From contig CBDFLP010000020.1 of assembly GCA_965249325.1 (NCBI GenBank), positions 321,428 through 385,427 of the forward strand: 64,000 bases of DNA. Direction: 5' to 3'. Source of the stretch: Dehalococcoidia bacterium (GTDB taxonomy: Bacteria; Chloroflexota; Dehalococcoidia; Lucifugimonadales; Australimonadaceae). The notes under the pieces are model-generated. The model saw only the letters and a list, made by a program, of their open reading frames with translations. It did not search any database and was not told the origin of the DNA. Positions within the stretch are counted from its first letter, which is position 1. Every line of letters starts with the position of its first letter. The position numbers were made by a program, and so were the translations under genes. Shown piece after piece: positions 1-64,000 of this stretch.

Positions 1-1124
1 CCCCTGTAAGTCGCCGGGATCGGCGGGAAGAGTCCTGGAGAGCATCTGGACGCGGTGCTCTTGTCGATGACGATGACGCCCGACTCCAGCCTGGGGATGA
101 CCAGGTTGAGCAGTCCATCGACCGTCAGCGCCCAGCTTTCGCCGGGGAAGCCGATCCCCAGGTCGGAGATATACTGTGGGTTCATGCGGATGCCGCGGAG
201 CTGGCCGTAGTTGTCGACCACTGCCCCGCCCTCAGACCCGGGAGGGTGCGGGCTTCGCAATTGGATGAACTGCAGCCCGGTGTTGAGGTCCTGCCTGCTT
301 CCGGCAACGACCGTGTTCTGCTTGTTGAGGTTCGAAGCGACGCCGAGGTACTGCATCGCCCCGAACTCGTCGCCCACCTGCGGTATGGCGCTGTTCTCCG
401 CGAGGACTACGTCATAGACCAGGCTGGGGCTTACCACTCCCAGCAGGGCCATGTCCAAATCGTCATCCCTCCCGATCACCCATGCCTGACCGGTCGCGCC
501 GCCGGGGGTGACGAAACTGGCTACGGGGGACTGGCCGAGGTTGGACGCTGTGGTGAGTATCTTGCCTCCAGCATCGATCATCACGCCGGTCCAGTGCTTG
601 TCGCCCACTGTCAGCTTGACCATGCCCGGCTCGGCTTTCGCTACCCCTTCCGCCAGCGTGGGAGGAGCCATCGGCGTGGGCGTCAAGGTGGGGGTGGGCG
701 TGTGGGTCGGCTCCGGGGTTGGCGTGTAGGTCGGGGTGGGCCTCGGCGTGCTGGTCGCGGTGGGAGTCGGCGTGTGGGTCGCGGTAGGCGTGGGGGTAAA
801 GGTCGCCGTCGGCTCCGGGGTTGCCGTCGCTGTCGCGGTGGGGGTGGGCGTGGGGGTAAAGGTCGCCGTCGGCTCCGGAGTGGGAGTTGGGGTCGGCTCC
901 GGGGTTGGCGTGCTGGTCGCGGTGGGGGTGGGAGTGGGGGTGAAGGTCGCGGTGGGCTCCGGCGTGTTCGTCGGCGTCGGGGTGTCCGTTGGGGTTGGGG
1001 TGTGGGTCTCGGTCGGCGTCGGCGGGGCGACGGTCGGAGTCGGGGTCGACTCGCCGCAAGCCGCGACGAAGGCGAGAGCGATGATGAACGCGGGAGCTAT
1101 CAGGGCTAGGCGGAGATGCCTCAT
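1..1124 (-). CDS. Secreted lipoprotein, C-terminus cut by the window edge. It has a signal peptide with lipobox, a long Pro/Thr linker, and a trypsin-like (S1/HtrA-type) fold domain with substituted catalytic residues.
   Basis: Absent from the ORF track because it runs off the edge. Hand translation from the ATG (rc of cat 1122-1124) gives [23 protein letters not shown]|[22 protein letters not shown]... The PT-rich stretch runs to about 690, followed by ..[47 protein letters not shown].. Confidence 0.6.
660..1060 (-). repeat. Low-complexity Pro/Thr-linker coding repeat, including a duplicated block of about 38 bp at 60-bp spacing (787-818 and 847-878)
   Basis: GGCGTGGGGGTAAAGGTCGCCGTCGGCTCCGG occurs twice exactly 60 bp apart. 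On the plus strand the region reads as GVG-rich shadow ORFs. Confidence 0.8.
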
Positions 1125-1277
1125 GCAGGCTTCACCAACACTTTCGTGAAGTAAATCTCAGGGATTTTACAACGGGCCATGGGAGGGCTGACAGTCCATT
1201 ACGCTGCGGATTGGCGTCGGACTCAGGGCGGCCCCCTCTCAAATGTCCCCCGCAAACGAGGGCAATAGGCGTGGGGC

Positions 1278-1310
1278 AAGATGCGAAATCTCCCTGCCAT
1301 TTCGCATCTT
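1278..1310. other. Perfect 12-bp-stem inverted repeat in the lipoprotein upstream region
   Basis: AAGATGCGAAAT-ctccctgcc-ATTTCGCATCTT. CAAGATGCG recurs at about 1360. Confidence 0.6.
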
Positions 1311-1381
1311 AACTACGTGGCCGTGGTGCGGTGGACGGGCTTTTAAAGGGGTCAGATTCAAGATGCGCGGGCTCATAGCCG

Positions 1382-1432
1382 CCCCCCAACTCCTCTAGTG
1401 GTCCATGGGATAGGCCCGGAGGAGTTGGGGGG
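1382..1432. other. Perfect 14-bp-stem inverted repeat
   Basis: CCCCCCAACTCCTC (1382-1395) pairs with GAGGAGTTGGGGGG (1419-1432). Confidence 0.6.
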
Positions 1433-1439
1433 ACTCTCG

Positions 1440-1676
1440 GGGCCTATTGGAATCCATGGTAGGGATTGGTCGGGGATGGGGGAAGGGGCAAGTGTCGCGA
1501 CCCCCTCTCAGTCTCCCTCGCAGACGGGGCGAGGAGAGAAACCGCGTGCTGTTGCGTCGCTGCGAGGTTCCCGCCTTCGCGGGAATCTCTCATGTTGGCC
1601 TGTCGGCCCACACCACAACCAACGAAAGTAGGCGGGCGGGGCGGCCCCCTCTCTAACTCTCCCCCGCAGACGGTGG
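1440..1676 (+). repeat. Mosaic REP-like repeat array, interrupted at its 3' end by the IS. Modules: GGGGxAAGGGGCAAGTGTCGC, CCCCCTCTC..CGCAGACGG, and the hairpin GGTTCCCGCCTTCGCGGGAAT.
   Basis: Module strings recur at 24741-24765, 56787-56812, 52225-52250 (rc), 52089-52205 (rc), 57023-57050 and 59206-59233. Confidence 0.85.
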
Positions 1677-3045
1677 GGTCACGTCCCCGCAAGTGGTGTA
1701 AGAGCGCCACTCTCGCGGTCTGATCAGGCTGCCCCTGCGGGCAGCAACATCGAGTCCTCCCTCGTGTGCTGAGTCCCCTCGTCGACGACAGGCGTGGACA
1801 GGTAGCGGCGGGCGACCTGCCACTCGTCGTGCTGCTCGGCCAACACCGCACCGATGAGCCGTTGGACCGCGGCCCGGTTCGGAAAGATGCCCACCACGTC
1901 CGTGCGGCGTCTGATCTCCTTGTTGAGCCGCTCCTGCGGGTTGTTCGACCAGACCTGCTGCCAGTGGGCCACGGGGAAGGCGGTGAAGGCCAAGATGTCG
2001 GGGCCTGCATCCGCCAATAGCGCCGCCGCCTGGGGGAAGCGTTCGTCGAGCATGCCCACCATGCGTGCGTGTTGGCCGTGGACGTCTTCCGGCGAGGGCT
2101 GCTGATAGATCGTCCGCACCATCGTCGCCACCCACGGTTGGGCCCGGCGAGGGACCTTGGCGAGCAGGTTGGTCATGAAGTGCGTGCGGCAGCGCTGCCA
2201 CGACGCCCCTGCGAACACCGTGGCGATGGCGTCCTTCAAGCCCTGGTGCGCATCGGAGGTCACCAGCTCCACTCCACCCAGGCCCCGGGCCACCAGCGAG
2301 CGCAGGAACGCCAGCCAGAAGGCGCCGTCCTCGCTCGTGCCCACGTCGATGCCGAGCACCTCGCGCTTCCCCTCCCGGTTGACGGCGGTCGCCACCACGA
2401 CACTGACGTTCACGATCCGTCCACTCTCGCGCACCTTCTGGGTGAGGGCGTCCAGCCACAGGTAGGGATACGGCCCGCCGTCCAGTGCCCTGCCCAGGAA
2501 CGAGCCCACTACACCATCGAGCTCCTGGCAGATGCGCGAGACCTGGCTCTTCGAGATCCCCTCGCAGCCGAGGGCTTGCACCAGGTCCTCGACGCGGCGG
2601 GTGGAAACGCCTTCTACATGGCCTGCTGCACGACCGCGAGCAAGGCGCGCTCACTGCGCCGGCGCGGCTCGAGCAGCGAGGGGAAGTAGCTGCCCTCCCG
2701 CACCTTGGGAATCTGGAGGTCCAGCGTGCCCACCCGCGTGTCCCACGGCCGAGGCCGGTAGCCGTTGCGGTGCGTGAGCCGCTCCGGGCTGCGTCCACCG
2801 AGGCCCGCACCGGTCTTCCTCACCACTTCAGCCTCCATCACCGCCTGCATCAACACCCGCAGCCCTTCCCGCAAGAAGTCAAGGTCGGCATCAGCCGCCT
2901 CCTTGCGTAGCAGCTCCAGCACGTCCATCATCTCCTTGGCCATCGCGTTCACCTCCGCACCGTTGTCGTTCTCGGTGAGGGTGACGCAGTGGCCCTTGTC
3001 TTGCCAGGCCCTCCTGTCTCTTACACCACTTCCTGGGACTCTACT
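1677..3045 (-). mobile_element. IS256-family insertion sequence (1369 bp)
   Basis: Imperfect terminal inverted repeats: GGTCACGTCCCCGCAAGTGGTGTAAGAG (1677-1704) against the rc of 3018-3045, AGTAGAGTCCCAGGAAGTGGTGTAAGAG (22/28 by eye). An 8-bp direct repeat GACGGTGG flanks the element at 1669-1676 and 3046-3053. It encloses a Mutator/IS256-type transposase. Confidence 0.85.
1724..2943 (-). pseudogene. IS256-family transposase, disrupted by a 1-nt frameshift near 2617-2620
   Basis: The N-terminal part MAKEMMDVLELLRKE...LLAVVQQAM* stops at 2614. The next frame continues VEGVSTRRVEDLVQALGCEGISKSQVSRICQ... to 1724. DDE-region motifs WLDALTQKV, VTSDAHQGL and ERLNKEIRRRT are present. Confidence 0.85.
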
Positions 3046-3115
3046 GACGGTGGAGAGGACTTTCGAAGCAATGACGGAAGGGGAGACTCCCCCGCAGGCA
3101 GACGGGAGAGAGGCT
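3046..3115 (+). repeat. Right-hand remainder of the REP composite split by the IS, plus one further CCCCCGCAGxCAGACGGGAGAGAGG module
   Basis: GACGGTGGAGAGGACTTTCGAAGCAATGACGG equals the rc of 52073-52104. Confidence 0.85.
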
Positions 3116-3123
3116 CCAGCGTG

Positions 3124-3166
3124 TGCTATACTCCTATACGACCCCCGCCTGACGGGGGTTTCATTG
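3124..3166 (+). promoter_or_regulatory. Candidate prfA leader with an extended -10 (TGcTATACT) followed by a 7-bp-stem hairpin and a T-rich run
   Basis: TGCTATACT at 3124-3132, then ACCCCCG-cctga-CGGGGGT (3141-3159) followed by TTCATTG, about 20 nt before the prfA GTG. Confidence 0.3.
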
Positions 3167-3181
3167 TGAAAGCGGCCAGCC

Positions 3182-4267
3182 GTGTTCGAGCGTCTCGAGA
3201 ATCTCCTGAAACGCAGCGAAGAGATCGACGAACTCTTCGCCAAGCCTGAAGCCGTCTACGACCCGGAGCAAGTCAACAAGCTCGCCAAGGAGCGCTCCGA
3301 CCTCCAGCCCGTCGTGACGGCTTACCGGCAGCTCCAAGCCGCCCAGGCCGACCTCGCCGACGCCAAGTCGCTGGCGGGCGATGACGACCCCGAGGTGGCC
3401 ACTATGGCCCGCGAGGAGATCGAGCGCCTCTCCGCCGACATGGAGCGTTTGGAATCGGAGCTGCGGACCACCCTCATCCCGAAAGACCCCCGCGACGGCA
3501 AGAACGTCATCATGGAGATACGGGGCGGCACGGGCGGCGACGAGGCTGCGCTCTTCGCCGGCGACCTCTTCCGCATGTACCAGCGCTACGCCCAGCGGCA
3601 CAGGCTGCAGGTCGAAATCGTCAACACGAGCGAGACGGAGGGGGGCGGCTTCAAGGAGGTCGTCTGTTCCATCGCCGGGCGGGGCGCCTACCGGCAGCTC
3701 AAGCATGAGAGCGGCGTCCACCGCGTTCAGCGCGTGCCCGTCACCGAGGCCCAGGGCCGCATCCATACGTCCACCGCCACCGTCGCCGTCCTGCCCGAGG
3801 CCGACGAGGTGGACGTAGCGATCAGGCCGGAGGACCTTCGGATCGACATCTTTCACTCCGGCGGCCCCGGCGGACAGAACGTCAACAAGGTTGCAACGGC
3901 CGTGCGCGTCGTCCATAACCCCACCGGCATCGTGGTCGTATCCCAGGGCGAGCGCTCACAGCTACGCAACAAGAACGAGGCGCTCGCAGTGCTGCGCTCC
4001 CGGCTCTACGAGCAGCAGATGCAGGAGCAGCACGCCTCCGCCTCCGCGACGCGGCGCTCCCAAGTGGGCAGCGGCGAACGCTCTGAGAAGATTCGCACGT
4101 ACAACTTCCCGCAGGACCGCCTCACGGACCACCGCATCGGCATGTCCATCCACGGCTTGCAAGAGATCATGGCCGGCACCGGCCAGTTCGACTCCCTCGT
4201 CGAGGCCCTCCTCCAGGAAGAGCAGACTCGGCTGCTGGAAGAGGGTGGCGAGGACAGCGCCGCCTGA
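3182..4267 (+). CDS. prfA: Peptide chain release factor 1
   Basis: PxT-type tripeptide context RVPVTEAQGRIHTS, GGQ motif SGGPGGQNVNK, uninterrupted 361-aa ORF. Confidence 0.95.
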   Translation: MFERLENLLKRSEEIDELFAKPEAVYDPEQVNKLAKERSDLQPVVTAYRQLQAAQADLADAKSLAGDDDPEVATMAREEIERLSADMERLESELRTTLIPKDPRDGKNVIMEIRGGTGGDEAALFAGDLFRMYQRYAQRHRLQVEIVNTSETEGGGFKEVVCSIAGRGAYRQLKHESGVHRVQRVPVTEAQGRIHTSTATVAVLPEADEVDVAIRPEDLRIDIFHSGGPGGQNVNKVATAVRVVHNPTGIVVVSQGERSQLRNKNEALAVLRSRLYEQQMQEQHASASATRRSQVGSGERSEKIRTYNFPQDRLTDHRIGMSIHGLQEIMAGTGQFDSLVEALLQEEQTRLLEEGGEDSAA

Positions 4268-4275
4268 GCGCTCCC

Positions 4276-5121
4276 GTGCCGGACCTCGGGCTCCTCGTTC
4301 GCAAGACAGCCGTACGCCTCGAAACCGCCGGCATCGGCGACGCGCGGCTCGAAGCGGACCTCATCTGGATGACCGCCCTCGGCGTCGACCGCGCCCACCT
4401 CTATGCCGCATTCAACGAGCCAGTGCCGGAAGACGGCGCGGAGCGCGCAGCCGAGCTCATGGCCCGCCGTCTGGCCCGTGAGCCGGTCGCCTACCTCATG
4501 GGCAAGCGCGAGTTCTACGGCGTCGAGATCGTGGTCGGGCCCGGCGTGCTCATTCCTCGGCCCGATACCGAGACCGTCGTCGAGGAGACTCTCCGGTTGA
4601 TCGAGCGCATCGACGCGCCGTGCATCGCCGACGTGGGATGCGGCAGCGGGGCCATCGCCGTTGCGCTCGCCGTAACGCGCGCCGACGCGACCGTCTATGC
4701 GCTGGACGTCGCGCCCCGCGCCCTCGAACTGACGGTGCTCAACGCCGACGCGAACGGCGTCTCGGACAGGGTCCAGGTCATCGCGAGCGACCTGCTCTCC
4801 GCTCTCCCCGGGCCAGTCCATGCCATCGCCGCCAACCTTCCCTACGTGCGGTCGGACGAGCTCCCCACCCTCGATCCGGAGGTGCGTCTGTTCGAGCCGC
4901 GGGAAGCTCTCGACGGCGGGGACGACGGCCTTTCGCTTGTCCGGCGGCTGCTCGCCGAGGCGGGCGCCTGTCTGTATCCGGGGGGCTCCGTCGTCATGGA
5001 GATGGACCCGCGACAGATCGAAGCGGCCTCGCAGACTGCCGCCGTTTGCCTTCCGTCGGCCAAGACGCGCGTCGTCCACGACCTCGCCGGACGCGAGCGC
5101 GTCCTCGTCGTCGAGACGTAG
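4276..5121 (+). CDS. prmC: Release-factor glutamine N5-methyltransferase (HemK/PrmC)
   Basis: Directly follows prfA. SAM-binding DVGCGSGAI. NPPY-type motif reads ANLPYV. Confidence 0.9.
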   Translation: MPDLGLLVRKTAVRLETAGIGDARLEADLIWMTALGVDRAHLYAAFNEPVPEDGAERAAELMARRLAREPVAYLMGKREFYGVEIVVGPGVLIPRPDTETVVEETLRLIERIDAPCIADVGCGSGAIAVALAVTRADATVYALDVAPRALELTVLNADANGVSDRVQVIASDLLSALPGPVHAIAANLPYVRSDELPTLDPEVRLFEPREALDGGDDGLSLVRRLLAEAGACLYPGGSVVMEMDPRQIEAASQTAAVCLPSAKTRVVHDLAGRERVLVVET

Positions 5122-5125
5122 GGGA

Positions 5126-7642
5126 TTAGTCGGGCGGGGGCGACGGCGGCTCGCCGGGACCCTCGCGCCGGTCGCGGTCGCGTTCCTCCCCGGACGCGAT
5201 GTCGACCGGGGGCCCAGGCTCCTTGGGCTCGCGGGAGCGCCGAGCGGGCTCACGGAGGCGTTCATCCATCTGCGCTAGCGTCGCCATGACCAGGCTGTTG
5301 ATGCTTCCTTCCGGGTAATGCCCATCCTCGTCCTGCTCACCAGCAGGCGCGCCCATGAGCAGCTCGACGCCCTGCTCCACTGTCTCCACCGCGTACACGT
5401 TGAACAGTCCCTCCCGGACGGCGTCGACCACCTCGTCGTTCAACACGAGGTTGCGGACGTTCGACGCGGGGATGAGCACTCCCTGCCGTCCCGTCAGCCC
5501 CCGCGCCTTGCAGACCTCGAAGAATCCCTCGATCTTTCGCGTCGCGCCCCCGATGGCTTGCACCTGGCCCTGCTGGTCGATGGAGCCCGTGACCGCGAGG
5601 CCTTGGTCTATCGGGACGTTCGCCAGGCTGGAGAGCAACGCGTACAGCTCCGTGCTCGACGCGCTGTCCCCATCGACCTCCTCGTAGGTCTGCTCGAACG
5701 CGATGCTCGCCCGCATGGGCAGCGTCGCGTCCAGGCCGTACTTCCCCATGAGGTAGCCCATGAGTATCTGGAATCCCTTGCTGTGGATGCGCCCGCTCAT
5801 CTGGCTCGCTTGCTCCACGTTCGCCAGCTCTCCCCGCCCAAGCGCGACCCGCGCCGTAAGGCGGGACGGCCGGCCAAAGGAGTAGTCGCCCATGTCGATA
5901 ACGGCGAGCCCGTTGATCTGCCCGACCACTCGCCCGTCCACCTCAACGCGTATCGTTCCTTCGTCGTATAGGTCTTGCAGGCGTTCTTCGATGCGGTTGG
6001 AGCGGCTCCTCGCCTCGTCCACCGCCGCCTGCACGTGCTCGCGCGTCACCATGTCGCTCCCGACCTGCCTCGCCCAGAAGCTCGCCTCGATGACCAGGTC
6101 CGCGACATCCGCGAACCGTGCGCTCAGGCGCTCCTGGTCCTCCACGAAGCGAGCCGATTGCTCGATGACCCTAGCGACCCCCGATGCGTCGAAGGGCAGC
6201 AGGCCGTCCTCTTGGATGCGGTTCACCACAAAGGACGCGTAACGGCGGATGTTCTCGGCGTTCAGCTCTATCTCGGTGGAGAAGTCCGCCTTCACCTTGA
6301 ACAGTTTCGGAAAGTCCTCGTCGTATAGCAGCAGCGTTCGGGCGAGGTGCGGATTGCCGATGAGGACGACCTTTACGTCCAACGGCACCGGCTCAGGCTC
6401 GATGCTGGTGGTCGGGACGAGCGCTATCTGCTCACCGAGGCTCTCGATCCGCGCTTCGCCGCTCTGCAGAGCCTGCTTCAGGCTCTGCCAGAGGCCGGGG
6501 ACGGCGAGTAGGTCCTTGGCGTGGAAGACGAGGAAGCCTCCGTTCGCCCGGTGCAGCGAGCCGGGGTGGACTTCCGTGAAGTCGGTCGTCATCGCGCCGT
6601 TGCGGAACGCGTGGTCGGCCCTGCCGAATACGTTGTAGTGCGTGGGGCTCTGCTCGAAGACCACTGGGGCCCCGTTCGTGCGCGAGTGATCGACGAAGAC
6701 GTTCACGCGATAGCAAAGCAGCGTCGCTTCGGCCTGAGCGAACTCCGGGGCAGGCGCCCCGTCGCGCGCGCCAAAGAAAATATGGATGCCGCTCAGCATG
6801 TCCTCGCGCACTTCGCGCAGGTACTGGACGGCCTCGCCATGCTCTCCGTAGTACTCGCGCAGCTCCGCGAACAGCGGTCGGAGCGCGAACTCCGCCACCT
6901 CCCGGTTGACCGCGCTCCGCACCCGGTTCGCCTCCCGCTCGGTCTGGCGCATCTCTCCTATCTGCTGGGTGATGAGGCCCTGAAGCTCTTCCTGGCGTTT
7001 CTGCGCCTCCTGCGCCTCCTCGCTGGAGAGGGCGTTGAGCTCCTCGCGAGACATCGGCTCGCCCGTGGGGCCGAGGGGGACCGCCACGATTCCGGCGTCG
7101 CTCATCCTGAGACTCATTCCCCGGCGGCTCGCCTCCTCGACCATGCGTTCGTTGATGGCCCGCTGCCTCTGCTGCACTTCCGCGAGGGCCTCCTCGACCC
7201 GACGCTCGTACTCCTTGCTCTCGAACGCCCTGGGCACCCGGACACGCGCCTCCGACACCAGCTCGTCCATGTCGCTCGCGAGCTGACGGCCCATGCCGGC
7301 AGGGAGGCTTATCCCGCGCGGCCGCTTGGGGTCTGCGAAGCTGTGGACGTACACCCAATCGTTCGGCACGGGCCGTCTTGCCGCCGTCTGCCGCAGCAGC
7401 GCCCGCAGCGTCGTCGACCGCCCCGTACCCGGCGCGCCGGACACGAAGATGTTGAACCCCCGCTGCTCAACTCCCAGCCCAAATTCCAGGGCCCGCAACG
7501 CCCGGTCCTGCCCGATCGTCCCCTCCAACGGCGGAACCTCGCGCGTCGTGTCGAAACCGAGCTCCGACTCGGACAGCCGCACCGTCAACTTCTCGACGGG
7601 CGTCCTCAGCCGCGACTTGATATCCGATGGGGGTAAGGTCAT
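5126..7642 (-). CDS. LonC-like (COG1067-type) Lon protease with degenerate AAA+ motifs and an inserted coiled-coil helical domain
   Basis: The C-terminal S16 domain carries a Ser-Lys dyad context (VDGDSASSTELYALLS, GGATRKIEGF). Walker A reads GAPGTGRST (Arg in place of Lys). The Walker B position reads GGFLVFHAKD. Confidence 0.8.
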   Translation of the reverse strand: MTLPPSDIKSRLRTPVEKLTVRLSESELGFDTTREVPPLEGTIGQDRALRALEFGLGVEQRGFNIFVSGAPGTGRSTTLRALLRQTAARRPVPNDWVYVHSFADPKRPRGISLPAGMGRQLASDMDELVSEARVRVPRAFESKEYERRVEEALAEVQQRQRAINERMVEEASRRGMSLRMSDAGIVAVPLGPTGEPMSREELNALSSEEAQEAQKRQEELQGLITQQIGEMRQTEREANRVRSAVNREVAEFALRPLFAELREYYGEHGEAVQYLREVREDMLSGIHIFFGARDGAPAPEFAQAEATLLCYRVNVFVDHSRTNGAPVVFEQSPTHYNVFGRADHAFRNGAMTTDFTEVHPGSLHRANGGFLVFHAKDLLAVPGLWQSLKQALQSGEARIESLGEQIALVPTTSIEPEPVPLDVKVVLIGNPHLARTLLLYDEDFPKLFKVKADFSTEIELNAENIRRYASFVVNRIQEDGLLPFDASGVARVIEQSARFVEDQERLSARFADVADLVIEASFWARQVGSDMVTREHVQAAVDEARSRSNRIEERLQDLYDEGTIRVEVDGRVVGQINGLAVIDMGDYSFGRPSRLTARVALGRGELANVEQASQMSGRIHSKGFQILMGYLMGKYGLDATLPMRASIAFEQTYEEVDGDSASSTELYALLSSLANVPIDQGLAVTGSIDQQGQVQAIGGATRKIEGFFEVCKARGLTGRQGVLIPASNVRNLVLNDEVVDAVREGLFNVYAVETVEQGVELLMGAPAGEQDEDGHYPEGSINSLVMATLAQMDERLREPARRSREPKEPGPPVDIASGEERDRDRREGPGEPPSPPPD

Positions 7643-7817
7643 CCCAAAGGCTCCCGCCCGCGTAATTGTCAGGCGATGGGAGCTTACCGCGCCGACGGGG
7701 GAAGGTTAACCACAACCGGAAGGCCGGAAATGCGAAGTGTCGCTGTCCTTCGTCCCCGATCAGACCTTGGCTGGGGCGCCCTGTCCCTCCCCGCCGGACG
7801 GCGATAACCTAGGGCGC

Positions 7818-8615
7818 ATGACCTACTCAGACATCCTCTACGAGAAGTCCGGCGGCGCCGCCACCATCACCATCAACCGGCCCGAGGTGCGCAACGCCTT
7901 CCGCCCCCTCACGGTCGACGAGATGATCGAGGCGTTCCAGGACGCCTGGGAAGACGACGACATCGGCGTAGTCATCCTCACCGGGGCGGGGGACAAGGCT
8001 TTCTCCAGCGGCGGGGACCAGAAGGTGCGGGGCAAGGACGGCTACCAGGACGGGACGGGCCATACGAAGCTTCGCATCACGGAGCTGCACGCCGTCATTC
8101 GCATGATCCCCAAGCCGGTCATCGCCGCGATCAACGGTTACGCCGTCGGCGGCGGGCACGTCCTCCACGTCATCTGCGACCTCTCCTTGGCGTCGGAGAA
8201 TGCCATCTTCGGCCAGTCCGGCCCCAAGGTGGGCAGCTTCGATGCGGGCTTCGGCACGGTGTTCCTAGCGCGCGTCGTGGGCGAGAAGAAGGCCCGCGAG
8301 ATCTGGTACCTGTGCCGTCAGTACTCGGCCCAAGAGGCGCTCGACATGGGCCTTGTGAACAAGGTGGTCCCGCTCGACGGTCTCATGGCCGAGGCGCGCG
8401 CGTGGGCGGACCGCATCCTGGAGATGAGCCCCACCGCGCTGCGCTTCCTCAAGGCGTCCTTCAACCAGGACACGGACTGGGTCTACGGCCTGCAACAGAT
8501 GGCCCACGGGGCCGTGCAGATGTTCTACAACACGGACGAGGCCGAGGAAGGCGTCCGCGCCTTCAACGAGAAGCGTCCCCCGGACTTCTCGCCGTACCGC
8601 AAGCAGTCGTGGTAG
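7818..8615 (+). CDS. menB: 1,4-dihydroxy-2-naphthoyl-CoA synthase
   Basis: Crotonase fold. [58 protein letters not shown]. Start moved to the internal ATG at 7818. Confidence 0.9.
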
Positions 8616-8678
8616 TGGCGGGAGGATGCTCGCTGGCACGCCCCGTCATGCCGGGCGAGGTCTTGGTATCCTCCCACC

Positions 8679-9587
8679 ATGAGCGCTACTCCGGCTCCAC
8701 AACCTAAGCTCGTTTCCTGGTTCTGGGCGACGCGCCCCTTCTCTCTTACCGCGTCCATTACGCCGGTGCTCGTGGGGTCGGCGCTTGCCGCCACCGTTGG
8801 GGCGATTGACTGGCTGCTCTACTGGCTGGCGCTGACCGGCTCCATCGCGATTCAGATCGGCACGAACCTCACTGACGAGTATTCGGACCACCGCAAGTCG
8901 GGAGGGGCGGGCAAGTTCCTGGCGCCGCACAAGGTGATCCAGCGCGGGCTGCTCTCCGAGCGCGCTGTCGGGTTCGGGATGGCGGCGGCGTTCGGGTACG
9001 GCATCGCGGCGGGGCTGGTCATCGTCGCGCACGTGGGCTGGCCTATCCTGGCTGTCGGGCTGGCGAGCGTGGCAGCCGCCTATCTCTATGCGGGCGGCCC
9101 CAAGCCGCTGGGGACGCTTGGGCTCGGCGAGCCGGTGGTGTTCGTGTTCATGGGGCCGTTGATGGTGATGGCGTCGTACTACGTGCAGCGCGAGGCGCTC
9201 ACCTGGGCGTCGGTTTACGTCTCGCTGCCGGTCGCCTTCATCGTCACCGCCATCCTTCACGTCAACAACCTGCGCGACATCTCCGAGGACCTGGAGGCCG
9301 GGAAGCGGAGCATCGCCGCCGCCATCGGCGTCACGCCGTCGCGCTGGCTGTACGCCGCGTTCCTCGCGAGCGCCTACCTCTCGATTGCCGCCGTAGCGGT
9401 CGCCGGCGTTGTCAGTCCGTGGGCATTGCTCGGCCTCGCGCCGCTGCCGTGGGCGGTGGGCGCGGCGCGCGCGTTGTTCGCGGCGGAAGAGCGGGGCGCG
9501 ATGAACCGTCTGCTCGTGCGGAGCGCCAAGCTCCATGGCTGGACCGGCATCGCGCTAGCGGCGGGGCTGTACGCGTCGAGTTTGTGA
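8679..9587 (+). CDS. menA: 1,4-dihydroxy-2-naphthoate polyprenyltransferase (UbiA family)
   Basis: Polytopic membrane protein with NLTDEYSDHRKSGG and NNLRDISEDLEAGKRS Asp-rich motifs, adjacent to menB. Confidence 0.85.
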   Translation: MSATPAPQPKLVSWFWATRPFSLTASITPVLVGSALAATVGAIDWLLYWLALTGSIAIQIGTNLTDEYSDHRKSGGAGKFLAPHKVIQRGLLSERAVGFGMAAAFGYGIAAGLVIVAHVGWPILAVGLASVAAAYLYAGGPKPLGTLGLGEPVVFVFMGPLMVMASYYVQREALTWASVYVSLPVAFIVTAILHVNNLRDISEDLEAGKRSIAAAIGVTPSRWLYAAFLASAYLSIAAVAVAGVVSPWALLGLAPLPWAVGAARALFAAEERGAMNRLLVRSAKLHGWTGIALAAGLYASSL

Positions 9588-9599
9588 GGGGGAGGGTGC

Positions 9600-9640
9600 T
9601 TACGTGGATATACGTATAAGGGTATACTGCAATACGTATA
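9600..9640 (+). promoter_or_regulatory. Candidate vapBC promoter with two palindromic operator sites
   Basis: -35 TTACGT (9600-9605), 17-nt spacer, -10 TATACT (9623-9628). TATACGTATA (9609-9618) and ATACGTAT (9632-9639) have centres 22 bp apart. The patch is AT-rich within a GC-rich genome. Confidence 0.55.
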
Positions 9641-9655
9641 GCGTCATGGGAGAAC

Positions 9656-9904
9656 GTGGCGATGAAGAGCAAGCTGACCATCACGTTGGACTCAGAGCTC
9701 ATCCCGGCGGCGAAGCGGTACGCGCGTTCCAAGGGCGTGTCGCTCTCAGCGGTGATTGAGCAGGCGTTGCGAGAGGCGACGAGCGAAAGCGAACCGTCGT
9801 TCATGGAGTACTGGCGTGGGAAGTTTCAGGCGGCACATCACGTCAAGCCGGAGCTTTTGGATGACCCGCGCTACGCAGCGCTGGCGCGTAAACACCTCAC
9901 GTGA
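9656..9904 (+). CDS. Antitoxin (RHH/VapB-like) of the PIN toxin. The ATG at 9662 may be the true start.
   Basis: 82-aa ORF overlapping the downstream PIN gene by 4 bp (GTGA). GGGAGA lies 8 nt before ATG 9662. Confidence 0.75.
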   Translation: MAMKSKLTITLDSELIPAAKRYARSKGVSLSAVIEQALREATSESEPSFMEYWRGKFQAAHHVKPELLDDPRYAALARKHLT

Positions 9905-10308
9905 TCCTTCTCGACACCAATGTTCTCATAGACGCGGCCATTGATAGACATCCCTACGCAGAATCGGCGTCAGAACTCCTCGACAAGCTCATGAGGAGGG
10001 AAAGCCATGCCTTCATGGCATGGCATACGGTCGCCACCCTTTACTACATCGTGGCTCCTTCTCGCGGAGGGCCAAGCACACGTGACTTCATCTTGGCCTT
10101 ACTCCGGTTCGTACAAGTCGCCCCGACCAGCACCGAAGCCGTCCGGTACGCCGCATCGCTTCCCATGCCGGACTTCGAGGATGCGATGCAGGCAGCCGCC
10201 GCGCGGGCGTGCGGCGCCCGGCACATCATCACGCGGAACATCAAGGACTTCGAACGTTCTCCAATCCCCGCGATCACGCCGCAAGAGGCGCTTCTCCAGC
10301 TGCGCTGA
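9901..10308 (+). CDS. vapC: PIN-domain ribonuclease toxin (VapC family)
   Basis: MILLDTNVLIDAAID..., DFEDAMQ, IITRNIKDF. Acidic PIN residues are in their usual places. Confidence 0.85.
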   Translation: MILLDTNVLIDAAIDRHPYAESASELLDKLMRRESHAFMAWHTVATLYYIVAPSRGGPSTRDFILALLRFVQVAPTSTEAVRYAASLPMPDFEDAMQAAAARACGARHIITRNIKDFERSPIPAITPQEALLQLR

Positions 10309-10359
10309 CGCTTGGCGCACAACGTTGACCGCCGTCGTGGACGGGCCTAGACTCGGTTC

Positions 10360-12459
10360 GTGGTTATCTATCGCTATTCCCGGTGGGACGGGTCCCAGAA
10401 CGTCGAGTTCCCCACGACTGAGGACCTGATCGACCGCCTCTCGGAGCAGATTCTCCAGGGAGACGATCTGCGCGGCGCCCTGCGCAGGATGATGCAGCGC
10501 GGCTTCCAGGACGCCAAGGGCCAGCGCGGCATGGGCATGCAAGACCTGCTCGACAAGCTCCGGGAAGCGCGCGAACGCAACCTCGAACGCTACAACCTCG
10601 CCTCGATGTTCGACGACATCGCCAAGCAGGTTGACGAAGTCATCGAGCAGGAGCGGCGGGGCATCGACAAGCGCCTCCAAGAGATACGCCCGTCTCCCCT
10701 CTCCGGCCCTCCTCCGCAGACGGGGGAGGGGGCGGAGTCCGGTTCACCCCCGCAGACGGGAGAGGGAGCGGAGGAAGGCGAGGGCGGCGGCGATGTCCCC
10801 CCGGAGCTTGCCGACATGCTCCGGCAGATGGCCAACCGGCATCTCGATCAGCTCGATCAGCTTCCTCCCAACGCGGGCGGCCGCATCAAGAAGCTTCGCG
10901 ATTACGATTTCATGGACCCGGAGGCGCGCGAGAAGTTCGAGGAGCTGCTGCAACAGCTCCAGCAACAGGTGCTGCAGCAGTACTTCCAGGGTCTCCAGCA
11001 GAGCTTGCAGAACATGACCCAGGAGGACCTCTCGCAGGTTGCGGCCATGGTCCGCGATCTGAACGAGCTCGTTAAGCAGAAGCTCCAGGGCGACGATCCG
11101 GACATCACCGAGTTCATGAACAAGTGGGGGCATATGTTCCCCCCCGGCATCGAGAATTTCGACCAGCTGATGGACCACATGTCCAAGCAGATGGCCCAAA
11201 TGCAATCGCTGATGAACTCGATGCCTGCGGAGATGCGTCGCCAGCTCGAAGACATGATGGAGGGCCTGCTGCAGGACAACCGGCTCTCATGGGACCTGTT
11301 CGAACTCGCCACAAACCTGGAACGGATGAACCCCGGCCGGTTCCAGGACAACGACTTCCGGATGTTCGGCGACGAGCCCGTCACCCTCCAGCAAGCCCTC
11401 GAGCTGATGGGCGACCTCAACAACATGGAGGAGCTCGAATCTCAGATCCGCCAGGCGCTGCGCACCAACGACGCCACCAAGATTGACGCCGACGAGATCG
11501 GAAACGTTCTTGGCGACGAGGCCGGCCGTTTCGCCAAAGAGCTGCAACGGCTCGCCAAGGAGCTGGAGGAGGCGGGTTTCATCCGCAGGAAGGGCCAGGG
11601 CTGGGAGCTCACTCCTCAGGCCATTCGCAAGATCGGCGACAAGGCCCTCACCGACATCTTCAACCGCATCCGCGGAGGCGACCTCGGCGACCATAACCGC
11701 GAGAAGAGCGGGGTCGGCGTCGAGTTGACCGACGAGACGAAGAAGTGGGAGTTCGGCGATCCCCTCCACCTCAACACGCTCAAGACCGTCAGCAACGCCG
11801 TCCTGCGGGAAGGGCCGGGCACGCCCGTCCGCATCAAGCCCGAAGACTTCGAAATCGACCGCACCATCTCCCAGACACGGGCGTCGACGATCATAGCTAT
11901 CGACATGAGCTATTCGATGTTCTGGGACGGCGCGTTCCAGGCGGGTCAGCGGGTAGGGCTGGCCCTCGACACGCTCATCAAGTCCAAGTATCCCAAGGAC
12001 CAAGTCTCGGTCGTCGCCTTCTCCTACTTCGTGCTGCCCCTCGAGTCGCACATGCTCCTCGACACCTACTGGGTAGAGCACGGCGGCGGGACGAATTTCC
12101 AGGAAGTGCTCCGCCAGTCCCGCCAGATGCTGGCCCGCCAGGGCGGCAACAATAAGCAGATCATCCTCATCACCGACGGCGAGCCCACGACCTACAACTG
12201 GACCGAGGGCGATGTACGAGCGAACTACATGCGGCGCGGGGGCGGACTGATCGAAGCGACCATGCGCGAGGTGATGCGCTGCACACGCGACAACATCACC
12301 ATCAACATCTTCATGCTCGACCAGAGCCCTTCGCTCCTTCGTTTCGTTCAACTGATGACGAAGATGAACAAGGGCCGCGCGTTCGTCGCCAGCCCGGACA
12401 ATCTGGGCTCCTATGTCGTCGCCGACTACGTCTCCAACCGCAACAAGGTCATCCGCTAG
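10360..12459 (+). CDS. von Willebrand factor A domain protein (COG4867-like)
   Basis: Family-typical N-terminus MVIYRYSRWDGSQ. C-terminal vWA fold with MIDAS context IIAIDMSYSM ... ILITDGEPT. Confidence 0.75.
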   Translation: MVIYRYSRWDGSQNVEFPTTEDLIDRLSEQILQGDDLRGALRRMMQRGFQDAKGQRGMGMQDLLDKLREARERNLERYNLASMFDDIAKQVDEVIEQERRGIDKRLQEIRPSPLSGPPPQTGEGAESGSPPQTGEGAEEGEGGGDVPPELADMLRQMANRHLDQLDQLPPNAGGRIKKLRDYDFMDPEAREKFEELLQQLQQQVLQQYFQGLQQSLQNMTQEDLSQVAAMVRDLNELVKQKLQGDDPDITEFMNKWGHMFPPGIENFDQLMDHMSKQMAQMQSLMNSMPAEMRRQLEDMMEGLLQDNRLSWDLFELATNLERMNPGRFQDNDFRMFGDEPVTLQQALELMGDLNNMEELESQIRQALRTNDATKIDADEIGNVLGDEAGRFAKELQRLAKELEEAGFIRRKGQGWELTPQAIRKIGDKALTDIFNRIRGGDLGDHNREKSGVGVELTDETKKWEFGDPLHLNTLKTVSNAVLREGPGTPVRIKPEDFEIDRTISQTRASTIIAIDMSYSMFWDGAFQAGQRVGLALDTLIKSKYPKDQVSVVAFSYFVLPLESHMLLDTYWVEHGGGTNFQEVLRQSRQMLARQGGNNKQIILITDGEPTTYNWTEGDVRANYMRRGGGLIEATMREVMRCTRDNITINIFMLDQSPSLLRFVQLMTKMNKGRAFVASPDNLGSYVVADYVSNRNKVIR
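10696..10773 (+). repeat. Two REP-like modules (CGCAGACGGG type) embedded in frame in the vWA gene
   Basis: CCCCTCTCCGGCCCTCCTCCGCAGACGGGGGAGGGGGCGGAG and CACCCCCGCAGACGGGAGAGGGAGCGGAG, translated as SGPPPQTGEGAESGSPPQTGEGAEEGEGGG. Confidence 0.8.
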
Positions 12460-12471
12460 GCGGGTCGTCCC

Positions 12472-12828
12472 GTGAGTCCGGACAGCATCGGCTTCGTAGA
12501 GGCCATCGTTATCGACGTTGCCGACTTCGAGAGGGCCGAGGCTTTCTGGTCTCAGCTAGTCGGCTGCGAGTTCGGCCCTTCTTTCGAGCCCACCTTCAGG
12601 CGGGCCCATCTCCCGTCCCGCGTCGCTCTCGTGCTCCAGCTTAGGCCTGACCCGAAGGGAACGCGCAACCGGGTCCACGTTGACGTGGAGGTCGAAGACA
12701 TCGGCGCGGCGCTGGCGCGCGTTGAAGCGATAGGCGGCGCGCTAGTGGGCCGGGTAGAGAATGAGTTCGGCGTTCACATCGTCTGCGCCGACCCCGACGG
12801 CAACGAGTTCTGCCTGACGCCCCAGTAG
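12472..12828 (+). CDS. VOC/glyoxalase-fold protein
   Basis: 118 aa. VHVDVEVEDIGAALARVEAIGG...VCADPDGNEFCL. Paralogue at 34500-34862. Confidence 0.7.
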   Translation: MSPDSIGFVEAIVIDVADFERAEAFWSQLVGCEFGPSFEPTFRRAHLPSRVALVLQLRPDPKGTRNRVHVDVEVEDIGAALARVEAIGGALVGRVENEFGVHIVCADPDGNEFCLTPQ

Positions 12829-12977
12829 CTTCTACGAAGCGTGCGGCTTCGCGCCGACGGGCGTACTACTCAACGCGAATGGCTACGGCAAGCCGGGCGT
12901 GCCCCTAACCAAGCGCGACCGGGCGGAGGCGCGCTAAGACGCCCCGCCCGATTAGGCGCACCTAGGCGCCGCAGCCT

Positions 12978-17141
<4,164 letters not shown>

Positions 17142-17213
17142 TCTGCTCGTACTCCTCGCGGGGCTCCCCCGCGCTGTCGACTAAAGAGACTTGGTCATTA
17201 TTTGGCGCGGGCG

Positions 17214-20200
17214 CTAACCCTGGTCTCCCTCGTTCTCCTCCTCGGAGGCCTGGCGCGCGTATGCGCCCAGGTCCATCCGCACCTCCGTGGACACTTCCGA
17301 CTCCTGCTCCTCCAGCGGCACGAAGTCCGCTTCCCAGGAGGGCGCAACCGGCTCGAGGGGCGCCACGATTGCCGTGTCCATGTCTTCCTCTTCTTCCTCT
17401 GCATAGGTGAAACGTGGAGCAGGGATCCCGCGGTCGTCCTCATAGCGCAGCTCGACCGCCAGCCCCAAGCTCTGCAGTTCCTTGACCAGAACGTGGAAGG
17501 ACTCCGGCACACCGGGCTGGACAACGTCCTCGCCCTTTACGATTGCCTCGTATGTCTTCACCCGTCCCACCACGTCGTCCGACTTGACCGTGAGCATCTC
17601 TTGGAGGTTGTATGCCGCGCTGTACGCCTCGAGCGCCCATACCTCCATCTCGCCGAACCGCTGGCCGCCGAACTGCGCCTTCCCACCCAGGGGCTGCTGC
17701 GTTATGAGCGAGTACGGGCCCGTCGACCTTGCGTGGATCTTGTCCTCCACCAAGTGGATGAGCTTCAGCATGTAGATGTAGCCGACGGTGACCGGGTTGT
17801 CGAACTGATCTCCGGTGCGCCCGTCGTAGAGGAGCGACTTGCCAAGCACCGGAGCCGCGATGTTGAGGTCCCGGCCCACCTGCAGCGCCTCCTCGTACAG
17901 CTCGCCGAACGCTTGGTCCTCGGTGGCGAGCTTCTTGCCCGTCGCCTCCTCGTATGGTTCGGCCAGGTCTTGGAGCCAGACTTTGAGGCAGACCTCGGAC
18001 GCGTAGTCAGGGACGTTGTCGTTGAACACCCGGTCCGCGTCGTAGCCTCGCTCGGCCACCCAAGCGTGGGCCCTGGCCCAGTCGGGTTCGTAGTCGTCGA
18101 CGCCGAGCAGGTCGCTGCCGGCAGCTCCTGCTCGCTCCACCAGCCACGCCCTGCCCAGGGCGTCGCGGATGTCAACGTCCGTTGCGCCGTCGAACACCGG
18201 CGTCGCCGCGCGGAAGCGCAGCTTGTGTGCGGCGAGACCGAGATGCGTCTCCAGCACCTGGCCGAGGTTCATGCGGGAAGGCACCCCGATCGGGTTCAGG
18301 ATGATGTCGACCGGCGTCCCGTCGGCCAAGTAGGGCATGTCCTCGATGGGCATGATGCGCGAGACGACGCCCTTGTTGCCGTGCCGCCCCGCCATCTTGT
18401 CGCCCTCGGACAGGGTGCGAGTCTGAGCGACCCATACACGCACCAACTTATTCACACCGGGCGCGAGCTCGTCGCCGTTCTCGCGTGTCAGCACTCGCAC
18501 GTCGATGATCTTGCCGCGCTCGCCGTGGGGCACGCGCAGCGAGGTGTCCTTCACGTCGCGCGCCTTCTCTCCAAAGATGGCGCGGAGCAGCTTCTCCTCG
18601 GCGGTCAGCTCGGTCTCGCCCTTGGGCGTAATCTTCCCGACGAGGATGTCGCCGGGGCCGACCTCCGCGCCGACGCGGATGATTCCCTCCTCGTCGAGGT
18701 TGCGGAGGGCGTCGTCGCCGACGTTTGGGATGTCCCGCGTGATCTCTCCGGGGCCTAGCTTCGTGTCCCGCGACTCCACCTCGTACTTCTCGATATGGAT
18801 CGACGTGAACTTGGAGTCGCGCACGATGTTCTCGGACACGATGATCGCGTCCTCGAAGTTGTAGCCCTCCATTGCCATGAACGCGCACAGCACGTTCTGG
18901 CCGAGGGCTAAGTCGCCCTCTTGGGTCGAAGAGCTGTCCGCGAGCGGGTCGCCGACCTCCACCCAGTCTCCGACCGACACGCTCGCGCGCTGCGTCAGAC
19001 AGGTGCCCTGGTTCGACCGGATGAACTTGCGGAGCACTTGCGCGTGCTCTTTGCCGTCGCTGTCCGTGATGACCACCAAGTCTCCCGTCACCGACGTGAC
19101 GACGCCCGCGTTCTTCGCCAGCACCATTTGGCCGGAGTCGCGCGCGACTCGCCGCTCCATGCCGGTGCCCACGAGTGGGGCATCCGGCTTGAGCAGCGGC
19201 ACCGCCTGCCGTTGCATGTTCGAGCCCATCAGCGCGCGGTTGGCGTCGTCGTGCTCCAAGAACGGGATCAACGCAGTCGAAACGCTCACGATTTGCATGG
19301 GGGCGACGTCTACATAGTCCACGCGGTCCGGCGGCTCGGTGGAGTAATCCTGCGACCTCCGGCACTCGACGCGCTCTTCCACGAGCTGGAATTTCTCGTC
19401 CATCTGCGAAGTCGCCTGAGCGACGACGAACTTGTCCTCCTCATCGGCGGGCAGGTAGACCACATCCTCCGCGCGTGAGGACACGTAAGGCTGGACCGCG
19501 AGCATCCGCTCCTCCAGCTCTACAATCTTCTTGGCGGCGGGGTTGGAGATTGAATGTCCCGCGCGGACGATTGTCTTTCCTGTCTCGTCCTTCACGTCCT
19601 CGGTGACCATGCGCCCCGCGAGGTCCGGCGCCTTGCTCGATATCTTCTTGTGGACCTTCCTGTAGGGAGTCTCGATGAAGCCGTAGTCGTTGAGGCGGGC
19701 GTACGTCGCCAGGGAGCCTAGGAGTCCAATGTTCGGGCCCTCGGGCGTCTCGATCGGGCAGATGCGGCCATAGTGCGAGTAGTGGACGTCCCGCACGTCG
19801 AACCCTGCGCGCTCTCGCGACAGGCCGCCGGGGCCGAGGGCGGAGAGTCGGCGCTTGTGCGTCAGCTCCGCCAGCGGGTTCGTCTGGTCCATGAACTGGG
19901 AAAGCTGGGAGCCGCCGAAGAACTCGCGCACCGCCGCCACGACAGGCCTGATGTTGATCAGCGCGCTGGGCGTCGCCTCTTCCTGGTCGAGGATAGTCAT
20001 TCGCTCCTTCACGACCCGCTCCATGCGGAGCAGGCCGACGCGGAGCTGGTTTATGATCAGCTCGCCCACGGCGCGGACACGGCGGTTGCCCAGGTGGTCG
20101 ATGTCGTCGGGATTGGAGACTCCGTTGTTGATCCGCACCATCATGCGAATCATCTCAATGATGTCTTCTCTCGTGAGGGTACGGTTCTCTTGCGGGATGT

Positions 20201-21077
20201 CCTGCCCCATCCGGCGGTTCATCTTGTAACGCCCAACCTTGCCCAAGTCGTACCGGCGCGGGTTGAAGAACAGATTGTCCAGCAGCGACCGGGCGCTCTC
20301 GACGCTCGGCGGCTCGCCGGGCCGGAGCCTGCGGTACACCTCCACCAGCGCCTGCGACTCGGTCTGGACCGCGATGTCCTTTTCGAGCGTAGTCCGCATG
20401 TATGGGTGGTCCGGGTCGTCGTCGACATCCGCGAACAGGCTCAACAGCTGCTCGTCCTCCGCGTAACTGAGGGCGCGGAGGAAGGTCGTCACCGGCAGCT
20501 TGCGCTTCCGGTCGATCTTCACGGAGATGATGTCCCGGGGGCTGGTCTCAAACTCGAGCCACGCGCCGCGGTAGGGAATCAGCTTCGAGAGGGAGACGTT
20601 CCGGCCTGTGCCGGGGTCCTGCACCCGCGTGAAGTACGCGCCAGGGGAGCGGACCAGCTGGCTGACCACCACGCGCTCGGCGCCGTTGATCACGAACGTG
20701 CCCGTCGGCGTCATCATCGGGATGTCGCCGAAGAACAGCGTCTGCTCCTTGATTTCTCCTGTCTCCTTCACCTCGAGTTCTACGGTCACGTAGAGCGGGG
20801 CCTCGTAGGTGATTTCCCGCTCCCGGCACTCTTCCTCCGTGTACTTCGGCTTGCGAAACTCGTGCGCGCCGAACCGCAGCTCGAAACGGCTGCCGGTCAC
20901 GTCTTGGATGGGGTTGATTTCGTCCAAGACCTCACGGAGTCCCTCCAGTTTCAGAGACTCAAAGGACTGAGTCTGGATCTGCACCAGGCTGGAAGGCTCG
21001 AGCACCTGATGGACTCGAGAATAGGACTTGAGGGGGTGTACGGGGGAACGGTCAGTCCGGGATACTAGTGAAGTCAT
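17214..21077 (-). CDS. rpoB: DNA-directed RNA polymerase subunit beta
   Basis: 1287 aa. Motifs include [28 protein letters not shown] and [13 protein letters not shown]. Confidence 0.98.
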
Positions 21078-21571
21078 TATTGGTCAGCACTCCTCGACTA
21101 GCTGCCGCGCGTTTTTGACGGACACGAAAAAAGCCCAGCGCATCAGGCAACGCTAGACCAGAGAAAATACTTAACGCTTAGGGGGGCTCGGGTGTCGCGG
21201 CGCGGTGGGCGGCATTCGACTCCTACTATCGAGGAGTATATAGAGGCTTCCTCCCTGGCGTCAAGCGCGCTTCCCGTCCTGGCCAAGGTGGGCGGCTGTC
21301 CCGCGCGAGGGTGTTGCTCGTCGCCTGAGGGGCCGGGAATGAGAACGGAAGTGCTATTGGCCGCCGCGACCCCGCACGATAGGGTTAGTACAGAATGGTC
21401 TTCGACAAAACACCCTCCCCCCGCGCCTCGTTTGCACCGCGTGCGGCGCCATCGAGGACTTACTCGTCGATCGCTTCCACAGGACCTCTACGGCAAGTAT
21501 CGCTTGCGCCGACTCCCCGGGACACGGCGCGCCAATCCAAGCAAGGAAGAACTCAGCAGGAGGAAGAGCAT

Positions 21572-21994
21572 ATGGCAGGACTGAAGGGCACCCAGAGCGA
21601 GCAGAACCTGAAGGACGCCTTCGCACGCGAGTCCCAGGCGAACAGGAGGTATCTGTACTTCGCCCGTCGCGCCGACATCGAAGGTTATCCGGAGGTCGGC
21701 GGGCTCTTTCGCGACATCTCCGAGGCCGAGACCGGCCATTCCTTCGGCCACCTCGATTTTCTGAAAGAGACCGGCGACCCCGCGACCGGGGAGCCCATCG
21801 GCAACACCGAGGCCAACCTCAAGTCCGCCCTCGCCGGCGAGACGTACGAGTACACCGAGATGTACCCCAGCTTCGCCCGCACAGCCCGGGATGAGGGCCT
21901 CGACGAGCTGGCCGAGTGGTTCGAGACCCTTGCCCGCGCCGAGCGCTCGCACGCCGGCCGATTCACCAAGGCCGTCGAGACGCTCAGCCTCTAG
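21572..21994 (+). CDS. Rubrerythrin-family ferritin-like diiron protein with no rubredoxin domain
   Basis: Start at internal ATG 21572 preceded by [59 protein letters not shown]. Confidence 0.85.
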
Positions 21995-22012
21995 GGCCTC
22001 GCTGGAACGATT

Positions 22013-22047
22013 CGCGCCCTCCAAGGCCAGGGCCTTTGGAGGGCGCG
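22013..22047. terminator. Bidirectional hairpin terminator between rubrerythrin and katG
   Basis: CGCGCCCTCCAA-ggccagggcct-TTGGAGGGCGCG (perfect 12-bp stem), followed by TTTGC on the plus strand. Confidence 0.7.
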
Positions 22048-22097
22048 TTTGCTATCCGCAATCGAGGAGCCTGCCTGAGTGGAGCTCCTCGCCGAGG

Positions 22098-24770
<2,673 letters not shown>

Positions 24771-24815
24771 CCGTTGGGGCCGCCGCCTCGGGGAAAGTGC
24801 GGGACCGCTATGGAG

Positions 24816-25841
24816 CTAGGAGGTCGAGACCGCCGCCAGCGCTGACTCCAGCTCCGCCAACGAGACGTAGCCTTCGAAGCGCGAATCAATGCGGCCGTCC
24901 GCGCCTATCACAAAGGTCCAGGACTCGTTGCGGTAGTGGGGCACCTGGTCGACTCCCCACTCCGCCAGCACCGGCGAGAGGACGCCTCGCGATAGGTCTC
25001 CCTGGATCTCGTGGGGGTTGTCGTATATCTCCACGTGGATGTAGTCTGCCGCGTCCGGGTTGCTGTCCTTGAGCTCAGACAGCGTCTGCACTTGCGGGCC
25101 ACACGTGGGAGTCGTGCAGAAGGCCGGCGACGCAAAGACGACGACACTCGGCCTGCCCGAGAAGATCGACTCCGCGATGCTCAGCTCATACAACTCAGCA
25201 TCCGGCTGGTAGTCCGACGTCAGCTTGGTCAGGTCGCCCTGGACCGTCTCAACCGTCTTGGTGTTGCTGAACAGGGCTATCTGCCCGATGTCGCGCACAA
25301 TCGACGTTTCCTCCACCTCCACGAGCAGCTCAGCCACGCCGACCACCGACGCGTCATCCACTGCGATATCCAGCCGCCACCTGCCGGCCTGGGGGAAGGT
25401 CAGCTCCGTCACGTACGACCCACGCGTCCCGAATGGCCAGAGGTCGAACGCGGCGGTCGTGGACTCGGACTGCGCGTCGCCGTCCAAGAACGTCGTCCGC
25501 ACGCTCGCCTCGGGGGCCGAAACGAGCGCCGTCGCCGATTCCAGCAGGAACGCGACGCGCTGTGTGCCTGTCCGCAGCACTGTCGTCCCCAAGATTGGCG
25601 TCAGCTCCTCGACGGACGAGGCTGGAGTTGGCGTAGAGGTCGGCGCGAGAGTTGGCGTGCTGGCCGGAGCGGGAGTTGGCGTGACGTCAGGCGCCGGGGT
25701 TGGCGTGCTGGCGGGCGCCAGGGTCGGCGTGGAGGTTGGCTCGTGGGTCGGCATGGAGGTCGGCGTTGGGGTCGAGCAGGATACTGCCAGAAGGCCAACG
25801 CCTATCGCCACGAACACAAACTGCAGTCGCCAGGTGCGCAT
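24816..25841 (-). CDS. Secreted lipoprotein with a PT-rich linker and a C-terminal thioredoxin-fold-like domain (CX4C)
   Basis: MRTWRLQFVFVAIGVGLLAVSC|STPTPTS.., VVVFASPAFCTTPTCGPQV... The thioredoxin-fold assignment comes from motif recall only. Confidence 0.55.
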   Translation of the reverse strand: MRTWRLQFVFVAIGVGLLAVSCSTPTPTSMPTHEPTSTPTLAPASTPTPAPDVTPTPAPASTPTLAPTSTPTPASSVEELTPILGTTVLRTGTQRVAFLLESATALVSAPEASVRTTFLDGDAQSESTTAAFDLWPFGTRGSYVTELTFPQAGRWRLDIAVDDASVVGVAELLVEVEETSIVRDIGQIALFSNTKTVETVQGDLTKLTSDYQPDAELYELSIAESIFSGRPSVVVFASPAFCTTPTCGPQVQTLSELKDSNPDAADYIHVEIYDNPHEIQGDLSRGVLSPVLAEWGVDQVPHYRNESWTFVIGADGRIDSRFEGYVSLAELESALAAVSTS

Positions 25842-25850
25842 AGAGGTCTC

Positions 25851-27347
25851 CTAAAAGGTCTCGGCATACGACCCGAACGTGAGCGCGAACAGCGCAAAGT
25901 CGGGTGAGTTTGATAGGAACTTCAGCTCGCCCTCCGAGAATTCGGGCAGCGATACAGCGTTGTAGAGCCGCGCTTCGTCGACCGTGAAGTAGCTTCGCTC
26001 GTCCTCGATGACGATGTCCTCGCCGGCCTCCTCAGCCGTGAGGGGCCGGTCGTGCAGGGTGACTTCCACCTCGAATGGCTCCGCGCCGTCCGGCAGGTCT
26101 ATCACGGCGTTCACCGTTCGGGCGAAGAAGCGGAGCGCGATGTAGTCTTCGAGTTCCTCGGTCGATCTCCCATGCCTGATGGACTCCAGGTCCGATGTCC
26201 ACGAGCCGTGCAGGTAGATGAATTGATTGGCGTGATTCCCCGGGTCCACGTAGGACTGGGTTAGTCCCACACCTTCGTAGTACTCCGGGTGGGCGATGTA
26301 GCGGCCCGTCGTCGAGTTGTTCCTTCTCCACCCGCCGTAAATCTCCCGTGTCTGCCGGTCCTGGAAAGACGTGCCGGACGCCCGCGGGTCTCGCGCCGGA
26401 CCTGAGCTCAGGCCCGACGCGAGACCCGAAACGTCGAACCCGGCTTCGTCGAGCAGCGCCCGTATCTGCTGCTCCGTCTCGACGTACGCGCCTTCGCCGA
26501 AGCGTGTGTAGCGCACGACGCCGTCGGCGTCGATCAAGTATTTGGCGGGCCAGAACCGGTTGCTGTACGCGCGCCACGTCCCCGATGCGTTGTCTTGCGC
26601 GACCGGCCAATCAACCCCCAGCTCCTCCATCGCCACAACGACATTCGCTGTGATCTTTTCGAACTCGAACTCCGGCCTATGCACGCCAACGATGGTCAGC
26701 CCGCGGTCCGCGTATTTCGCGTGCCAGTCGCGCAGGTAGGGCATCGTGCGGATGCAGTTGATGCAGGAGTACGTCCAGAAGTCGATGAGCACCACTCCCC
26801 CGCGAAGCTCTTCCATGGTCAAGGGCTCGCTGTTGAGCCAGTTGTTGATCCTGGTGAACTCAGGCGCCGTGTCCCCCGGAGCGCCGCCCACCCTGCCGGT
26901 GAGCGCGGGCATCATCGGCGTGGGCGTGGGGGTCGGCATGGGCGTGGGCGTGGACGTAGGCCCCGGAGTGGGGGTTGAGGCCGTAGGCGTCGGGGTAGGT
27001 GTAGGTGTGGGAGTCGGCGAGGGCGAGGGCGTAGGTGTGGGCGTAGGTGTGGGCGTCGGGGTAGGCGTGGAAGTCGGCGCCGGTGTCGGTGTGGGCGTCG
27101 AGGTAGGCGTGGGAGTCGGCGCCGGTGTCGGCGTGGGCGTCGAGGTAGGCGTGGGAGTCGGCGCCGGTGTAGGAGTGGGAGCCGGGGTTGGCGTGGGGGT
27201 TGGAGGCTCCGGCGTCGGCGCTACCGGAGTAGGCGTGGAAGTCGGAGCCGGCACCGGCGTAGGGGTTGGGGTCGGGTCGGAGCAGGCCACGGCCAACAGG
27301 ACGATGCCCATCGCCGCGAGCGCAAGCTGTAATCGAAGGGGCCGCAT
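25851..27347 (-). CDS. Secreted lipoprotein with a PT linker of over 100 aa, a DipZ-C-like thioredoxin domain (CxxC) and a C-terminal beta-sandwich region
   Basis: [22 protein letters not shown]|SDPTPTP.., [50 protein letters not shown]. Confidence 0.8.
27072..27170 (-). repeat. 42-bp tandem duplication (about 2.4 copies, 41/42 identity between full copies) inside the PT-linker coding region
   Basis: AGTCGGCGCCGGTGTCGG(T/C)GTGGGCGTCGAGGTAGGCGTGGG at 27072-27113 and 27114-27155, partial third copy from 27156. Confidence 0.9.
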
Positions 27348-27356
27348 CAGGGTCTC

Positions 27357-28646
27357 CTAGATGGTGTCCAAGTACGAGCCAAACGTCAGCGCAAACAGCG
27401 CGAAGTCCGGCGAGTTCGATGAAAACTTGAGCTCCGCGCTGCCGAACTCCGGCAGGGCGACGACGTTGTACAGGTCGGCCTCGTCCACCACGAAGTAGCT
27501 GCGACCGTCTTCGATGACGATGTGCTCGCCTGCTTCCTCGGCGGTGAGCGGACGGTAGGCCAGCTCCGCCCCGGAGTCTGCGCCCTCTTCCGGGATGTCC
27601 GCAATCGTGACCTCTACCTCGAACGGCTCCGCGCCCTCTTCGAAGTCGAGCACGATGTTCACCGTGCGGGCGAAGAAGAGCAGCGCGATGTAGTCCTCCA
27701 AGTCCTCGGTCGCCCTTCCGTGCCTGATCGACTCGAAGTCCGATGTCCATCGGCCTTCCAGGTAGATGAACTGGTTGATGTGGTCTTTCGGGTCCCGGTA
27801 GAACTGGGTGTACTCCGGACCACCCTCGTAGTAGTGCGGGTGTGCGATGTAGAAGCCGGAGGAGTTCCGGCTAAAGCCGCCGTATATCTCCCGCGTCTGC
27901 TGGTCACGGGGAGACGTGCCGTAGGCTCGCTGGTCCGGCACAGGGCCGGGGTCGGGGTTCGACGCGACGCCTGAAACGTCGGCGCCTGCCTCTGTAAGCA
28001 ACTCTCGTATCTGCTCCTCGGTCTCGTTGTACGCGCCCTCGCCGAAGTGGGTGTAGCGCACGACGCCGTTGGCGTCGATGAGGTACTTGGCGGGCCAGAA
28101 CCGGTTGTTGTACTCGCGCCACGTTCCGAATTCGTTGTCCTGCGCCACCGCCCAATCGACCCCTAGCTCCTCTGTGGATGCGATGACGTTCTCTGTGACC
28201 TTCTCGAACTCGAACTCCGGCGTATGCACCCCGACGATGGTGAGCCCTTGGTCCGCGTACTTCGCTTGCCAGTCCCGAAGGTAGGGAATCGTGCGGATGC
28301 AGTTGATGCACGTGTACGTCCAGAAGTCGATGAGCACCACCTGTCCGCGAAGCTCCTCTATGGTCAACGGGTCGCTGTTGACCCAGTTGGCGATTCCCGT
28401 GAACTCGGGCGCCGTGTCCCCCGGAGCGCCGCCCACGTCGCCGGTGAGCTCGATCCGGGGGAGTTCGACGCCCTCATCCGCGCTGGCCTCTGCATTTGCG
28501 TCAATGGGCGTCGGCACGGTCTCGGCGGGGGTCGGGCCGGCCTCGGTGGGCGTTGGGGCTGCCTCGGACGCGCACGCCGCAACGAACGCGACGGTTGCTA
28601 CGAGGACGCCGACGGGGACCAGAAGGCGAGCGAAGCGCATCATCAC
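27357..28646 (-). CDS. Secreted lipoprotein, a DipZ-C-like thioredoxin (CxxC) paralogue of 25851-27347
   Basis: MMMRFARLLVPVGVLVATVAFVAAC|ASE.., [50 protein letters not shown]. Collinear with its neighbour. Confidence 0.8.
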   Translation of the reverse strand: MMMRFARLLVPVGVLVATVAFVAACASEAAPTPTEAGPTPAETVPTPIDANAEASADEGVELPRIELTGDVGGAPGDTAPEFTGIANWVNSDPLTIEELRGQVVLIDFWTYTCINCIRTIPYLRDWQAKYADQGLTIVGVHTPEFEFEKVTENVIASTEELGVDWAVAQDNEFGTWREYNNRFWPAKYLIDANGVVRYTHFGEGAYNETEEQIRELLTEAGADVSGVASNPDPGPVPDQRAYGTSPRDQQTREIYGGFSRNSSGFYIAHPHYYEGGPEYTQFYRDPKDHINQFIYLEGRWTSDFESIRHGRATEDLEDYIALLFFARTVNIVLDFEEGAEPFEVEVTIADIPEEGADSGAELAYRPLTAEEAGEHIVIEDGRSYFVVDEADLYNVVALPEFGSAELKFSSNSPDFALFALTFGSYLDTI

Positions 28647-28829
28647 GAGAACCTTTCAGCGCCACCTTGCCGGCGGCCTGCAACTTGCATATGCATGGCG
28701 CCTTCCAGCGCCGAACGCGGCTGTTTCCGACCGCCCTTTTCCCGCAACGTGCCGCGGAGTGCGGTCAGGGGTTAGATGCCTATCGTATACTGTGGGGTGC
28801 GCCCTCAATCGTTCGGAGCTATACCCCGC

Positions 28830-31211
28830 ATGAGAGTCCCCCTGTCATGGTTGGCTGAATACGTTCCCCTGCGGATGGACCCTCGCCAGCTCGCCCACCG
28901 CCTCACGATGGCGGGCTTGGAAACCACCTACGAGGCGGGTCCCGGAGGCGGTTGGGAGAAGGTTGTCGTCGGCTATGTTCAGGAGGTCGGCCCCCACCCC
29001 AACGCCGACCGCTTGCGCCTGGCGACCGTTGACCTCGGCGGCGAGACGCGCACGGTCGTCTGTGGCGCGCCTAACGTCGCCGCCGGACAGAAGATAGCCT
29101 TCGCCCAGGTAGGCGCCATGCTCACCAGCGGCAAAACCGGCGACCCCATGGAGCTGACCGCCGCCGTCATCCGCGGCGTCGAGTCCGCAGGCATGGTCTG
29201 CTCCGAGCGCGAGCTCGGCCTCAGCGACGAGCACGAGGGCATTCTCGTCCTTCCCGTCGAGAGCCCCGTCGGCAAGCCACTGGCCGATGTCCTTCCGTCA
29301 GGCGACGCCTTCGAGATCGAGATCACTCCCAACCGGGGCGACTGCCTCGCGGTCCTCGGCGTCGCCCACGAGGTCGCCGCTATCACCGGCGAGCAGGTTG
29401 CCGAGCCGCCCCTCGACTACGACGAGGGCTCCGAGGACATCGCCGACGCCGTCGCCGTCGAGATTGCGGACCCGGAGCTCTGCCGCCGCTACACCTGCAC
29501 CCTCGTCCGCGGCGTGGAGATCGGCCGCTCTCCCGAGTGGCTGCAGCGCCGTCTTCAAGAGGCCGGCCATCGCTCCATCAACAATGTCGTCGACGTCACC
29601 AACTACGTGATGCTGGAATACGGCCAACCTCTCCATGCATTCGATCTGGATCAGGTGCGCGAGGCCAAGGTCATCGTCCGCCCCGCAGCCGATGGCGAGC
29701 GCTTCGCCAGCCTCGACGGCCAGGAGCACGTCCTTCGGTCCCCGATGCTCATGATTGCGGACCCCGAGCGCGCTATCGGCCTCGCCGGCGTGATTGGCGG
29801 CCTGAACTCCGAGATGACCGACGCGACGAGCAACGTCCTCTTGGAGTCCGCGACGTTCAACGCCATCAACACCCGCCGGACCGCGGGCGCTCTCAAGCTT
29901 CGCACCGAGGCCTCGCTCAGGTTCGAGAAGGGCCTGAACCCGGACCTTGCCGAGCGGGCCGTGCGCCGAGCCACGCGGCTCATCCTCGAAACAGCCGGAG
30001 GCTCCGCCGCCAAGGGCGTCTGTGACGTTTTCCCCGGCAGGAGCAGTCCGCCGCGAATCCTCTTCTCCGGCGAGAGCCTGCGGCGAGTCCTCGGCGCCGA
30101 CTACCCTTCCGAGCAGGTACGCCGCGTGCTGTCCTCCCTCGGCTTCAGCCTCGAACAGGACGACGGCGATTCGATGACCGTCGTCCCGCCTTACTGGCGC
30201 ACCGACGTGAGCATCGAGGAGGATGTCGTCGAGGAAGTCGCCCGCGCCGTCGGCTACGACGGCGTTCCCGGCGCGCCGCTGTCGGGCCGCGTGCCCGACG
30301 CGATACCTCAGCCCGCGCGAGAGTTGCGAGAAGAAGCGCGCGACCTTCTCGTCGCCGCCGGCCTGCAGGAGACGATTTCTTATACCCTCGTCAGCTCGGA
30401 GGCTGCCGACGACAACGCCCTGCGTCCCGCGAATCCCATGAGCCGCGAGCAGGAGCGCCTCCGCACCTCCCTCCGCCCGAGCATCCTCCGCACTGCCGCC
30501 GCCGTTCTCCGGCAGCCTCCTGGGACCGTCGCCCTCTTCGAGGTCGGACGCGTCTTCGTCCCCCGCGAGGGCGCCTTGCCGGATGAGCGCGAGACGGCTG
30601 TTGGCGTCGTCGGCGGTCCGCGCGGCGACTCCCTCTGGGAGCAGGGCGCGCAGCCTCTCGACTTCTTCGACGCCAAGGGTTTGGTGGAGGCCTTGCTTGC
30701 GCACATGGGAATTGCGGCCGCCTTCGAGCGTGCAGATGACTCGATGCTCCACGCTGGACGGGCCGCGCGTGTGCTCGTAAACGGCGAGCCCGTCGGAGTT
30801 GTGGGCGAGCTGGCCCCTCGGGCCCTCGCCACCCACTCCCTCGCAGCCGGACCTGTCGCTTTGTTCGAGCTCGATCTCGGCAAGATTGCGCCCGCCGCGC
30901 CCGTCCTCCGCTCGCGCTTCCAGCCTTTCTCCCGCTATCCCAGCGCGATGCGCGACCTCGCCTTGGTCGTCGACGCCGGCGTGTCCGCCCAGCAGCTGCT
31001 CGCCGTCATCGAGTCTGAGCCCCTCGTCGTCCGCGCAACGCTCTTCGACCTCTTCGAAGGCGGCGCTCTGCCCCCCGGCAAGAAGTCCCTTGCCTTCCGT
31101 CTCGATCTCCAATCGGACCAAGAAACGCTGACCGCCGCCCGGCTCAACGATGTGGTCTCGGCCATCGTCGACCGCCTCGAACGCGAGTCCGGCGCCGCGC
31201 TGAGGACATAG
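28830..31211 (+). CDS. pheT: Phenylalanine--tRNA ligase beta subunit
   Basis: MRVPLSWLAEYVPL.., tRNA-binding domain GYVQEVGPHPNADRLRLATVDLG, B3/4 and B5 regions. Start at internal ATG 28830. Confidence 0.93.
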   Translation: MRVPLSWLAEYVPLRMDPRQLAHRLTMAGLETTYEAGPGGGWEKVVVGYVQEVGPHPNADRLRLATVDLGGETRTVVCGAPNVAAGQKIAFAQVGAMLTSGKTGDPMELTAAVIRGVESAGMVCSERELGLSDEHEGILVLPVESPVGKPLADVLPSGDAFEIEITPNRGDCLAVLGVAHEVAAITGEQVAEPPLDYDEGSEDIADAVAVEIADPELCRRYTCTLVRGVEIGRSPEWLQRRLQEAGHRSINNVVDVTNYVMLEYGQPLHAFDLDQVREAKVIVRPAADGERFASLDGQEHVLRSPMLMIADPERAIGLAGVIGGLNSEMTDATSNVLLESATFNAINTRRTAGALKLRTEASLRFEKGLNPDLAERAVRRATRLILETAGGSAAKGVCDVFPGRSSPPRILFSGESLRRVLGADYPSEQVRRVLSSLGFSLEQDDGDSMTVVPPYWRTDVSIEEDVVEEVARAVGYDGVPGAPLSGRVPDAIPQPARELREEARDLLVAAGLQETISYTLVSSEAADDNALRPANPMSREQERLRTSLRPSILRTAAAVLRQPPGTVALFEVGRVFVPREGALPDERETAVGVVGGPRGDSLWEQGAQPLDFFDAKGLVEALLAHMGIAAAFERADDSMLHAGRAARVLVNGEPVGVVGELAPRALATHSLAAGPVALFELDLGKIAPAAPVLRSRFQPFSRYPSAMRDLALVVDAGVSAQQLLAVIESEPLVVRATLFDLFEGGALPPGKKSLAFRLDLQSDQETLTAARLNDVVSAIVDRLERESGAALRT

Positions 31212-31213
31212 CC

Positions 31214-32605
31214 GTGACACAGCACGAGCACCACAGCCACGGCCATGAACACGGCCACGACCACTCCGCTCACGCTCAGGCGGAGCATTCGCACGCGCAT
31301 CCACGTACCGTCGACATGCTCTCCGTCGAGCAAGCGCTCGAGCGCATCCTGGCCCTCGTGCACGAGTTGCCCGCTCAGCGAACGCCCCTCCTCGAAGCCG
31401 ACGGTCTGACGCTCGCGGAAGACGTCCGCTCGCCCTTTGACATCCCGGCCCTCGCCAACTCGGCCATGGACGGCTATGCCGTCCGCGCCGCCGACGTGGC
31501 GGCCGCCTCCGTCGCGTCGCCCGTAACCCTCACCGTCGCCGGCCAGGTGCAGGCAGGCCAGCTGCCGACGGTCGCCGTGTCGGACGGGACTACAGTCCGC
31601 ATCATGACCGGCGCGCCGGTCCCCGACGGCGCGGACGCCATCGTTCCCTACGAGTTCACTGATGAGGTCGAGCGGCGCGCCACGGGGCTCGCGCTCGGTT
31701 ATATCGCCATCAGACACGCACCTCATCTTGGCGATCACGTCCGCCCTCCGGGCGAGGACGCCGTGAAGGGCGCCCTCGTTCTGGAGAAGGGCCGCGTGCT
31801 CGACCCTCCCGCGATTGGTCTGCTGGCCTCCTTCGGCTTTGCCGACGCATTGGTGGTGCGGAGGCCCCGCGTGGCCGTGCTCGCGACCGGCGACGAGGTG
31901 CAGGCTCCCGGCGAGGCGCTCGAGCCGGGACGCCTATTCGACAGCAACACCTACGGCACGGCTGCCGCCATTCGCCGTTGGGGGGCGCAGCCTGTGCTCG
32001 TCGGCATCGCCCGCGACAACATGGACGACCTGCGCGCCAAGATTCGCAGCGGACTCGACGCCGACATGCTCATCACCTCGGCGGGTGTGAGCGCGGGCGC
32101 TTTCGACATGGTGAAGGAGACCCTTGCGGAGCTCGGCAGCGTCGACTTCTGGGCCGTGCGGATGCGCCCCGCCCGTCCAATCGCCTTCGGCCTGCTCAAT
32201 GCGCCCGATGGCCGAAAGGTTCCCCACCTTGGTCTGCCCGGCAACCCCGTCAGCGCGCTCGTTGCCCTCGTCGAATTCGGGCGGCCTGCTCTCGCGAAGA
32301 TGATGGGCGCAGCCCCAGCTCCCCTCCCCACCGTGCGAGCAGTCCTCGATGATGATCTCCTGAACACCGACGAACGCCGCGTGTACGCTCGGGTCTCGTT
32401 GGAGCGTCGCGAGGGGGAGTTGCGCGCGAGGCTTACCGGCGCGCAAGGCTCGAACCTGCTAACGTCAATGGGGCTTGCCCAAGGGCTCGCCATTTGCCCC
32501 GAGGATCTTCCTAAGAGGCCCGCAGGGGAGAAAGCCGTGGTCCAGCTGCTGGACTGGCTCGACCACTCGTCAATCCTGACCGATCAGCTAGACATCACGA
32601 GGTAA
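31214..32605 (+). CDS. moeA: Molybdopterin molybdenumtransferase with a His-rich N-terminal extension
   Basis: The canonical MoeA sequence begins MLSVEQALERIL (ATG 31316) with ..NSAMDGYAV... The frame is open from GTG 31214, which is preceded by GAGGA and encodes MTQHEHHSHGHEHGHDHSAHAQAEHSHAH. Confidence 0.9.
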   Translation: MTQHEHHSHGHEHGHDHSAHAQAEHSHAHPRTVDMLSVEQALERILALVHELPAQRTPLLEADGLTLAEDVRSPFDIPALANSAMDGYAVRAADVAAASVASPVTLTVAGQVQAGQLPTVAVSDGTTVRIMTGAPVPDGADAIVPYEFTDEVERRATGLALGYIAIRHAPHLGDHVRPPGEDAVKGALVLEKGRVLDPPAIGLLASFGFADALVVRRPRVAVLATGDEVQAPGEALEPGRLFDSNTYGTAAAIRRWGAQPVLVGIARDNMDDLRAKIRSGLDADMLITSAGVSAGAFDMVKETLAELGSVDFWAVRMRPARPIAFGLLNAPDGRKVPHLGLPGNPVSALVALVEFGRPALAKMMGAAPAPLPTVRAVLDDDLLNTDERRVYARVSLERREGELRARLTGAQGSNLLTSMGLAQGLAICPEDLPKRPAGEKAVVQLLDWLDHSSILTDQLDITR

Positions 32606-32611
32606 TCCCGA

Positions 32612-33043
32612 ATGACCACTGACCCGTTGGCGCCTGTCGAATCCGCGCAGGAGGCATCTCCCGAGGACCCCTCCTATCGGTTCATCCCCAGCCTCATCGA
32701 GCAGCAAGGCCGGTCCGTGGGGGTTGTTCTTGGGTCGCGCTTGTGCGAGGCCGCCCGCGCCAAACTTAAGAGCGAGCCGCGGACCATGTCCTATGCGGAG
32801 ATCCGCAGGCTTTTCAAGGCCAACTGCGCCAATCAAGAGGGCTACCTCTCCCCTCAGCATCCCGTCCTCGAGACCGTCCTTCGCCTGCTGCTGATTTCGA
32901 AGGCCGACTCCATGACGCTGACGGACATTCACGACCAGGTCTCATCCCTGTGGCTGACCTCCACCTGGCCGCGCCACATCAATAAGGACGCCATGCGCCG
33001 CGTCTTGGACCGCGCCGCCTCCCACGGCATCATCCCGGCCTAG
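32612..33043 (+). CDS. Hypothetical protein
   Basis: 143-aa ORF with GC3-biased codons, 7 nt after moeA. No motif recognised. Confidence 0.5.
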   Translation: MTTDPLAPVESAQEASPEDPSYRFIPSLIEQQGRSVGVVLGSRLCEAARAKLKSEPRTMSYAEIRRLFKANCANQEGYLSPQHPVLETVLRLLLISKADSMTLTDIHDQVSSLWLTSTWPRHINKDAMRRVLDRAASHGIIPA

Positions 33044-33124
33044 GCTCAATTCTCGGGAACGGGGAATGACGGGGGCGCTGTGACGCCCTCGTAGGCGACT
33101 GACTCTCTACGGATTCTGAGTTGG

Positions 33125-33150
33125 GCGGCGCCAAGAACAGTTGGCGCCGC
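33125..33150. terminator. Perfect 10-bp-stem hairpin between convergent genes, with no U-tract
   Basis: GCGGCGCCAA-gaacag-TTGGCGCCGC. Confidence 0.5.
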
Positions 33151-33206
33151 AGCAAACCTGCCGTGCTCTCCAGCCCAATGACCGCGCTGAGGGGACGAGA
33201 GACCCC

Positions 33207-33569
33207 TTAGGCCGCTGCGAGGCTCGCCCTCGCCTGCTCCGCTACCTGGCCGAACGCGGGCGGGTCGGTCATCGCCAGCTCTGAGAGGACCTTGCGGTCC
33301 AGCATAATGTTCGCCAGCTTCAGGCCGTGCACGAATTGGGAGTAGGAGAGTCCGTGCTCGCGGGCGGCGGCGCCCAGCCTGACGATCCAGAGCTTTCGCA
33401 TGTCGCCCTTGAGCTCGCGCCGGTGGGCGTAAGAGTAGGCCAATGCATGGAGCATCGACTCGTGCGCTCGGCGGTAGAGCGCGTGCTTGGTCCCTCGGTG
33501 CCCCTTCGTGAGCTCCAGGACCTTCTTGTGTCGTCGGTGCGCGGTTACTCCGCGCTTCACGCGTGCCAT
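33207..33569 (-). CDS. rplT: 50S ribosomal protein L20
   Basis: MARVKRGVTAHRRHKKVLELTKGHRG... Confidence 0.97.
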   Translation of the reverse strand: MARVKRGVTAHRRHKKVLELTKGHRGTKHALYRRAHESMLHALAYSYAHRRELKGDMRKLWIVRLGAAAREHGLSYSQFVHGLKLANIMLDRKVLSELAMTDPPAFGQVAEQARASLAAA

Positions 33570-33580
33570 CGTTGTGACTC

Positions 33581-33784
33581 CTACTGATTCAGACCGGGGA
33601 CGAGCTTCATGAGACGCTTCCGGTTGGATGGGCTGGCGACCATCGTGTCGCTGTAGGTGCGCGTGATGGAGCGGGTCTTCTTCCGGCGAAGGTGGCTGGA
33701 GTGCCTCTTCATCCGCAAAAGCTTTCCAGCCCCGCTTACGCGGTAGCGCGCGGCCGCGCCCTTATGCGTCTTCATCTTCGGCAT
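33581..33784 (-). CDS. rpmI: 50S ribosomal protein L35
   Basis: MPKMKTHKGAAARYRVSGAGKLLR... Confidence 0.95.
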   Translation of the reverse strand: MPKMKTHKGAAARYRVSGAGKLLRMKRHSSHLRRKKTRSITRTYSDTMVASPSNRKRLMKLVPGLNQ

Positions 33785-34340
33785 CGTCGGACTCCTTGGC
33801 GGCTGCCGACCCCGGGCGCACGGGTGCTGCCGTCTTCCCCGGGGCCAACACGATACTCATGAACCGTCCCTCTAACTTTGGCGCCTGCTCCAGCTTGGCG
33901 CTCTCCTTGACTGCCTCGTGCACCTGTCGCAGCAGGCCCACCGCGAGTTCCGGGTGATCGAGCTCGCGTCCCCGGTGCATCACCGACACCTTGACCTTGT
34001 TGCCCTCGTCGAGCAGCTTGGTCACGAGGCGCTCCTTGGCCTCGATGTCATGTCGTCCGATGCGGGGGCGGAACCGCACCTCGCGCAGCCCCACATTCTT
34101 GTGGGTCTTGCGCATCTCCCGTTCTTTCGTGGACTGGAGGTAGCGAAACTTCCCGTAGTCCAAGAGCCGACAGACGGGCGGAACCGAATTAGGGGCGACC
34201 TCCACCAAATCAAGGTCGTGCTCCCGAGCTAGGACGAGCGCGTCGGCGGTGGTCATCACCCCGAACTGCTCGCCCTTTTCGTCCACGACCCGGACCTCGG
34301 GGACCCGGATGCGCTCGTTGACGCGGTATTCCTTAGCTAT
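33762..34340 (-). CDS. infC: Translation initiation factor IF-3, with a probable non-canonical ATA start
   Basis: IAKEYRVNERIRVPEVRVVDEKGEQFGVM.. The rc sequence GGAAGGActgcacATAGCTAAGGAA puts a Shine-Dalgarno-like sequence 6 nt before ATA (34340). The track ATG at 34430 would add an atypical 30-aa extension. Confidence 0.85.
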   Translation of the reverse strand: MAKEYRVNERIRVPEVRVVDEKGEQFGVMTTADALVLAREHDLDLVEVAPNSVPPVCRLLDYGKFRYLQSTKEREMRKTHKNVGLREVRFRPRIGRHDIEAKERLVTKLLDEGNKVKVSVMHRGRELDHPELAVGLLRQVHEAVKESAKLEQAPKLEGRFMSIVLAPGKTAAPVRPGSAAAKESDDAEDEDA

Positions 34341-34499
34341 GTGCAGTCCTTCCACTCTAGAAAATCGGGCGCCACGAACGAGGCGCCCACCGAGCCGGAT
34401 TATATACGGGGGACACCCGCTCGTAAACAAGCCCTAGCACACCGTTAGCTGCGCCGTCGCCTGCTGTAGCAAACGGAACCCCTTGGGGGTGGGCTGCCT

Positions 34500-34862
34500 C
34501 TACCCTTTCAGTAGGCAGAATTCGTTGTCGTCCGGGTCGGCGACTACGGCCAAGTTCGCTCCCGGCTCGACGAAGTCCCTGAGCGCTCTTCCCCCGAGGG
34601 CTTCGACTCTCGCCAGCGCCGCCAGCACGTCTGGCACAGTGAGGTCCATATGCACCCGGGTCTTGCTGGGTTTCTTCTCGGGGACTCGCCGGAGATAGAC
34701 TGTCAGGCCGTTGGGCAGGGGTTCGAAGGCGAGGTACTGTCCCCATGCCGAATCCCGCTTGACGCCCAGCACTGCCGAATAGAAGGCCTCCGCCCGATCA
34801 AGGTTGGCAACGTCTATGCCGACGTGAGTCAGCGCTCCCACCGGCCGAGATTCTGCTGTCAT
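34500..34862 (-). CDS. VOC/glyoxalase-fold protein
   Basis: LTHVGIDVANLDRAEAFY...VVADPDDNEFCLL. Paralogue of 12472-12828. Confidence 0.7.
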   Translation of the reverse strand: MTAESRPVGALTHVGIDVANLDRAEAFYSAVLGVKRDSAWGQYLAFEPLPNGLTVYLRRVPEKKPSKTRVHMDLTVPDVLAALARVEALGGRALRDFVEPGANLAVVADPDDNEFCLLKG

Positions 34863-35046
34863 GGCGCCATCCTCCTCTAGCGTCTAAGTCCGTGGGCGGC
34901 CCAGCTCGGACTCGAACAATCCGGCAGGCGCACGTCATTCATCCCCGTGGCCATCGCCCCTAAACTGCCCGTGCCGCAATCCCCGCGGCCCTGCTTACGG
35001 GCCGATTGGGGCTCAGGGCTAATCCCCCTACCGTCAGGAGCCAGTC

Positions 35047-35448
35047 ATGCCCATGATCACGCGTTTGCTAGGCCTCTACTCCATGCTGATTGCGCTCGTA
35101 GTCGGCGTCTACTTCATCATCTCCCCCTTCGTCACTGCTGACTGGGGAGGCGACCTGTGGGACGTGCTCAACTACTTCATGGTCGCCGGGACCACCACCG
35201 CCCTCGGCGCTGCATTCATGGACAAGCGTTGCCTCGAGGCCGGGACGACCGACGTCATCCAGTACATCCGGACCTATGTCGCCTTCTACTCCGCCCTGCT
35301 GCTGTTCATGTGGTTCTTCTGGAAGTGGTTCTCGGTCCTGAACGGAGACGACAGCGATAGTCTCTCCTGGACGTTCGTCGACCCGCTCTTCGCCATCGTG
35401 GTGGGCTCCATCGGCCGGCGCATGTGGCGTAACGCCGCAGGCCTCTAG
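35047..35448 (+). CDS. Hypothetical integral membrane protein with about 4 hydrophobic segments
   Basis: MPMITRLLGLYSMLIALVVGVYFIISPF.., YSALLLFMWFFWKWF. Confidence 0.55.
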   Translation: MPMITRLLGLYSMLIALVVGVYFIISPFVTADWGGDLWDVLNYFMVAGTTTALGAAFMDKRCLEAGTTDVIQYIRTYVAFYSALLLFMWFFWKWFSVLNGDDSDSLSWTFVDPLFAIVVGSIGRRMWRNAAGL

Positions 35449-35460
35449 CCCTTCCTCGTG

Positions 35461-36111
35461 CTATTGGGGAGGGCCGCCTTCTTCCTCCTCCGTTTGCGGG
35501 GGAGGACTGAGTGGGGCGGACTCCCCAAGCCGGCGCTCCGTGCCACGCAGCAGCCTTTGGATGTTGTCCCGGTGCATCCACACCACCAGCGGCCCGCACC
35601 CGAGCGCGAACCATAGGTGCGGCAACGGCAGGTCCAGCGTTGCCGCCGCCACGCCGTAGGCCGCGACCACTCCGATAACCGCGAGGACCGAGCCGAGCGA
35701 GACGTACCGCGTCAGCAGGACGACCGGCGCGAATACTCCGATTCCAACGAGCGCCGTCCATGGCAGCAGCCCGCCCGCCGCGCCCACGCCCGTCGCCACG
35801 CCGCGCCCACCCCTGAAACCGGCAAAGACCGGAAACACATGCCCCACCATCACCGCCGCCGCTGCGCCGGCCTCCACCCACGCGTTCTCCGAGACCGCTC
35901 TTGCTCCCAGGGCGGCGGCAACTCCTTTGCCGCAATCCATGATGAGCACCACCAGCGCGGCCCCCTTGCCCCCCGTGCGCAGCACGTTCGTGACCCCCGT
36001 CTTGCCACTGCCGATGTCGCGCACGTCCATCCCGCGCGTCATGCGGATGAGGAGCAGCCCCGGCTGGATGCTGCCGAGCAGGTAGGCGCCCGGAACGAGG
36101 AGCCAGTCCAT
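35461..36111 (-). CDS. plsY: Glycerol-3-phosphate acyltransferase PlsY
   Basis: GSIQPGLLLIRM..DIGSGKTGVTNVLRTGGK.. The C-terminal tail is encoded by a REP-like module. Confidence 0.9.
   Translation of the reverse strand: MDWLLVPGAYLLGSIQPGLLLIRMTRGMDVRDIGSGKTGVTNVLRTGGKGAALVVLIMDCGKGVAAALGARAVSENAWVEAGAAAAVMVGHVFPVFAGFRGGRGVATGVGAAGGLLPWTALVGIGVFAPVVLLTRYVSLGSVLAVIGVVAAYGVAAATLDLPLPHLWFALGCGPLVVWMHRDNIQRLLRGTERRLGESAPLSPPPQTEEEEGGPPQ
35470..35510 (-). repeat. REP-like module forming the plsY C-terminal tail
   Basis: The rc reads CTCAGTCCTCCCCCGCAAACGGAGGAGGAAGAAGG (..LSPPPQTEEEEGG), near-identical to 63316-63348 CTCAGTCCTCCCCCGCAGACGGGGGAGGAGGAA. Confidence 0.8.
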
Positions 36112-36114
36112 TGC

Positions 36115-37584
36115 CTACCGCCCGCCTCGCGTGGCTGGCTTGCGTCCCTTGGCGCCGGCTTGACCTGAGCCGGACCGGCTGGTGTTCCGCGCTCTCGCGG
36201 TCGCCTTGGAGCGGTTGTCCCCGATGACGTGTGTCCCGCCCTTACCGCGGAACTCGATCTTCATTGGCACGCCGTCGTATCCGAACGCTTCCCGCACGGT
36301 GTTCGCCAGGTACCGCTCGTACGAGAAATGGATGCGTCCGGTGTTATTCACGAAGAACACGAAGGTGGGCGGCCGCACCGCGTCCTGTTTGACCCGGTAG
36401 AGCTTCAGCGACCCTTTCGCCCCGCCTGACGGCGGCAGATGCCGGGACACCGCATCCATCACCGCCCGTGTGAGCTGCGGACCGTCCACCCACTCGGTCC
36501 GTTTCTCGTAGAGCGCGAACGCGGTCTGGAGCAGGTTCTCTATCCCCTCGCCCTCGGTGGCGGAGGTGAATACGATCGGCACGCCAGGCATGAACCGCAT
36601 CCGCGCCCGCACCATGTTCGTGAAGCGCCTTGTCTCGCGGCGTTGGTCGAGCGTCTCGACGAGGTCCCACTTGTTAACGGCGACCACCAGCGACTTGAAC
36701 GCGTCCGCCGCCTGACCCGCGATATGCAGGTCTTGGTCGGTGGCCGGCTGCGTTGCGTCCATCACGACAACCACCACGTCGCATCGGTGGACTGCCGTCG
36801 CCGCGCGCATCACGCTGAACTTCTCGATGCCCGGCTGCACCGCTCCTCGCCGCCGGATGCCCGCCGTATCTATGAGCAGCGCCGGAGCGCCTTGGAACTC
36901 GAACGCCGAGTCCAGCGCGTCCCGCGTTGTGCCTGGCGTCGCGCTCACGATTGAGCGCTCCTGGCCCAGGACTGCATTCGCCAGCGCCGACTTCCCCACG
37001 TTCGGACGGCCAATGATGGCGATGCGCGGCATGTCGGGCGCCGGAGTCGCGTCGTCCGTTGGTGGAAGGACTTCGAAGAGCGCGTCCAGCAGGTCTCCGA
37101 GACCGCGGCGGTGCAGCGCACTCACCGGAATGGGCTCGCCCAATCCGAGCGCGTAAGCGTCGGCGGACATCGACTCTTGGTTAGGGTTGTCCGCCTTATT
37201 CACCGCCAGCACGACCGGTTTGCGCGCCTGCCGCAACCGCTGCGCCGCTGCTTCGTCGGCATAGCTTGGGCCGCTCCGGACGTCAGTGACGAACAGCACC
37301 GCATCCGCAATCTCCAGGGCCGCGTCCACCTGAGCCGTGATGTGCGCTTCCATCTCTGTCTCAGGCTCCGGGACCAGTCCGCCCGTGTCCGCCAGCAGAA
37401 AATGGTGACCCTCGAACTCCGCCTCGGCGATCATCCGGTCCCGCGTCGTTCCCGACTCCTCCGCAACGATTGCTGACCGCCGTCCTTGTATCGCGTTGAA
37501 CAGGCTCGACTTGCCAACGTTCGGACGTCCCACGATAGCGACGAGCGGCTTGGCGGATGGCGCTGGGGTTCCCTGGCCGGTCAT
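36115..37584 (-). CDS. der: Ribosome-associated GTPase Der/EngA
   Basis: Two G domains (GRPNVGKSSLFN, GRPNVGKSALAN) plus a KH-like C-terminus and a basic tail. Confidence 0.93.
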   Translation of the reverse strand: MTGQGTPAPSAKPLVAIVGRPNVGKSSLFNAIQGRRSAIVAEESGTTRDRMIAEAEFEGHHFLLADTGGLVPEPETEMEAHITAQVDAALEIADAVLFVTDVRSGPSYADEAAAQRLRQARKPVVLAVNKADNPNQESMSADAYALGLGEPIPVSALHRRGLGDLLDALFEVLPPTDDATPAPDMPRIAIIGRPNVGKSALANAVLGQERSIVSATPGTTRDALDSAFEFQGAPALLIDTAGIRRRGAVQPGIEKFSVMRAATAVHRCDVVVVVMDATQPATDQDLHIAGQAADAFKSLVVAVNKWDLVETLDQRRETRRFTNMVRARMRFMPGVPIVFTSATEGEGIENLLQTAFALYEKRTEWVDGPQLTRAVMDAVSRHLPPSGGAKGSLKLYRVKQDAVRPPTFVFFVNNTGRIHFSYERYLANTVREAFGYDGVPMKIEFRGKGGTHVIGDNRSKATARARNTSRSGSGQAGAKGRKPATRGGR

Positions 37585-37590
37585 CGTCTG

Positions 37591-38505
37591 TTACTCCCCT
37601 AAGACCAGCAGGCGGAGCACCGCCTTCTGGGCGTGCAGGCGGTTCTCTGCTTCGTCGTAGGCCGCCGACTGCGGATGATCGAGCATTCCCGGCGCCATCT
37701 CCTCCCCGTAATGCACCGGCATCGGGTGCATCAGCAGCGCTCCGGGGTTGGCCAGCGACACCAGCCGCTCATCGACCTGGAAGCCTTGGAACGCCGCCCT
37801 GCGCTGCGCAGACTCGGACTCCTGCCCCATGCTCGTCCACACGTCAGTGTAGATGACGTCAGCGCTGGCCGCCGCCTCGTCCGGCGCCTGCGTGAACGCC
37901 ACGTCCACGCCGTTCGCCCGCGCCCGCAGCTTGGAGGAGTCCGCATCCGTGAAGCCGTACCCCCCCGGCGACGCGGTGGAGAAGCTCGCTCCCAGCGCGA
38001 CAGCCCCAAGGCCCAGGCTCAGGGCGCAATTGTTCGCGTCCCCAACGTAGGCGACCTTCAGCCCCTCGACGCGGCCCTTGTGCTGCCGCACCGTCAGGAG
38101 GTCCGCAACCGCCTGGCACGGATGTTCCACGTCAGATAAGGCGTTCACCACCGGCACGGACGACGATGCGGCGAGCCGCTCCAGCGTGCTGTGCGCCATG
38201 ACGCGCGCCACGATGACCGAGGCCCATCGCTCCAGTACTCGCGCCACGTCCTCCACTGGCTCGCGCGTATCGAGTCCGACCTCGTCAGCGCCCAGATAGA
38301 CTGCGTGCCCTCCGAGCTCGTAGACCGCGATGTCGAACGACACCTTGGTGCGCAGCGAGGGCTTCTCGAAAAGCATCGCGACCGAACGCCCGCTCAGGGG
38401 CTGCGCATCGACGCCTCGCTTCGAGTACGCGTCCCCCTGCTCCAGAAGCCAGGCGAGCTCCGCATTCGATACGTCGTCAATTGAAAGGAAATCTGCCGGC
38501 GCCAT
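37591..38505 (-). CDS. Ornithine-carbamoyltransferase-like protein with non-canonical signature motifs
   Basis: MLFEKPSLRTKVSF (canonical STRTR), HPCQAVADL, TDVWTSMGQE, LMHPMPVHYGEE (canonical HCLP). Confidence 0.75.
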   Translation of the reverse strand: MAPADFLSIDDVSNAELAWLLEQGDAYSKRGVDAQPLSGRSVAMLFEKPSLRTKVSFDIAVYELGGHAVYLGADEVGLDTREPVEDVARVLERWASVIVARVMAHSTLERLAASSSVPVVNALSDVEHPCQAVADLLTVRQHKGRVEGLKVAYVGDANNCALSLGLGAVALGASFSTASPGGYGFTDADSSKLRARANGVDVAFTQAPDEAAASADVIYTDVWTSMGQESESAQRRAAFQGFQVDERLVSLANPGALLMHPMPVHYGEEMAPGMLDHPQSAAYDEAENRLHAQKAVLRLLVLGE

Positions 38506-38679
38506 GCCCTCTCCTCAGTCCTCTCTCAACTGCCCCACTTTCATCGCATATGGCGTGGATGGCCAACATCAAAGGAGTGCTTCGAAATCCCCTCTCCCGT
38601 TCAGGAAGGCGGGGAAGGCGCCTTGCCGAGCCTCTCCGTTCGCGGCTCTTTGCGGGCAGCCGGAGAGGAGGTCGCGTCT

Positions 38680-38892
38680 TTACTCTCGCCGTGGCCCGTT
38701 CAGGTCCGAGATCGTATCCACGTATGCGTCCCAAGCCTCCTCGGCCATCGACTTCGTCGCGCCGATCTCGACTTCGGCCACGCCCTTGCGCACGGCCCCG
38801 TAATAGAGCAGGCTCAACTCGTACCATCGGTCGTACCGCCGCTCCCGCTCCGTCTCCGGAATCATCGTTCCCATGCGGATAGCATATCCCAC
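38680..38892 (-). CDS. Small hypothetical protein (70 aa)
   Basis: GC3-rich codons, same strand as its neighbours. No recognised motif. Confidence 0.4.
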   Translation of the reverse strand: MGYAIRMGTMIPETERERRYDRWYELSLLYYGAVRKGVAEVEIGATKSMAEEAWDAYVDTISDLNGPRRE

Positions 38893-38923
38893 CTCGGAGG
38901 GGAGAGGGATTTAGGAACGTCGC

Positions 38924-39940
38924 CTAGCGGAACTGGCGGAGGAAACGGATGTCGTTCGCAAAGAAGTGCCGCACGTCGTTGATGCCGTACTTCAGCATCG
39001 CGATTCGCTCCGGCCCCATCCCGAACGCGAACCCCGAGTAGACTGATGGGTCGTAGCCGACAGCCCGCAGCACGTTAGGATGCACCATTCCGGCGCCCAT
39101 GATCTCCAGCCAGTCGCCGCGCCACTCGATCGACATGTCGACCCCCGGCTCGACGAATGGGAAGTAATCGCACCGGAACCGCACGCGCGTATCCGGCCCG
39201 AACATCTGCCGCGCGAACTCGTACAGCGTGTGCTTGAGATTGGCGAACGTCACGCCTTTATCGACGGCCAGTCCCTCGATCTGGTGGAACTGCGACTCGT
39301 GGGTCGCGTCCGTCGCCTCGTACCTGTAGCACTTCCCCGGCACGATCACGCGGATCGGCGGCTCGTGCTCCTCCATAACGCGCGCCTGCATCGGCGACGT
39401 ATGAGTCCGTAGCAGGGTGGTGAAACCGCCGTCCGGGTCGCGGTTCGTGTCCAGCCAGAAGGTGTCGAACATGTCGCGGGCAGGATGGTCCTTCGGGATG
39501 TTCAGCACCTCGAAGTTGTACCGGTCCCACTCGACCTCCGGTCCCTCGACCACCTGGAAGCCCATGCCCTTGAATATCTCGCAGATTTCGCGGATAACAA
39601 TAGTCGATGGGTGGTAGCGTCCAAGGAGCGCCGGCTTGCCCGGAAGCGTGATATCGATTGCGTCCTCCGCGAGCGACTCCATCCGCGCCGCCTCGATTGC
39701 GGCTCGCCGGGCGGTCATCCGCTCTTCCAACAGCGCCTTGGCCGCGTTCCCCGCTGCGCCCACTGCCCGGCGCTCCTCGGGGGGCAGCTGGGCCACGCCG
39801 CGCAGGACCTGCGTGAGCCGTCCGGAGCGCCCCAGGTGCTCCACCCGCCACGCGTCGAGGTCCTCCGTCGAGCCGGCCTGTTCGAGCGCGTCGAGCGCGT
39901 CGTCGCGAAGCGCGGCGATGTCAATGGGAGAAGTGGTCAT
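38924..39940 (-). CDS. pheS: Phenylalanine--tRNA ligase alpha subunit
   Basis: HPARDMFDTFW, class II motifs ..FRCDYFPFVEPG.., GFAFGMGPERIAMLKYGI. Confidence 0.95.
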   Translation of the reverse strand: MTTSPIDIAALRDDALDALEQAGSTEDLDAWRVEHLGRSGRLTQVLRGVAQLPPEERRAVGAAGNAAKALLEERMTARRAAIEAARMESLAEDAIDITLPGKPALLGRYHPSTIVIREICEIFKGMGFQVVEGPEVEWDRYNFEVLNIPKDHPARDMFDTFWLDTNRDPDGGFTTLLRTHTSPMQARVMEEHEPPIRVIVPGKCYRYEATDATHESQFHQIEGLAVDKGVTFANLKHTLYEFARQMFGPDTRVRFRCDYFPFVEPGVDMSIEWRGDWLEIMGAGMVHPNVLRAVGYDPSVYSGFAFGMGPERIAMLKYGINDVRHFFANDIRFLRQFR

Positions 39941-40127
39941 GGGGCTTTAGTATACAGGAGACGAGCGGGGCGTTCGTCGAGAGCGGTTCGTTGGGAGCTT
40001 AGGCGCGGATGCGTAGACGTGGTAGCCTTAAACGCCGCGAAACTTACTTGTTGGTCTGCCCCATGAGCGCTACCGCCAGGGAGCGCTGTGGGCAAGGACA
40101 ATCGTACCTGTCCAAGGAGACACTAGC

Positions 40128-40586
40128 GTGGAAGAGCGCTACTCCATCGAATCGTTCCTCGGAGAACTCCCGAGCGAGGACGTGCGAAACGCGGCCGTTC
40201 GGCTGTTGGGCGTAGCCCTGCATTACGGGGCTGATTTGAGATGGGAGCCGAGCGGAGTCAGCATCCGGATCAGGGCTTCCCGTTCAAACTTCCCCGTCGC
40301 GGTGGCTTGGCTATGCCCGCCGTCGGCCCCTCCCGATGAAGACTTGGAAAGGATCAAGTTGTTCTCATTCGGAGCGAGTGTCTTTGAAGGGTACGGGCTA
40401 TCGCCCTCAACCCCTCTATACCAGTTTCTCGACCAGTGGGCGGCCCAGTTCGCCGGCTTTGGGTTCGAAGACGTCTCCGGCGATGGAGTCAAGGCGTGGG
40501 CCGTCGGCTACGATGAGGCCGTGGAGCATATCGACATGCTATCGGACAAGCTCGCCGCGGCGCTCTTCCGGCTGCGGATGCTGTGA
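40128..40586 (+). CDS. Hypothetical protein
   Basis: 152-aa ORF with a GTG start and visibly more A/T-ending codons than its neighbours. No recognised motif. Confidence 0.4.
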   Translation: MEERYSIESFLGELPSEDVRNAAVRLLGVALHYGADLRWEPSGVSIRIRASRSNFPVAVAWLCPPSAPPDEDLERIKLFSFGASVFEGYGLSPSTPLYQFLDQWAAQFAGFGFEDVSGDGVKAWAVGYDEAVEHIDMLSDKLAAALFRLRML

Positions 40587-40641
40587 GCAGGGGACTGGAA
40601 TAGGGAACGAGCTGCTGTCCCGAATGACGCCGGATGAAGAA

Positions 40642-40671
40642 GAAGCCCCCGCGATTCCTCGCGGGGGCTTC
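40642..40671. terminator. Perfect 13-bp-stem hairpin between convergent genes
   Basis: GAAGCCCCCGCGA-ttcc-TCGCGGGGGCTTC. Confidence 0.65.
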
Positions 40672-40717
40672 TCCCGTCGGCGGTGCGTCCTTCGACAAGC
40701 TTAGGACGGACCGATGG

Positions 40718-41179
40718 TTACGCGGCTGGCGCGGGGTCCGGCGCGGGCGCCTCGTCAGCGACGTGCAGGCTGAGGCGCTTCGCCTTCTTGCTCTCGGCCT
40801 TGGGGAACCGGACCGTCACGACGCCGTGCTCGTACGAGGACGCCGCCTTGTCCGCGTCCACGCTCTCCGGTAGGCGGACAGAGCGGCGGAAGGAGCCGGT
40901 GCGGCGCTCGCGTAGCAGGTAGCCGTCCTCCTGACGCTCCCCCTCCGACGCCGTCTGCCCCTCGAGGGTGAGTACGCCGTCCTCGATGGTGATGCCGATG
41001 TCGGAGGGCGGGACGCCGGGGAGTGCGCCCTTGATGACGAGGTCCTCGCCGTCCCTCTCAACGTCGAGCGGGATCGACCAGCCGCCGGCGTAGGAGTAGT
41101 GATAGGGGACGCCGAAGCGTCGGTGCATGTGCTCAAACCTGAGCAGGTCTCGGAATGGGGTCCAACGTTCGATGGCCAT
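40718..41179 (-). CDS. Small heat-shock protein (Hsp20/alpha-crystallin)
   Basis: PLDVERDGEDLVIKGALPGV..GVLTLEGQ..GSFRRSVRLPESVD..YEHGVVTVRFPK. Confidence 0.9.
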   Translation of the reverse strand: MAIERWTPFRDLLRFEHMHRRFGVPYHYSYAGGWSIPLDVERDGEDLVIKGALPGVPPSDIGITIEDGVLTLEGQTASEGERQEDGYLLRERRTGSFRRSVRLPESVDADKAASSYEHGVVTVRFPKAESKKAKRLSLHVADEAPAPDPAPAA

Positions 41180-41229
41180 GGGAGTGCCTCCTTACCCGTC
41201 TGCGCCGCCTCCGTCGCGGCTCTCTTTTC

Positions 41230-41290
41230 TTGATACGAACTGTATCAATGAATGGAGGCTATGTCAATAGGTCTGCTACGATTCGTATCA
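41230..41290 (-). promoter_or_regulatory. Candidate hsp20 promoter overlapped by GATAC-type inverted repeats (putative repressor operator)
   Basis: On the minus strand: TTGACA (rc of 41262-41267), 17 nt, TACAGT (rc of 41239-41244). TTGATAC-gaact-GTATCAA at 41230-41248 overlaps the -10. TGATACGAA (41231-41239) and TTCGTATCA (41282-41290) form a 9-bp inverted repeat. Confidence 0.55.
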
Positions 41291-41338
41291 GCTACATGCT
41301 TATTCCCTAGCAGTCTGGCGTGAGGTCTCAACCCTTTC

Positions 41339-42115
41339 CTACCCGCGCCGGTCTGTGTTGAGGTAGTAACGCCGCGAGACTTCCAGAAAGCCGAGCTTGG
41401 CGGCTATGCGCAAGGACGCCGCGTTGTCCTCGCCGGCGCTCCATACGGGAATCCGGCCTCGCTCTCGGATCAGGCGCGCTACTATGTTCCCACAGGCGGA
41501 GGCGAACCCCTTGCCGCGCCAGGACTCATCGGTGGCCACCCCAATATCGCCGTGCTTTGCCGTCAAGGCATTGGTGTGCGCCAAGGCCACGAGCCCGCCC
41601 TCCACTACAGCGCCGGCCGCCGCGCCATTCGTCAGCAGGTCCTCGAACGTTACGAAGCTCATGCCCTGCGCGCTTCTCCGGTATGCAGCCAGTAGGTCCA
41701 CGTCTTCCAACTCCAGCTGGCGGACCTCGGGAACAGCGAATTCGGCAACATCGCCGGTCAGCGTGTGGTATACGTCGCCGTAGCGCCGAACGTGGACGCC
41801 TGCGTCTTGCTCCATGAGCGCGGCCAGTGGACCGGCCAAGTCGGCGGATGCGTTCGGCGACATACCCGGCTGTCGCCAGTCATTGAGCGGACGCAGCAGC
41901 TCCCATATGGCCGATGGGTCCGTCCCGAAGCACCAAGGCTCCCGCCGCAGTAAATGCGATTGGACGACCATACCGTCGAGTCGCCCCGAAGCGTCGGCTG
42001 CATATGCGTCCGCGAGACCCCGACGCAGGAGATGGTTCGCAATAGCGGTTTCCGGCGTATCCCCTAGAGCGTCGGCAAGGAGGTCGCGTTGCTCTTGTGT
42101 CTGTAACAGGCCCAT
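41339..42115 (-). CDS. GNAT-family N-acetyltransferase
   Basis: The C-terminal region ..VATDESWRGKGFASACGNIVARL..NAASLRIAAKLGF.. matches the acetyl-CoA-binding motif A style. Confidence 0.7.
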   Translation of the reverse strand: MGLLQTQEQRDLLADALGDTPETAIANHLLRRGLADAYAADASGRLDGMVVQSHLLRREPWCFGTDPSAIWELLRPLNDWRQPGMSPNASADLAGPLAALMEQDAGVHVRRYGDVYHTLTGDVAEFAVPEVRQLELEDVDLLAAYRRSAQGMSFVTFEDLLTNGAAAGAVVEGGLVALAHTNALTAKHGDIGVATDESWRGKGFASACGNIVARLIRERGRIPVWSAGEDNAASLRIAAKLGFLEVSRRYYLNTDRRG

Positions 42116-42256
42116 TGCCCTCCTCAGTCGGCCGGCGTTCGCGGCGTAGCCGAGCGCCGAGGGGAATCATGACGACTCGGCGGGGCGAGCATACTACCGA
42201 GCACCCGTGGGCGCGCGCCCGCGTTGGTGCGGGTCTCCCGGTGTTAGAATCGGCTT

Positions 42257-42874
42257 ATGGCGCACTCGCCGCTGCTCATCGCCACCCATAACCCCCACAA
42301 GGTCGCCGAGTTCCGCAGGCTCCTCGGCGGCGTTGGGCTCGACTTGGTTACGCCCGCCGACCTCAGCCTCGATCTCGAGGTCGAGGAGACCGGCCAGACC
42401 TTTGAGGAGAACGCTCGCATCAAGGCCCGCGCCTTTTGCGCCGCGAGCGGCCTCTCCTCCCTTGCCGACGACTCCGGCATCGAGGTTGACGCCCTGGACG
42501 GACGTCCCGGCGTGCGTTCAGCGCGCTACGGCGGCGACGGCCTCGACGACGCCGGCCGCGTGAGCCTCCTGCTCGCCGAGCTTGGCGGCGTGCCCCAAGA
42601 CCAACGCTCGTGCCGCTACCGCGTCGTCCTCGTCCTTGCCTGGCCCGACGGGCACGAGGAGACGGCCGAGGGCGCGTGCGAGGGCAGGGTGGCCTTTGAG
42701 CCCGTCGGCGACAATGGCTTCGGCTACGACCCCGTCTTCCACGTCCCGGCCTATGGCAAGACCGTTGCGCAGCTCGGCGCCGACGAGAAGGACGCCATTA
42801 GCCATCGCGGTCAGGCCGCCCGCCGAATGGCCGCCCTCCTGACCGGCGCCGCTCTCGCCGAGGCGGCATCGTGA
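42257..42874 (+). CDS. rdgB: Non-canonical purine NTP pyrophosphatase (RdgB/HAM1)
   Basis: LLIATHNPHKVAEFRRLL..ADDSGIEVDALDGRPGVRSARY..GFGYDPVF..ISHRG. Confidence 0.9.
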   Translation: MAHSPLLIATHNPHKVAEFRRLLGGVGLDLVTPADLSLDLEVEETGQTFEENARIKARAFCAASGLSSLADDSGIEVDALDGRPGVRSARYGGDGLDDAGRVSLLLAELGGVPQDQRSCRYRVVLVLAWPDGHEETAEGACEGRVAFEPVGDNGFGYDPVFHVPAYGKTVAQLGADEKDAISHRGQAARRMAALLTGAALAEAAS

Positions 42875-43899
42875 CCGCGCAGCTGACCGACACGCTCGGT
42901 AGGCCGGTTCACGACCTCCGCATTTCCGTGACCGACCGCTGCAACTTCCGTTGCACGTACTGCATGCCCGCCGAGATATTCGGCGAGCGCTACCACTTCC
43001 TCCCCCGCGAGGCCATCCTCTCCTACGAGGAGATTGCCCGTCTCACCGGCTTATTCGTCGGTCTTGGCGTGACCAAGGTCCGCATCACCGGCGGCGAGCC
43101 CCTCGTCCGGCGGGACCTGGAAGAGCTCGTCGCGATGCTCGCCGAGATGGACGGCATCGACGACTTGACCCTCACCACCAACGGCTACCTGCTGGCCGAG
43201 CAGGCCCAAGCCCTGCGCGACGCAGGCCTACGACGCGTCACCGTGAGCCTCGACACCCTCGACCCCGAGATATTCGGCATGATGAACGGTAGAGGTTACT
43301 CGCCCGATGCCGTCTTGGAAGGCATCGCTACGGCCGAGCGGGTGGGACTCGGCCCCATCAAGCTCAACGCCGTCGTCGAGCGGGGAGTCAACGACCACAC
43401 CGTCATGGACATGGTCCGCCACTTCAAAGGCTCAGGCCAAATCCTCCGCTTCATCGAGTACATGGACGTCGGCAACATCAACGGCTGGCGCCGCGACCAA
43501 GTGGTCCCGTCCGCCGAGCTCGTCGAACAGGTCAACGCCGTATACCCCATCGAGCCCCTCGCGCCCAATTACCGGGGCGAGGTCGCCGAACGATGGCGTT
43601 TCATCGACGGCGACGGCGAGATCGGCTTCATCTCATCCGTCACCCAGCCTTTCTGCGGAGACTGCACCCGCGTGCGGCTCTCCCCCGAAGGCCAGGTGCT
43701 GACGTGCCTCTTCGCCTCGTCCGGCGTCGACCTCCTCACGCCCCTCCGCGACGGCGAAACGGACGCTCAGATCCAAGACCGCATCGCCAATATCTGGCGC
43801 GCCCGCACAGACCGCTACTCCGAGCTCCGCGCCGCCCTGCGTCGCCCCGGACACGAGACCCCCGCCCGCAAAATCGAGATGTACCAGATAGGCGGATGA
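42871..43899 (+). CDS. moaA: GTP 3',8-cyclase (radical SAM)
   Basis: [19 protein letters not shown]-terminal [18 protein letters not shown] overlap with rdgB. Confidence 0.95.
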
Positions 43900-44825
43900 C
43901 TCCTTCCTTCGACATCTACACCGACGGCTCCTGCCTCGCAAACCCCGGCCCCGGCGGTTGGGCTGCCATCATCGAGCATGACGGCGAGACCGACCGGCTA
44001 TCGGGCGGCGAGCGCTCCACCACGAACAATCGCATGGAGGTCACCGCCGCCATCAAGGGGCTGGAGGCGGTCCCCGTTGGCGCAACCGCCGTGGTCCACT
44101 CCGACAGCGAGTACCTCGTCAAGACGATGACCAAGGGCTGGAAGCGCAACGCGAACCGCGATCTATGGGAGCAGTTGGACCGTCTCGCGACGAGGCGTAA
44201 CGTCGACTTCCGATGGGTGCGCGGGCACGCGGGGCATCCGCAGAACGAGGAGGCTGACCGCCTCGCCGTTCGCGCGATGCAGAGCGCCGCGGGCAGGACG
44301 CTTCCGCTCGAAACGGCAGCGGAAGGCGCGCCGTCCCCCGCCGTCCCAAGCCCGGGCCTCACTCACATCGACGCCCAAGGTGCCGCTCGCATGGTCGACG
44401 TGGGCGCCAAGCCGGACTCCGACCGTTTCGCCGCCGCTGCCGGAACGGTCACTATGCGTCCTGAAACTCTTGCCCTCATCCTCCAGGGCAAGATGGAGAA
44501 GGGCGATGTCTTCACCGTCGCTCGCATCGCCGGCGTCAATGCGGCTAAGCACACCTGGGAGCTCATTCCCCTCGCCCACCAGATTCCCCTCTCCCACGTC
44601 GAAGTCGACTTCGAGACCGACCCTCCGCAGGGGAGGGTGACTGTCTCCTCGCGCGCCCGCACGACCGCCAAGACCGGCGTGGAGATGGAAGCCCTAACCG
44701 CAGTTGCCGTCGCCGCCCTGACCATCTACGACATGTGCAAGGCCGTAGACCGCTCCATGACCATCGGCGACGTTCGCCTCATGGAGAAGACGGGCGGCGT
44801 CCACGGCGATTACAAAGCCCTGTGA
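43896..44825 (+). CDS. moaC: Fusion protein: RNase HI domain (N-terminal, about 145 aa) plus cyclic pyranopterin monophosphate synthase MoaC (C-terminal, about 155 aa)
   Basis: RNase H part: [42 protein letters not shown]. MoaC part: [60 protein letters not shown] single uninterrupted frame. ATGA overlap with moaA. Confidence 0.85.
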
Positions 44826-45229
44826 GCCTGCCCGCGCAGTGCGTCGCAGGCGCGCTCGTGAGCAGTGGCAAAGTCCTGCTCGTCCGGAGATCCCCGTTTC
44901 GCGCATACTACCCAAGCGTATGGGACCTCTTCGGAGGGCACGTCGAGAGCGGGGAGTCATTGGAGGATGCGCTCCGCAGGGAGGCTCGTGAAGAGCTCGA
45001 GGTGGAGCTGGATTCCTGTCGGCTGCTTGGGACAGTCCATGATCCAGTCGAACACGCCGATATCCACCTCTTCGTCGTGACGGCATGGCGCGGCGAGCCC
45101 GTAAACGCGGCGCCCCAAGAGCACACGGAGATTGGCTGGTTTTCAGCCGCTGAGCTGCCTCTTGGTCCGGCAGGCTTGGACGCCTATCGCGACCTCGTCG
45201 TGGAGGCGGTGACGCGCCCCGAGGCATAG
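44822..45229 (+). CDS. NUDIX hydrolase
   Basis: Nudix box [24 protein letters not shown]. The GTG start overlaps the moaC stop (GTGA). Confidence 0.8.
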
Positions 45230-45234
45230 ATTCT

Positions 45235-45666
45235 TTACCTCCCCAACCGCACCGCTCCGGCCACTGCGCGGAACGACTCCGACGATATCTCGAACAGCCA
45301 AGAGTGGCGCATTTCCGACAACTTGCGGCGATCGTCCTTCGTGAACGCGAGACGCAAGAGCTCCAACGGCGCCGGCTCCCGGAAGGGCAGGTAGTCGTAC
45401 TCGTAGGTCCCTCGCGCGTGGTCGACGCTTGTCGCGATGCCGATTCCCGGCGCGGTCTTGGCGCGCCCCGGATAGCTGGACGTGCAGTAGATGAGCACCA
45501 TGTCTCCCGTCTTCAGCTCCCGCGGCATGGCGCGGTTGCCGTACATCCCGCCCTCGACCGTCACGTGGTCGCCGACCGTAGGGTCGGCGTAGACCGCGAA
45601 GTAACACCTCGGCGATGCGGCGCTCATGGCATGAGACCCTAGCACCGCCCACTGCTTGCCCGCCAC
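45235..45666 (-). CDS. Hypothetical protein, possibly a PUA/EVE-like fold
   Basis: 143-aa ORF with good coding statistics by eye. The fold guess is weak. Confidence 0.4.
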   Translation of the reverse strand: MAGKQWAVLGSHAMSAASPRCYFAVYADPTVGDHVTVEGGMYGNRAMPRELKTGDMVLIYCTSSYPGRAKTAPGIGIATSVDHARGTYEYDYLPFREPAPLELLRLAFTKDDRRKLSEMRHSWLFEISSESFRAVAGAVRLGR

Positions 45667-45894
45667 GAGCCTTGGGAGGCCCTCCCCGTCACCGACCTCA
45701 CCGGGAGTGCGAACGCCCTAGCTGGAGCAGCTGTGTAGGGCAAGCGCAGCCTAGGCGAACGGAGAATCCCGAGTGTGATATGATGCAGTCCCCAACGGAT
45801 TTTGAGCTGCCTTTCTGTTTCCTCGGTCCGACACGCCAGGCTTCTGCTGGTGCCTCCAAGTCAAACGGGCAACCTGACTCCTAAGGAGCACTAG

Positions 45895-46176
45895 ATGAAG
45901 ATTTACGTCGGCAACCTCAGTTTCAACACGAGTGACAACGACCTGCGAGACGCCTTCGCCCCCTACGGCGAGGTCGCCAGCGCACAGGTCATTACGGACC
46001 GCGAGACCATGCGCTCGCGTGGGTTCGGTTTCGTCGAGATGGCCGCTGACAGTGCGGCGCAGCAGGCGATTCGCAGCCTCAACGGCTCGGACCTCCAGGG
46101 CCGCGCCCTCAACGTCAACGAAGCCAAGCCTCGGGAAGACCGCGGCTCGCGGAGCGGCGGCGGTTCCTGGAGGTAG
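45895..46176 (+). CDS. RRM-type RNA-binding protein
   Basis: RNP2 KIYVGNLSF, RNP1 RGFGFVEM, Gly/Arg-rich tail. AGGAG lies 8 nt upstream. Confidence 0.9.
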   Translation: MKIYVGNLSFNTSDNDLRDAFAPYGEVASAQVITDRETMRSRGFGFVEMAADSAAQQAIRSLNGSDLQGRALNVNEAKPREDRGSRSGGGSWR

Positions 46177-46326
46177 GTAGGCGCCTACAAAGCGCTTCGG
46201 CCTGAGTGCGCCCCCGGTGTCGGCGGGGCGCCAATGGCTGAGCTGCGGCCTCTGGGCCTCCCACAAGTCGCCGCAACGCGCTTACAATGCGCGCATCCGG
46301 ACCGGTCTATCGCAGGAGGACAAGTC

Positions 46327-47442
46327 ATGGCAGGGATTCTCGACGCCGACACCCATATCGCTGAGCCGCCCGGCATGTGGGACTATCTGGACCCCGAGTG
46401 GCACGCCCGCCGTCCCGTCATCGTCAACGTGCCTGACGACACCCTCTACGGCACGGCCGATCACATGTGGCTCATCGACGGCAAGATATACCCCAAGATT
46501 GTCGGTCGCGGCGGCAGCTCCTTCGTAACCCCCACCGCCCAGACCCGCGTCCGCAGCCGCGAGGACGTCCCCGCCCGTGAGCTCACCGACATCGCCATGC
46601 GCTTCGAGGGCATGCGCGCCACCAACGTCGACGCCCAGGTTGTCTATCCCACCCTCTTCCTCGGTTTCCTTACCGAGGACCCCGCCTACGAGGTCGCCCT
46701 CGCCAGGGCGTACAACCGCTACATGGCCGACGTCTGGGCCAAGTCCGAGGACCGCATTCGATGGGTCGTCGTGCCCGCTCTGCGCGACATCGACGCGACC
46801 ATCCAGGAGCTGCGCTTCGGCAAGCGGAACGGCGCCTGCGGCGTCTTCTTCCGCGGCATCGAGAAGGACCGCATGCTCGACGACCCCTACTTCTTCCCCG
46901 TCTACGAGGAAGCCCAGTCTCTCGATCTCGCCATCACCGTCCACCAGGGCCAGGGCTCTCCCGCGCTCAACGAACTTGCCGACCCCGCCCGCAGCCACAC
47001 CTTCACCCATGGTCGACTGCCCCCCATCGCCGGCTTCCGGAACTTGGTCCAGAACCGCATCCCGGAGCAATTCAAGGACCTGCGCTTCGGCTTCATCGAG
47101 ACCGGCGCCTCATGGATTCCCTTCGCCCTCTACCAACTCTCCGGCACCATGAAGCAGGACCCCAGTTTCTTCGGCCCGCGCCTGTTCGACGAGTACAACA
47201 TGTGGATATCCATCGAGGTCGCCGAGGACATGCCCTACCTCGTGGACAAGATCGGAGCCGACCACGTCGTCACCGGCACGGACTACGGCCACCACGCCCC
47301 GGGAACCACCAACCGCCTCATGAGCGACCCCTCGGCCCAGACCCACATGGTCGAATCCCTCCGCTCCCGCGCGGACCTCTCCCAGACCGACGTGGACAAG
47401 ATCCTCGTAGACAACCCCAACGCACTCTACGGAGTGTCTTAG
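46327..47442 (+). CDS. Amidohydrolase-2 family metal-dependent hydrolase (COG2159-like)
   Basis: MAGILDADTHIAEPPGMW..; ..VVTGTDYGHH... Start at internal ATG 46327. Confidence 0.65.
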   Translation: MAGILDADTHIAEPPGMWDYLDPEWHARRPVIVNVPDDTLYGTADHMWLIDGKIYPKIVGRGGSSFVTPTAQTRVRSREDVPARELTDIAMRFEGMRATNVDAQVVYPTLFLGFLTEDPAYEVALARAYNRYMADVWAKSEDRIRWVVVPALRDIDATIQELRFGKRNGACGVFFRGIEKDRMLDDPYFFPVYEEAQSLDLAITVHQGQGSPALNELADPARSHTFTHGRLPPIAGFRNLVQNRIPEQFKDLRFGFIETGASWIPFALYQLSGTMKQDPSFFGPRLFDEYNMWISIEVAEDMPYLVDKIGADHVVTGTDYGHHAPGTTNRLMSDPSAQTHMVESLRSRADLSQTDVDKILVDNPNALYGVS

Positions 47443-47473
47443 GGAAGCCTCACCTTGGCTGTTTACAGACGAA

Positions 47474-47500
47474 GAGCCTGGCCGTCTGGCGGCCAGGCTC
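47474..47500 (+). terminator. Perfect 11-bp-stem hairpin downstream of the amidohydrolase gene
   Basis: GAGCCTGGCCG-tctgg-CGGCCAGGCTC. Confidence 0.55.
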
Positions 47501-47597
47501 CCGGACAACTCGCTAGCGTCCGTAACCGCTCCACCCATCGAAGGGTGGACAGTAGGGTGCCGCTCCCGCGCACGTCCCCCGCTATAATCTCCTGCAT

Positions 47598-49820
47598 ATG
47601 ACCGGCCCCGCTGAGGCGCTCCTCCAAGGACTCAACCCCCCGCAGCGTGAAGCCGTCGAGCATGTCGACGGCCCGCTGCTGATCGTCGCAGGCCCCGGCT
47701 CCGGCAAGACTCGCGTCATCACCCACCGCATCGCCTACCTCAACCAGCGCGTCGGCATCGGCCCCAGCCGCATCGCCGCCGTCACCTTCACCAACCGCGC
47801 CGCACGGGATATGCGCTCCCGTCTGGAACGCCTCATGGGCGAGCGCGCCCGATACCTCTTCGCCGGCACCTTCCACGCCCTTTGCGCCATGATTCTGCGG
47901 CGCGACGGCGAGGCCATCGGCATCCCCAAAGAGTTCGTCATCATGGACGACGATGATCAGATGGGCCTCATCAAGCAGGCGATGGAGCTGGCCGAGGTCA
48001 ACCCCAAACGTTTCCCTCCACGCGCCGTTCTATCCGCCATCAGTTCCGCCAAGTCCCAGCTCCTCGGCCCGGAGGGCTTTGCCGGCAGCGCCCAGGGCTA
48101 CTACGACGAGGCCGTACATCGCGTCTTCGTCCAATACCAGGGCCTCCTAGCCCGCAGCCGCGGCGTCGATTTCGACGACCTCCTGAGCCGGACCGTGGAG
48201 CTCCTCCGCCAGTCCCCCGAAACGAAGGCCAAGTACCAGGAACGGTTCGTCCACATCATGGTCGACGAGTTTCAGGACACCAACGTCGCCCAGTACCAGA
48301 TCGCCCGCGAGCTTGCGGGCAAGCATCGCAACCTCACCGTTGTGGGCGACCCCGACCAGTCCATCTACTCCTGGCGCAACGCCGACATTCGCAACATCCT
48401 TTCCTTCCAGAAAGACTACCCCGAATCGAAGGTCGTCCATCTCTCTCAGAACTACCGCTCGACCGGCACGATCCTCGACGCCGCCCAGCACGTCATACGC
48501 CCCAACAGCCAGCGTATCGAGCAGCGCCTGTTCACCGAGAACGAGCCCGGAGCCCCGGTCTACGTCGCCGAGGCCTACAACGAGGAGGAGGAAGCCCAGG
48601 GCGTCATCCGCGAGGTGCAGCGCCTCATGGAGGAGGAGAGTGTCACCCTGCGCGATTGCGTCGTGACCTACCGAGTCAACGCCCAGTCCCGCGCCTTGGA
48701 GGAGGCGTGCCTCCGCTACGGCGTCCCCTACAAGCTCATCGGCGGCGTCCGCTTCTACCAGCGGCGCGAGGTCAAGGACGTGGTCGCCTACCTGCGCCTG
48801 CTCCAGGATCCCTACGACGAGGTCAGCCTCACGCGCGTCATCAATGTGCCGGCGCGCGGCATCGGCAAGAAGACTGTCGACGACCTCACCGCGTGGGCGC
48901 GCACACTGGACATCCCCGCTTACAGCGCGCTCCAGCTGTTGACCGACGAGTCGGGCGAGCATCCGTCGCCCTTCGACGCGCGTCAGAAGCGCCAGCTTGC
49001 AGGCTTCCTCTCCCTGATCAACGCCCTGCGCGAACGCGCCGCTGACCTTGAGCTGCCCGAACTCATCGACGAGGTGATGGAGCGCTCCGGCTACCGGCGC
49101 TCGCTCATCGAGTCCGGTGACTCCGACGCTGAGGACCGCCTCGACAACATCCGCGAGTTCCGGGGAATGACCGCTGACCTCGCCGGTGCGCCCGCCGCCG
49201 AGAACCTGCCGGCCTTCATCGAAAGCGTGACCCTCGTCTCCGACCAAGACGCCATCCAAGAGGACGAGCAGCAATACCTCACTCTCATCACTCTCCACCA
49301 GATCAAGGGCCTCGAATACCCCGTCGTCTTCATCACCGGCATGGAGGAAGGCATCCTGCCCCACATGCGCTCTCTCGACGACCCCGACCAGCTCGAGGAG
49401 GAGCGCCGCATCGCCTACGTCGGCATGACCCGCGCTCGCAAGCGCCTCTACCTGCTGCGGTCGCTGCGCAGGATGATGTACGGCAGGACAGGCCCGGGGT
49501 ACGCGTCGCGCTTTCTCATGGACATCCCCTACAACCTCATCGAGGTCCCGGCCCGCAAGCAGCGCGACGGGGCCGCCTCTGACGCCATCCGTCATTCCCG
49601 CGAAGGCGGAAACCTCGCCACTGCATCCGGCGTGAGCGCCCCCGCCCAGCCGCCGCCGTTCAAGGCAGGCGACAAGGTCGCTCATGCCAGCTTCGGCAAG
49701 GGCGTCGTCGTCAACTGCGCCCCGCGCCCTGACGACTACGAGGTAACTGTCGCATTCGTGGGGGCCGGCATCCGCCGGTTGCTCCACAGCTACGGCAAGC
49801 TCGATAAGGTCGTAAGCTAG
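47598..49820 (+). CDS. pcrA: ATP-dependent DNA helicase PcrA/UvrD (SF1)
   Basis: GPGSGKTRVITHR, MVDEFQDTN, VGDPDQSIYSWRNA, LSQNYRS, TLHQIKGLEYPVVF, RIAYVGMTRARKRL. Confidence 0.95.
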   Translation: MTGPAEALLQGLNPPQREAVEHVDGPLLIVAGPGSGKTRVITHRIAYLNQRVGIGPSRIAAVTFTNRAARDMRSRLERLMGERARYLFAGTFHALCAMILRRDGEAIGIPKEFVIMDDDDQMGLIKQAMELAEVNPKRFPPRAVLSAISSAKSQLLGPEGFAGSAQGYYDEAVHRVFVQYQGLLARSRGVDFDDLLSRTVELLRQSPETKAKYQERFVHIMVDEFQDTNVAQYQIARELAGKHRNLTVVGDPDQSIYSWRNADIRNILSFQKDYPESKVVHLSQNYRSTGTILDAAQHVIRPNSQRIEQRLFTENEPGAPVYVAEAYNEEEEAQGVIREVQRLMEEESVTLRDCVVTYRVNAQSRALEEACLRYGVPYKLIGGVRFYQRREVKDVVAYLRLLQDPYDEVSLTRVINVPARGIGKKTVDDLTAWARTLDIPAYSALQLLTDESGEHPSPFDARQKRQLAGFLSLINALRERAADLELPELIDEVMERSGYRRSLIESGDSDAEDRLDNIREFRGMTADLAGAPAAENLPAFIESVTLVSDQDAIQEDEQQYLTLITLHQIKGLEYPVVFITGMEEGILPHMRSLDDPDQLEEERRIAYVGMTRARKRLYLLRSLRRMMYGRTGPGYASRFLMDIPYNLIEVPARKQRDGAASDAIRHSREGGNLATASGVSAPAQPPPFKAGDKVAHASFGKGVVVNCAPRPDDYEVTVAFVGAGIRRLLHSYGKLDKVVS
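49589..49616 (-). repeat. REP-type hairpin module embedded in frame in the pcrA linker
   Basis: CCGTCATTCCCGCGAAGGCGGAAACCTC is the rc-type of GAGGTTCCCGCCTxCGCGGGAATGACGG. Translated as IRHSREGGNL. Confidence 0.75.
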
Positions 49821-49825
49821 AGGAT

Positions 49826-50539
49826 ATGGCTGTCGACCTCTCCATAGTCATTCCCGCTTACAACGAGCAGGACCGCATCCGCCCCACCCTCGAAGAGTAC
49901 GCCGCCGTCTTCCGCAAGTCCCGCGTGGGTAGGTTCGAGCTCCTCGTCGTCCTGAATGGCTGCCGCGACAACACCCGCGCCGTCGTCGAGTCGATAGCCG
50001 CCAATGTCCGTGAGATCCGTATCGTCGAGTTCGCTGAGCCCCTCGGCAAGGGCGGCGCTATTCGCAAGGGACTTGACATAGCCGACGGCCGCCTGCTCGC
50101 CTACGTCGACGCCGACAACATGGTGCGCGCCGACGAGACCAAGCGTCTGATTGCCGCGCTCGCTGACTACGACGTCGCCATCGCCGACCGCTTCAGCGGC
50201 GAGCAGACCAACGGCAGCCAGCCCTTCCTCCGTCGGCTCATCAGCCTCGGTTCGAGGCTCTGGGTGCGCAGCTTCCTCAGTCTCCCGTACTCCGACACCC
50301 AATGCGGCGCCAAGGCCTTCCGCGCTGACGCCTGGAATGCCATCGCGCCGAGCATCGCCGAACGCGGCTGGGCTTTCGACCTCGATGTTCTAGCTCACGC
50401 CAAACGCTTGGGTCTCTCCGTCGCCGAGGTCCCCGTCCGCTGGCAGCACGTCGCCGAAGGCTCCAAGGTGCAACCCTGGAAAGATGTCCCCGCCACCCTC
50501 CTCTCGACCGTCCGCATCAAGCGCCGCGCCAGGCGCTAG
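49826..50539 (+). CDS. Family 2 glycosyltransferase (polyprenol-phosphate glycosyltransferase-like)
   Basis: LSIVIPAYNEQDRI..YVDADN.. Confidence 0.8.
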   Translation: MAVDLSIVIPAYNEQDRIRPTLEEYAAVFRKSRVGRFELLVVLNGCRDNTRAVVESIAANVREIRIVEFAEPLGKGGAIRKGLDIADGRLLAYVDADNMVRADETKRLIAALADYDVAIADRFSGEQTNGSQPFLRRLISLGSRLWVRSFLSLPYSDTQCGAKAFRADAWNAIAPSIAERGWAFDLDVLAHAKRLGLSVAEVPVRWQHVAEGSKVQPWKDVPATLLSTVRIKRRARR

Positions 50540-50543
50540 CCGC

Positions 50544-51272
50544 CTAACCCCGCCTCCTCCGCCGCGCGCGCCACGCCACTATCCGCACGCACAGTTCCGC
50601 GAGGGCCAGCGCCTCCTTCACGCCCGCCTTTGACGATCCGGCGCGACGGTTGTGAAACACCATCGGCCACTCGCACACCCGCAGGCCCCGCTGCGTCGCC
50701 AGCGCCTCCAGAAGCCACTTGAACCCGCGCGAAGAGTAACGCGTCGGCATCTCCGTGATGACCTCGCGTCGGCAGAGCGCGTAGCCCGTCAGCACGTCCC
50801 GCTGAGGCAGCAGCAACAGGATTCTCACGCCGAGGTTGAGCGCCAGGCTGATGAGCCGCCGGGTCATCGGCTGGCCGACGAAACCGCCGCCCCTGACGAA
50901 ACGCGAGCCGATGACCACATCGCAGCCGTCCTCGGCCTTGCCGAGCATTCCCGGAAGCTCCTCCGGGTCGTGCGAGTGGTCCGAGTCCATCACTGCGACG
51001 AACCGCCCCCTCGCCGCCGCCGCGCCTGCGAACACGGCGCTGGACAGTCCCGCCTTACCTGCGCGTTCGACGAGCCGCACCCGGTCGTCCGACGCTCCCA
51101 TCTCTCTCACGACGTTCGCTGTGCCGTCCGGGCTGCCGTCGTCCACGACGATTACCTCGCAAGGAACGCCGCGGAGGATGTCGAGCACCTGCAGCGCGAG
51201 CGCACGGATGTTCTCTCGCTCGTTGTAGGTCGGCAGGATGACTGACAGCAGTGGGGCGGCTTCGGGCGACAC
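50544..51272 (-). CDS. Family 2 glycosyltransferase (polyprenol/dolichol-phosphate mannosyltransferase-like)
   Basis: LSVILPTYNERENI..VVDDGSPDGT..VMDSDHSHDP. Confidence 0.8.
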   Translation of the reverse strand: MSPEAAPLLSVILPTYNERENIRALALQVLDILRGVPCEVIVVDDGSPDGTANVVREMGASDDRVRLVERAGKAGLSSAVFAGAAAARGRFVAVMDSDHSHDPEELPGMLGKAEDGCDVVIGSRFVRGGGFVGQPMTRRLISLALNLGVRILLLLPQRDVLTGYALCRREVITEMPTRYSSRGFKWLLEALATQRGLRVCEWPMVFHNRRAGSSKAGVKEALALAELCVRIVAWRARRRRRG

Positions 51273-51365
51273 GAATGCGAGTATAGGAGCGGCCCCAAGC
51301 GACCGGCAATGAGGTCCGCCGCTGGTTTACCCGCGCTCAGAACCAGGCGTACACTCCCCCGTGGC

Positions 51366-52058
51366 ATGCTCGAACGACCAAGAACCGCTCTCGTCCTTGC
51401 CGGCGGCAGAGGCGAACGCCTCCGCCCACTGACCGACGACCGTCCCAAGCCGATGGTCCTCGTAGGCGGAAAGCCCATCCTCGAGCGCCAATTGGCCTGG
51501 CTACGGGAGAACGGCGTCGAGCGCGCCGTTCTCCTCACCGGCTACCTCCACGAGGTCGTTGCCGATTACTTCGCTACTCCGCGCATCGATGGACTCCCCG
51601 TCGAGTGCGTCGTGGAGGACTCGCCCCTCGGCCGGGGCGGCGCCTTCAAGAACGGATACCGCCAAGCGGGCCTGTCCGACCCCCTAGTCGTCGCGACGAA
51701 TGGCGATGTGCTGACCGACCAGCCCCTCGACGCCTTGCTGCGTGTCCACGAGTCTGCAAGCGCGCTCGCCACGGTCATGCTCACTCAAATGGTCAGCCCC
51801 TACGGCATCGTCGAAGCGGAGGGCGACCTCGTAACCGGCTTCACCGAAAAGCCTCTTCTGCCTCACTGGATAAACGCCGGGACCTACCTCCTTTCCCGCG
51901 AGGCCATCGAGCGCTTCCCTGACCTGGGCGACCACGAGACAACCACCTTTCCCGCCCTCGCGTCCGAGGGCAGACTGGCCGCCTACAAGAGCGTCGCCTA
52001 CTGGAAATCGATTGAGTCCCCCAAAGACCTCGCCGAGGCCGCAACCCGCTTCGCGTAA
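51366..52058 (+). CDS. Sugar-phosphate nucleotidyltransferase
   Basis: ALVLAGGRGERLRPLTDDRPKPMV. Start at internal ATG 51366. Confidence 0.8.
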   Translation: MLERPRTALVLAGGRGERLRPLTDDRPKPMVLVGGKPILERQLAWLRENGVERAVLLTGYLHEVVADYFATPRIDGLPVECVVEDSPLGRGGAFKNGYRQAGLSDPLVVATNGDVLTDQPLDALLRVHESASALATVMLTQMVSPYGIVEAEGDLVTGFTEKPLLPHWINAGTYLLSREAIERFPDLGDHETTTFPALASEGRLAAYKSVAYWKSIESPKDLAEAATRFA

Positions 52059-52072
52059 CGATCCCTCATCCG

Positions 52073-52205
52073 TCATTGCTTCGAAAGTCCTCTCCACCGT
52101 CTGCGGGGGAGAGTTAGAGAGGGGGCCGCCCCGCCCGCTACTTTCGTCGGTTGTGGTGTGGGGCGTCAGCCCAACATGAGGGATTCCCGCGCAGGCGGGG
52201 ACCTC
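52073..52205 (-). repeat. Uninterrupted copy of the REP composite that carries the IS at 1677-3045 (the 'empty site')
   Basis: The rc reads ..CTCATGTTGGGCTGACGCCCCACACCACAACCGACGAAAGTAGCGGGCGGGGCGGCCCCCTCTCTAACTCTCCCCCGCAGACGGTGGAGAGGACTTTCGAAGCAATGACGG. It is collinear with 1587-1676 plus 3054-3080, and GACGGTGG occurs only once. Confidence 0.9.
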
Positions 52206-52224
52206 CCGGCGGCGCGGTTCCACC

Positions 52225-52527
52225 GCGACATTTACCCCTTACCCCAACCCGCCCCCAACGCGTATTCTGAAATCTCCATCATGTCCACCCCTAGCCCCGT
52301 CCCGACATCCCAAGCCCTCTCCGGTCAGCCCCAGCGTCTGCGCCCGCCAGAAACGCCCCCCAAGGAGCGTGTGCCACCGTGTTTTTTCATTTCGCTCGCA
52401 TTCTTGATCGCAGGAAGCAGGCCGTGGCCTGCTAAACAGCCCCGATCAAGAAGGTGAAAGTACCCCCTCCGGCGGCACAGACCATCTTCCCTTACGAGTA
52501 AAAATCCCATCAAGAAGCTGATTTGCT
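52225..52527 (-). repeat. Third, diverged and rearranged copy (E) of the non-coding module, upstream of sucC
   Basis: GCGACATTTACCCCTTACCCC (rc of the GGGGTAAGGGG..TGTCGC module), CAGGAAGCAGGCCGTGGCC, and CTTACGAGTAAAAA. Core motif ATCAAGAA(G/T) starts at 52445 and 52509, with an inverted copy (ATTCTTGAT) at 52400-52408. Confidence 0.7.
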
Positions 52528-52590
52528 CCACCCTCTCTAACCTCTCTGCGAGGGAGACTGAGAGGGGGCCGTCTGCGGGAGAGAGGGGTC
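52528..52590. repeat. REP-like CCCTCTC/GAGAGGG palindromic modules
   Basis: CCACCCTCTCTAACCTCTCTGCGAGGGAGACTGAGAGGGGGCCGTCTGCGGGAGAGAGGGGTC. Confidence 0.8.
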
Positions 52591-52655
52591 TGCTATCATG
52601 GCTCGCGGCCTGCGAGGCGCGAAGCTCGTCGGCCACTTTCACAGAGAGGACTCCC

Positions 52656-53804
52656 ATGAAGCTCCACGAATACCAGGCCAAGGAGCTCCTAGCCGGTTAT
52701 GGCGTGCCCGTCCCTGAGAGCTACGTCGCTGCGTCAGGCGCCGAGGCTGCTGACGCGACCGTGAAGCTCGGCGGGACGGCCGTTATAAAGGCTCAGGTGC
52801 ATGCCGGCGGGCGCGGAAAGGCTGGCGGCGTGAAGGTAGTCGGCGACCCCGCCGAGGCTGCCAAGTTCGCCGACTCGCTCATCGGCTCGACCCTCGTCAC
52901 CTTCCAGACTGGCCCCCAAGGCGCGTCCGTCCATAAGGTGCTCGTCGAGCAGACGATGAACATTGAGCGCGAGCTCTACCTCAGCATCACCACGGACGGC
53001 GGACGGCGCCGTCCCGTCGTCATCGCATCGGCCTCGGGCGGGATGGAGATTGAGGAAGTCGCCCAGACCGAGCCGGACAAAGTCTTCACCGAGCCCATCG
53101 ACCCCGCGATTGGCTTTCAGCCCTTCCAGGGCCGACGCCTCGCCGAGATGCTCGACCTCCCCCCGGCGCAGACCCGACCCTTCTCCGCTCTCGTCGACGC
53201 TTGCTACCGGGCCTATATGACCCTCGACTCCAGCATGATTGAGATCAACCCCCTCGTCCTCACCAACGACGGAAAGATGCTCGCCCTCGACGCCAAGGTC
53301 AGCATCGATGATGACGCCCTCTTCCGGCACAAGCCCGAGGCCGAGCTGCGCGACGCCTCCCAAGAGGAGGACCTCGAGGTCCAGGCCTCCGAGGCGGGCA
53401 TCGCCTACGTCAAGCTCGACGGCAATGTCGGTTGCATGGTCAACGGCGCCGGCCTGGCCATGGCCACGATGGACACCGTGAAATTCGCCGGCGCCGAGCC
53501 CGCGAACTTCCTTGACGTCGGAGGCGGCGCGGCCGAGCAAAAGATCAGCCACGCCATCCTGCTGATGCTCTCCGACCCCAACGTCGAGAAAGTCCTCGTC
53601 AATATCTTCGGCGGCATCCTCCGATGCGACATCGCCGCGCGCGGCGTTATCGACGCCTACGAGAGGGCGGACCGTCAGCCTCCATTGGTCGTCCGCATGC
53701 TCGGGACCAACGTGGACGAGGGCAAACAGCTCCTCGCCGATTCCGGAATCAAAGCAACCATGGTCGACACGCTTGAAGAAGCTGCGGACGCCATCAAAGC
53801 CTAG
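52656..53804 (+). CDS. sucC: Succinate--CoA ligase subunit beta
   Basis: [20 protein letters not shown].. and [18 protein letters not shown]. Confidence 0.97.
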
Positions 53805-53814
53805 CGGAGCGCAT

Positions 53815-54693
53815 ATGAGCATCCTGGTCAACGAAAACACTCGCCTGCTCGTCCAGGGCATCACCGGACGCGAGGGCAGCTTCCACGCCGAGCGCTGCAT
53901 GGCCTACGGCACGAATCTCGTCGCGGGCGTCACCCCTGGTAAGGGCGGCGAGACGTTCCTGGACAAGGTTCCCGTCTTCAACGGCGTCCGGCAAGCTGTC
54001 GACGAGACAGGCGCGAACGTCGCGCTGATCTTCGTCCCGCCGCCCTTCGCAGCCGACGCCATCATCGAGTCGGCCGACGTCGGCGTTCCCCTGGTCGTCT
54101 GCATCACCGAGGGCCTGCCCGTCCGCGATTCGACGATGGTCATGCGCTATCTGGAGGGCAAGCCGACGCGTCTGCTCGGCCCGAACTGCCCCGGCCTCAT
54201 CACCCCCGGCGCCAAGGCAAAGGTCGGCATCATGCCCGGCAACATCCATATGCCCGGCAAAGTCGGCGTCGTCTCCCGCAGCGGCACGCTCACCTACGAG
54301 GCCGTCGACCAGCTCACGAAGCTTGGCATCGGCCAGTCCACGTGCGTGGGCATCGGCGGCGACCCCGTCTCCGGCACCATGTTCGTAGATGTTCTGACCA
54401 TGTTCAACGACGACCCCGAGACTGAGGCTATCGTCATGATTGGCGAGATTGGCGGGACGAAGGAGCAGGAGGCCGCCGCCTTCATAAAGGCGAACGTCAA
54501 GAAGCCCATCGCCTCTCTCATCGTGGGCCAGACCGCTCCCCCAGGCCGCCGCATGGGCCACGCCGGGGCCGTGATCACGGGCAAAGCCGCCCTCGCCTCC
54601 GAGAAGATGAAAGCCCTCGAAGACGCAGGCTGCAGCATCATCCCCACCCCGGCCGCGATCGGGTCGACCGTCAAGGCGATGATTGGCGTTTAG
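53815..54693 (+). CDS. sucD: Succinate--CoA ligase subunit alpha
   Basis: [24 protein letters not shown].. and [10 protein letters not shown] (phospho-His loop). Confidence 0.97.
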
Positions 54694-54841
54694 CCCGCCC
54701 CCCGCCACTGCCCCGAAACACAGTTCGCGCCCTCCAAGCCCGTGCCCTCCCAATGGGTCCGTGGTGAGTCTGTCGAGCCACGCCGCCCGCTACCCCCTGC
54801 ACATCCGTCCCCGCGGACGGGCTGGACGCCGGCCACGAGAA

Positions 54842-54867
54842 AGCGGCCGGGGATTCCCCCGGCCGCT
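54842..54867. terminator. Perfect 11-bp-stem hairpin between convergent sucD and the bicupin gene
   Basis: AGCGGCCGGGG-attc-CCCCGGCCGCT. Confidence 0.6.
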
Positions 54868-54896
54868 GAGTTGCTGAACGTGGAGCGCGGAGCAGG

Positions 54897-56090
54897 CTAG
54901 TCGTAGTCCTGCAGCGTTCCCTTCTTGTTCTCGGGGCCCGCCACGCCCGTGCAGGTGGCGACCAGGTTCTTCATCCGGCATTCCTGGCCGTGCTTGCGCA
55001 GCTCCTCCTCGAAGATCTCGTGGACGCGAGGGTCCTCGTCCTCGTACTCGAGCTGGATGCCGCCCTCCTTGATGCTGACCATGGCGCGGTTCTCCCCTCG
55101 CCGCGTCGGGTCGTTGGCGCCGCGCTCGTAGGTGTACTTGCGCGAGTTCGACGGGCTCATGTTGATGTAGCGCGCCGGCGTCGTGCCTACGTTGAAGTGC
55201 TGGTGGAAGTACTCGCTGTAGGAGTCCTGCGTCGGTAGGTACAAGCTCCCCTCCCCCCAGTCGGCCTTCACCAAGTCGGACATGTCCTCGTTCTTCCACA
55301 CCAGCGCGAAGCCCTCCCCGCCGGTGATGAGCAGGTGCGCGCCGGGGCCGTGGCGGTGCGCCTTCTTGTACGTCCCCACCGGGAACTCCGAGATGTGGGA
55401 CGACACGGTGTTGTCGGACAACGACAGCATGATGTTCGTGCCGCCCGCGCCGCGCTCCGACCAGTCCGGCATCGGCATGTTCTTTGCGTCCGGCAGGAAG
55501 TTCGTCTCCCACACCCGGCCCTTGTACATCATGCCCGAGCCGGAGGCCCATCCCTCTTCCACGTTCAGGCGGTCCGGGAACGTGTAGGGATTGTTCCAGA
55601 TGAAGTCCGGCGTGATGAACTTGCGGATCATGCTCGGTAGATTAGTCACCGACACCATGCGGGTCGGATCGGAGCCGCTGCCGTTGAAGTGCTGGTACGA
55701 CGCGTTCATCGGGATGGAGAAGTAAGCCCCCTTGGCCCACTCGAACGTCTGCTTCTTCGACTCGTCGTACCACACCGAGGTCGCGCCCCGTCCGCTGAGC
55801 ACGTAGATGACCTCGTTGTACATGTGGTGCTCGGGGTTGGTCTTGCCTGCGGGCGCGATCTCCAAGACGTGCTCGTCGGTCCCCTCGTCGCCGTCGAGAT
55901 AGACCACCGCCCCATTGCAGCCCTTGCGGGGCCAGTAGTCCAGCTCCAGCGTGAGGAGGCTCTTGACGTAGAGGCCTCCGTGGAGTTTGGCTCCTTCGTC
56001 CTTCTGCCACTCCTCGTAGGTGTCGATGCGCTCGAAAGCCTGCAGTGCCGACGGGTCGTAGCTTTGCACGACAATCTCTTTGTTCGTCAT
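54897..56090 (-). CDS. Bicupin-fold protein (putative metal-dependent dioxygenase or isomerase)
   Basis: Two cupin-like segments: ..PEHHMYNEVIYVLSGRG.. and ..KKAHRHGPGAHLLITGGEG..YFHQHFN. The specific function was not recognised. Confidence 0.55.
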   Translation of the reverse strand: MTNKEIVVQSYDPSALQAFERIDTYEEWQKDEGAKLHGGLYVKSLLTLELDYWPRKGCNGAVVYLDGDEGTDEHVLEIAPAGKTNPEHHMYNEVIYVLSGRGATSVWYDESKKQTFEWAKGAYFSIPMNASYQHFNGSGSDPTRMVSVTNLPSMIRKFITPDFIWNNPYTFPDRLNVEEGWASGSGMMYKGRVWETNFLPDAKNMPMPDWSERGAGGTNIMLSLSDNTVSSHISEFPVGTYKKAHRHGPGAHLLITGGEGFALVWKNEDMSDLVKADWGEGSLYLPTQDSYSEYFHQHFNVGTTPARYINMSPSNSRKYTYERGANDPTRRGENRAMVSIKEGGIQLEYEDEDPRVHEIFEEELRKHGQECRMKNLVATCTGVAGPENKKGTLQDYD

Positions 56091-56400
56091 CTTGCTCCTC
56101 CTTCGCTGTGTTTCCGGCGCGCCGCCGGGCCGCGTTGCGCGGCACCCCCGACACTATCCCCGCGCGCCCCGCGCGTCAAGGAATCCCCGCTCGCGTCAGC
56201 GGGGGCGCCGCGCGGCTGCGGGTGTCTCGCCGTGTCCAGGATGATTTCACCTCCCGCACTCGTAACCTTCCCCGGTCCTCCGAGTGCGCGGGGGCGCCTT
56301 GACGCTGTAGGTGAGACATTGTGAGCCAAGTTGGGCCATTTACCAGTAGGCGCGAGGCTCCCCCACAGGCGAGCAGACCCAACGACCGGTGTAGGGCAGC

Positions 56401-56815
56401 AGGAAAGTTGGGGTGAGGCGGGAAGTTGTCGGTTTGTGCGGAAAAACTTGTCGACCGCATTTTTGTTAGGCGTGAAAAAGTTGTCGGCTGCATTTTCGCC
56501 AGGCGTGAGAAGTTGTTGGTTTGCATATTGGTTTACGAGTAAAAAGTTGTTGAAAGCGGGGGTCGAGACGGGGGTTTTGGAGGGTGTTTTTGTGGCCGCG
56601 GCCTGCTTCCCGGGTCTCAGAACTTGTTGATTCGAAATTCTGTTGTTACGCGAGGCGCGTGGGGTCGGCGGCGTAGTGGGCACAAGGGAGGTTGCCGCAT
56701 TCGGAGGGCGCGGGCACCGGGGAGGAGGCAGTTCTCGGCTTGAGGCAGGGCATAGAGGGGCTAATTTTACGAGGGTCGGGAGTTTGGGGTAAGGGGCAAA
56801 TGTCGCAGTGGGCTG
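56401..56815 (+). repeat. Non-coding module copy D with exact 33-bp tandem sub-repeats (core AAGTTGTCG/AAGTTGTTG) plus the scaffold shared with 24401-24770
   Basis: Units at 56442-56474, 56475-56507 and 56508-56540, with the next starting at 56541. Scaffold strings are shared with copy C. Confidence 0.85.
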
Positions 56816-56879
56816 TCCTCCCCCCCGTCCGCGGGGGGAGAGCGGCCTTGCTCCAAAAGCCTCCTCATCACGCGACCTT

Positions 56880-56948
56880 CGCGGGAACGACGGAGGGGAG
56901 GGCGCGGGAACGACGGAGGGGAGGGCGCGGGAACGACGGAGGGGTAGG
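56880..56948 (+). repeat. 23-bp tandem repeat x3 of a REP half-module
   Basis: CGCGGGAACGACGGAGGGGAGGG at 56880-56902, 56903-56925 and 56926-56948 (the last with one change). Confidence 0.9.
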
Positions 56949-57022
56949 GGAGACCTGCTAAACTCCCGCCCACGTTGATAGAGACCCTCTGTGTAACTAC
57001 CCCAGCGTCAAGGATTCGCGGC

Positions 57023-57050
57023 GAGGTTCCCGCCTACGCGGGAATGACGG
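57023..57050 (+). repeat. REP-type hairpin module
   Basis: GAGGTTCCCGCCTACGCGGGAATGACGG (stem TTCCCGC/GCGGGAA). Confidence 0.85.
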
Positions 57051-57074
57051 AAGGGGTTGTGCAAGGTCTCGGTT

Positions 57075-59180
57075 ATGCGGAGGTCGGCCTTGCCCCCTGA
57101 GCTGAACGGACGCCTCGACTTCTGGAATATCGGCTACCCCTTGGGAGCGGTCGTCTATCTCGTCGGCGTCATCTCGCTTGCGGCTGTCGCCTGGGCGCTC
57201 TGGCGGCGGTCGCGGTACTGGCGGCTTGGGAAACCCAACCCGGACGTCGGCCCTTGGGGCGCGAGGCTCAGGGCCGCTCTCAGTACGCTGCTCACCGACG
57301 CCGCCGGTCACCGGCGGTTTGCGCAGCATGAGCGCTACCCCGGCGCGATGCACTTCCTCATCTTCTGGGGTATGGCCATCCTCTTCATCGCGACGAGCCT
57401 CGACGCCGTGGAATTCAACGCCGAGAAGTGGTTTGGCTGGCATCTGGCGAGCCGCCGCATCGGAGTGCAACTGGAGCTCGTCTGGGACATCGGCGGCCTG
57501 ATGCTCATCTCGGGGGTCGCGCTCGCCGCCTACCGCCGCTACGTCGTCAGACCGCCCCGTCTGAACACGATGCTGGAGAACGGCGTGCTCCTCGTCCTAC
57601 TCCTGAGCATGGCCCTTTCCGGTTTCGTGCTGCAGTCTCTGCGGATGGCCGCCACCGAGCTCGAGCCGGCGAGCGATCTCTACAGCGTGTCGTCTGCTTA
57701 CTGGTCGCCCTTCTCATACGTCATCGCTCAAGGCATCCGGGCCGTGGGCGCCACCGTCTACGGCATGGAGGTCTCGCACTTCGTCCTCTGGTGGGCCCAC
57801 GCCGCGCTCATGTCGGCCACGTTCGTCTACGCCGCATGGCGGTTTGGTCCCCTCATGCACATCTTCGTGAGTCCCATCAATCTTGTGATGCGCTCCTCGG
57901 TCACCCGACCCAAGGGCGCCCTCCGGTCCATGGGCGACCTCGATACGCTGGAGGTCTTCGGCGCGCGTGAGCTCACCCAGCTCACTTCCAAGCAGCTGCT
58001 CGACTACGACTCCTGCACGAACTGCGGACGCTGTCAGGACCAGTGCCCCGCATGGCGCAGCGGCAAGCCTCTCTCGCCGAGGAAGCTCGTGCAGGATGCG
58101 AAGGCCTACATGGTCTCCCGCGCTCCGATCCTCCTCGCCGAGGGCCCCGACGCTCCGCCTCCGGAGCCGGAGGGCGACCTCGTTCACGGCTTCATCAGCC
58201 CCGAGGTCCTCTGGTCCTGCACGACCTGCCGCGCCTGCATGGAGGCCTGCCCCGCATTCGTCGAGCACATCGACTCCATCGTCGACATGCGCCGCTACCT
58301 CACAATGGAGGAGGCCGACGTTCCCGAGACCGCGATGGGCGCCCTCAACTCGATGGAGCAGCGCGGCCATCCCTGGCGCGGCACCCAGGCCATGCGGACC
58401 GACTGGATGGAGGGGACCGAAGCCGTCGCCATGGCCGACGACCCCGACAACGAGCTGCTGCTCTGGGTCGGCTGCACCTCGGCGCTCGACGGGCGCGGCC
58501 AGCAGACGGCGCGGGCTATGGCGTCCGTGCTCAAGCTGGCCGGGGTGAAGTACCGCGTGCTCGGAAGCGAGGAGACCTGCACGGGCGACCCGGCCCGCCG
58601 CCTCGGCAACGAGTACCTCTTTCAGATGATGGCCGAGCAGAACATCGAGACGATGAAGGGCTACGAGGTGCGGAAGGTCGTCACCCTCTGCCCCCACTGC
58701 TTCAACACGATCAAGAACGAGTACCCGCAGCTAGGCGGCGATTTCGAGGTGGTCCACTACACCGAGCTCGTCGCCCAGCTTCTCCGCGAGAACCGCATCC
58801 GGCCCAAGAAGGCCGTCCCCATCTCCGTCGCCTACCATGACTCTTGTTACCTGGGTCGGCACAACGACATCTACGACCCGCCGCGAGAGATTGCCCGCGC
58901 CATTCCCGGCCTTGATCTCGTCGAGATGGGTGAGGGTAAGTGCCGCGAGCGAGGCTTCTGCTGCGGCGCTGGCGGCGGGCGCATGTGGATGGAAGAGCAG
59001 GGCGTCCGCGTCAACCACATCCGCACCGACCACTTCCTGGAGACCGAAGCCGACGTCGTGGGCGTCTCCTGCCCATTCTGCCTCCAGATGATGGAAGAAG
59101 GCATCACCGCCAAAGGCGCCGCCGACCACAAGGCCGCCAAAGACCTGCTGGAGCTCCTGGCGGAGTCGCTGGGGGAGTAG
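57075..59180 (+). CDS. Membrane-anchored Fe-S oxidoreductase: a NarI/DsrM-like polytopic N-domain fused to an HdrD/DsrK-like domain (2x[4Fe-4S] plus two CCG motifs)
   Basis: CTNCGRCQDQCP, CTTCRACMEACP, CCG-type cysteines (CPHCFNT.., YHDSCYLGRH.., FCCGAGGG.., SCPFCLQM). An alternative TTG start at 57057 lies in repeat DNA. Confidence 0.8.
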   Translation: MRRSALPPELNGRLDFWNIGYPLGAVVYLVGVISLAAVAWALWRRSRYWRLGKPNPDVGPWGARLRAALSTLLTDAAGHRRFAQHERYPGAMHFLIFWGMAILFIATSLDAVEFNAEKWFGWHLASRRIGVQLELVWDIGGLMLISGVALAAYRRYVVRPPRLNTMLENGVLLVLLLSMALSGFVLQSLRMAATELEPASDLYSVSSAYWSPFSYVIAQGIRAVGATVYGMEVSHFVLWWAHAALMSATFVYAAWRFGPLMHIFVSPINLVMRSSVTRPKGALRSMGDLDTLEVFGARELTQLTSKQLLDYDSCTNCGRCQDQCPAWRSGKPLSPRKLVQDAKAYMVSRAPILLAEGPDAPPPEPEGDLVHGFISPEVLWSCTTCRACMEACPAFVEHIDSIVDMRRYLTMEEADVPETAMGALNSMEQRGHPWRGTQAMRTDWMEGTEAVAMADDPDNELLLWVGCTSALDGRGQQTARAMASVLKLAGVKYRVLGSEETCTGDPARRLGNEYLFQMMAEQNIETMKGYEVRKVVTLCPHCFNTIKNEYPQLGGDFEVVHYTELVAQLLRENRIRPKKAVPISVAYHDSCYLGRHNDIYDPPREIARAIPGLDLVEMGEGKCRERGFCCGAGGGRMWMEEQGVRVNHIRTDHFLETEADVVGVSCPFCLQMMEEGITAKGAADHKAAKDLLELLAESLGE

Positions 59181-59205
59181 GCGCGCGGGATGACAGAGAG
59201 GGGAC

Positions 59206-59233
59206 GAGGTTCCCGCCTGCGCGGGAGTGACGG
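59206..59233 (+). repeat. REP-type hairpin module between convergent genes
   Basis: GAGGTTCCCGCCTGCGCGGGAGTGACGG, preceded by the half-copy CGCGGGATGACAG. Confidence 0.85.
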
Positions 59234-59242
59234 GGGTGGGGG

Positions 59243-59575
59243 TTAGGAGGCGGCGTCGAGGCGGGAGATGTCGGCTTGGGCTTGGACGAGGCCGTCGAGG
59301 ATCTCGCGGTGGTGAGCGATCTGGGCTTCGACGGTCTGCACCCACGCTTGGTGCGCTCGGCGCTGGTCGGCCGACTCGGCGCGTATGGTCTCTATCCGCT
59401 GGTTCGTTTGGGCTAGCTCGTCCTCGGTAGCAGCTATGCGCGTATTGAGGTCGGCGTCTACGCGCAGGAGCCATTCCTCGTAGGCTTTGTGCTCAGCGTC
59501 CATGGCTTGCATCATCTCGGTGAGACGCTGCACGTGGGCGGCGAGGGACCGGCCCGGGTCGGGGGAAGAGGTCAT
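59243..59575 (-). CDS. Hypothetical coiled-coil protein
   Basis: 110 aa of heptad-like helical sequence, downstream of the TPR gene on the same strand. Confidence 0.5.
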   Translation of the reverse strand: MTSSPDPGRSLAAHVQRLTEMMQAMDAEHKAYEEWLLRVDADLNTRIAATEDELAQTNQRIETIRAESADQRRAHQAWVQTVEAQIAHHREILDGLVQAQADISRLDAAS

Positions 59576-59635
59576 GCGGGGTTGCTCCTAGGGTGGTGAG
59601 GAGTATAGAGCCCGCTCCGGGGGGTTGTCGTGGGC

Positions 59636-60487
59636 CTATAGCGGCGGCTCGTCCTCCTCGATCAGCTCGGGCAGCAGCAGGTCGTCGAACAGTCCGCTAT
59701 CGAGCGCCGCCCCGACGCCCACCAGCTCCAACGCCTGCGACTCCTCCTCGCTGAAGACCGGAGGAGCCTCGGCGACAGGTAGTTCATTCTCCGTCCACTC
59801 CGGCGCGGGCGCCTCTTCGGCAGGCTCCGGCTCGGAAGCTAAGGCGGGCGGGAAGGAGACCTTCGACCGCTGGCTCGGGTCCTGGTGCGCCTCGCGAAGA
59901 ACCACCCGCACTGCGCCGTTCGTCAGACCGGACACTGCGCCGTCGTATCGGTTGCCGCCCTCCATGAGGGCGATGAGCCGGTGCGCCAGTTTGGGCGGCG
60001 TCAGTCCGAGGCAGACGCCCGCGGCGTCGAACACCGCAAGGGTCGAGCCGTTGCGCTCCAGCGACACCGGCGTGCCGGGCGACGGATGGCCCGCGCGGTC
60101 GGAGGCCAGCAGGACGACCTCCGCGCTCTTCCCGCTGTCGCCGGTGAACATCTTGACGCTGAGGCCCGGAAGCCCATTCGAATGACCGTTGGCGGAGGGC
60201 CCCTTCTCGGCCGCCCAGTTGAGCCGCGCGACGTGCTTGGCCGCGATGGGGTTATCCGGCTCCATCTCCAGCGCCAGCGCGAACGTTTGGAGCGCGTCCT
60301 CCATGTGGCCGAGCTCGATCAGCGCCTTGCCGAGCCGGTTCAAGGCCTGGACGCTATCGGGGCACGCTTCGAGAATCTCCCGGTTGAGCTGCGCCGCCTC
60401 TTCCCACCTGCCTTCCATGGCGAGGCTGATCGACGTGCGCGTCCGCTCCTTCAGCAACCTGACGTGGTCCGCTTCGCGGTAAACCAT
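59636..60487 (-). CDS. TPR-repeat protein with an acidic C-terminal tail
   Basis: Start set at MVYREADHV (60487). TPR-like WEEAAQLNREILEACPDSVQALNRLGKALIELGHMEDALQTFALALEMEPDN. Confidence 0.6.
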   Translation of the reverse strand: MVYREADHVRLLKERTRTSISLAMEGRWEEAAQLNREILEACPDSVQALNRLGKALIELGHMEDALQTFALALEMEPDNPIAAKHVARLNWAAEKGPSANGHSNGLPGLSVKMFTGDSGKSAEVVLLASDRAGHPSPGTPVSLERNGSTLAVFDAAGVCLGLTPPKLAHRLIALMEGGNRYDGAVSGLTNGAVRVVLREAHQDPSQRSKVSFPPALASEPEPAEEAPAPEWTENELPVAEAPPVFSEEESQALELVGVGAALDSGLFDDLLLPELIEEDEPPL

Positions 60488-60540
60488 CTCCACACTCCGC
60501 TCGACAGCGCACTTACCCCCTTTCGTGACGGCGGTCTGTT

Positions 60541-61053
60541 TTAGATTGTTCGGTCTCCGAGCAAGGCCCGGTGCTCGATTGCCGTGCACTTGTCCATCAC
60601 GACGTCGAGCCCTGCTGCCCTTGCCTTTGCGGCGGCCTCCTCGTGGATAATCCCCAGCTGCATCCACACTGCGGAGGTGCCGATTTCGATGGCCGCTTCT
60701 ACGACGGGCGGCACATCTACCGGTCTCCTGAATATGTCGACGAGGTCGACGTGCTCTTCTACGTCCTCCAGTCTGCGGTACGGCGCCTCGCCGAGCACCG
60801 GCCCGGTCAGCGCGGGGTTCACCGGAATCACCCGGTACCCCTGCGCTTGCAGATACCGCGCCACCCCGTAAGATGGCCGGTCCGGCCTGTCCGACAGCCC
60901 CACCACCGCAATCACCTTGCTCTTGGTCAGTATCTCTTCGACCGTCGCCAAGGCTGTTCTCCTGGATGGCGCTTCGGTTGGGACGCTAGATTGGCGTAGC
61001 CGGGGCATACCGTCAAGCAGGTTCCCGCGGGTTTGCGGCGAGATTTCGCGCAT
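60541..61053 (-). CDS. CoA-binding domain protein (YccU/YneT-like). The start is uncertain; ATG 61008 is also possible.
   Basis: KVIAVVGLSDRPDRPSYGVARYLQAQGYRVIPVNP. Confidence 0.8.
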   Translation of the reverse strand: MREISPQTRGNLLDGMPRLRQSSVPTEAPSRRTALATVEEILTKSKVIAVVGLSDRPDRPSYGVARYLQAQGYRVIPVNPALTGPVLGEAPYRRLEDVEEHVDLVDIFRRPVDVPPVVEAAIEIGTSAVWMQLGIIHEEAAAKARAAGLDVVMDKCTAIEHRALLGDRTI

Positions 61054-61160
61054 CCCGTCGGCGCCCTCGAAGCAGGCCGCGGCGGGGCGGAGGCGCCCAG
61101 GCCGGAGAAGCGCGGGAGAGGCATCGGGAGAACGTCCAGCAACTGCCCAGCGCGGGACGC

Positions 61161-61196
61161 GCGCTCGAATGCGCTCGAATGCGCTCGAATGCGCTT
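61161..61196. repeat. 10-bp tandem repeat GCGCTCGAAT x3 plus a partial fourth unit
   Basis: Exact copies at 61161-61170, 61171-61180 and 61181-61190, then GCGCTT. Confidence 0.9.
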
Positions 61197-61244
61197 GCCC
61201 TATCGCAGGCGGCTCCCTGCGCCGCTCCCTGGAGGGCCAATCCC

Positions 61245-61961
61245 CTACGCCAACAGCTCCGAAATCGTCCGCACCGCGCTATCCGGCGTTGTTGGACTGC
61301 TCTCCGGCAAGCCGCTGCCCTTCCAGTCAACCCACACCGCGTGTATGCCCAGGGACTGAGCGCCGGCGATGTCGGCATGCAAGTTGTCGCCCACCATCAT
61401 GGCCTCCGACGGCTGTACCGCCAGCTGCTCCATGGCGTGCCGGTATACCCGGGGGTCCGGCTTGCCCACGCCAAACTCGTCTTCGATGATGATGCAGTCG
61501 AAGAAGCGCTCTAGCCCGAAGCGGTCGATCTTGGGCCGCTGGAATCTGGAGGCGCCGTTGGTGATGAGCACCATCCCCTTCCCCATCCCGCGAAGACGTT
61601 GCAAGGTTTCCATGGCGCCGGGGTACGGCTCTACCGACGCTTCCTGAATGTCGCCGTAAGCGTCGGCAATCTCATTGGCTGTCTCCCCGGCATCAACGCC
61701 CAGGTGAGAAAAGGCCAGCGCAACCATCTCACGCCGGGCTGCCGCCAGGTCCGAGCGTCCCCGCTGGTCGCGCGCCGGGTCGCTCCAGAACCACGAGCAC
61801 ATTGCGCTCACGGTCTCCCTGAACTGTTGAACGTGCAGGCCGTCGAACCGGTACGCGAACTTGGTGAAGGCCCTCTCCCAGCTCTTCGGAGAGATGCTGT
61901 CGTAAGCCAGGATGGTGTTGTCCATGTCGAAGAAGATGGCCTTGGGCAACTGGATGCTCAT
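61245..61961 (-). CDS. HAD-superfamily hydrolase
   Basis: Motif I AIFFDMDNTIL, with MVLITNG and VGDN..DI motifs. Confidence 0.85.
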   Translation of the reverse strand: MSIQLPKAIFFDMDNTILAYDSISPKSWERAFTKFAYRFDGLHVQQFRETVSAMCSWFWSDPARDQRGRSDLAAARREMVALAFSHLGVDAGETANEIADAYGDIQEASVEPYPGAMETLQRLRGMGKGMVLITNGASRFQRPKIDRFGLERFFDCIIIEDEFGVGKPDPRVYRHAMEQLAVQPSEAMMVGDNLHADIAGAQSLGIHAVWVDWKGSGLPESSPTTPDSAVRTISELLA

Positions 61962-62036
61962 GGTTTCTCCTCACCTCCACGTCCAGAGCTGGGGTGAATA
62001 CGTCCTCTCACGCCTGCGGAGGACGACCGAAGGGAA

Positions 62037-62053
62037 CGCCCCTGACGGGGGCG
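62037..62053 (-). terminator. Short hairpin immediately after the lysC stop
   Basis: On the minus strand: CGCCCC-cgtca-GGGGCG followed by TTCCCTT. Confidence 0.45.
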
Positions 62054-62057
62054 GCGC

Positions 62058-63305
62058 CTACTCCTGATCGAGCTCGAACGCGTCGTGCAGCGCCTGCACC
62101 GCCTCGTTGACCTGCTCCTCGTCCACGATGCAGGTGATGCGGATCTGCGACGTCGTGATCATCTCGATGTTCACTCCCGCCTGCGCCAGCGTCGAGAACA
62201 TCAGGGACGCGACTCCCGGCGCGTTCTGCATCCCCGTCCCGACGATGCTCACCTGTCCCAGGTGGTCGTGCGACACGCAGTCCGCCGCGCCGATTTCGTC
62301 CGCGATCTTGCTCGTCAGCTCCAGCGCAAGGCGGAGGTCCGTTCGGTCGATCGTGAATGAGAGGTCCGTAAGCCGCTCGGCGCTCGCGTTCTGCACGATG
62401 GTGTCGACGCTCACGTTGGCGTCGGAGAGCGGCTTGAACACCGACGCCGCGATGCCGGGCCGGTCGGGCACGGCCCGCACCGTGATGCGCGCCACGTCCC
62501 GGTCGTAGGTCACGCCTCTGACTTTGTTCGAGACTTCCATTCCCAGTCCTTCCGTTTGTCCCTGTCCTTCCGCTTCGAGGTCGTGGATCAGCGTGCCGGG
62601 CAAGTCCTCGCGGCTCGACGCCACCAGGATGGGAGTCTTGTACCATGCGCCCAGCTCGATCGACCGCGGGTGCATCTTCGCCCCGTAGCTCGCCAGCTCC
62701 AGCATCTCCTCGTAGCCGATCTCGCTCAGCTTGCGCGCCTTCGGCACGATGCGGGGATCGGCTGTGTAGATGCCGTCAACATCCGTGTAGACCTCGCAGC
62801 GAGCGGCACCCAGCACCGCGGCAAGCGCCACGGCCGTGGTGTCCGAGCCGCCGCGGCCCAGCGTCGTCACGTCCATTTCTTCGTTGATTCCCTGGAAGCC
62901 CGCCACGATGACGATCCGCCCGGCGTCCAGCTCGCTCCGGACGCGCTCGGCGTCGAAACTCACGATGGTCGCCCGTCCGTGGGCGGTGTCCGTGCGCACT
63001 CCCGCCTGGGCGCCGCTCATGCTGATTGCCTGCTCTCCCAGCTCGCGCAGCGCCATCGCCAGCAGCGTGCAGGACACGAGCTCCCCCGTCGACAGCAGGA
63101 TGTCGAGCTCCCGGGGCTCCGGCGTCGAGGAGATGGACTCCGCCAGCTCGATCAGCCGGTCTGTCGTGTCGCCCATCGCGGACACGACCACCGCCACCTG
63201 GTTCCCCGCCGCGTGGGTTGCGGCGATGCGCTGGGCGACGCGCCTGATCTTCTCGGCGTCGCCTACCGACGTGCCGCCGTACTTCTGGACGAGCGTTCCC
63301 ATCAC
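62058..63305 (-). CDS. lysC: Aspartate kinase
   Basis: TLVQKYGGTSVGD.., two C-terminal ACT regions. GTG 63305 and ATG 63302 are both possible starts. Confidence 0.95.
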   Translation of the reverse strand: MMGTLVQKYGGTSVGDAEKIRRVAQRIAATHAAGNQVAVVVSAMGDTTDRLIELAESISSTPEPRELDILLSTGELVSCTLLAMALRELGEQAISMSGAQAGVRTDTAHGRATIVSFDAERVRSELDAGRIVIVAGFQGINEEMDVTTLGRGGSDTTAVALAAVLGAARCEVYTDVDGIYTADPRIVPKARKLSEIGYEEMLELASYGAKMHPRSIELGAWYKTPILVASSREDLPGTLIHDLEAEGQGQTEGLGMEVSNKVRGVTYDRDVARITVRAVPDRPGIAASVFKPLSDANVSVDTIVQNASAERLTDLSFTIDRTDLRLALELTSKIADEIGAADCVSHDHLGQVSIVGTGMQNAPGVASLMFSTLAQAGVNIEMITTSQIRITCIVDEEQVNEAVQALHDAFELDQE

Positions 63306-63309
63306 GCGG

Positions 63310-63350
63310 CCCCTCCTCAGTCCTCCCCCGCAGACGGGGGAGGAGGAACG
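63310..63350 (+). repeat. REP-like module spanning the thrB stop codon and the lysC Shine-Dalgarno region
   Basis: CCCTCCTCAGTCCTCCCCCGCAGACGGGGGAGGAGGAACGG. Confidence 0.8.
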
Positions 63351-64000
63351 GCAGAGTCCGGGACTTGGTCAACGGGGCCGGCTCCCGTCGCCGCGGGTTC
63401 GAGCACGCGGAACGTGCCCGTCAGCCCTGACTTATCCCCGGCGTCCGCCATCTCGTAACCGATGGTGAACGCGCGGTTCTCCTCTCGCGTCGTGAACGCG
63501 ACGATCGACGACCCCGCGCCTGATAGAAACACGCCGCGCGCGCCCGCCGCCAGCGCGTGGTCGAAGATGACCTTCATCTGGCGATACACCTTCTGCCGTT
63601 GAGGCTGATGCAGCCGGTCCTGCGTCGCAAGACGCAGGTACTCCGGCCTGTCCAGCGCGAGGCTCGCCACGAGCAGCGCGGCGCGCCCCACGTTGAACAC
63701 CGCGTCGGTCCGCGCCGTTTGCGGTTCGAGCATGCTCCGCGCCTGCTTCGTCGCCATCGGCGTGTCGGGTATGTACGCCACGCATTGAAGGTTGGCGGGC
63801 AGCGGAACGGGCGCGGCGTGGACGGTGTCCCCGTCCGCGACGGCGATGCTCAACCCGCCCATCAGCGCCGGCGCGACGTTGTCGGGATGCCCCTCGATCT
63901 GGGCCGCGAGTTGCAGCAGCCCATGCGGGTCGATCGGGTGATCGAGGAGCGCATTTGCCCCGTACAGCCCGCCGACGATTGCCGCCGAGCTGCTCCCAAG
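63317..64000 (-). CDS. thrB: Homoserine kinase, with the N-terminus beyond the window edge
   Basis: The frame is open to the window end (..SSSAAIVGGLYGANALL..EGHPDNVAPALMGG..FLSGAGSSIVAF..). The track lists only the internal-Met part, 63317-63862. Confidence 0.88.
   Translation of the reverse strand, partial: LGSSSAAIVGGLYGANALLDHPIDPHGLLQLAAQIEGHPDNVAPALMGGLSIAVADGDTVHAAPVPLPANLQCVAYIPDTPMATKQARSMLEPQTARTDAVFNVGRAALLVASLALDRPEYLRLATQDRLHQPQRQKVYRQMKVIFDHALAAGARGVFLSGAGSSIVAFTTREENRAFTIGYEMADAGDKSGLTGTFRVLEPAATGAGPVDQVPDSAVPPPPSAGED

Follow-up and report, generated by a model that had tools for sequence, protein, structure and literature searches.

We found a gene that joins RNase HI to the molybdenum cofactor enzyme MoaC, rnhA::moaC, in a 64,000-nucleotide stretch of DNA from a Dehalococcoidia bacterium (here called the window). 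Its product is probably a bifunctional protein in which two enzymes act independently, and the gene most likely arose when neighboring genes that were translated together merged within one lineage. Judged by their sequences, both halves look catalytically active.

The fusion gene is read without interruption in one frame, as the first-pass annotation had proposed, and Pfam matches both halves (Table 1). Four genes are linked by 4-nt start/stop overlaps, with the fusion in third place: rdgB, moaA, rnhA::moaC, and a NUDIX hydrolase gene. The rdgB stop overlaps the moaA GTG by 4 nt (GTGA), the ATG of rnhA::moaC overlaps the moaA stop (ATGA; GGCGGATGACT), and at the other end its TGA overlaps GTG 44822, which lies in the frame of the NUDIX ORF that follows (CCCTGTGAGCC). 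The overlaps on which translational coupling at both ends had been proposed are thus present, but the start of the NUDIX gene at GTG 44822 is plausible rather than proven, since an in-frame GTG also occurs upstream at 44735. A scan of 41900-45700 for sigma-70-like consensus sites found no internal promoter or terminator for separate MoaC expression, and Rfam at gathering thresholds detected neither a Moco riboswitch nor any other RNA in the whole 64-kb window.

Among the neighbors, the rdgB product scored 163.9 bits against the NCBIfam RdgB/HAM1 model TIGR00042 (cut-off, 145). MoaA ends in ...MYQIGG, a free Gly-Gly, and 119 of 120 relatives have the same GG end. The NUDIX protein reached no NCBIfam equivalog, and a NUDIX homologue follows the fusion only in locus L001, from the same species, which sets it apart from the conserved genes of the module.

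Table 1. Positions in the window of the four overlapping genes and of the parts of rnhA::moaC
Feature	Position	Strand	Basis
rdgB (Ham1-family XTP/dITP diphosphatase), first operon gene	42257..42874	+	Ham1p_like E = 1.6e-60
moaA (GTP 3',8-cyclase, radical SAM)	42871..43899	+	Pfam Radical_SAM + Mob_synth_C; CNFRCTYC motif
rnhA::moaC, whole fusion ORF	43896..44825	+	PF00075 + PF01967; 309 aa + TGA
RNase HI domain, short form (aa 1-132)	43896..44291	+	Pfam RNase_H
Linker (aa 133-154)	44292..44357	+	Ala/Pro/Ser/Gly-rich, predicted disordered
MoaC domain (aa 155-309), putative cyclic pyranopterin monophosphate synthase	44358..44822	+	TIGR00581, PRK09364
NUDIX hydrolase, last operon gene	44822..45229	+	Pfam NUDIX E = 3.6e-22

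The N-terminal half matched the Pfam RNase_H family (PF00075) at aa 6-128 (E = 1.1e-32; 113.6 bits; gathering score, 25.8). Its D10, E48, D70, H111, and D121 align to D10, E48, D70, H124, and D134 of E. coli RNase HI. When residue conservation was counted over 144 full-length fusion members, D10 was kept in 143, E48 and D70 in all 144, the histidine in 142, and the D134 equivalent in 140. T43 and S71 were likewise found in 144/144, and position 45 was occupied by Asn in 128 members and by Gln in the other 16. In E. coli, T43 and N45 form the DNA-strand phosphate-binding pocket; the roles of these residues and of S71 are those known from RNase H-hybrid complexes. The domain shares approximately 42% identity with E. 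coli RNase HI and shows a mean pairwise identity of 66% across the family, which, together with the conservation of the catalytic residues, indicates purifying selection. Its fold was predicted by AlphaFold2 with a domain pLDDT above 90 and matched E. coli RNase HI in Foldseek with a TM (target) of 0.74-0.81 and an rmsd of about 2 Å; the superposition of the model had a TM of 0.80. The fusion failed to reach the NCBIfam RNase HI equivalog NF001236 (139.1 bits versus a cut-off of 160), probably because its basic protrusion is 13 aa shorter: the segment that corresponds to residues 78-106 of the E. coli enzyme has 16 aa versus 29 aa. This short form is common in stand-alone relatives of 129-134 aa. 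The domain had been described as complete, and all of the motifs quoted for it are indeed present; what needs amending is that it is a natural short form.

The C-terminal half matched the Pfam MoaC family (PF01967) at aa 166-301 (E = 1.7e-56; 190.4 bits versus 27) and passed the NCBIfam MoaC models TIGR00581 (206.8 bits versus a cut-off of 141.5) and PRK09364 (220.1 versus 162). With the quoted motifs present as well, its earlier reading as a complete MoaC held. The homology begins at L155 (LTHID), not at M166. K202, H228, E263, E265, D279, and K282 align to K51, H77, E112, E114, D128, and K131 of E. coli MoaC, and the equivalents of these six residues are invariant in 144/144 full-length members. 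The half shares approximately 60% of its aligned residues with E. coli MoaC, by the Foldseek identity to 4pyd, and the predicted fold matched 4pyd_C with a TM (target) of 0.91 and an rmsd of 2.2 Å; across the family, the domain is 72% identical. Known MoaC proteins are hexamers with their active sites at dimer interfaces, and the crystal entries 4pyd and 2ide contain several chains. In our monomer model, aa 157-176 had low pLDDT.

With MoaC homology starting at L155, the Ala/Pro-rich linker has a true length of about 22-25 aa (aa 133-154) and not the roughly 35 aa given at first. Its pLDDT in the AlphaFold2 model was below 50 at aa 136-156, and the pTM of the model was 0.49 despite domain pLDDT values above 90. 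Across the family, the linker varies from 0 to 103 aa (median, 30) and is 25% identical, whereas the RNase H and MoaC domains reach 66% and 72%, respectively. As modeled, the two domains are without fixed mutual packing and the linker is a loose tether. No solved structure covering both domains was found by Foldseek, in which each half matched its own family. A hairpin or repeat-element source of the linker DNA was sought in the window, L081, and L007, where only short, weak palindromes were present.

Both Pfam domains were present in all 120 listed homologue clusters (90% identity) and in approximately 30 representatives at 50% identity. All of the organism-labelled carriers were Dehalococcoidia, SAR202, or Chloroflexota metagenome-assembled genomes, and no RNase H gene lay within 6 kb of moaC in any of some 70 fusion-free loci, almost all of which came from other phyla. 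The databases label the fusion proteins "MoaC" only. Our full-text search of the literature found no paper on an RNase HI-MoaC architecture, just unrelated co-occurring words, which agrees with the novelty suspected at first; however, the fusion is not rare, being the usual form of moaC in a Dehalococcoidia/SAR202-type branch of Chloroflexota. Five proteins that appeared to carry the domains in reverse order, MoaC then RNase H (P0154, P0165, P0211, P0217, and P0263), and so would have pointed to independent fusions, were rejected, as Pfam found two RNase H domains in tandem and no MoaC domain in them. A separate origin was also considered for the fused members with a long protrusion (P0139, P0142, P0144, and P0151) and was discarded, given that the P0142 locus shares the rdgB-moaA context; these members provided no evidence of an origin outside the lineage.

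In close relatives, the order rdgB-moaA-rnhA-moaC is retained although rnhA and moaC are not fused. Of the short RNase HI genes that stand alone, the closest (62-65% identical) immediately precede an unfused moaC, again in the rdgB-moaA context. For example, the two genes are separated by an 85-bp gap in L087/L088 and a 25-bp gap in L090, and they overlap by 8 nt in L085/L086; in L087, further genes are inserted between moaA and rnhA. L006 and L008 have no rnhA beside moaC. One MoaC clade (bootstrap 100/100, 73-81% identity) contains the fused P0134, the split L087 and L090, and the rnhA-less L006 and L008; the tree left out P0156 and P0161, both of which are without an RNase H domain. The coexistence of the fused, split, and absent states in one clade indicates the fused state is dispensable. 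The adjacency of rnhA and moaC, whether fused or split, persists to approximately 50% MoaC identity, and the flanks vary by locus.

The order in which moaA precedes the fusion as in the window was seen in L001-L003, L005, L007, L056, L081, L084, L092, L095, and L096. Of 14 related loci encoding the fusion that were compared, 9 have rdgB immediately before moaA, L083 being too short upstream, and the same arrangement was found in L087, L089, L090, L092, and L096. In approximately eight clusters of sister lineages, rdgB and moaA are themselves fused, through low-complexity and variable linkers, and these rdgB::moaA genes share their contigs with the closest rnhA::moaC genes, as in L081. We observed the rdgB-moaA link in the rnhA::moaC lineage alone. 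The first-pass annotation had hinted at a connection between hybrid cleavage and cyclic pyranopterin monophosphate (cPMP) synthesis. This was not sustained: the linker is disordered and hypervariable, relatives are split or rnhA-less, and rdgB and moaA have been fused too, a combination that speaks for easy merging of overlapping neighbors and not for a new coupled mechanism.

We propose that the N-terminal short-form type-1 RNase H would cut the RNA strand of RNA/DNA hybrids by two-metal DEDD chemistry, and that the C-terminal MoaC would turn the MoaA product 3',8-cH2GTP into cPMP, presumably as a MoaC hexamer. The Ala/Pro-rich disordered linker would serve as a flexible tether with no fixed interdomain interface. 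The fusion probably originated in a translationally coupled rdgB-moaA-rnhA-moaC module in Dehalococcoidia/SAR202-type Chloroflexota, where loss of the rnhA/moaC boundary would have left one ORF. It probably persisted because it is tolerated, the N-terminus of MoaC being free and MoaA retaining its required free Gly-Gly C-terminus. Any benefit would be at most co-expression, with drift or operon compaction as the likely cause and no mechanistic link between hybrid cleavage and the molybdenum cofactor. The data presented here show the anatomy of the fusion, the conserved active sites of its two halves, the variability and predicted disorder of the linker, the split and rnhA-less relatives, and the restriction to one lineage; we infer both activities in vivo, the formation of the hexamer, and the absence of coupling.

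Some of the same observations can be turned against the merger. A fusion in a conserved neighborhood is the classic "Rosetta stone" signature of functional association, and the pairing of RdgB with MoaA and of RNase HI with MoaC, each a nucleotide or nucleic-acid hygiene enzyme with an enzyme of cPMP synthesis, could be beyond coincidence. Furthermore, tethering to a presumed MoaC hexamer would bring six RNase H domains together, and this could be relevant for a form in which most of the basic substrate-binding protrusion is missing. It is improbable that the module, with its RdgB::MoaA and RNase HI::MoaC fusions, reflects coupling of the GTP-consuming first stage of molybdenum cofactor synthesis to nucleotide or nucleic-acid sanitation, be it that MoaA is shielded from aberrant purine nucleotides or these are cleared, or be it that the MoaC hexamer is a platform for a hexavalent RNase H.

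In the latter case, a MoaC hexamer would display six short RNase HI domains whose avidity offsets the truncated protrusion, and the fusion would have been selected for its RNase H. The protrusion 13 aa shorter than that of E. coli, the hexameric state of known MoaC proteins, and a flexible linker of tether-like length are all compatible with this. However, the same short form stands alone in the split loci L085 and L087 and in P0367, where it is unlinked to moaC and located beside pdxA, and the fused P0139, P0142, and P0151 have a full-length protrusion. Fusion and truncation are therefore uncorrelated, and we consider selection for a scaffolded RNase H unlikely.

Alternatively, the rdgB-moaA-rnhA-moaC module might tie the GTP-consuming first step of molybdenum cofactor synthesis to nucleotide and nucleic-acid hygiene, with RdgB clearing ITP/XTP or aberrant purine NTPs around MoaA and RNase HI handling the consequences of misincorporation. 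The four-gene order is kept in divergent members with differing flanks, two separate fusion events have occurred in one operon, and a translationally coupled NUDIX gene has been appended in the window and L001, all of which would fit such a role. However, the NUDIX gene is not conserved, rnhA is missing at its position in L006 and L008, the insertion in L087 separates moaA from rnhA, and the rdgB-moaA link is confined to the rnhA::moaC lineage. We also know of no chemistry that joins RNase HI to cPMP formation. A metabolic coupling of this kind is thus very unlikely.

Least credible, with hardly any chance of being correct, is that the fusion is a sequencing or assembly indel or that a decayed RNase H remnant serves as an N-terminal extension. 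The 18x-coverage assembly of L089 has its RNase H and MoaC parts in different frames across the linker, so this stretch, which is GC-rich and of low complexity, does acquire indels or is prone to miscalls. Nevertheless, the artefact part is refuted: the 120 listed clusters, drawn from many independent assemblies, all have the uninterrupted architecture, L001 of the same species is 97% identical, and GC3 fits one frame throughout (0.86 in the RNase H part versus 0.81 in the MoaC part). Against a remnant, every catalytic residue of the RNase H, and T43 and S71 as well, is conserved in 140 or more of the 144 members, in line with the purifying selection on a domain of 66% identity.

If our reading of the fusion is correct, it has limited practical consequences, and rnhA::moaC is most likely a curiosity with no new mechanism. 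Thousands of Chloroflexota proteins labelled only "MoaC" would contain a second domain that may serve as the organism's RNase HI, and genome-based inventories of RNase H in the phylum would miss it. The fused, split, and absent relatives would offer a system for studying how operon neighbors with overlapping start/stop codons merge and separate. The fusion would gain importance only if a link between molybdenum cofactor synthesis and nucleotide hygiene lay behind the pairings of RdgB with MoaA and of RNase HI with MoaC, which the present evidence does not favor.

Among known systems, the two halves resemble the stand-alone E. coli RNase HI and MoaC in their predicted folds and in having all catalytic residues, and differ from them in being in one chain and in the 13 protrusion residues by which the RNase H half is short. 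The arrangement is similar to the RNase HI/CobC-type acid phosphatases of actinobacteria (M. tuberculosis Rv2228c, M. smegmatis MSMEG_4305/RnhC, and S. coelicolor SCO2299), which also have an N-terminal type-1 RNase H, a variable linker, and a C-terminal enzyme of cofactor biosynthesis. In those proteins, the domains evolve at unequal rates and are functionally dissociable in vivo, and the authors ascribed the fixation of the fusion to drift (PMC7466739). Each of the two fusions is confined to one bacterial lineage, and the present one would be a second, independent natural fusion of RNase HI with a cofactor-biosynthesis enzyme beside the mycobacterial RNase HI-CobC, on which the neutrality of such fusions can be tested. 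Unlike the Rv2228c type, the fusion has MoaC (molybdenum cofactor) at its C-terminal end and not a histidine-phosphatase/CobC (cobalamin), the lineage is Chloroflexota, and the gene lies inside a moa operon; consistent with this, the model for bifunctional RNase H/acid phosphatase, NF005567, scored 44.8 bits against a cut-off of 326 and covered aa 6-157, essentially the RNase H half and the linker.

The fusion is also comparable with MoaC/MoaB, MoaC/MOSC, MoaC/MobA, and MOCS1A-B, in which a complete MoaC with intact predicted catalytic residues is joined to another polypeptide. The models for MoaC fusions matched the MoaC half alone, namely NF002947 (MoaC/MoaB; 188.6 versus a cut-off of 285), NF011069 (MoaC/MOSC; 184.7 versus 457), and NF011070 (MoaC/MobA; 123.9 versus 606). 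In eukaryotic MOCS1AB, the MoaA domain is N-terminal to MoaC, so that an N-terminal partner is tolerated by MoaC, and RNase HI occupies the same side in rnhA::moaC. However, the partners of MoaC in all of these fusions are enzymes of the molybdenum cofactor pathway, whereas the partner in rnhA::moaC is a nucleic-acid enzyme.

As the first-pass annotation had described, a single unbroken open reading frame (ORF) of 309 codons plus TGA encodes both RNase HI and MoaC. GC3, counted in one frame, is 0.86 over the RNase H half and 0.81 over the MoaC half. The start/stop overlaps that it had reported with moaA (ATGA) and with the next gene (GTGA) are also present: the ATG of the fusion sits within the final moaA codons (GGC GGA TGA, in which G ATG A supplies the start), its stop codon TGA shares bases with the GTG of the NUDIX ORF, and the rdgB/moaA junction is of the same type (GTGA). 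Because of these overlaps, and because the flanking genes on both sides lie on the opposite strand, rdgB-moaA-rnhA::moaC-nudix looks like one transcription unit of four translationally coupled genes. A scan found neither a sigma-70-like promoter nor an intrinsic terminator inside this unit, and no Rfam family reached its gathering score in the whole 64-kb window, which yielded neither a Moco riboswitch upstream of the moa genes nor a tRNA or other RNA-family match.

The wider synteny around the moa module was kept in nearer relatives (L001, L081, L082, L084, and L089), with a divergent HSP20 gene upstream in L001, L081, and L089 and a UvrD/PcrA-type helicase gene a few kilobases downstream in L001, L081, L082, and L084. 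Downstream of the operon region in the window, the RRM-type protein scored 121.7 bits against the NCBIfam "RNA-binding regulator" model (cut-off, 100), and the convergent 143-aa ORF had no NCBIfam match, with no homologue noticed in the other related loci compared.

Features of the window (coordinates without a locus number), of the related loci (L), and of the homologous proteins (P)
Feature	Location	Strand	Remark
Syntenic region	40718-41179	-	kept in nearer relatives
GNAT-like gene, 258 aa	41339-42115	-	insertion in the window only, among the loci compared
rdgB	42257-42874	+	first of four apparently coupled genes
moaA	42871-43899	+	second gene of the same unit
rnhA::moaC	43896-44825	+	third gene
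nudix	44822-45229	+	fourth gene; GTG at 44822 in frame with the NUDIX ORF
ORF, 143 aa	45235-45666	-	convergent with the operon end
RRM-type RNA-binding protein, 93 aa	45895-46176	+	just downstream of the operon region
Syntenic region	47598-49820	+	kept in nearer relatives
rdgB::moaA fusion	L081 3990-5696 (P0401); P0402-P0407; P0482		P0482 is 455 aa, without N-terminus
Split rnhA and moaC	L087/L088		rdgB-moaA-x-x-rnhA, 85-bp gap, moaC
Split rnhA and moaC	L090		rdgB-moaA-rnhA, 25-bp gap, moaC
Split rnhA and moaC	L085/L086		rnhA/moaC overlap of 8 nt
Stand-alone MoaC, 194 aa	L085 5392-5976; L086 5392-5976		40-aa Pro-rich, linker-like N-terminal extension
RNase H ORF (192 aa) and moaC	L089 5001-5953		out of frame within the linker
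Recurring linker peptide	P0005, P0007, P0013, P0015, P0021, P0025, P0026, P0028		family members
Tandem RNase HI proteins	P0149 (509 aa), P0154, P0164, P0165, P0167, P0211, P0217, P0263, P0282; P0135 (464 aa)		two or three domains

Both domains look catalytically intact, in line with the first annotation, with full sets of catalytic residues found by alignment to the E. coli enzymes. Pfam placed RNase_H at aa 6 to 128 (E = 1.1e-32) and MoaC at aa 166 to 301 (E = 1.7e-56). D10, E48, D70, H111, and D121 correspond to D10, E48, D70, H124, and D134 of E. coli RNase HI, whose reference sequence was verified against wild-type PDB entries, and K202, H228, E263, E265, D279, and K282 to K51, H77, E112, E114, D128, and K131 of E. 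coli MoaC. The protein passed the MoaC equivalog models of NCBIfam, which align from aa 154 to 155; MoaC homology therefore begins at L155 (LTHID…), matching E. coli MoaC residue 4, and the linker spans about 22 aa (aa 133 to 154) instead of the roughly 35 aa first proposed. The RNase HI equivalog model was just missed (139 versus 160 bits), and the RNase H domain is 13 residues shorter than that of E. coli in the basic protrusion.

With a family alignment of 61 sequences as input, AlphaFold2 predicted two confident domains (pLDDT mostly above 90) and no fixed interdomain arrangement, with aa 136 to 156 below 50 and an overall pTM of 0.49. Foldseek matched the halves separately to E. coli MoaC (TM 0.91) and E. 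coli RNase HI (TM about 0.8), and no solved chain among its matches spanned both.

Across 144 aligned full-length members, each catalytic residue of both domains was retained in at least 140, the six MoaC residues were invariant, as were T43 and S71 of RNase H, and position 45 held Asn in 128 members and Gln in the other 16. Mean pairwise identity was 66% for the RNase H domain and 72% for MoaC, and fell to 25% in the linker, which is rich in Ala, Pro, Gly, and Ser and whose length ranges between 0 and 103 aa (median, 30). Many linkers carry the peptide SLSP(R/W)ER(A/V)(G/R)VRV or SPLSLQGERAGVRV, at times twice, which resembles the product of an in-frame expansion of a repeat or of a repetitive DNA element that is translated within a former intergenic spacer. 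The His124 equivalent is missing in the divergent fused proteins P0138, P0146, P0155, and P0159 (N, P, A, or D there), and in the split-form enzymes of L087 and L090 the GHAGH motif has Asp for its second His; these substitutions hint that RNase H catalysis may be altered in some members.

The fusion is neither an artefact nor rare. On the co-occurrence of the two families and its spread, which the first-pass annotation had proposed to check, a search returned at least 120 clusters at 90% identity, all with PF00075 and PF01967, from 5.8 billion proteins; those listed were 49 to 77% identical to the query, with the fusion architecture up to the last entry. Scanned exhaustively with HMMER, the 50%-identity representatives included about 30 in which MoaC follows RNase H, roughly one-third of them fragments and one arranged as RNase H-RNase H-MoaC; other proteins in that set have tandem RNase HI domains, and apparent candidates for the reverse order proved to be such duplications. 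Organism labels cover a minority of the fusion sequences: the few named entries were from Dehalococcoidia or Chloroflexi MAGs, and all fused loci in GTDB representative genomes bore titles of Dehalococcoidia, Chloroflexota, or SAR202 MAGs. One of these loci, L001 (CBDHDB010000001.1), is 97% identical and evidently from the same species as the window. The claim of novelty held for the literature, in which full-text searches found no description of this architecture, but not for the databases, where it is common and goes by the MoaC label alone ("cyclic pyranopterin monophosphate synthase MoaC" in the few named entries).

Most fused loci, including divergent ones (44 to 57% identical) with different flanks, have the order rdgB-moaA-[rnhA::moaC], and the nearest stand-alone short RNase HI genes directly precede a stand-alone moaC, mostly in the rdgB-moaA context. 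Neither rdgB nor moaA was found in the 5 kb upstream in L085/L086, which look like the fusion just before or just after a boundary change. In L089, where the RNase H ORF enters the moaC start and MoaC is called from a conserved internal Met, the arrangement would be explained either by a recent split or frameshift in the linker of a fusion that is otherwise typical, or by an indel from assembly (18x-coverage contig). L006 and L008, from other Dehalococcoidia, have rdgB-moaA-moaC without rnhA there. A neighbor-joining tree of MoaC domains (about 150 residues each) united the fused P0134, the split L087 and L090, and the rnhA-less L006 and L008 in one MoaC clade (identity, 73 to 81%; bootstrap, run for this clade alone, 100/100), and close relatives have therefore switched state repeatedly. 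At about 70 fusion-less moaC loci, nearly all from other phyla, no RNase H or rdgB gene lay within 6 kb.

The window's closest lineages have rdgB and moaA fused as well (550 to 614 aa) through a variable, low-complexity, Pro/Ser/Gly-rich linker. These fusions share contigs with the nearest rnhA::moaC genes, giving two consecutive fusion proteins per operon; in the window rdgB and moaA overlap by 4 nt, unfused. MoaA activity needs the C-terminal Gly-Gly terminus, which was free in 119 of 120 relatives. This requirement would explain why fusions occur N-terminal of MoaA and MoaC and never between moaA and the next gene.

The simplest reading is that adjacent, translationally coupled neighbors merged into one gene in this lineage only. 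The product of that gene would be a beads-on-a-string bifunctional protein with independently acting halves; we infer its activities and oligomeric state. A presumed MoaC hexamer might instead present RNase H domains for avidity, a possible role weakened by free-standing short RNase HI forms and by fused members with a long protrusion; the short protrusion is not fusion-specific, as it also occurs in stand-alone relatives, one of them beside pdxA. A real coupling of cPMP synthesis with nucleotide or nucleic-acid "hygiene" seems improbable, although the long persistence of the rnhA-moaC neighborhood and the pairing of each cPMP enzyme with a "hygiene" enzyme speak against pure neutrality.

Read as a merger of neighbors, the finding usefully corrects an annotation and gives a tidy case of operon-neighbor fusion, with no surprising mechanism. 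RNase HI and MoaC are both textbook enzymes, and each was already known in fusions with other partners. Its nearest precedent is RNase HI-CobC of actinobacteria (Rv2228c/MSMEG_4305). There, too, a hypervariable linker connects RNase HI with an enzyme of cofactor biosynthesis, and the fusion is confined to one clade; its authors concluded that the domains can be dissociated functionally and that drift fixed the fusion (PMC7466739).

Follow-up and report, generated by a model that had tools for sequence, protein, structure and literature searches.

A helically phased array with a type-specific four-nucleotide core in a promoter-like intergenic cassette of Dehalococcoidia

Tn7, Mu and lambda build multi-site nucleoprotein ends on arm-type assembly sites, and at rrn P1 phased Fis sites together with an UP element form upstream activating arrays of nucleoid proteins. 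The Lrp sites of pap are spaced about three helical turns apart. Phased Lrp site arrays of the pap type are combined with GATC switches (PMC10073500). Pneumococcal BOX elements (boxA-boxB(n)-boxC) are modular intergenic repeats with an internal tandem sub-repeat, which are found near genes within a narrow lineage; the number of boxB units varies, and the elements are thought to act through RNA structure (PMC3049150). Nijveen, Matus-Garcia and van Passel described putative mobile promoters, a form of promoter reuse in which highly similar upstream regions of one genome stand before unrelated genes (PMC3575422).

The array described here sits in an intergenic cassette of ∼420 bp, four copies of which (A, C, D and E, Table 1) are present within the 64,000-nucleotide stretch of DNA that was analyzed (the window). 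A box and a 21-nt terminus, GGGGKAAGGGGYAARTGTCGC, are common to all four copies; the box pattern occurs four times in the window against 0.22 occurrences expected, and the terminus motif four times against 0.01 expected. The window is otherwise ordinary chromosome (rpoBC, pheST, infC-rplT, katG, sucCD and similar genes). Like the mobile promoters (PMC3575422), the cassette has a promoter-like signature and brings regulatory motifs along, but it differs from them by its rigid array of five sites plus one with a switching core, by a G-quadruplex motif at the promoter-like end, and by having been found in only one Dehalococcoidia clade. With BOX it shares the build of a modular, interspersed repeat that contains a tandem sub-repeat, is lineage-restricted and is co-located with genes. 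Unlike BOX, the number and spacing of its units are fixed and only a 4-nt core varies, and the two have no sequence similarity.

Scanning species-representative genomes for the terminus motif gave 37 loci, 34 of which are from two Dehalococcoidia MAGs (assemblies OZ252088.1 and CBDHDB01); the window belongs to a third genome that is related to both. A metagenome scan with a 16-mer of the box returned at least 120 loci, and the module was present in none among the matches listed. The cassette had no match in plasmid and phage collections, and a literature search for any comparable repeat family reported from Chloroflexi gave nothing relevant. The cassette has so far been seen only in one group of Dehalococcoidia.

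The array of copy D was read unit by unit. Each unit begins with an A-tract anchor (GAAAAAGTT) that is followed by a 4-nt core. TRF reported a period-33 array at 56441-56516 (2.3 copies, 81% matches). Read directly, the units are 19, 19, 33, 33 and 34 bp long, followed by a last unit starting at 56541, and the distances from core to core are 18, 22, 33, 32 and 34 bp, and then 77 bp across the conserved box GGCCGCGGCCTGCTTCC, on the far side of which lies a seventh anchor plus core. The cores are, in order, GTCG, GTCG (after CTT), GTCG, GTTG and GTTG, and the distal core is GTTG, just as a first-pass annotation of this DNA had listed them. The same annotation had described the units as exact 33-bp repeats preceded by two units of about 21 bp. 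A period of ∼33 bp is indeed present, and three units sum to 99 bp, but because the core spacings are 33, 32 and 34 bp the units are ∼33 bp rather than exactly 33 bp. Short units do precede these, but each of them reads as 19 bp. The outermost one is degenerate, and its GGGG is kept in all three orthologous cassettes.

Table 1. Positions of cassette features and of the bicupin locus in the window.
Feature	Position	Strand	Description
Copy A (class 2)	1262..1498	+	inverted repeat CAAGATGCGAAAT/ATTTCGCATCTT, box GTGGCCGTGGTGCGGT, third CAAGATGCG, promoter-like end 1456-1498; faces lipoprotein gene (start 1124, minus)
Copy C	24402..24756	+	C/D class; four TTCCCC units, box 24542-24558, promoter-like end 24713-24756; faces katG (start 24227, minus)
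Copy E	52225..52530	-	TTCTTGAT cores (inverted units) and ATCAAGAA flank box 52415-52429; promoter-like end 52225-52268; faces sucC (start 52656, plus)
Bicupin gene (Cupin-domain)	54897..56090	-	faced by array end of copy D; Pfam Cupin_2
Bicupin proximal promoter-like site, outside cassette	56151..56179	-	TTGACG-N17-TAGTGT; by eye
Copy D	56403..56806		
Copy D, outermost degenerate unit	56403..56421	+	GAAAGTT-GGGG, 19 bp; sequence reading
Copy D, unit u0	56422..56440	+	short, 19 bp; core GTCG at 56428-56431
Copy D, unit u1	56441..56473	+	33 bp; GAAAAACTT + core GTCG at 56450-56453
Copy D, unit u2	56474..56506	+	33 bp; GAAAAAGTT + core GTCG at 56483-56486
Copy D, unit u3	56507..56540	+	34 bp; GAGAAGTT + core GTTG at 56515-56518
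Copy D, unit u4, last before box	56541..56565	+	AAAAAGTT + core GTTG at 56549-56552
Copy D, conserved box region	56566..56619	+	two T-tracts, then GGCCGCGGCCTGCTTCC (56594-56610); near-invariant in 15 cassettes
Copy D, distal unit	56620..56652	+	GAACTT + core GTTG at 56626-56629; 77 bp after u4
Copy D, variable spacer, or leader if transcribed	56653..56763	.	C-rich on minus strand
Copy D, promoter-like end	56764..56806	-	GCGACATTTGCCCC, TTACCC (56792-56787), 17-nt spacer, TAAAAT (56769-56764)
Copy D, G-quadruplex motif in promoter-like end	56773-56796	+	

The units of 15 cassettes of the C/D class could be aligned one to one. The layout, five sites plus one, is identical in 15/15 cassettes, and measured from the box each core keeps its position to within ±1 bp. 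The six core positions fit a single 10.95-bp lattice with R=0.985, above the 99.9th percentile of the null (0.976); only 0.2% of random six-site sets reach an R of at least 0.97. The sole length variant of the array, an insertion of 10 bp between two units, keeps the phase. Placed on a lattice of 10.5 bp per turn the sites are out of line (R=0.36), and the argument that they share one face of the helix therefore needs ∼11 bp per turn. A value of ∼11 bp per turn corresponds to the A-tract periodicity typical of bacterial genomes. Thus, the earlier equation of 33 bp with three helical turns holds at ∼11 bp per turn but not at 10.5. On the 10.95-bp lattice, with which the in-phase variant agrees, the sites lie on one helical face with conserved spacing. 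The rigid lattice, the phase-keeping indel, the A-tracts and the occurrence of units in either orientation point to an element acting as duplex DNA, one face of which would be bound by an oligomerising protein.

This arrangement invites comparison with two of the systems mentioned above. As in pap-type arrays, six sites in two groups, about three helical turns apart, are located upstream of a gene, and one array type has GATC inside the distal site and inside one or two of the array sites. Unlike pap, the site sequence is unrelated, dozens of loci are involved, and GATC is absent from the other two core types. The likeness to rrn P1 consists of sites on one face, accompanied by A-tracts, upstream of strongly expressed housekeeping genes; the cassette differs in that its array lies downstream of its own promoter-like end, at a variable distance from the proximal promoter, and in that its core is type-specific.

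Within an array the cores are 0.80 identical, versus 0.52 when permuted, and 0/10,000 permutations reached the observed value; there are three core types among these 15 related arrays and therefore few independent events, so that the permutation p overstates independence. Covariation within an array is limited to the 4 nt after AAAAAGTT. Unit bodies that hold the same position in different cassettes are 65% identical, against 40% for different positions in one cassette and likewise 40% between cassettes. The bodies are thus position-specific and not homogenised, which excludes ordinary satellite homogenisation. With a fixed copy number and units that are not homogenised (0.40 versus 0.40) in 15 cassettes, a tandem satellite or VNTR was rejected, and the concerted evolution of a satellite, which the first-pass annotation had offered as one explanation, is not supported for the same two reasons (0.65 at the same position).

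Three core types recur: CCCG/CCCC, GTCG/GTTG, and GTCC mixed with GATC. In GTCC-type arrays the distal core is always GATC. Mixed cores, which had been named beforehand as an outcome speaking against the binding-site proposal, were found in several arrays (L025, L008, L011, L018, L031 and L033); that of L025, for instance, reads GTCC, GCCC, GTCG, GTCG, GTTG, with GATC as the distal core. The core had been called copy-specific, homogenised within an array and different between arrays. Copy-specificity is what the window contains, but in the related genomes three types recur and several arrays are mixed, and "copy-specific" therefore really means type-specific; homogenisation within arrays is evident from the identities given above, but it is not universal. 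A parallel change of the distal core was likewise seen in copy D (GTTG) and copy C (CTTCCCG), but not in the GTCC arrays with their GATC distal core. A correlation between core type and gene class was not found: orthologous bicupin genes differ in type, and so do paralogous amidohydrolase genes (L014 versus L025). The proposal that the units form an array of binding sites is consistent with the lattice, the phase-keeping indel and the core-limited covariation. Targets of the core motif elsewhere in the window were also searched for, and none was found.

Some known sites were compared with the units and rejected. DnaA boxes have the 9-mer consensus TTATCCACA or TTGTCCACA. Only u1 of the GTCC-type arrays (TTGTCCACC) matches it, at 8/9 positions; no match is present in the remaining units or in arrays of the CCCG and GTYG types. 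A comparison by eye of the units with Rex, CRP and LexA boxes and IHF sites gave no more than partial, type-limited matches.

A change of core type was observed at an orthologous locus. The bicupin gene faced by the array of copy D has orthologues in the two MAGs with 98.3% and 95.5% identity. The cores upstream of it are GTCG/GTTG in the window and in one MAG, and CCCG in the other, so that all six cores changed type between species. Between the window and OZ252088 the cores match at 8/24 positions (33%, Fisher p=2e-5), whereas identity is 85% at four-fold degenerate sites, 79% at the non-core positions of the array, 88% in the promoter-like motif plus spacer or leader, and 89% in the box region. 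The divergence of the array bodies is near neutral (79% versus 85%), and that of the spacer and promoter-like motif (88%) is also near the neutral 85%; between cassette subfamilies the spacer differs in sequence. The proximal promoter-like site of the bicupin gene is invariant in the three orthologous regions, although the promoter scan, with its consensus threshold, did not report it. The flanks of the distal unit of copy D are 86% identical to its orthologue, L032, and 58% to any other cassette, and the core between them has switched. Units u3-u4 are 80% identical to a paralogous cassette, L035, versus 73% to L032, and since they are closer to the paralogue, ectopic conversion between cassettes contributes to the pattern.

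The reading that we tentatively favor, while giving it somewhat less than an even chance, is that a reusable promoter cassette contains, in the array, a phased set of operator or enhancer sites to which a few paralogous DNA-binding proteins would bind. The core looks like a putative switchable address for DNA-binding regulators. From the anatomy, phasing and covariation we infer that protein binds the sites, that paralogues differ in specificity and that transcription is affected.

The main rival is that the cassette is a selfish or neutral interspersed repeat without a specificity code, in which matching cores are a by-product of templated short-patch conversion; replication template switching would be primed at the AAAAAGTT anchor, and ectopic conversion would act between cassettes. 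On the whole we regard this as unlikely, although several observations speak for it. The core is directly 3′ of the longest invariant stretch of each unit; cores of one kind form contiguous blocks (three times GTCG and then three times GTTG in copy D, and a graded series in L025); the affinity of u3-u4 to L035 fits it, as do L014 and L025, which are duplicated loci whose cassettes have recombined within the array; array bodies evolve near the neutral rate, and some copies have no gene downstream. On comparable grounds, BOX, RUP and SPRITE repeats have been classed as parasitic elements (PMC3049150). Blocks of identical cores and chimeric arrays are accounted for by this rival, but neither the sharp 4-nt limit nor the kept geometry is. 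It would need tracts limited to ∼4 nt, since position +5 and the unit bodies are not homogenised; the unit number is fixed; spacing kept to ±1 bp and a lone indel that keeps the helical phase amount to a geometric constraint, which counts for the phased-operator reading; and the distal core was switched 77 bp away, where only a 7-nt anchor is available for priming. In addition, the orientation bias to gene starts that is described below needs selection or targeted insertion.

The far end of the cassette carries, on the opposite strand, the motif GCGACAYTTGCCCC-TTMCCC-N17/18-TAnnnT. TAnnnT is located 17-18 nt after TTMCCC in 39/39 copies of the Dehalococcoidia type, as at least eight different hexamers in which T, A and T are kept while the middle varies; this pattern is the signature of a predicted sigma-70 −10 element. 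The far end thus agrees with a sigma-70-type promoter, in which TAnnnT is placed 16-18 nt after a −35 hexamer, but a −35 sequence near TTGACA is lacking: TTACCC and TTCCCC match it at 3/6 positions, which is weak, and a consensus promoter scan reported no promoter. A G-quadruplex motif covers the spacer and the −35 region on the other strand in 37/39 copies, and four of the ten G-quadruplex motifs in the whole window are at cassette ends. The box and units themselves do not qualify as a promoter. The sigma-54 consensus has GG and GC doublets exactly 10 nt apart (TGGCAC-N5-TTGC). In the box the doublets are 9 nt apart (TGGCCGTGGCCTGCTT), one base short, and class-2 boxes are spaced otherwise; sigma-70, extended −10, sigma-28, ECF-type and sigma-B-type promoters were rejected because the spacing is wrong in each.

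Transcription is predicted to run first through the distal site, then through the box and finally through the array. In 27/35 heuristic gene calls the array end is turned toward a gene start; spurious ORF calls account for at least two of the eight exceptions. Two or three arrays (L004/L012, L020 and possibly L015) are instead turned toward the 3′ end of a gene, which leaves no gene downstream to regulate. The genes adjoining cassettes are diverse, and include katG, cupin, sucC, GatB, aldo-keto reductase, PrpD, ETF, amidohydrolase and MFS transporter genes. They have proximal promoter-like sites of their own, at a variable distance from the array.

A promoter-like end that points through the array could also mean that the array acts as RNA, in a long, C-rich 5′ leader transcribed from the cassette promoter, whose (core)AACUUUUU modules control read-through into the gene, either by causing pausing or attenuation or by binding a protein that recognizes RNA. 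In keeping with this, the transcribed strand would have a run of U5-6 in each unit, the leader is C-rich and G-poor, and in one subfamily the leader has a conserved segment (CUGCCUCCU) with complementarity to the box (AGGAAGCAG). We nevertheless consider it distinctly unlikely. In copy E the units lie on the other strand, REP and IS insertions are tolerated in the spacer (L004, L006 and L027), and a 10.95-bp lattice with a +10-bp indel that preserves its phase is a property of duplex DNA; moreover, the genes that adjoin the array have promoter-like sites of their own. Structure is without thermodynamic or covariation support: folding z-scores of the module were −0.11 and +1.27 versus shuffles, and on these a structured RNA was rejected, while a consensus fold of the leader from seven cassettes gave long-range pairing of box and leader in which 1/22 pairs showed a double change and the covariation term was unfavorable. 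Rfam gave no match on the whole window at gathering thresholds and, run permissively on all four copies, only chance-level matches at E up to 5-10. Nor is the repeat protein-coding, because units vary from 32 to 34 bp, orthologues differ by one-base indels and hence by frameshifts, and the ATG in the box is lost in copies C and D; neither the ORF starting at the box ATG nor that starting at a leader ATG is kept.

The fixed spacing of sites around a central conserved segment also resembles attP intasomes and Mu or Tn7 ends. The cassette could accordingly be an assembly site for a recombinase or transposase that spread it, with arm-type or end-binding sites around the box as core and with unit cores that match paralogues of the enzyme. 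In favor of this, the cassette ends sharply at GCGAC, unrelated loci carry highly similar copies, and IS elements are in or near L006, L027 and copy A of the window. The resemblance to Tn7 TnsB sites, Mu ends and lambda arm sites extends to the arrangement of an asymmetric ∼15-20-bp site as direct repeats that are set at fixed intervals around a core, and to differences between subfamilies. Unlike those systems, however, the cassette has no second, inverted array, no terminal inverted repeats and no linked recombinase, and its positions are stable between orthologues. Pfam annotation of the window revealed no regulator or recombinase gene beside copies C, D and E; no transposase or integrase adjoins these copies and no array is present at the terminus, and a transposon end or attP site was rejected on this basis. 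The only such gene in the window is an unrelated, frameshifted one of the IS256 family. Cassettes are at orthologous sites in three genomes and so have not moved recently, and the lack of matches in plasmid or phage collections is a further point against this reading, which we take to be very unlikely. Copy D has no terminal inverted repeats of at least 10 nt and copy C has only internal ones; it is for the absence in copy D that a MITE was rejected. At the junctions of L024 no target-site duplication was evident by eye, and the gene-side boundary of the cassette is not sharp.

For the favored reading, that of phased operator or enhancer sites, the following model can be drawn. Read toward the gene, a cassette starts with the invariant promoter-like end, GCGACAYTTGCCCC-TTMCCC-N17/18-TAnnnT, over the G-quadruplex motif of the opposite strand, and continues with a poorly constrained spacer of 130-350 bp and then a rigid module of ∼270 bp comprising one site, the box (GGCCGTGGCCTGCTTCC after two phased T-tracts) and five more sites. 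Each site consists of an A-tract anchor (RGCGTGAAAAAGTT) and a 4-nt core, the six being placed on a lattice of ∼11 bp and thus along one face of slightly underwound DNA. Protein may bind the sites cooperatively and wrap or loop the DNA around the box, which would be the center of the bound complex, while the 4-nt core would select which of the few paralogous proteins binds. By looping, or by standing as a roadblock, the complex might gate the transcription that starts at the cassette promoter and runs to the gene; alternatively, it could insulate the gene's own proximal promoter. Selection would keep the cores matched, aided by short-tract and ectopic conversion between cassettes, and the cassette would therefore be re-addressable from one regulator to another. 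Together, one promoter-like end and class-specific site modules look like a promoter with interchangeable operator sets.

If the cores determine specificity, the cassettes would be natural, interchangeable promoter-operator modules, and to re-address one would take a change of 4 nt in each of its six phased sites. What happened at the bicupin locus looks like a re-addressing of this kind, caught between sister species, which makes directly testable both how cis-regulatory specificity evolves and how operators with many sites come to change together. The cassettes also offer a handle on gene regulation in uncultured Dehalococcoidia, about which almost nothing is known, and in them a conserved G-quadruplex motif is joined to one that resembles a promoter. 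If, on the other hand, the matching is neutral, the arrays would be an unusually clean example of conversion confined to very few bases. Counted against the favored reading were the core type that does not follow gene function, the weak TTMCCC and the near-neutral array bodies, as well as the distance from array to proximal promoter, which is not fixed, the arrays that face 3′ ends and the absence of a regulator gene alongside.

That core identity is untied to the function of the neighboring gene would be expected if the address were encoded by the cassette itself. An RNA made from the cassette and carrying the distal copy of the core might direct a common protein to the array sites, which would explain why cores must match within a cassette. 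Covariation of the cores of a cassette is indeed seen with direct and with inverted copies alike, and there are classes with unrelated cores but with the same box and promoter-like end. Several findings argue against such guidance, and it has the slightest chance of the readings considered here: the variable part is only 4 nt in class 1, there are only three types among 15 arrays, array and putative guide would be mismatched in all GTCC arrays with their GATC distal core, and the window has no candidate effector gene and the cassette no structured scaffold RNA. In a related and highly improbable proposal, self-consistent addressing, selection would be for sites that match each other rather than for a fixed regulon, and recognition would depend on something that the cassette encodes, for example an RNA with the distal copy that, through an R-loop or a triplex, leads a common protein to the phased sites on either side of the box. 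If true, this would be RNA-guided control of transcription wired into housekeeping genes.

The other copies in the window are variations of the same plan. In copy C, whose array module spans 24402-24603, the anchors are at 24406, 24428, 24460 and 24492, and all four array cores are TTCCCC, as the first-pass annotation had stated; the distal core, at 24570, reads CTTCCCG. Copy E uses ATCAAGAA and TTCTTGAT, but its array units are inverted relative to the box. Their cores still match on both sides of it, and in the orthologue of copy E parallel changes have occurred on both sides (TTGGTC and GACCAA). The inverted units with matching cores were counted as orientation-independent units. In cassette classes beyond that of C and D the terminus is identical and the box is related, but the repeated motifs are different. 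Copy A and about 20 relatives have inverted repeats plus more motif copies beyond the box; only about half of the class-2 inverted repeats are perfect in the copies whose hairpin was read by eye, and base pairing is therefore not strictly maintained. Copy A, with the motif CAAGATGCG, is the fourth copy of the cassette in the window.

Of the 39 cassettes (the ~420-bp intergenic repeats), 37 carry a canonical G-quadruplex motif that overlaps the -35 element and spacer of their promoter-like end; canonical here means four G runs of at least three G each, separated by loops of 1-7 nt. The G-tracts are kept across cassettes while the spacer sequence varies, and the whole window contains only ten canonical motifs of this kind. 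The window is also poor in GATC, with 190 occurrences observed versus 305 expected from trinucleotide counts. Despite this scarcity, the distal-site core is fixed as GATC in one type of array.

The locus L009, from the genome scan, represents a further cassette class, whose promoter-like end is the same as that of the other cassettes. Its internal module consists of an 11-bp inverted repeat, CTTACGAGTGG ... CCACTCGTAAG, that encloses GTGCCATTTA repeated three times in tandem. The motif TACGAGT is found again in units of the class-1 (C/D-type) cassettes and in copy E, the minus-strand cassette of the window.

The REP-like palindromic repeat CCCCCTCTCTAACTCTCCCCCGCAGACGGTGGAGAGG is abundant and flanks cassettes, and it is present at many further loci. 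Some cassettes are interrupted by insertion of this palindrome, as in the spacer of locus L004. At two other loci, L006 and L027, the cassette spacer contains transposase genes, IS1595-like and IS256-like, which were identified by reading the translations. In the window, an IS256/Mutator-family transposase gene lies ~230 bp past the terminus of copy A; its division into two ORFs is probably due to a frameshift.

Features of the window and of locus L009
Feature	Position	Strand or remark
G-quadruplex motif, cassette ends	56773-56796, 24722-24746, 1462-1488	plus
G-quadruplex motif, cassette end	52235-52256	minus
Cassette module of L009	2300-2560 of L009	element orientation
REP-like palindromic repeat	1632-1676, 52094-52138, 52532-52571, 10702-10773, 1500-1535	
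IS256/Mutator-family transposase gene	1724-3243	minus; two ORFs
23-bp tandem repeat CGCGGGAACGACGGAGGGGAGGG, adjoining copy D	56880-56949	3 copies, 97% matches
Related copies	57016-57054, 49585-49619, 1557-1586, 59205-59233, 52183-52211	
Perfect 10-bp tandem repeat GCGCTCGAAT	61161-61195	3.5 copies, 100% matches
Tandem motif CACnATGTCTCAC, between array and bicupin proximal promoter-like site	56290-56340	
Imperfect 12/18/24/42-bp coding repeats	246-1124, 25621-25780, 26890-27250	
AhpC/TSA-thioredoxin-like paralogues	25851-27347, 27357-28646	

The short tandem motif upstream of the bicupin gene, which may constitute that gene's own operator, is also present in the orthologous regions of L019 and L032, and its copy number is unequal among the three genomes. 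The 23-bp tandem repeat next to copy D is related to a dispersed motif of ~30 nt, TTCCCGCCTRCGCGGGAATGACGGA, and together they form a second small repeat family. The long imperfect coding repeats correspond to Pro/Thr-rich linkers, found in one lipoprotein and in the two tandemly duplicated AhpC/TSA-thioredoxin-like genes adjoining katG.
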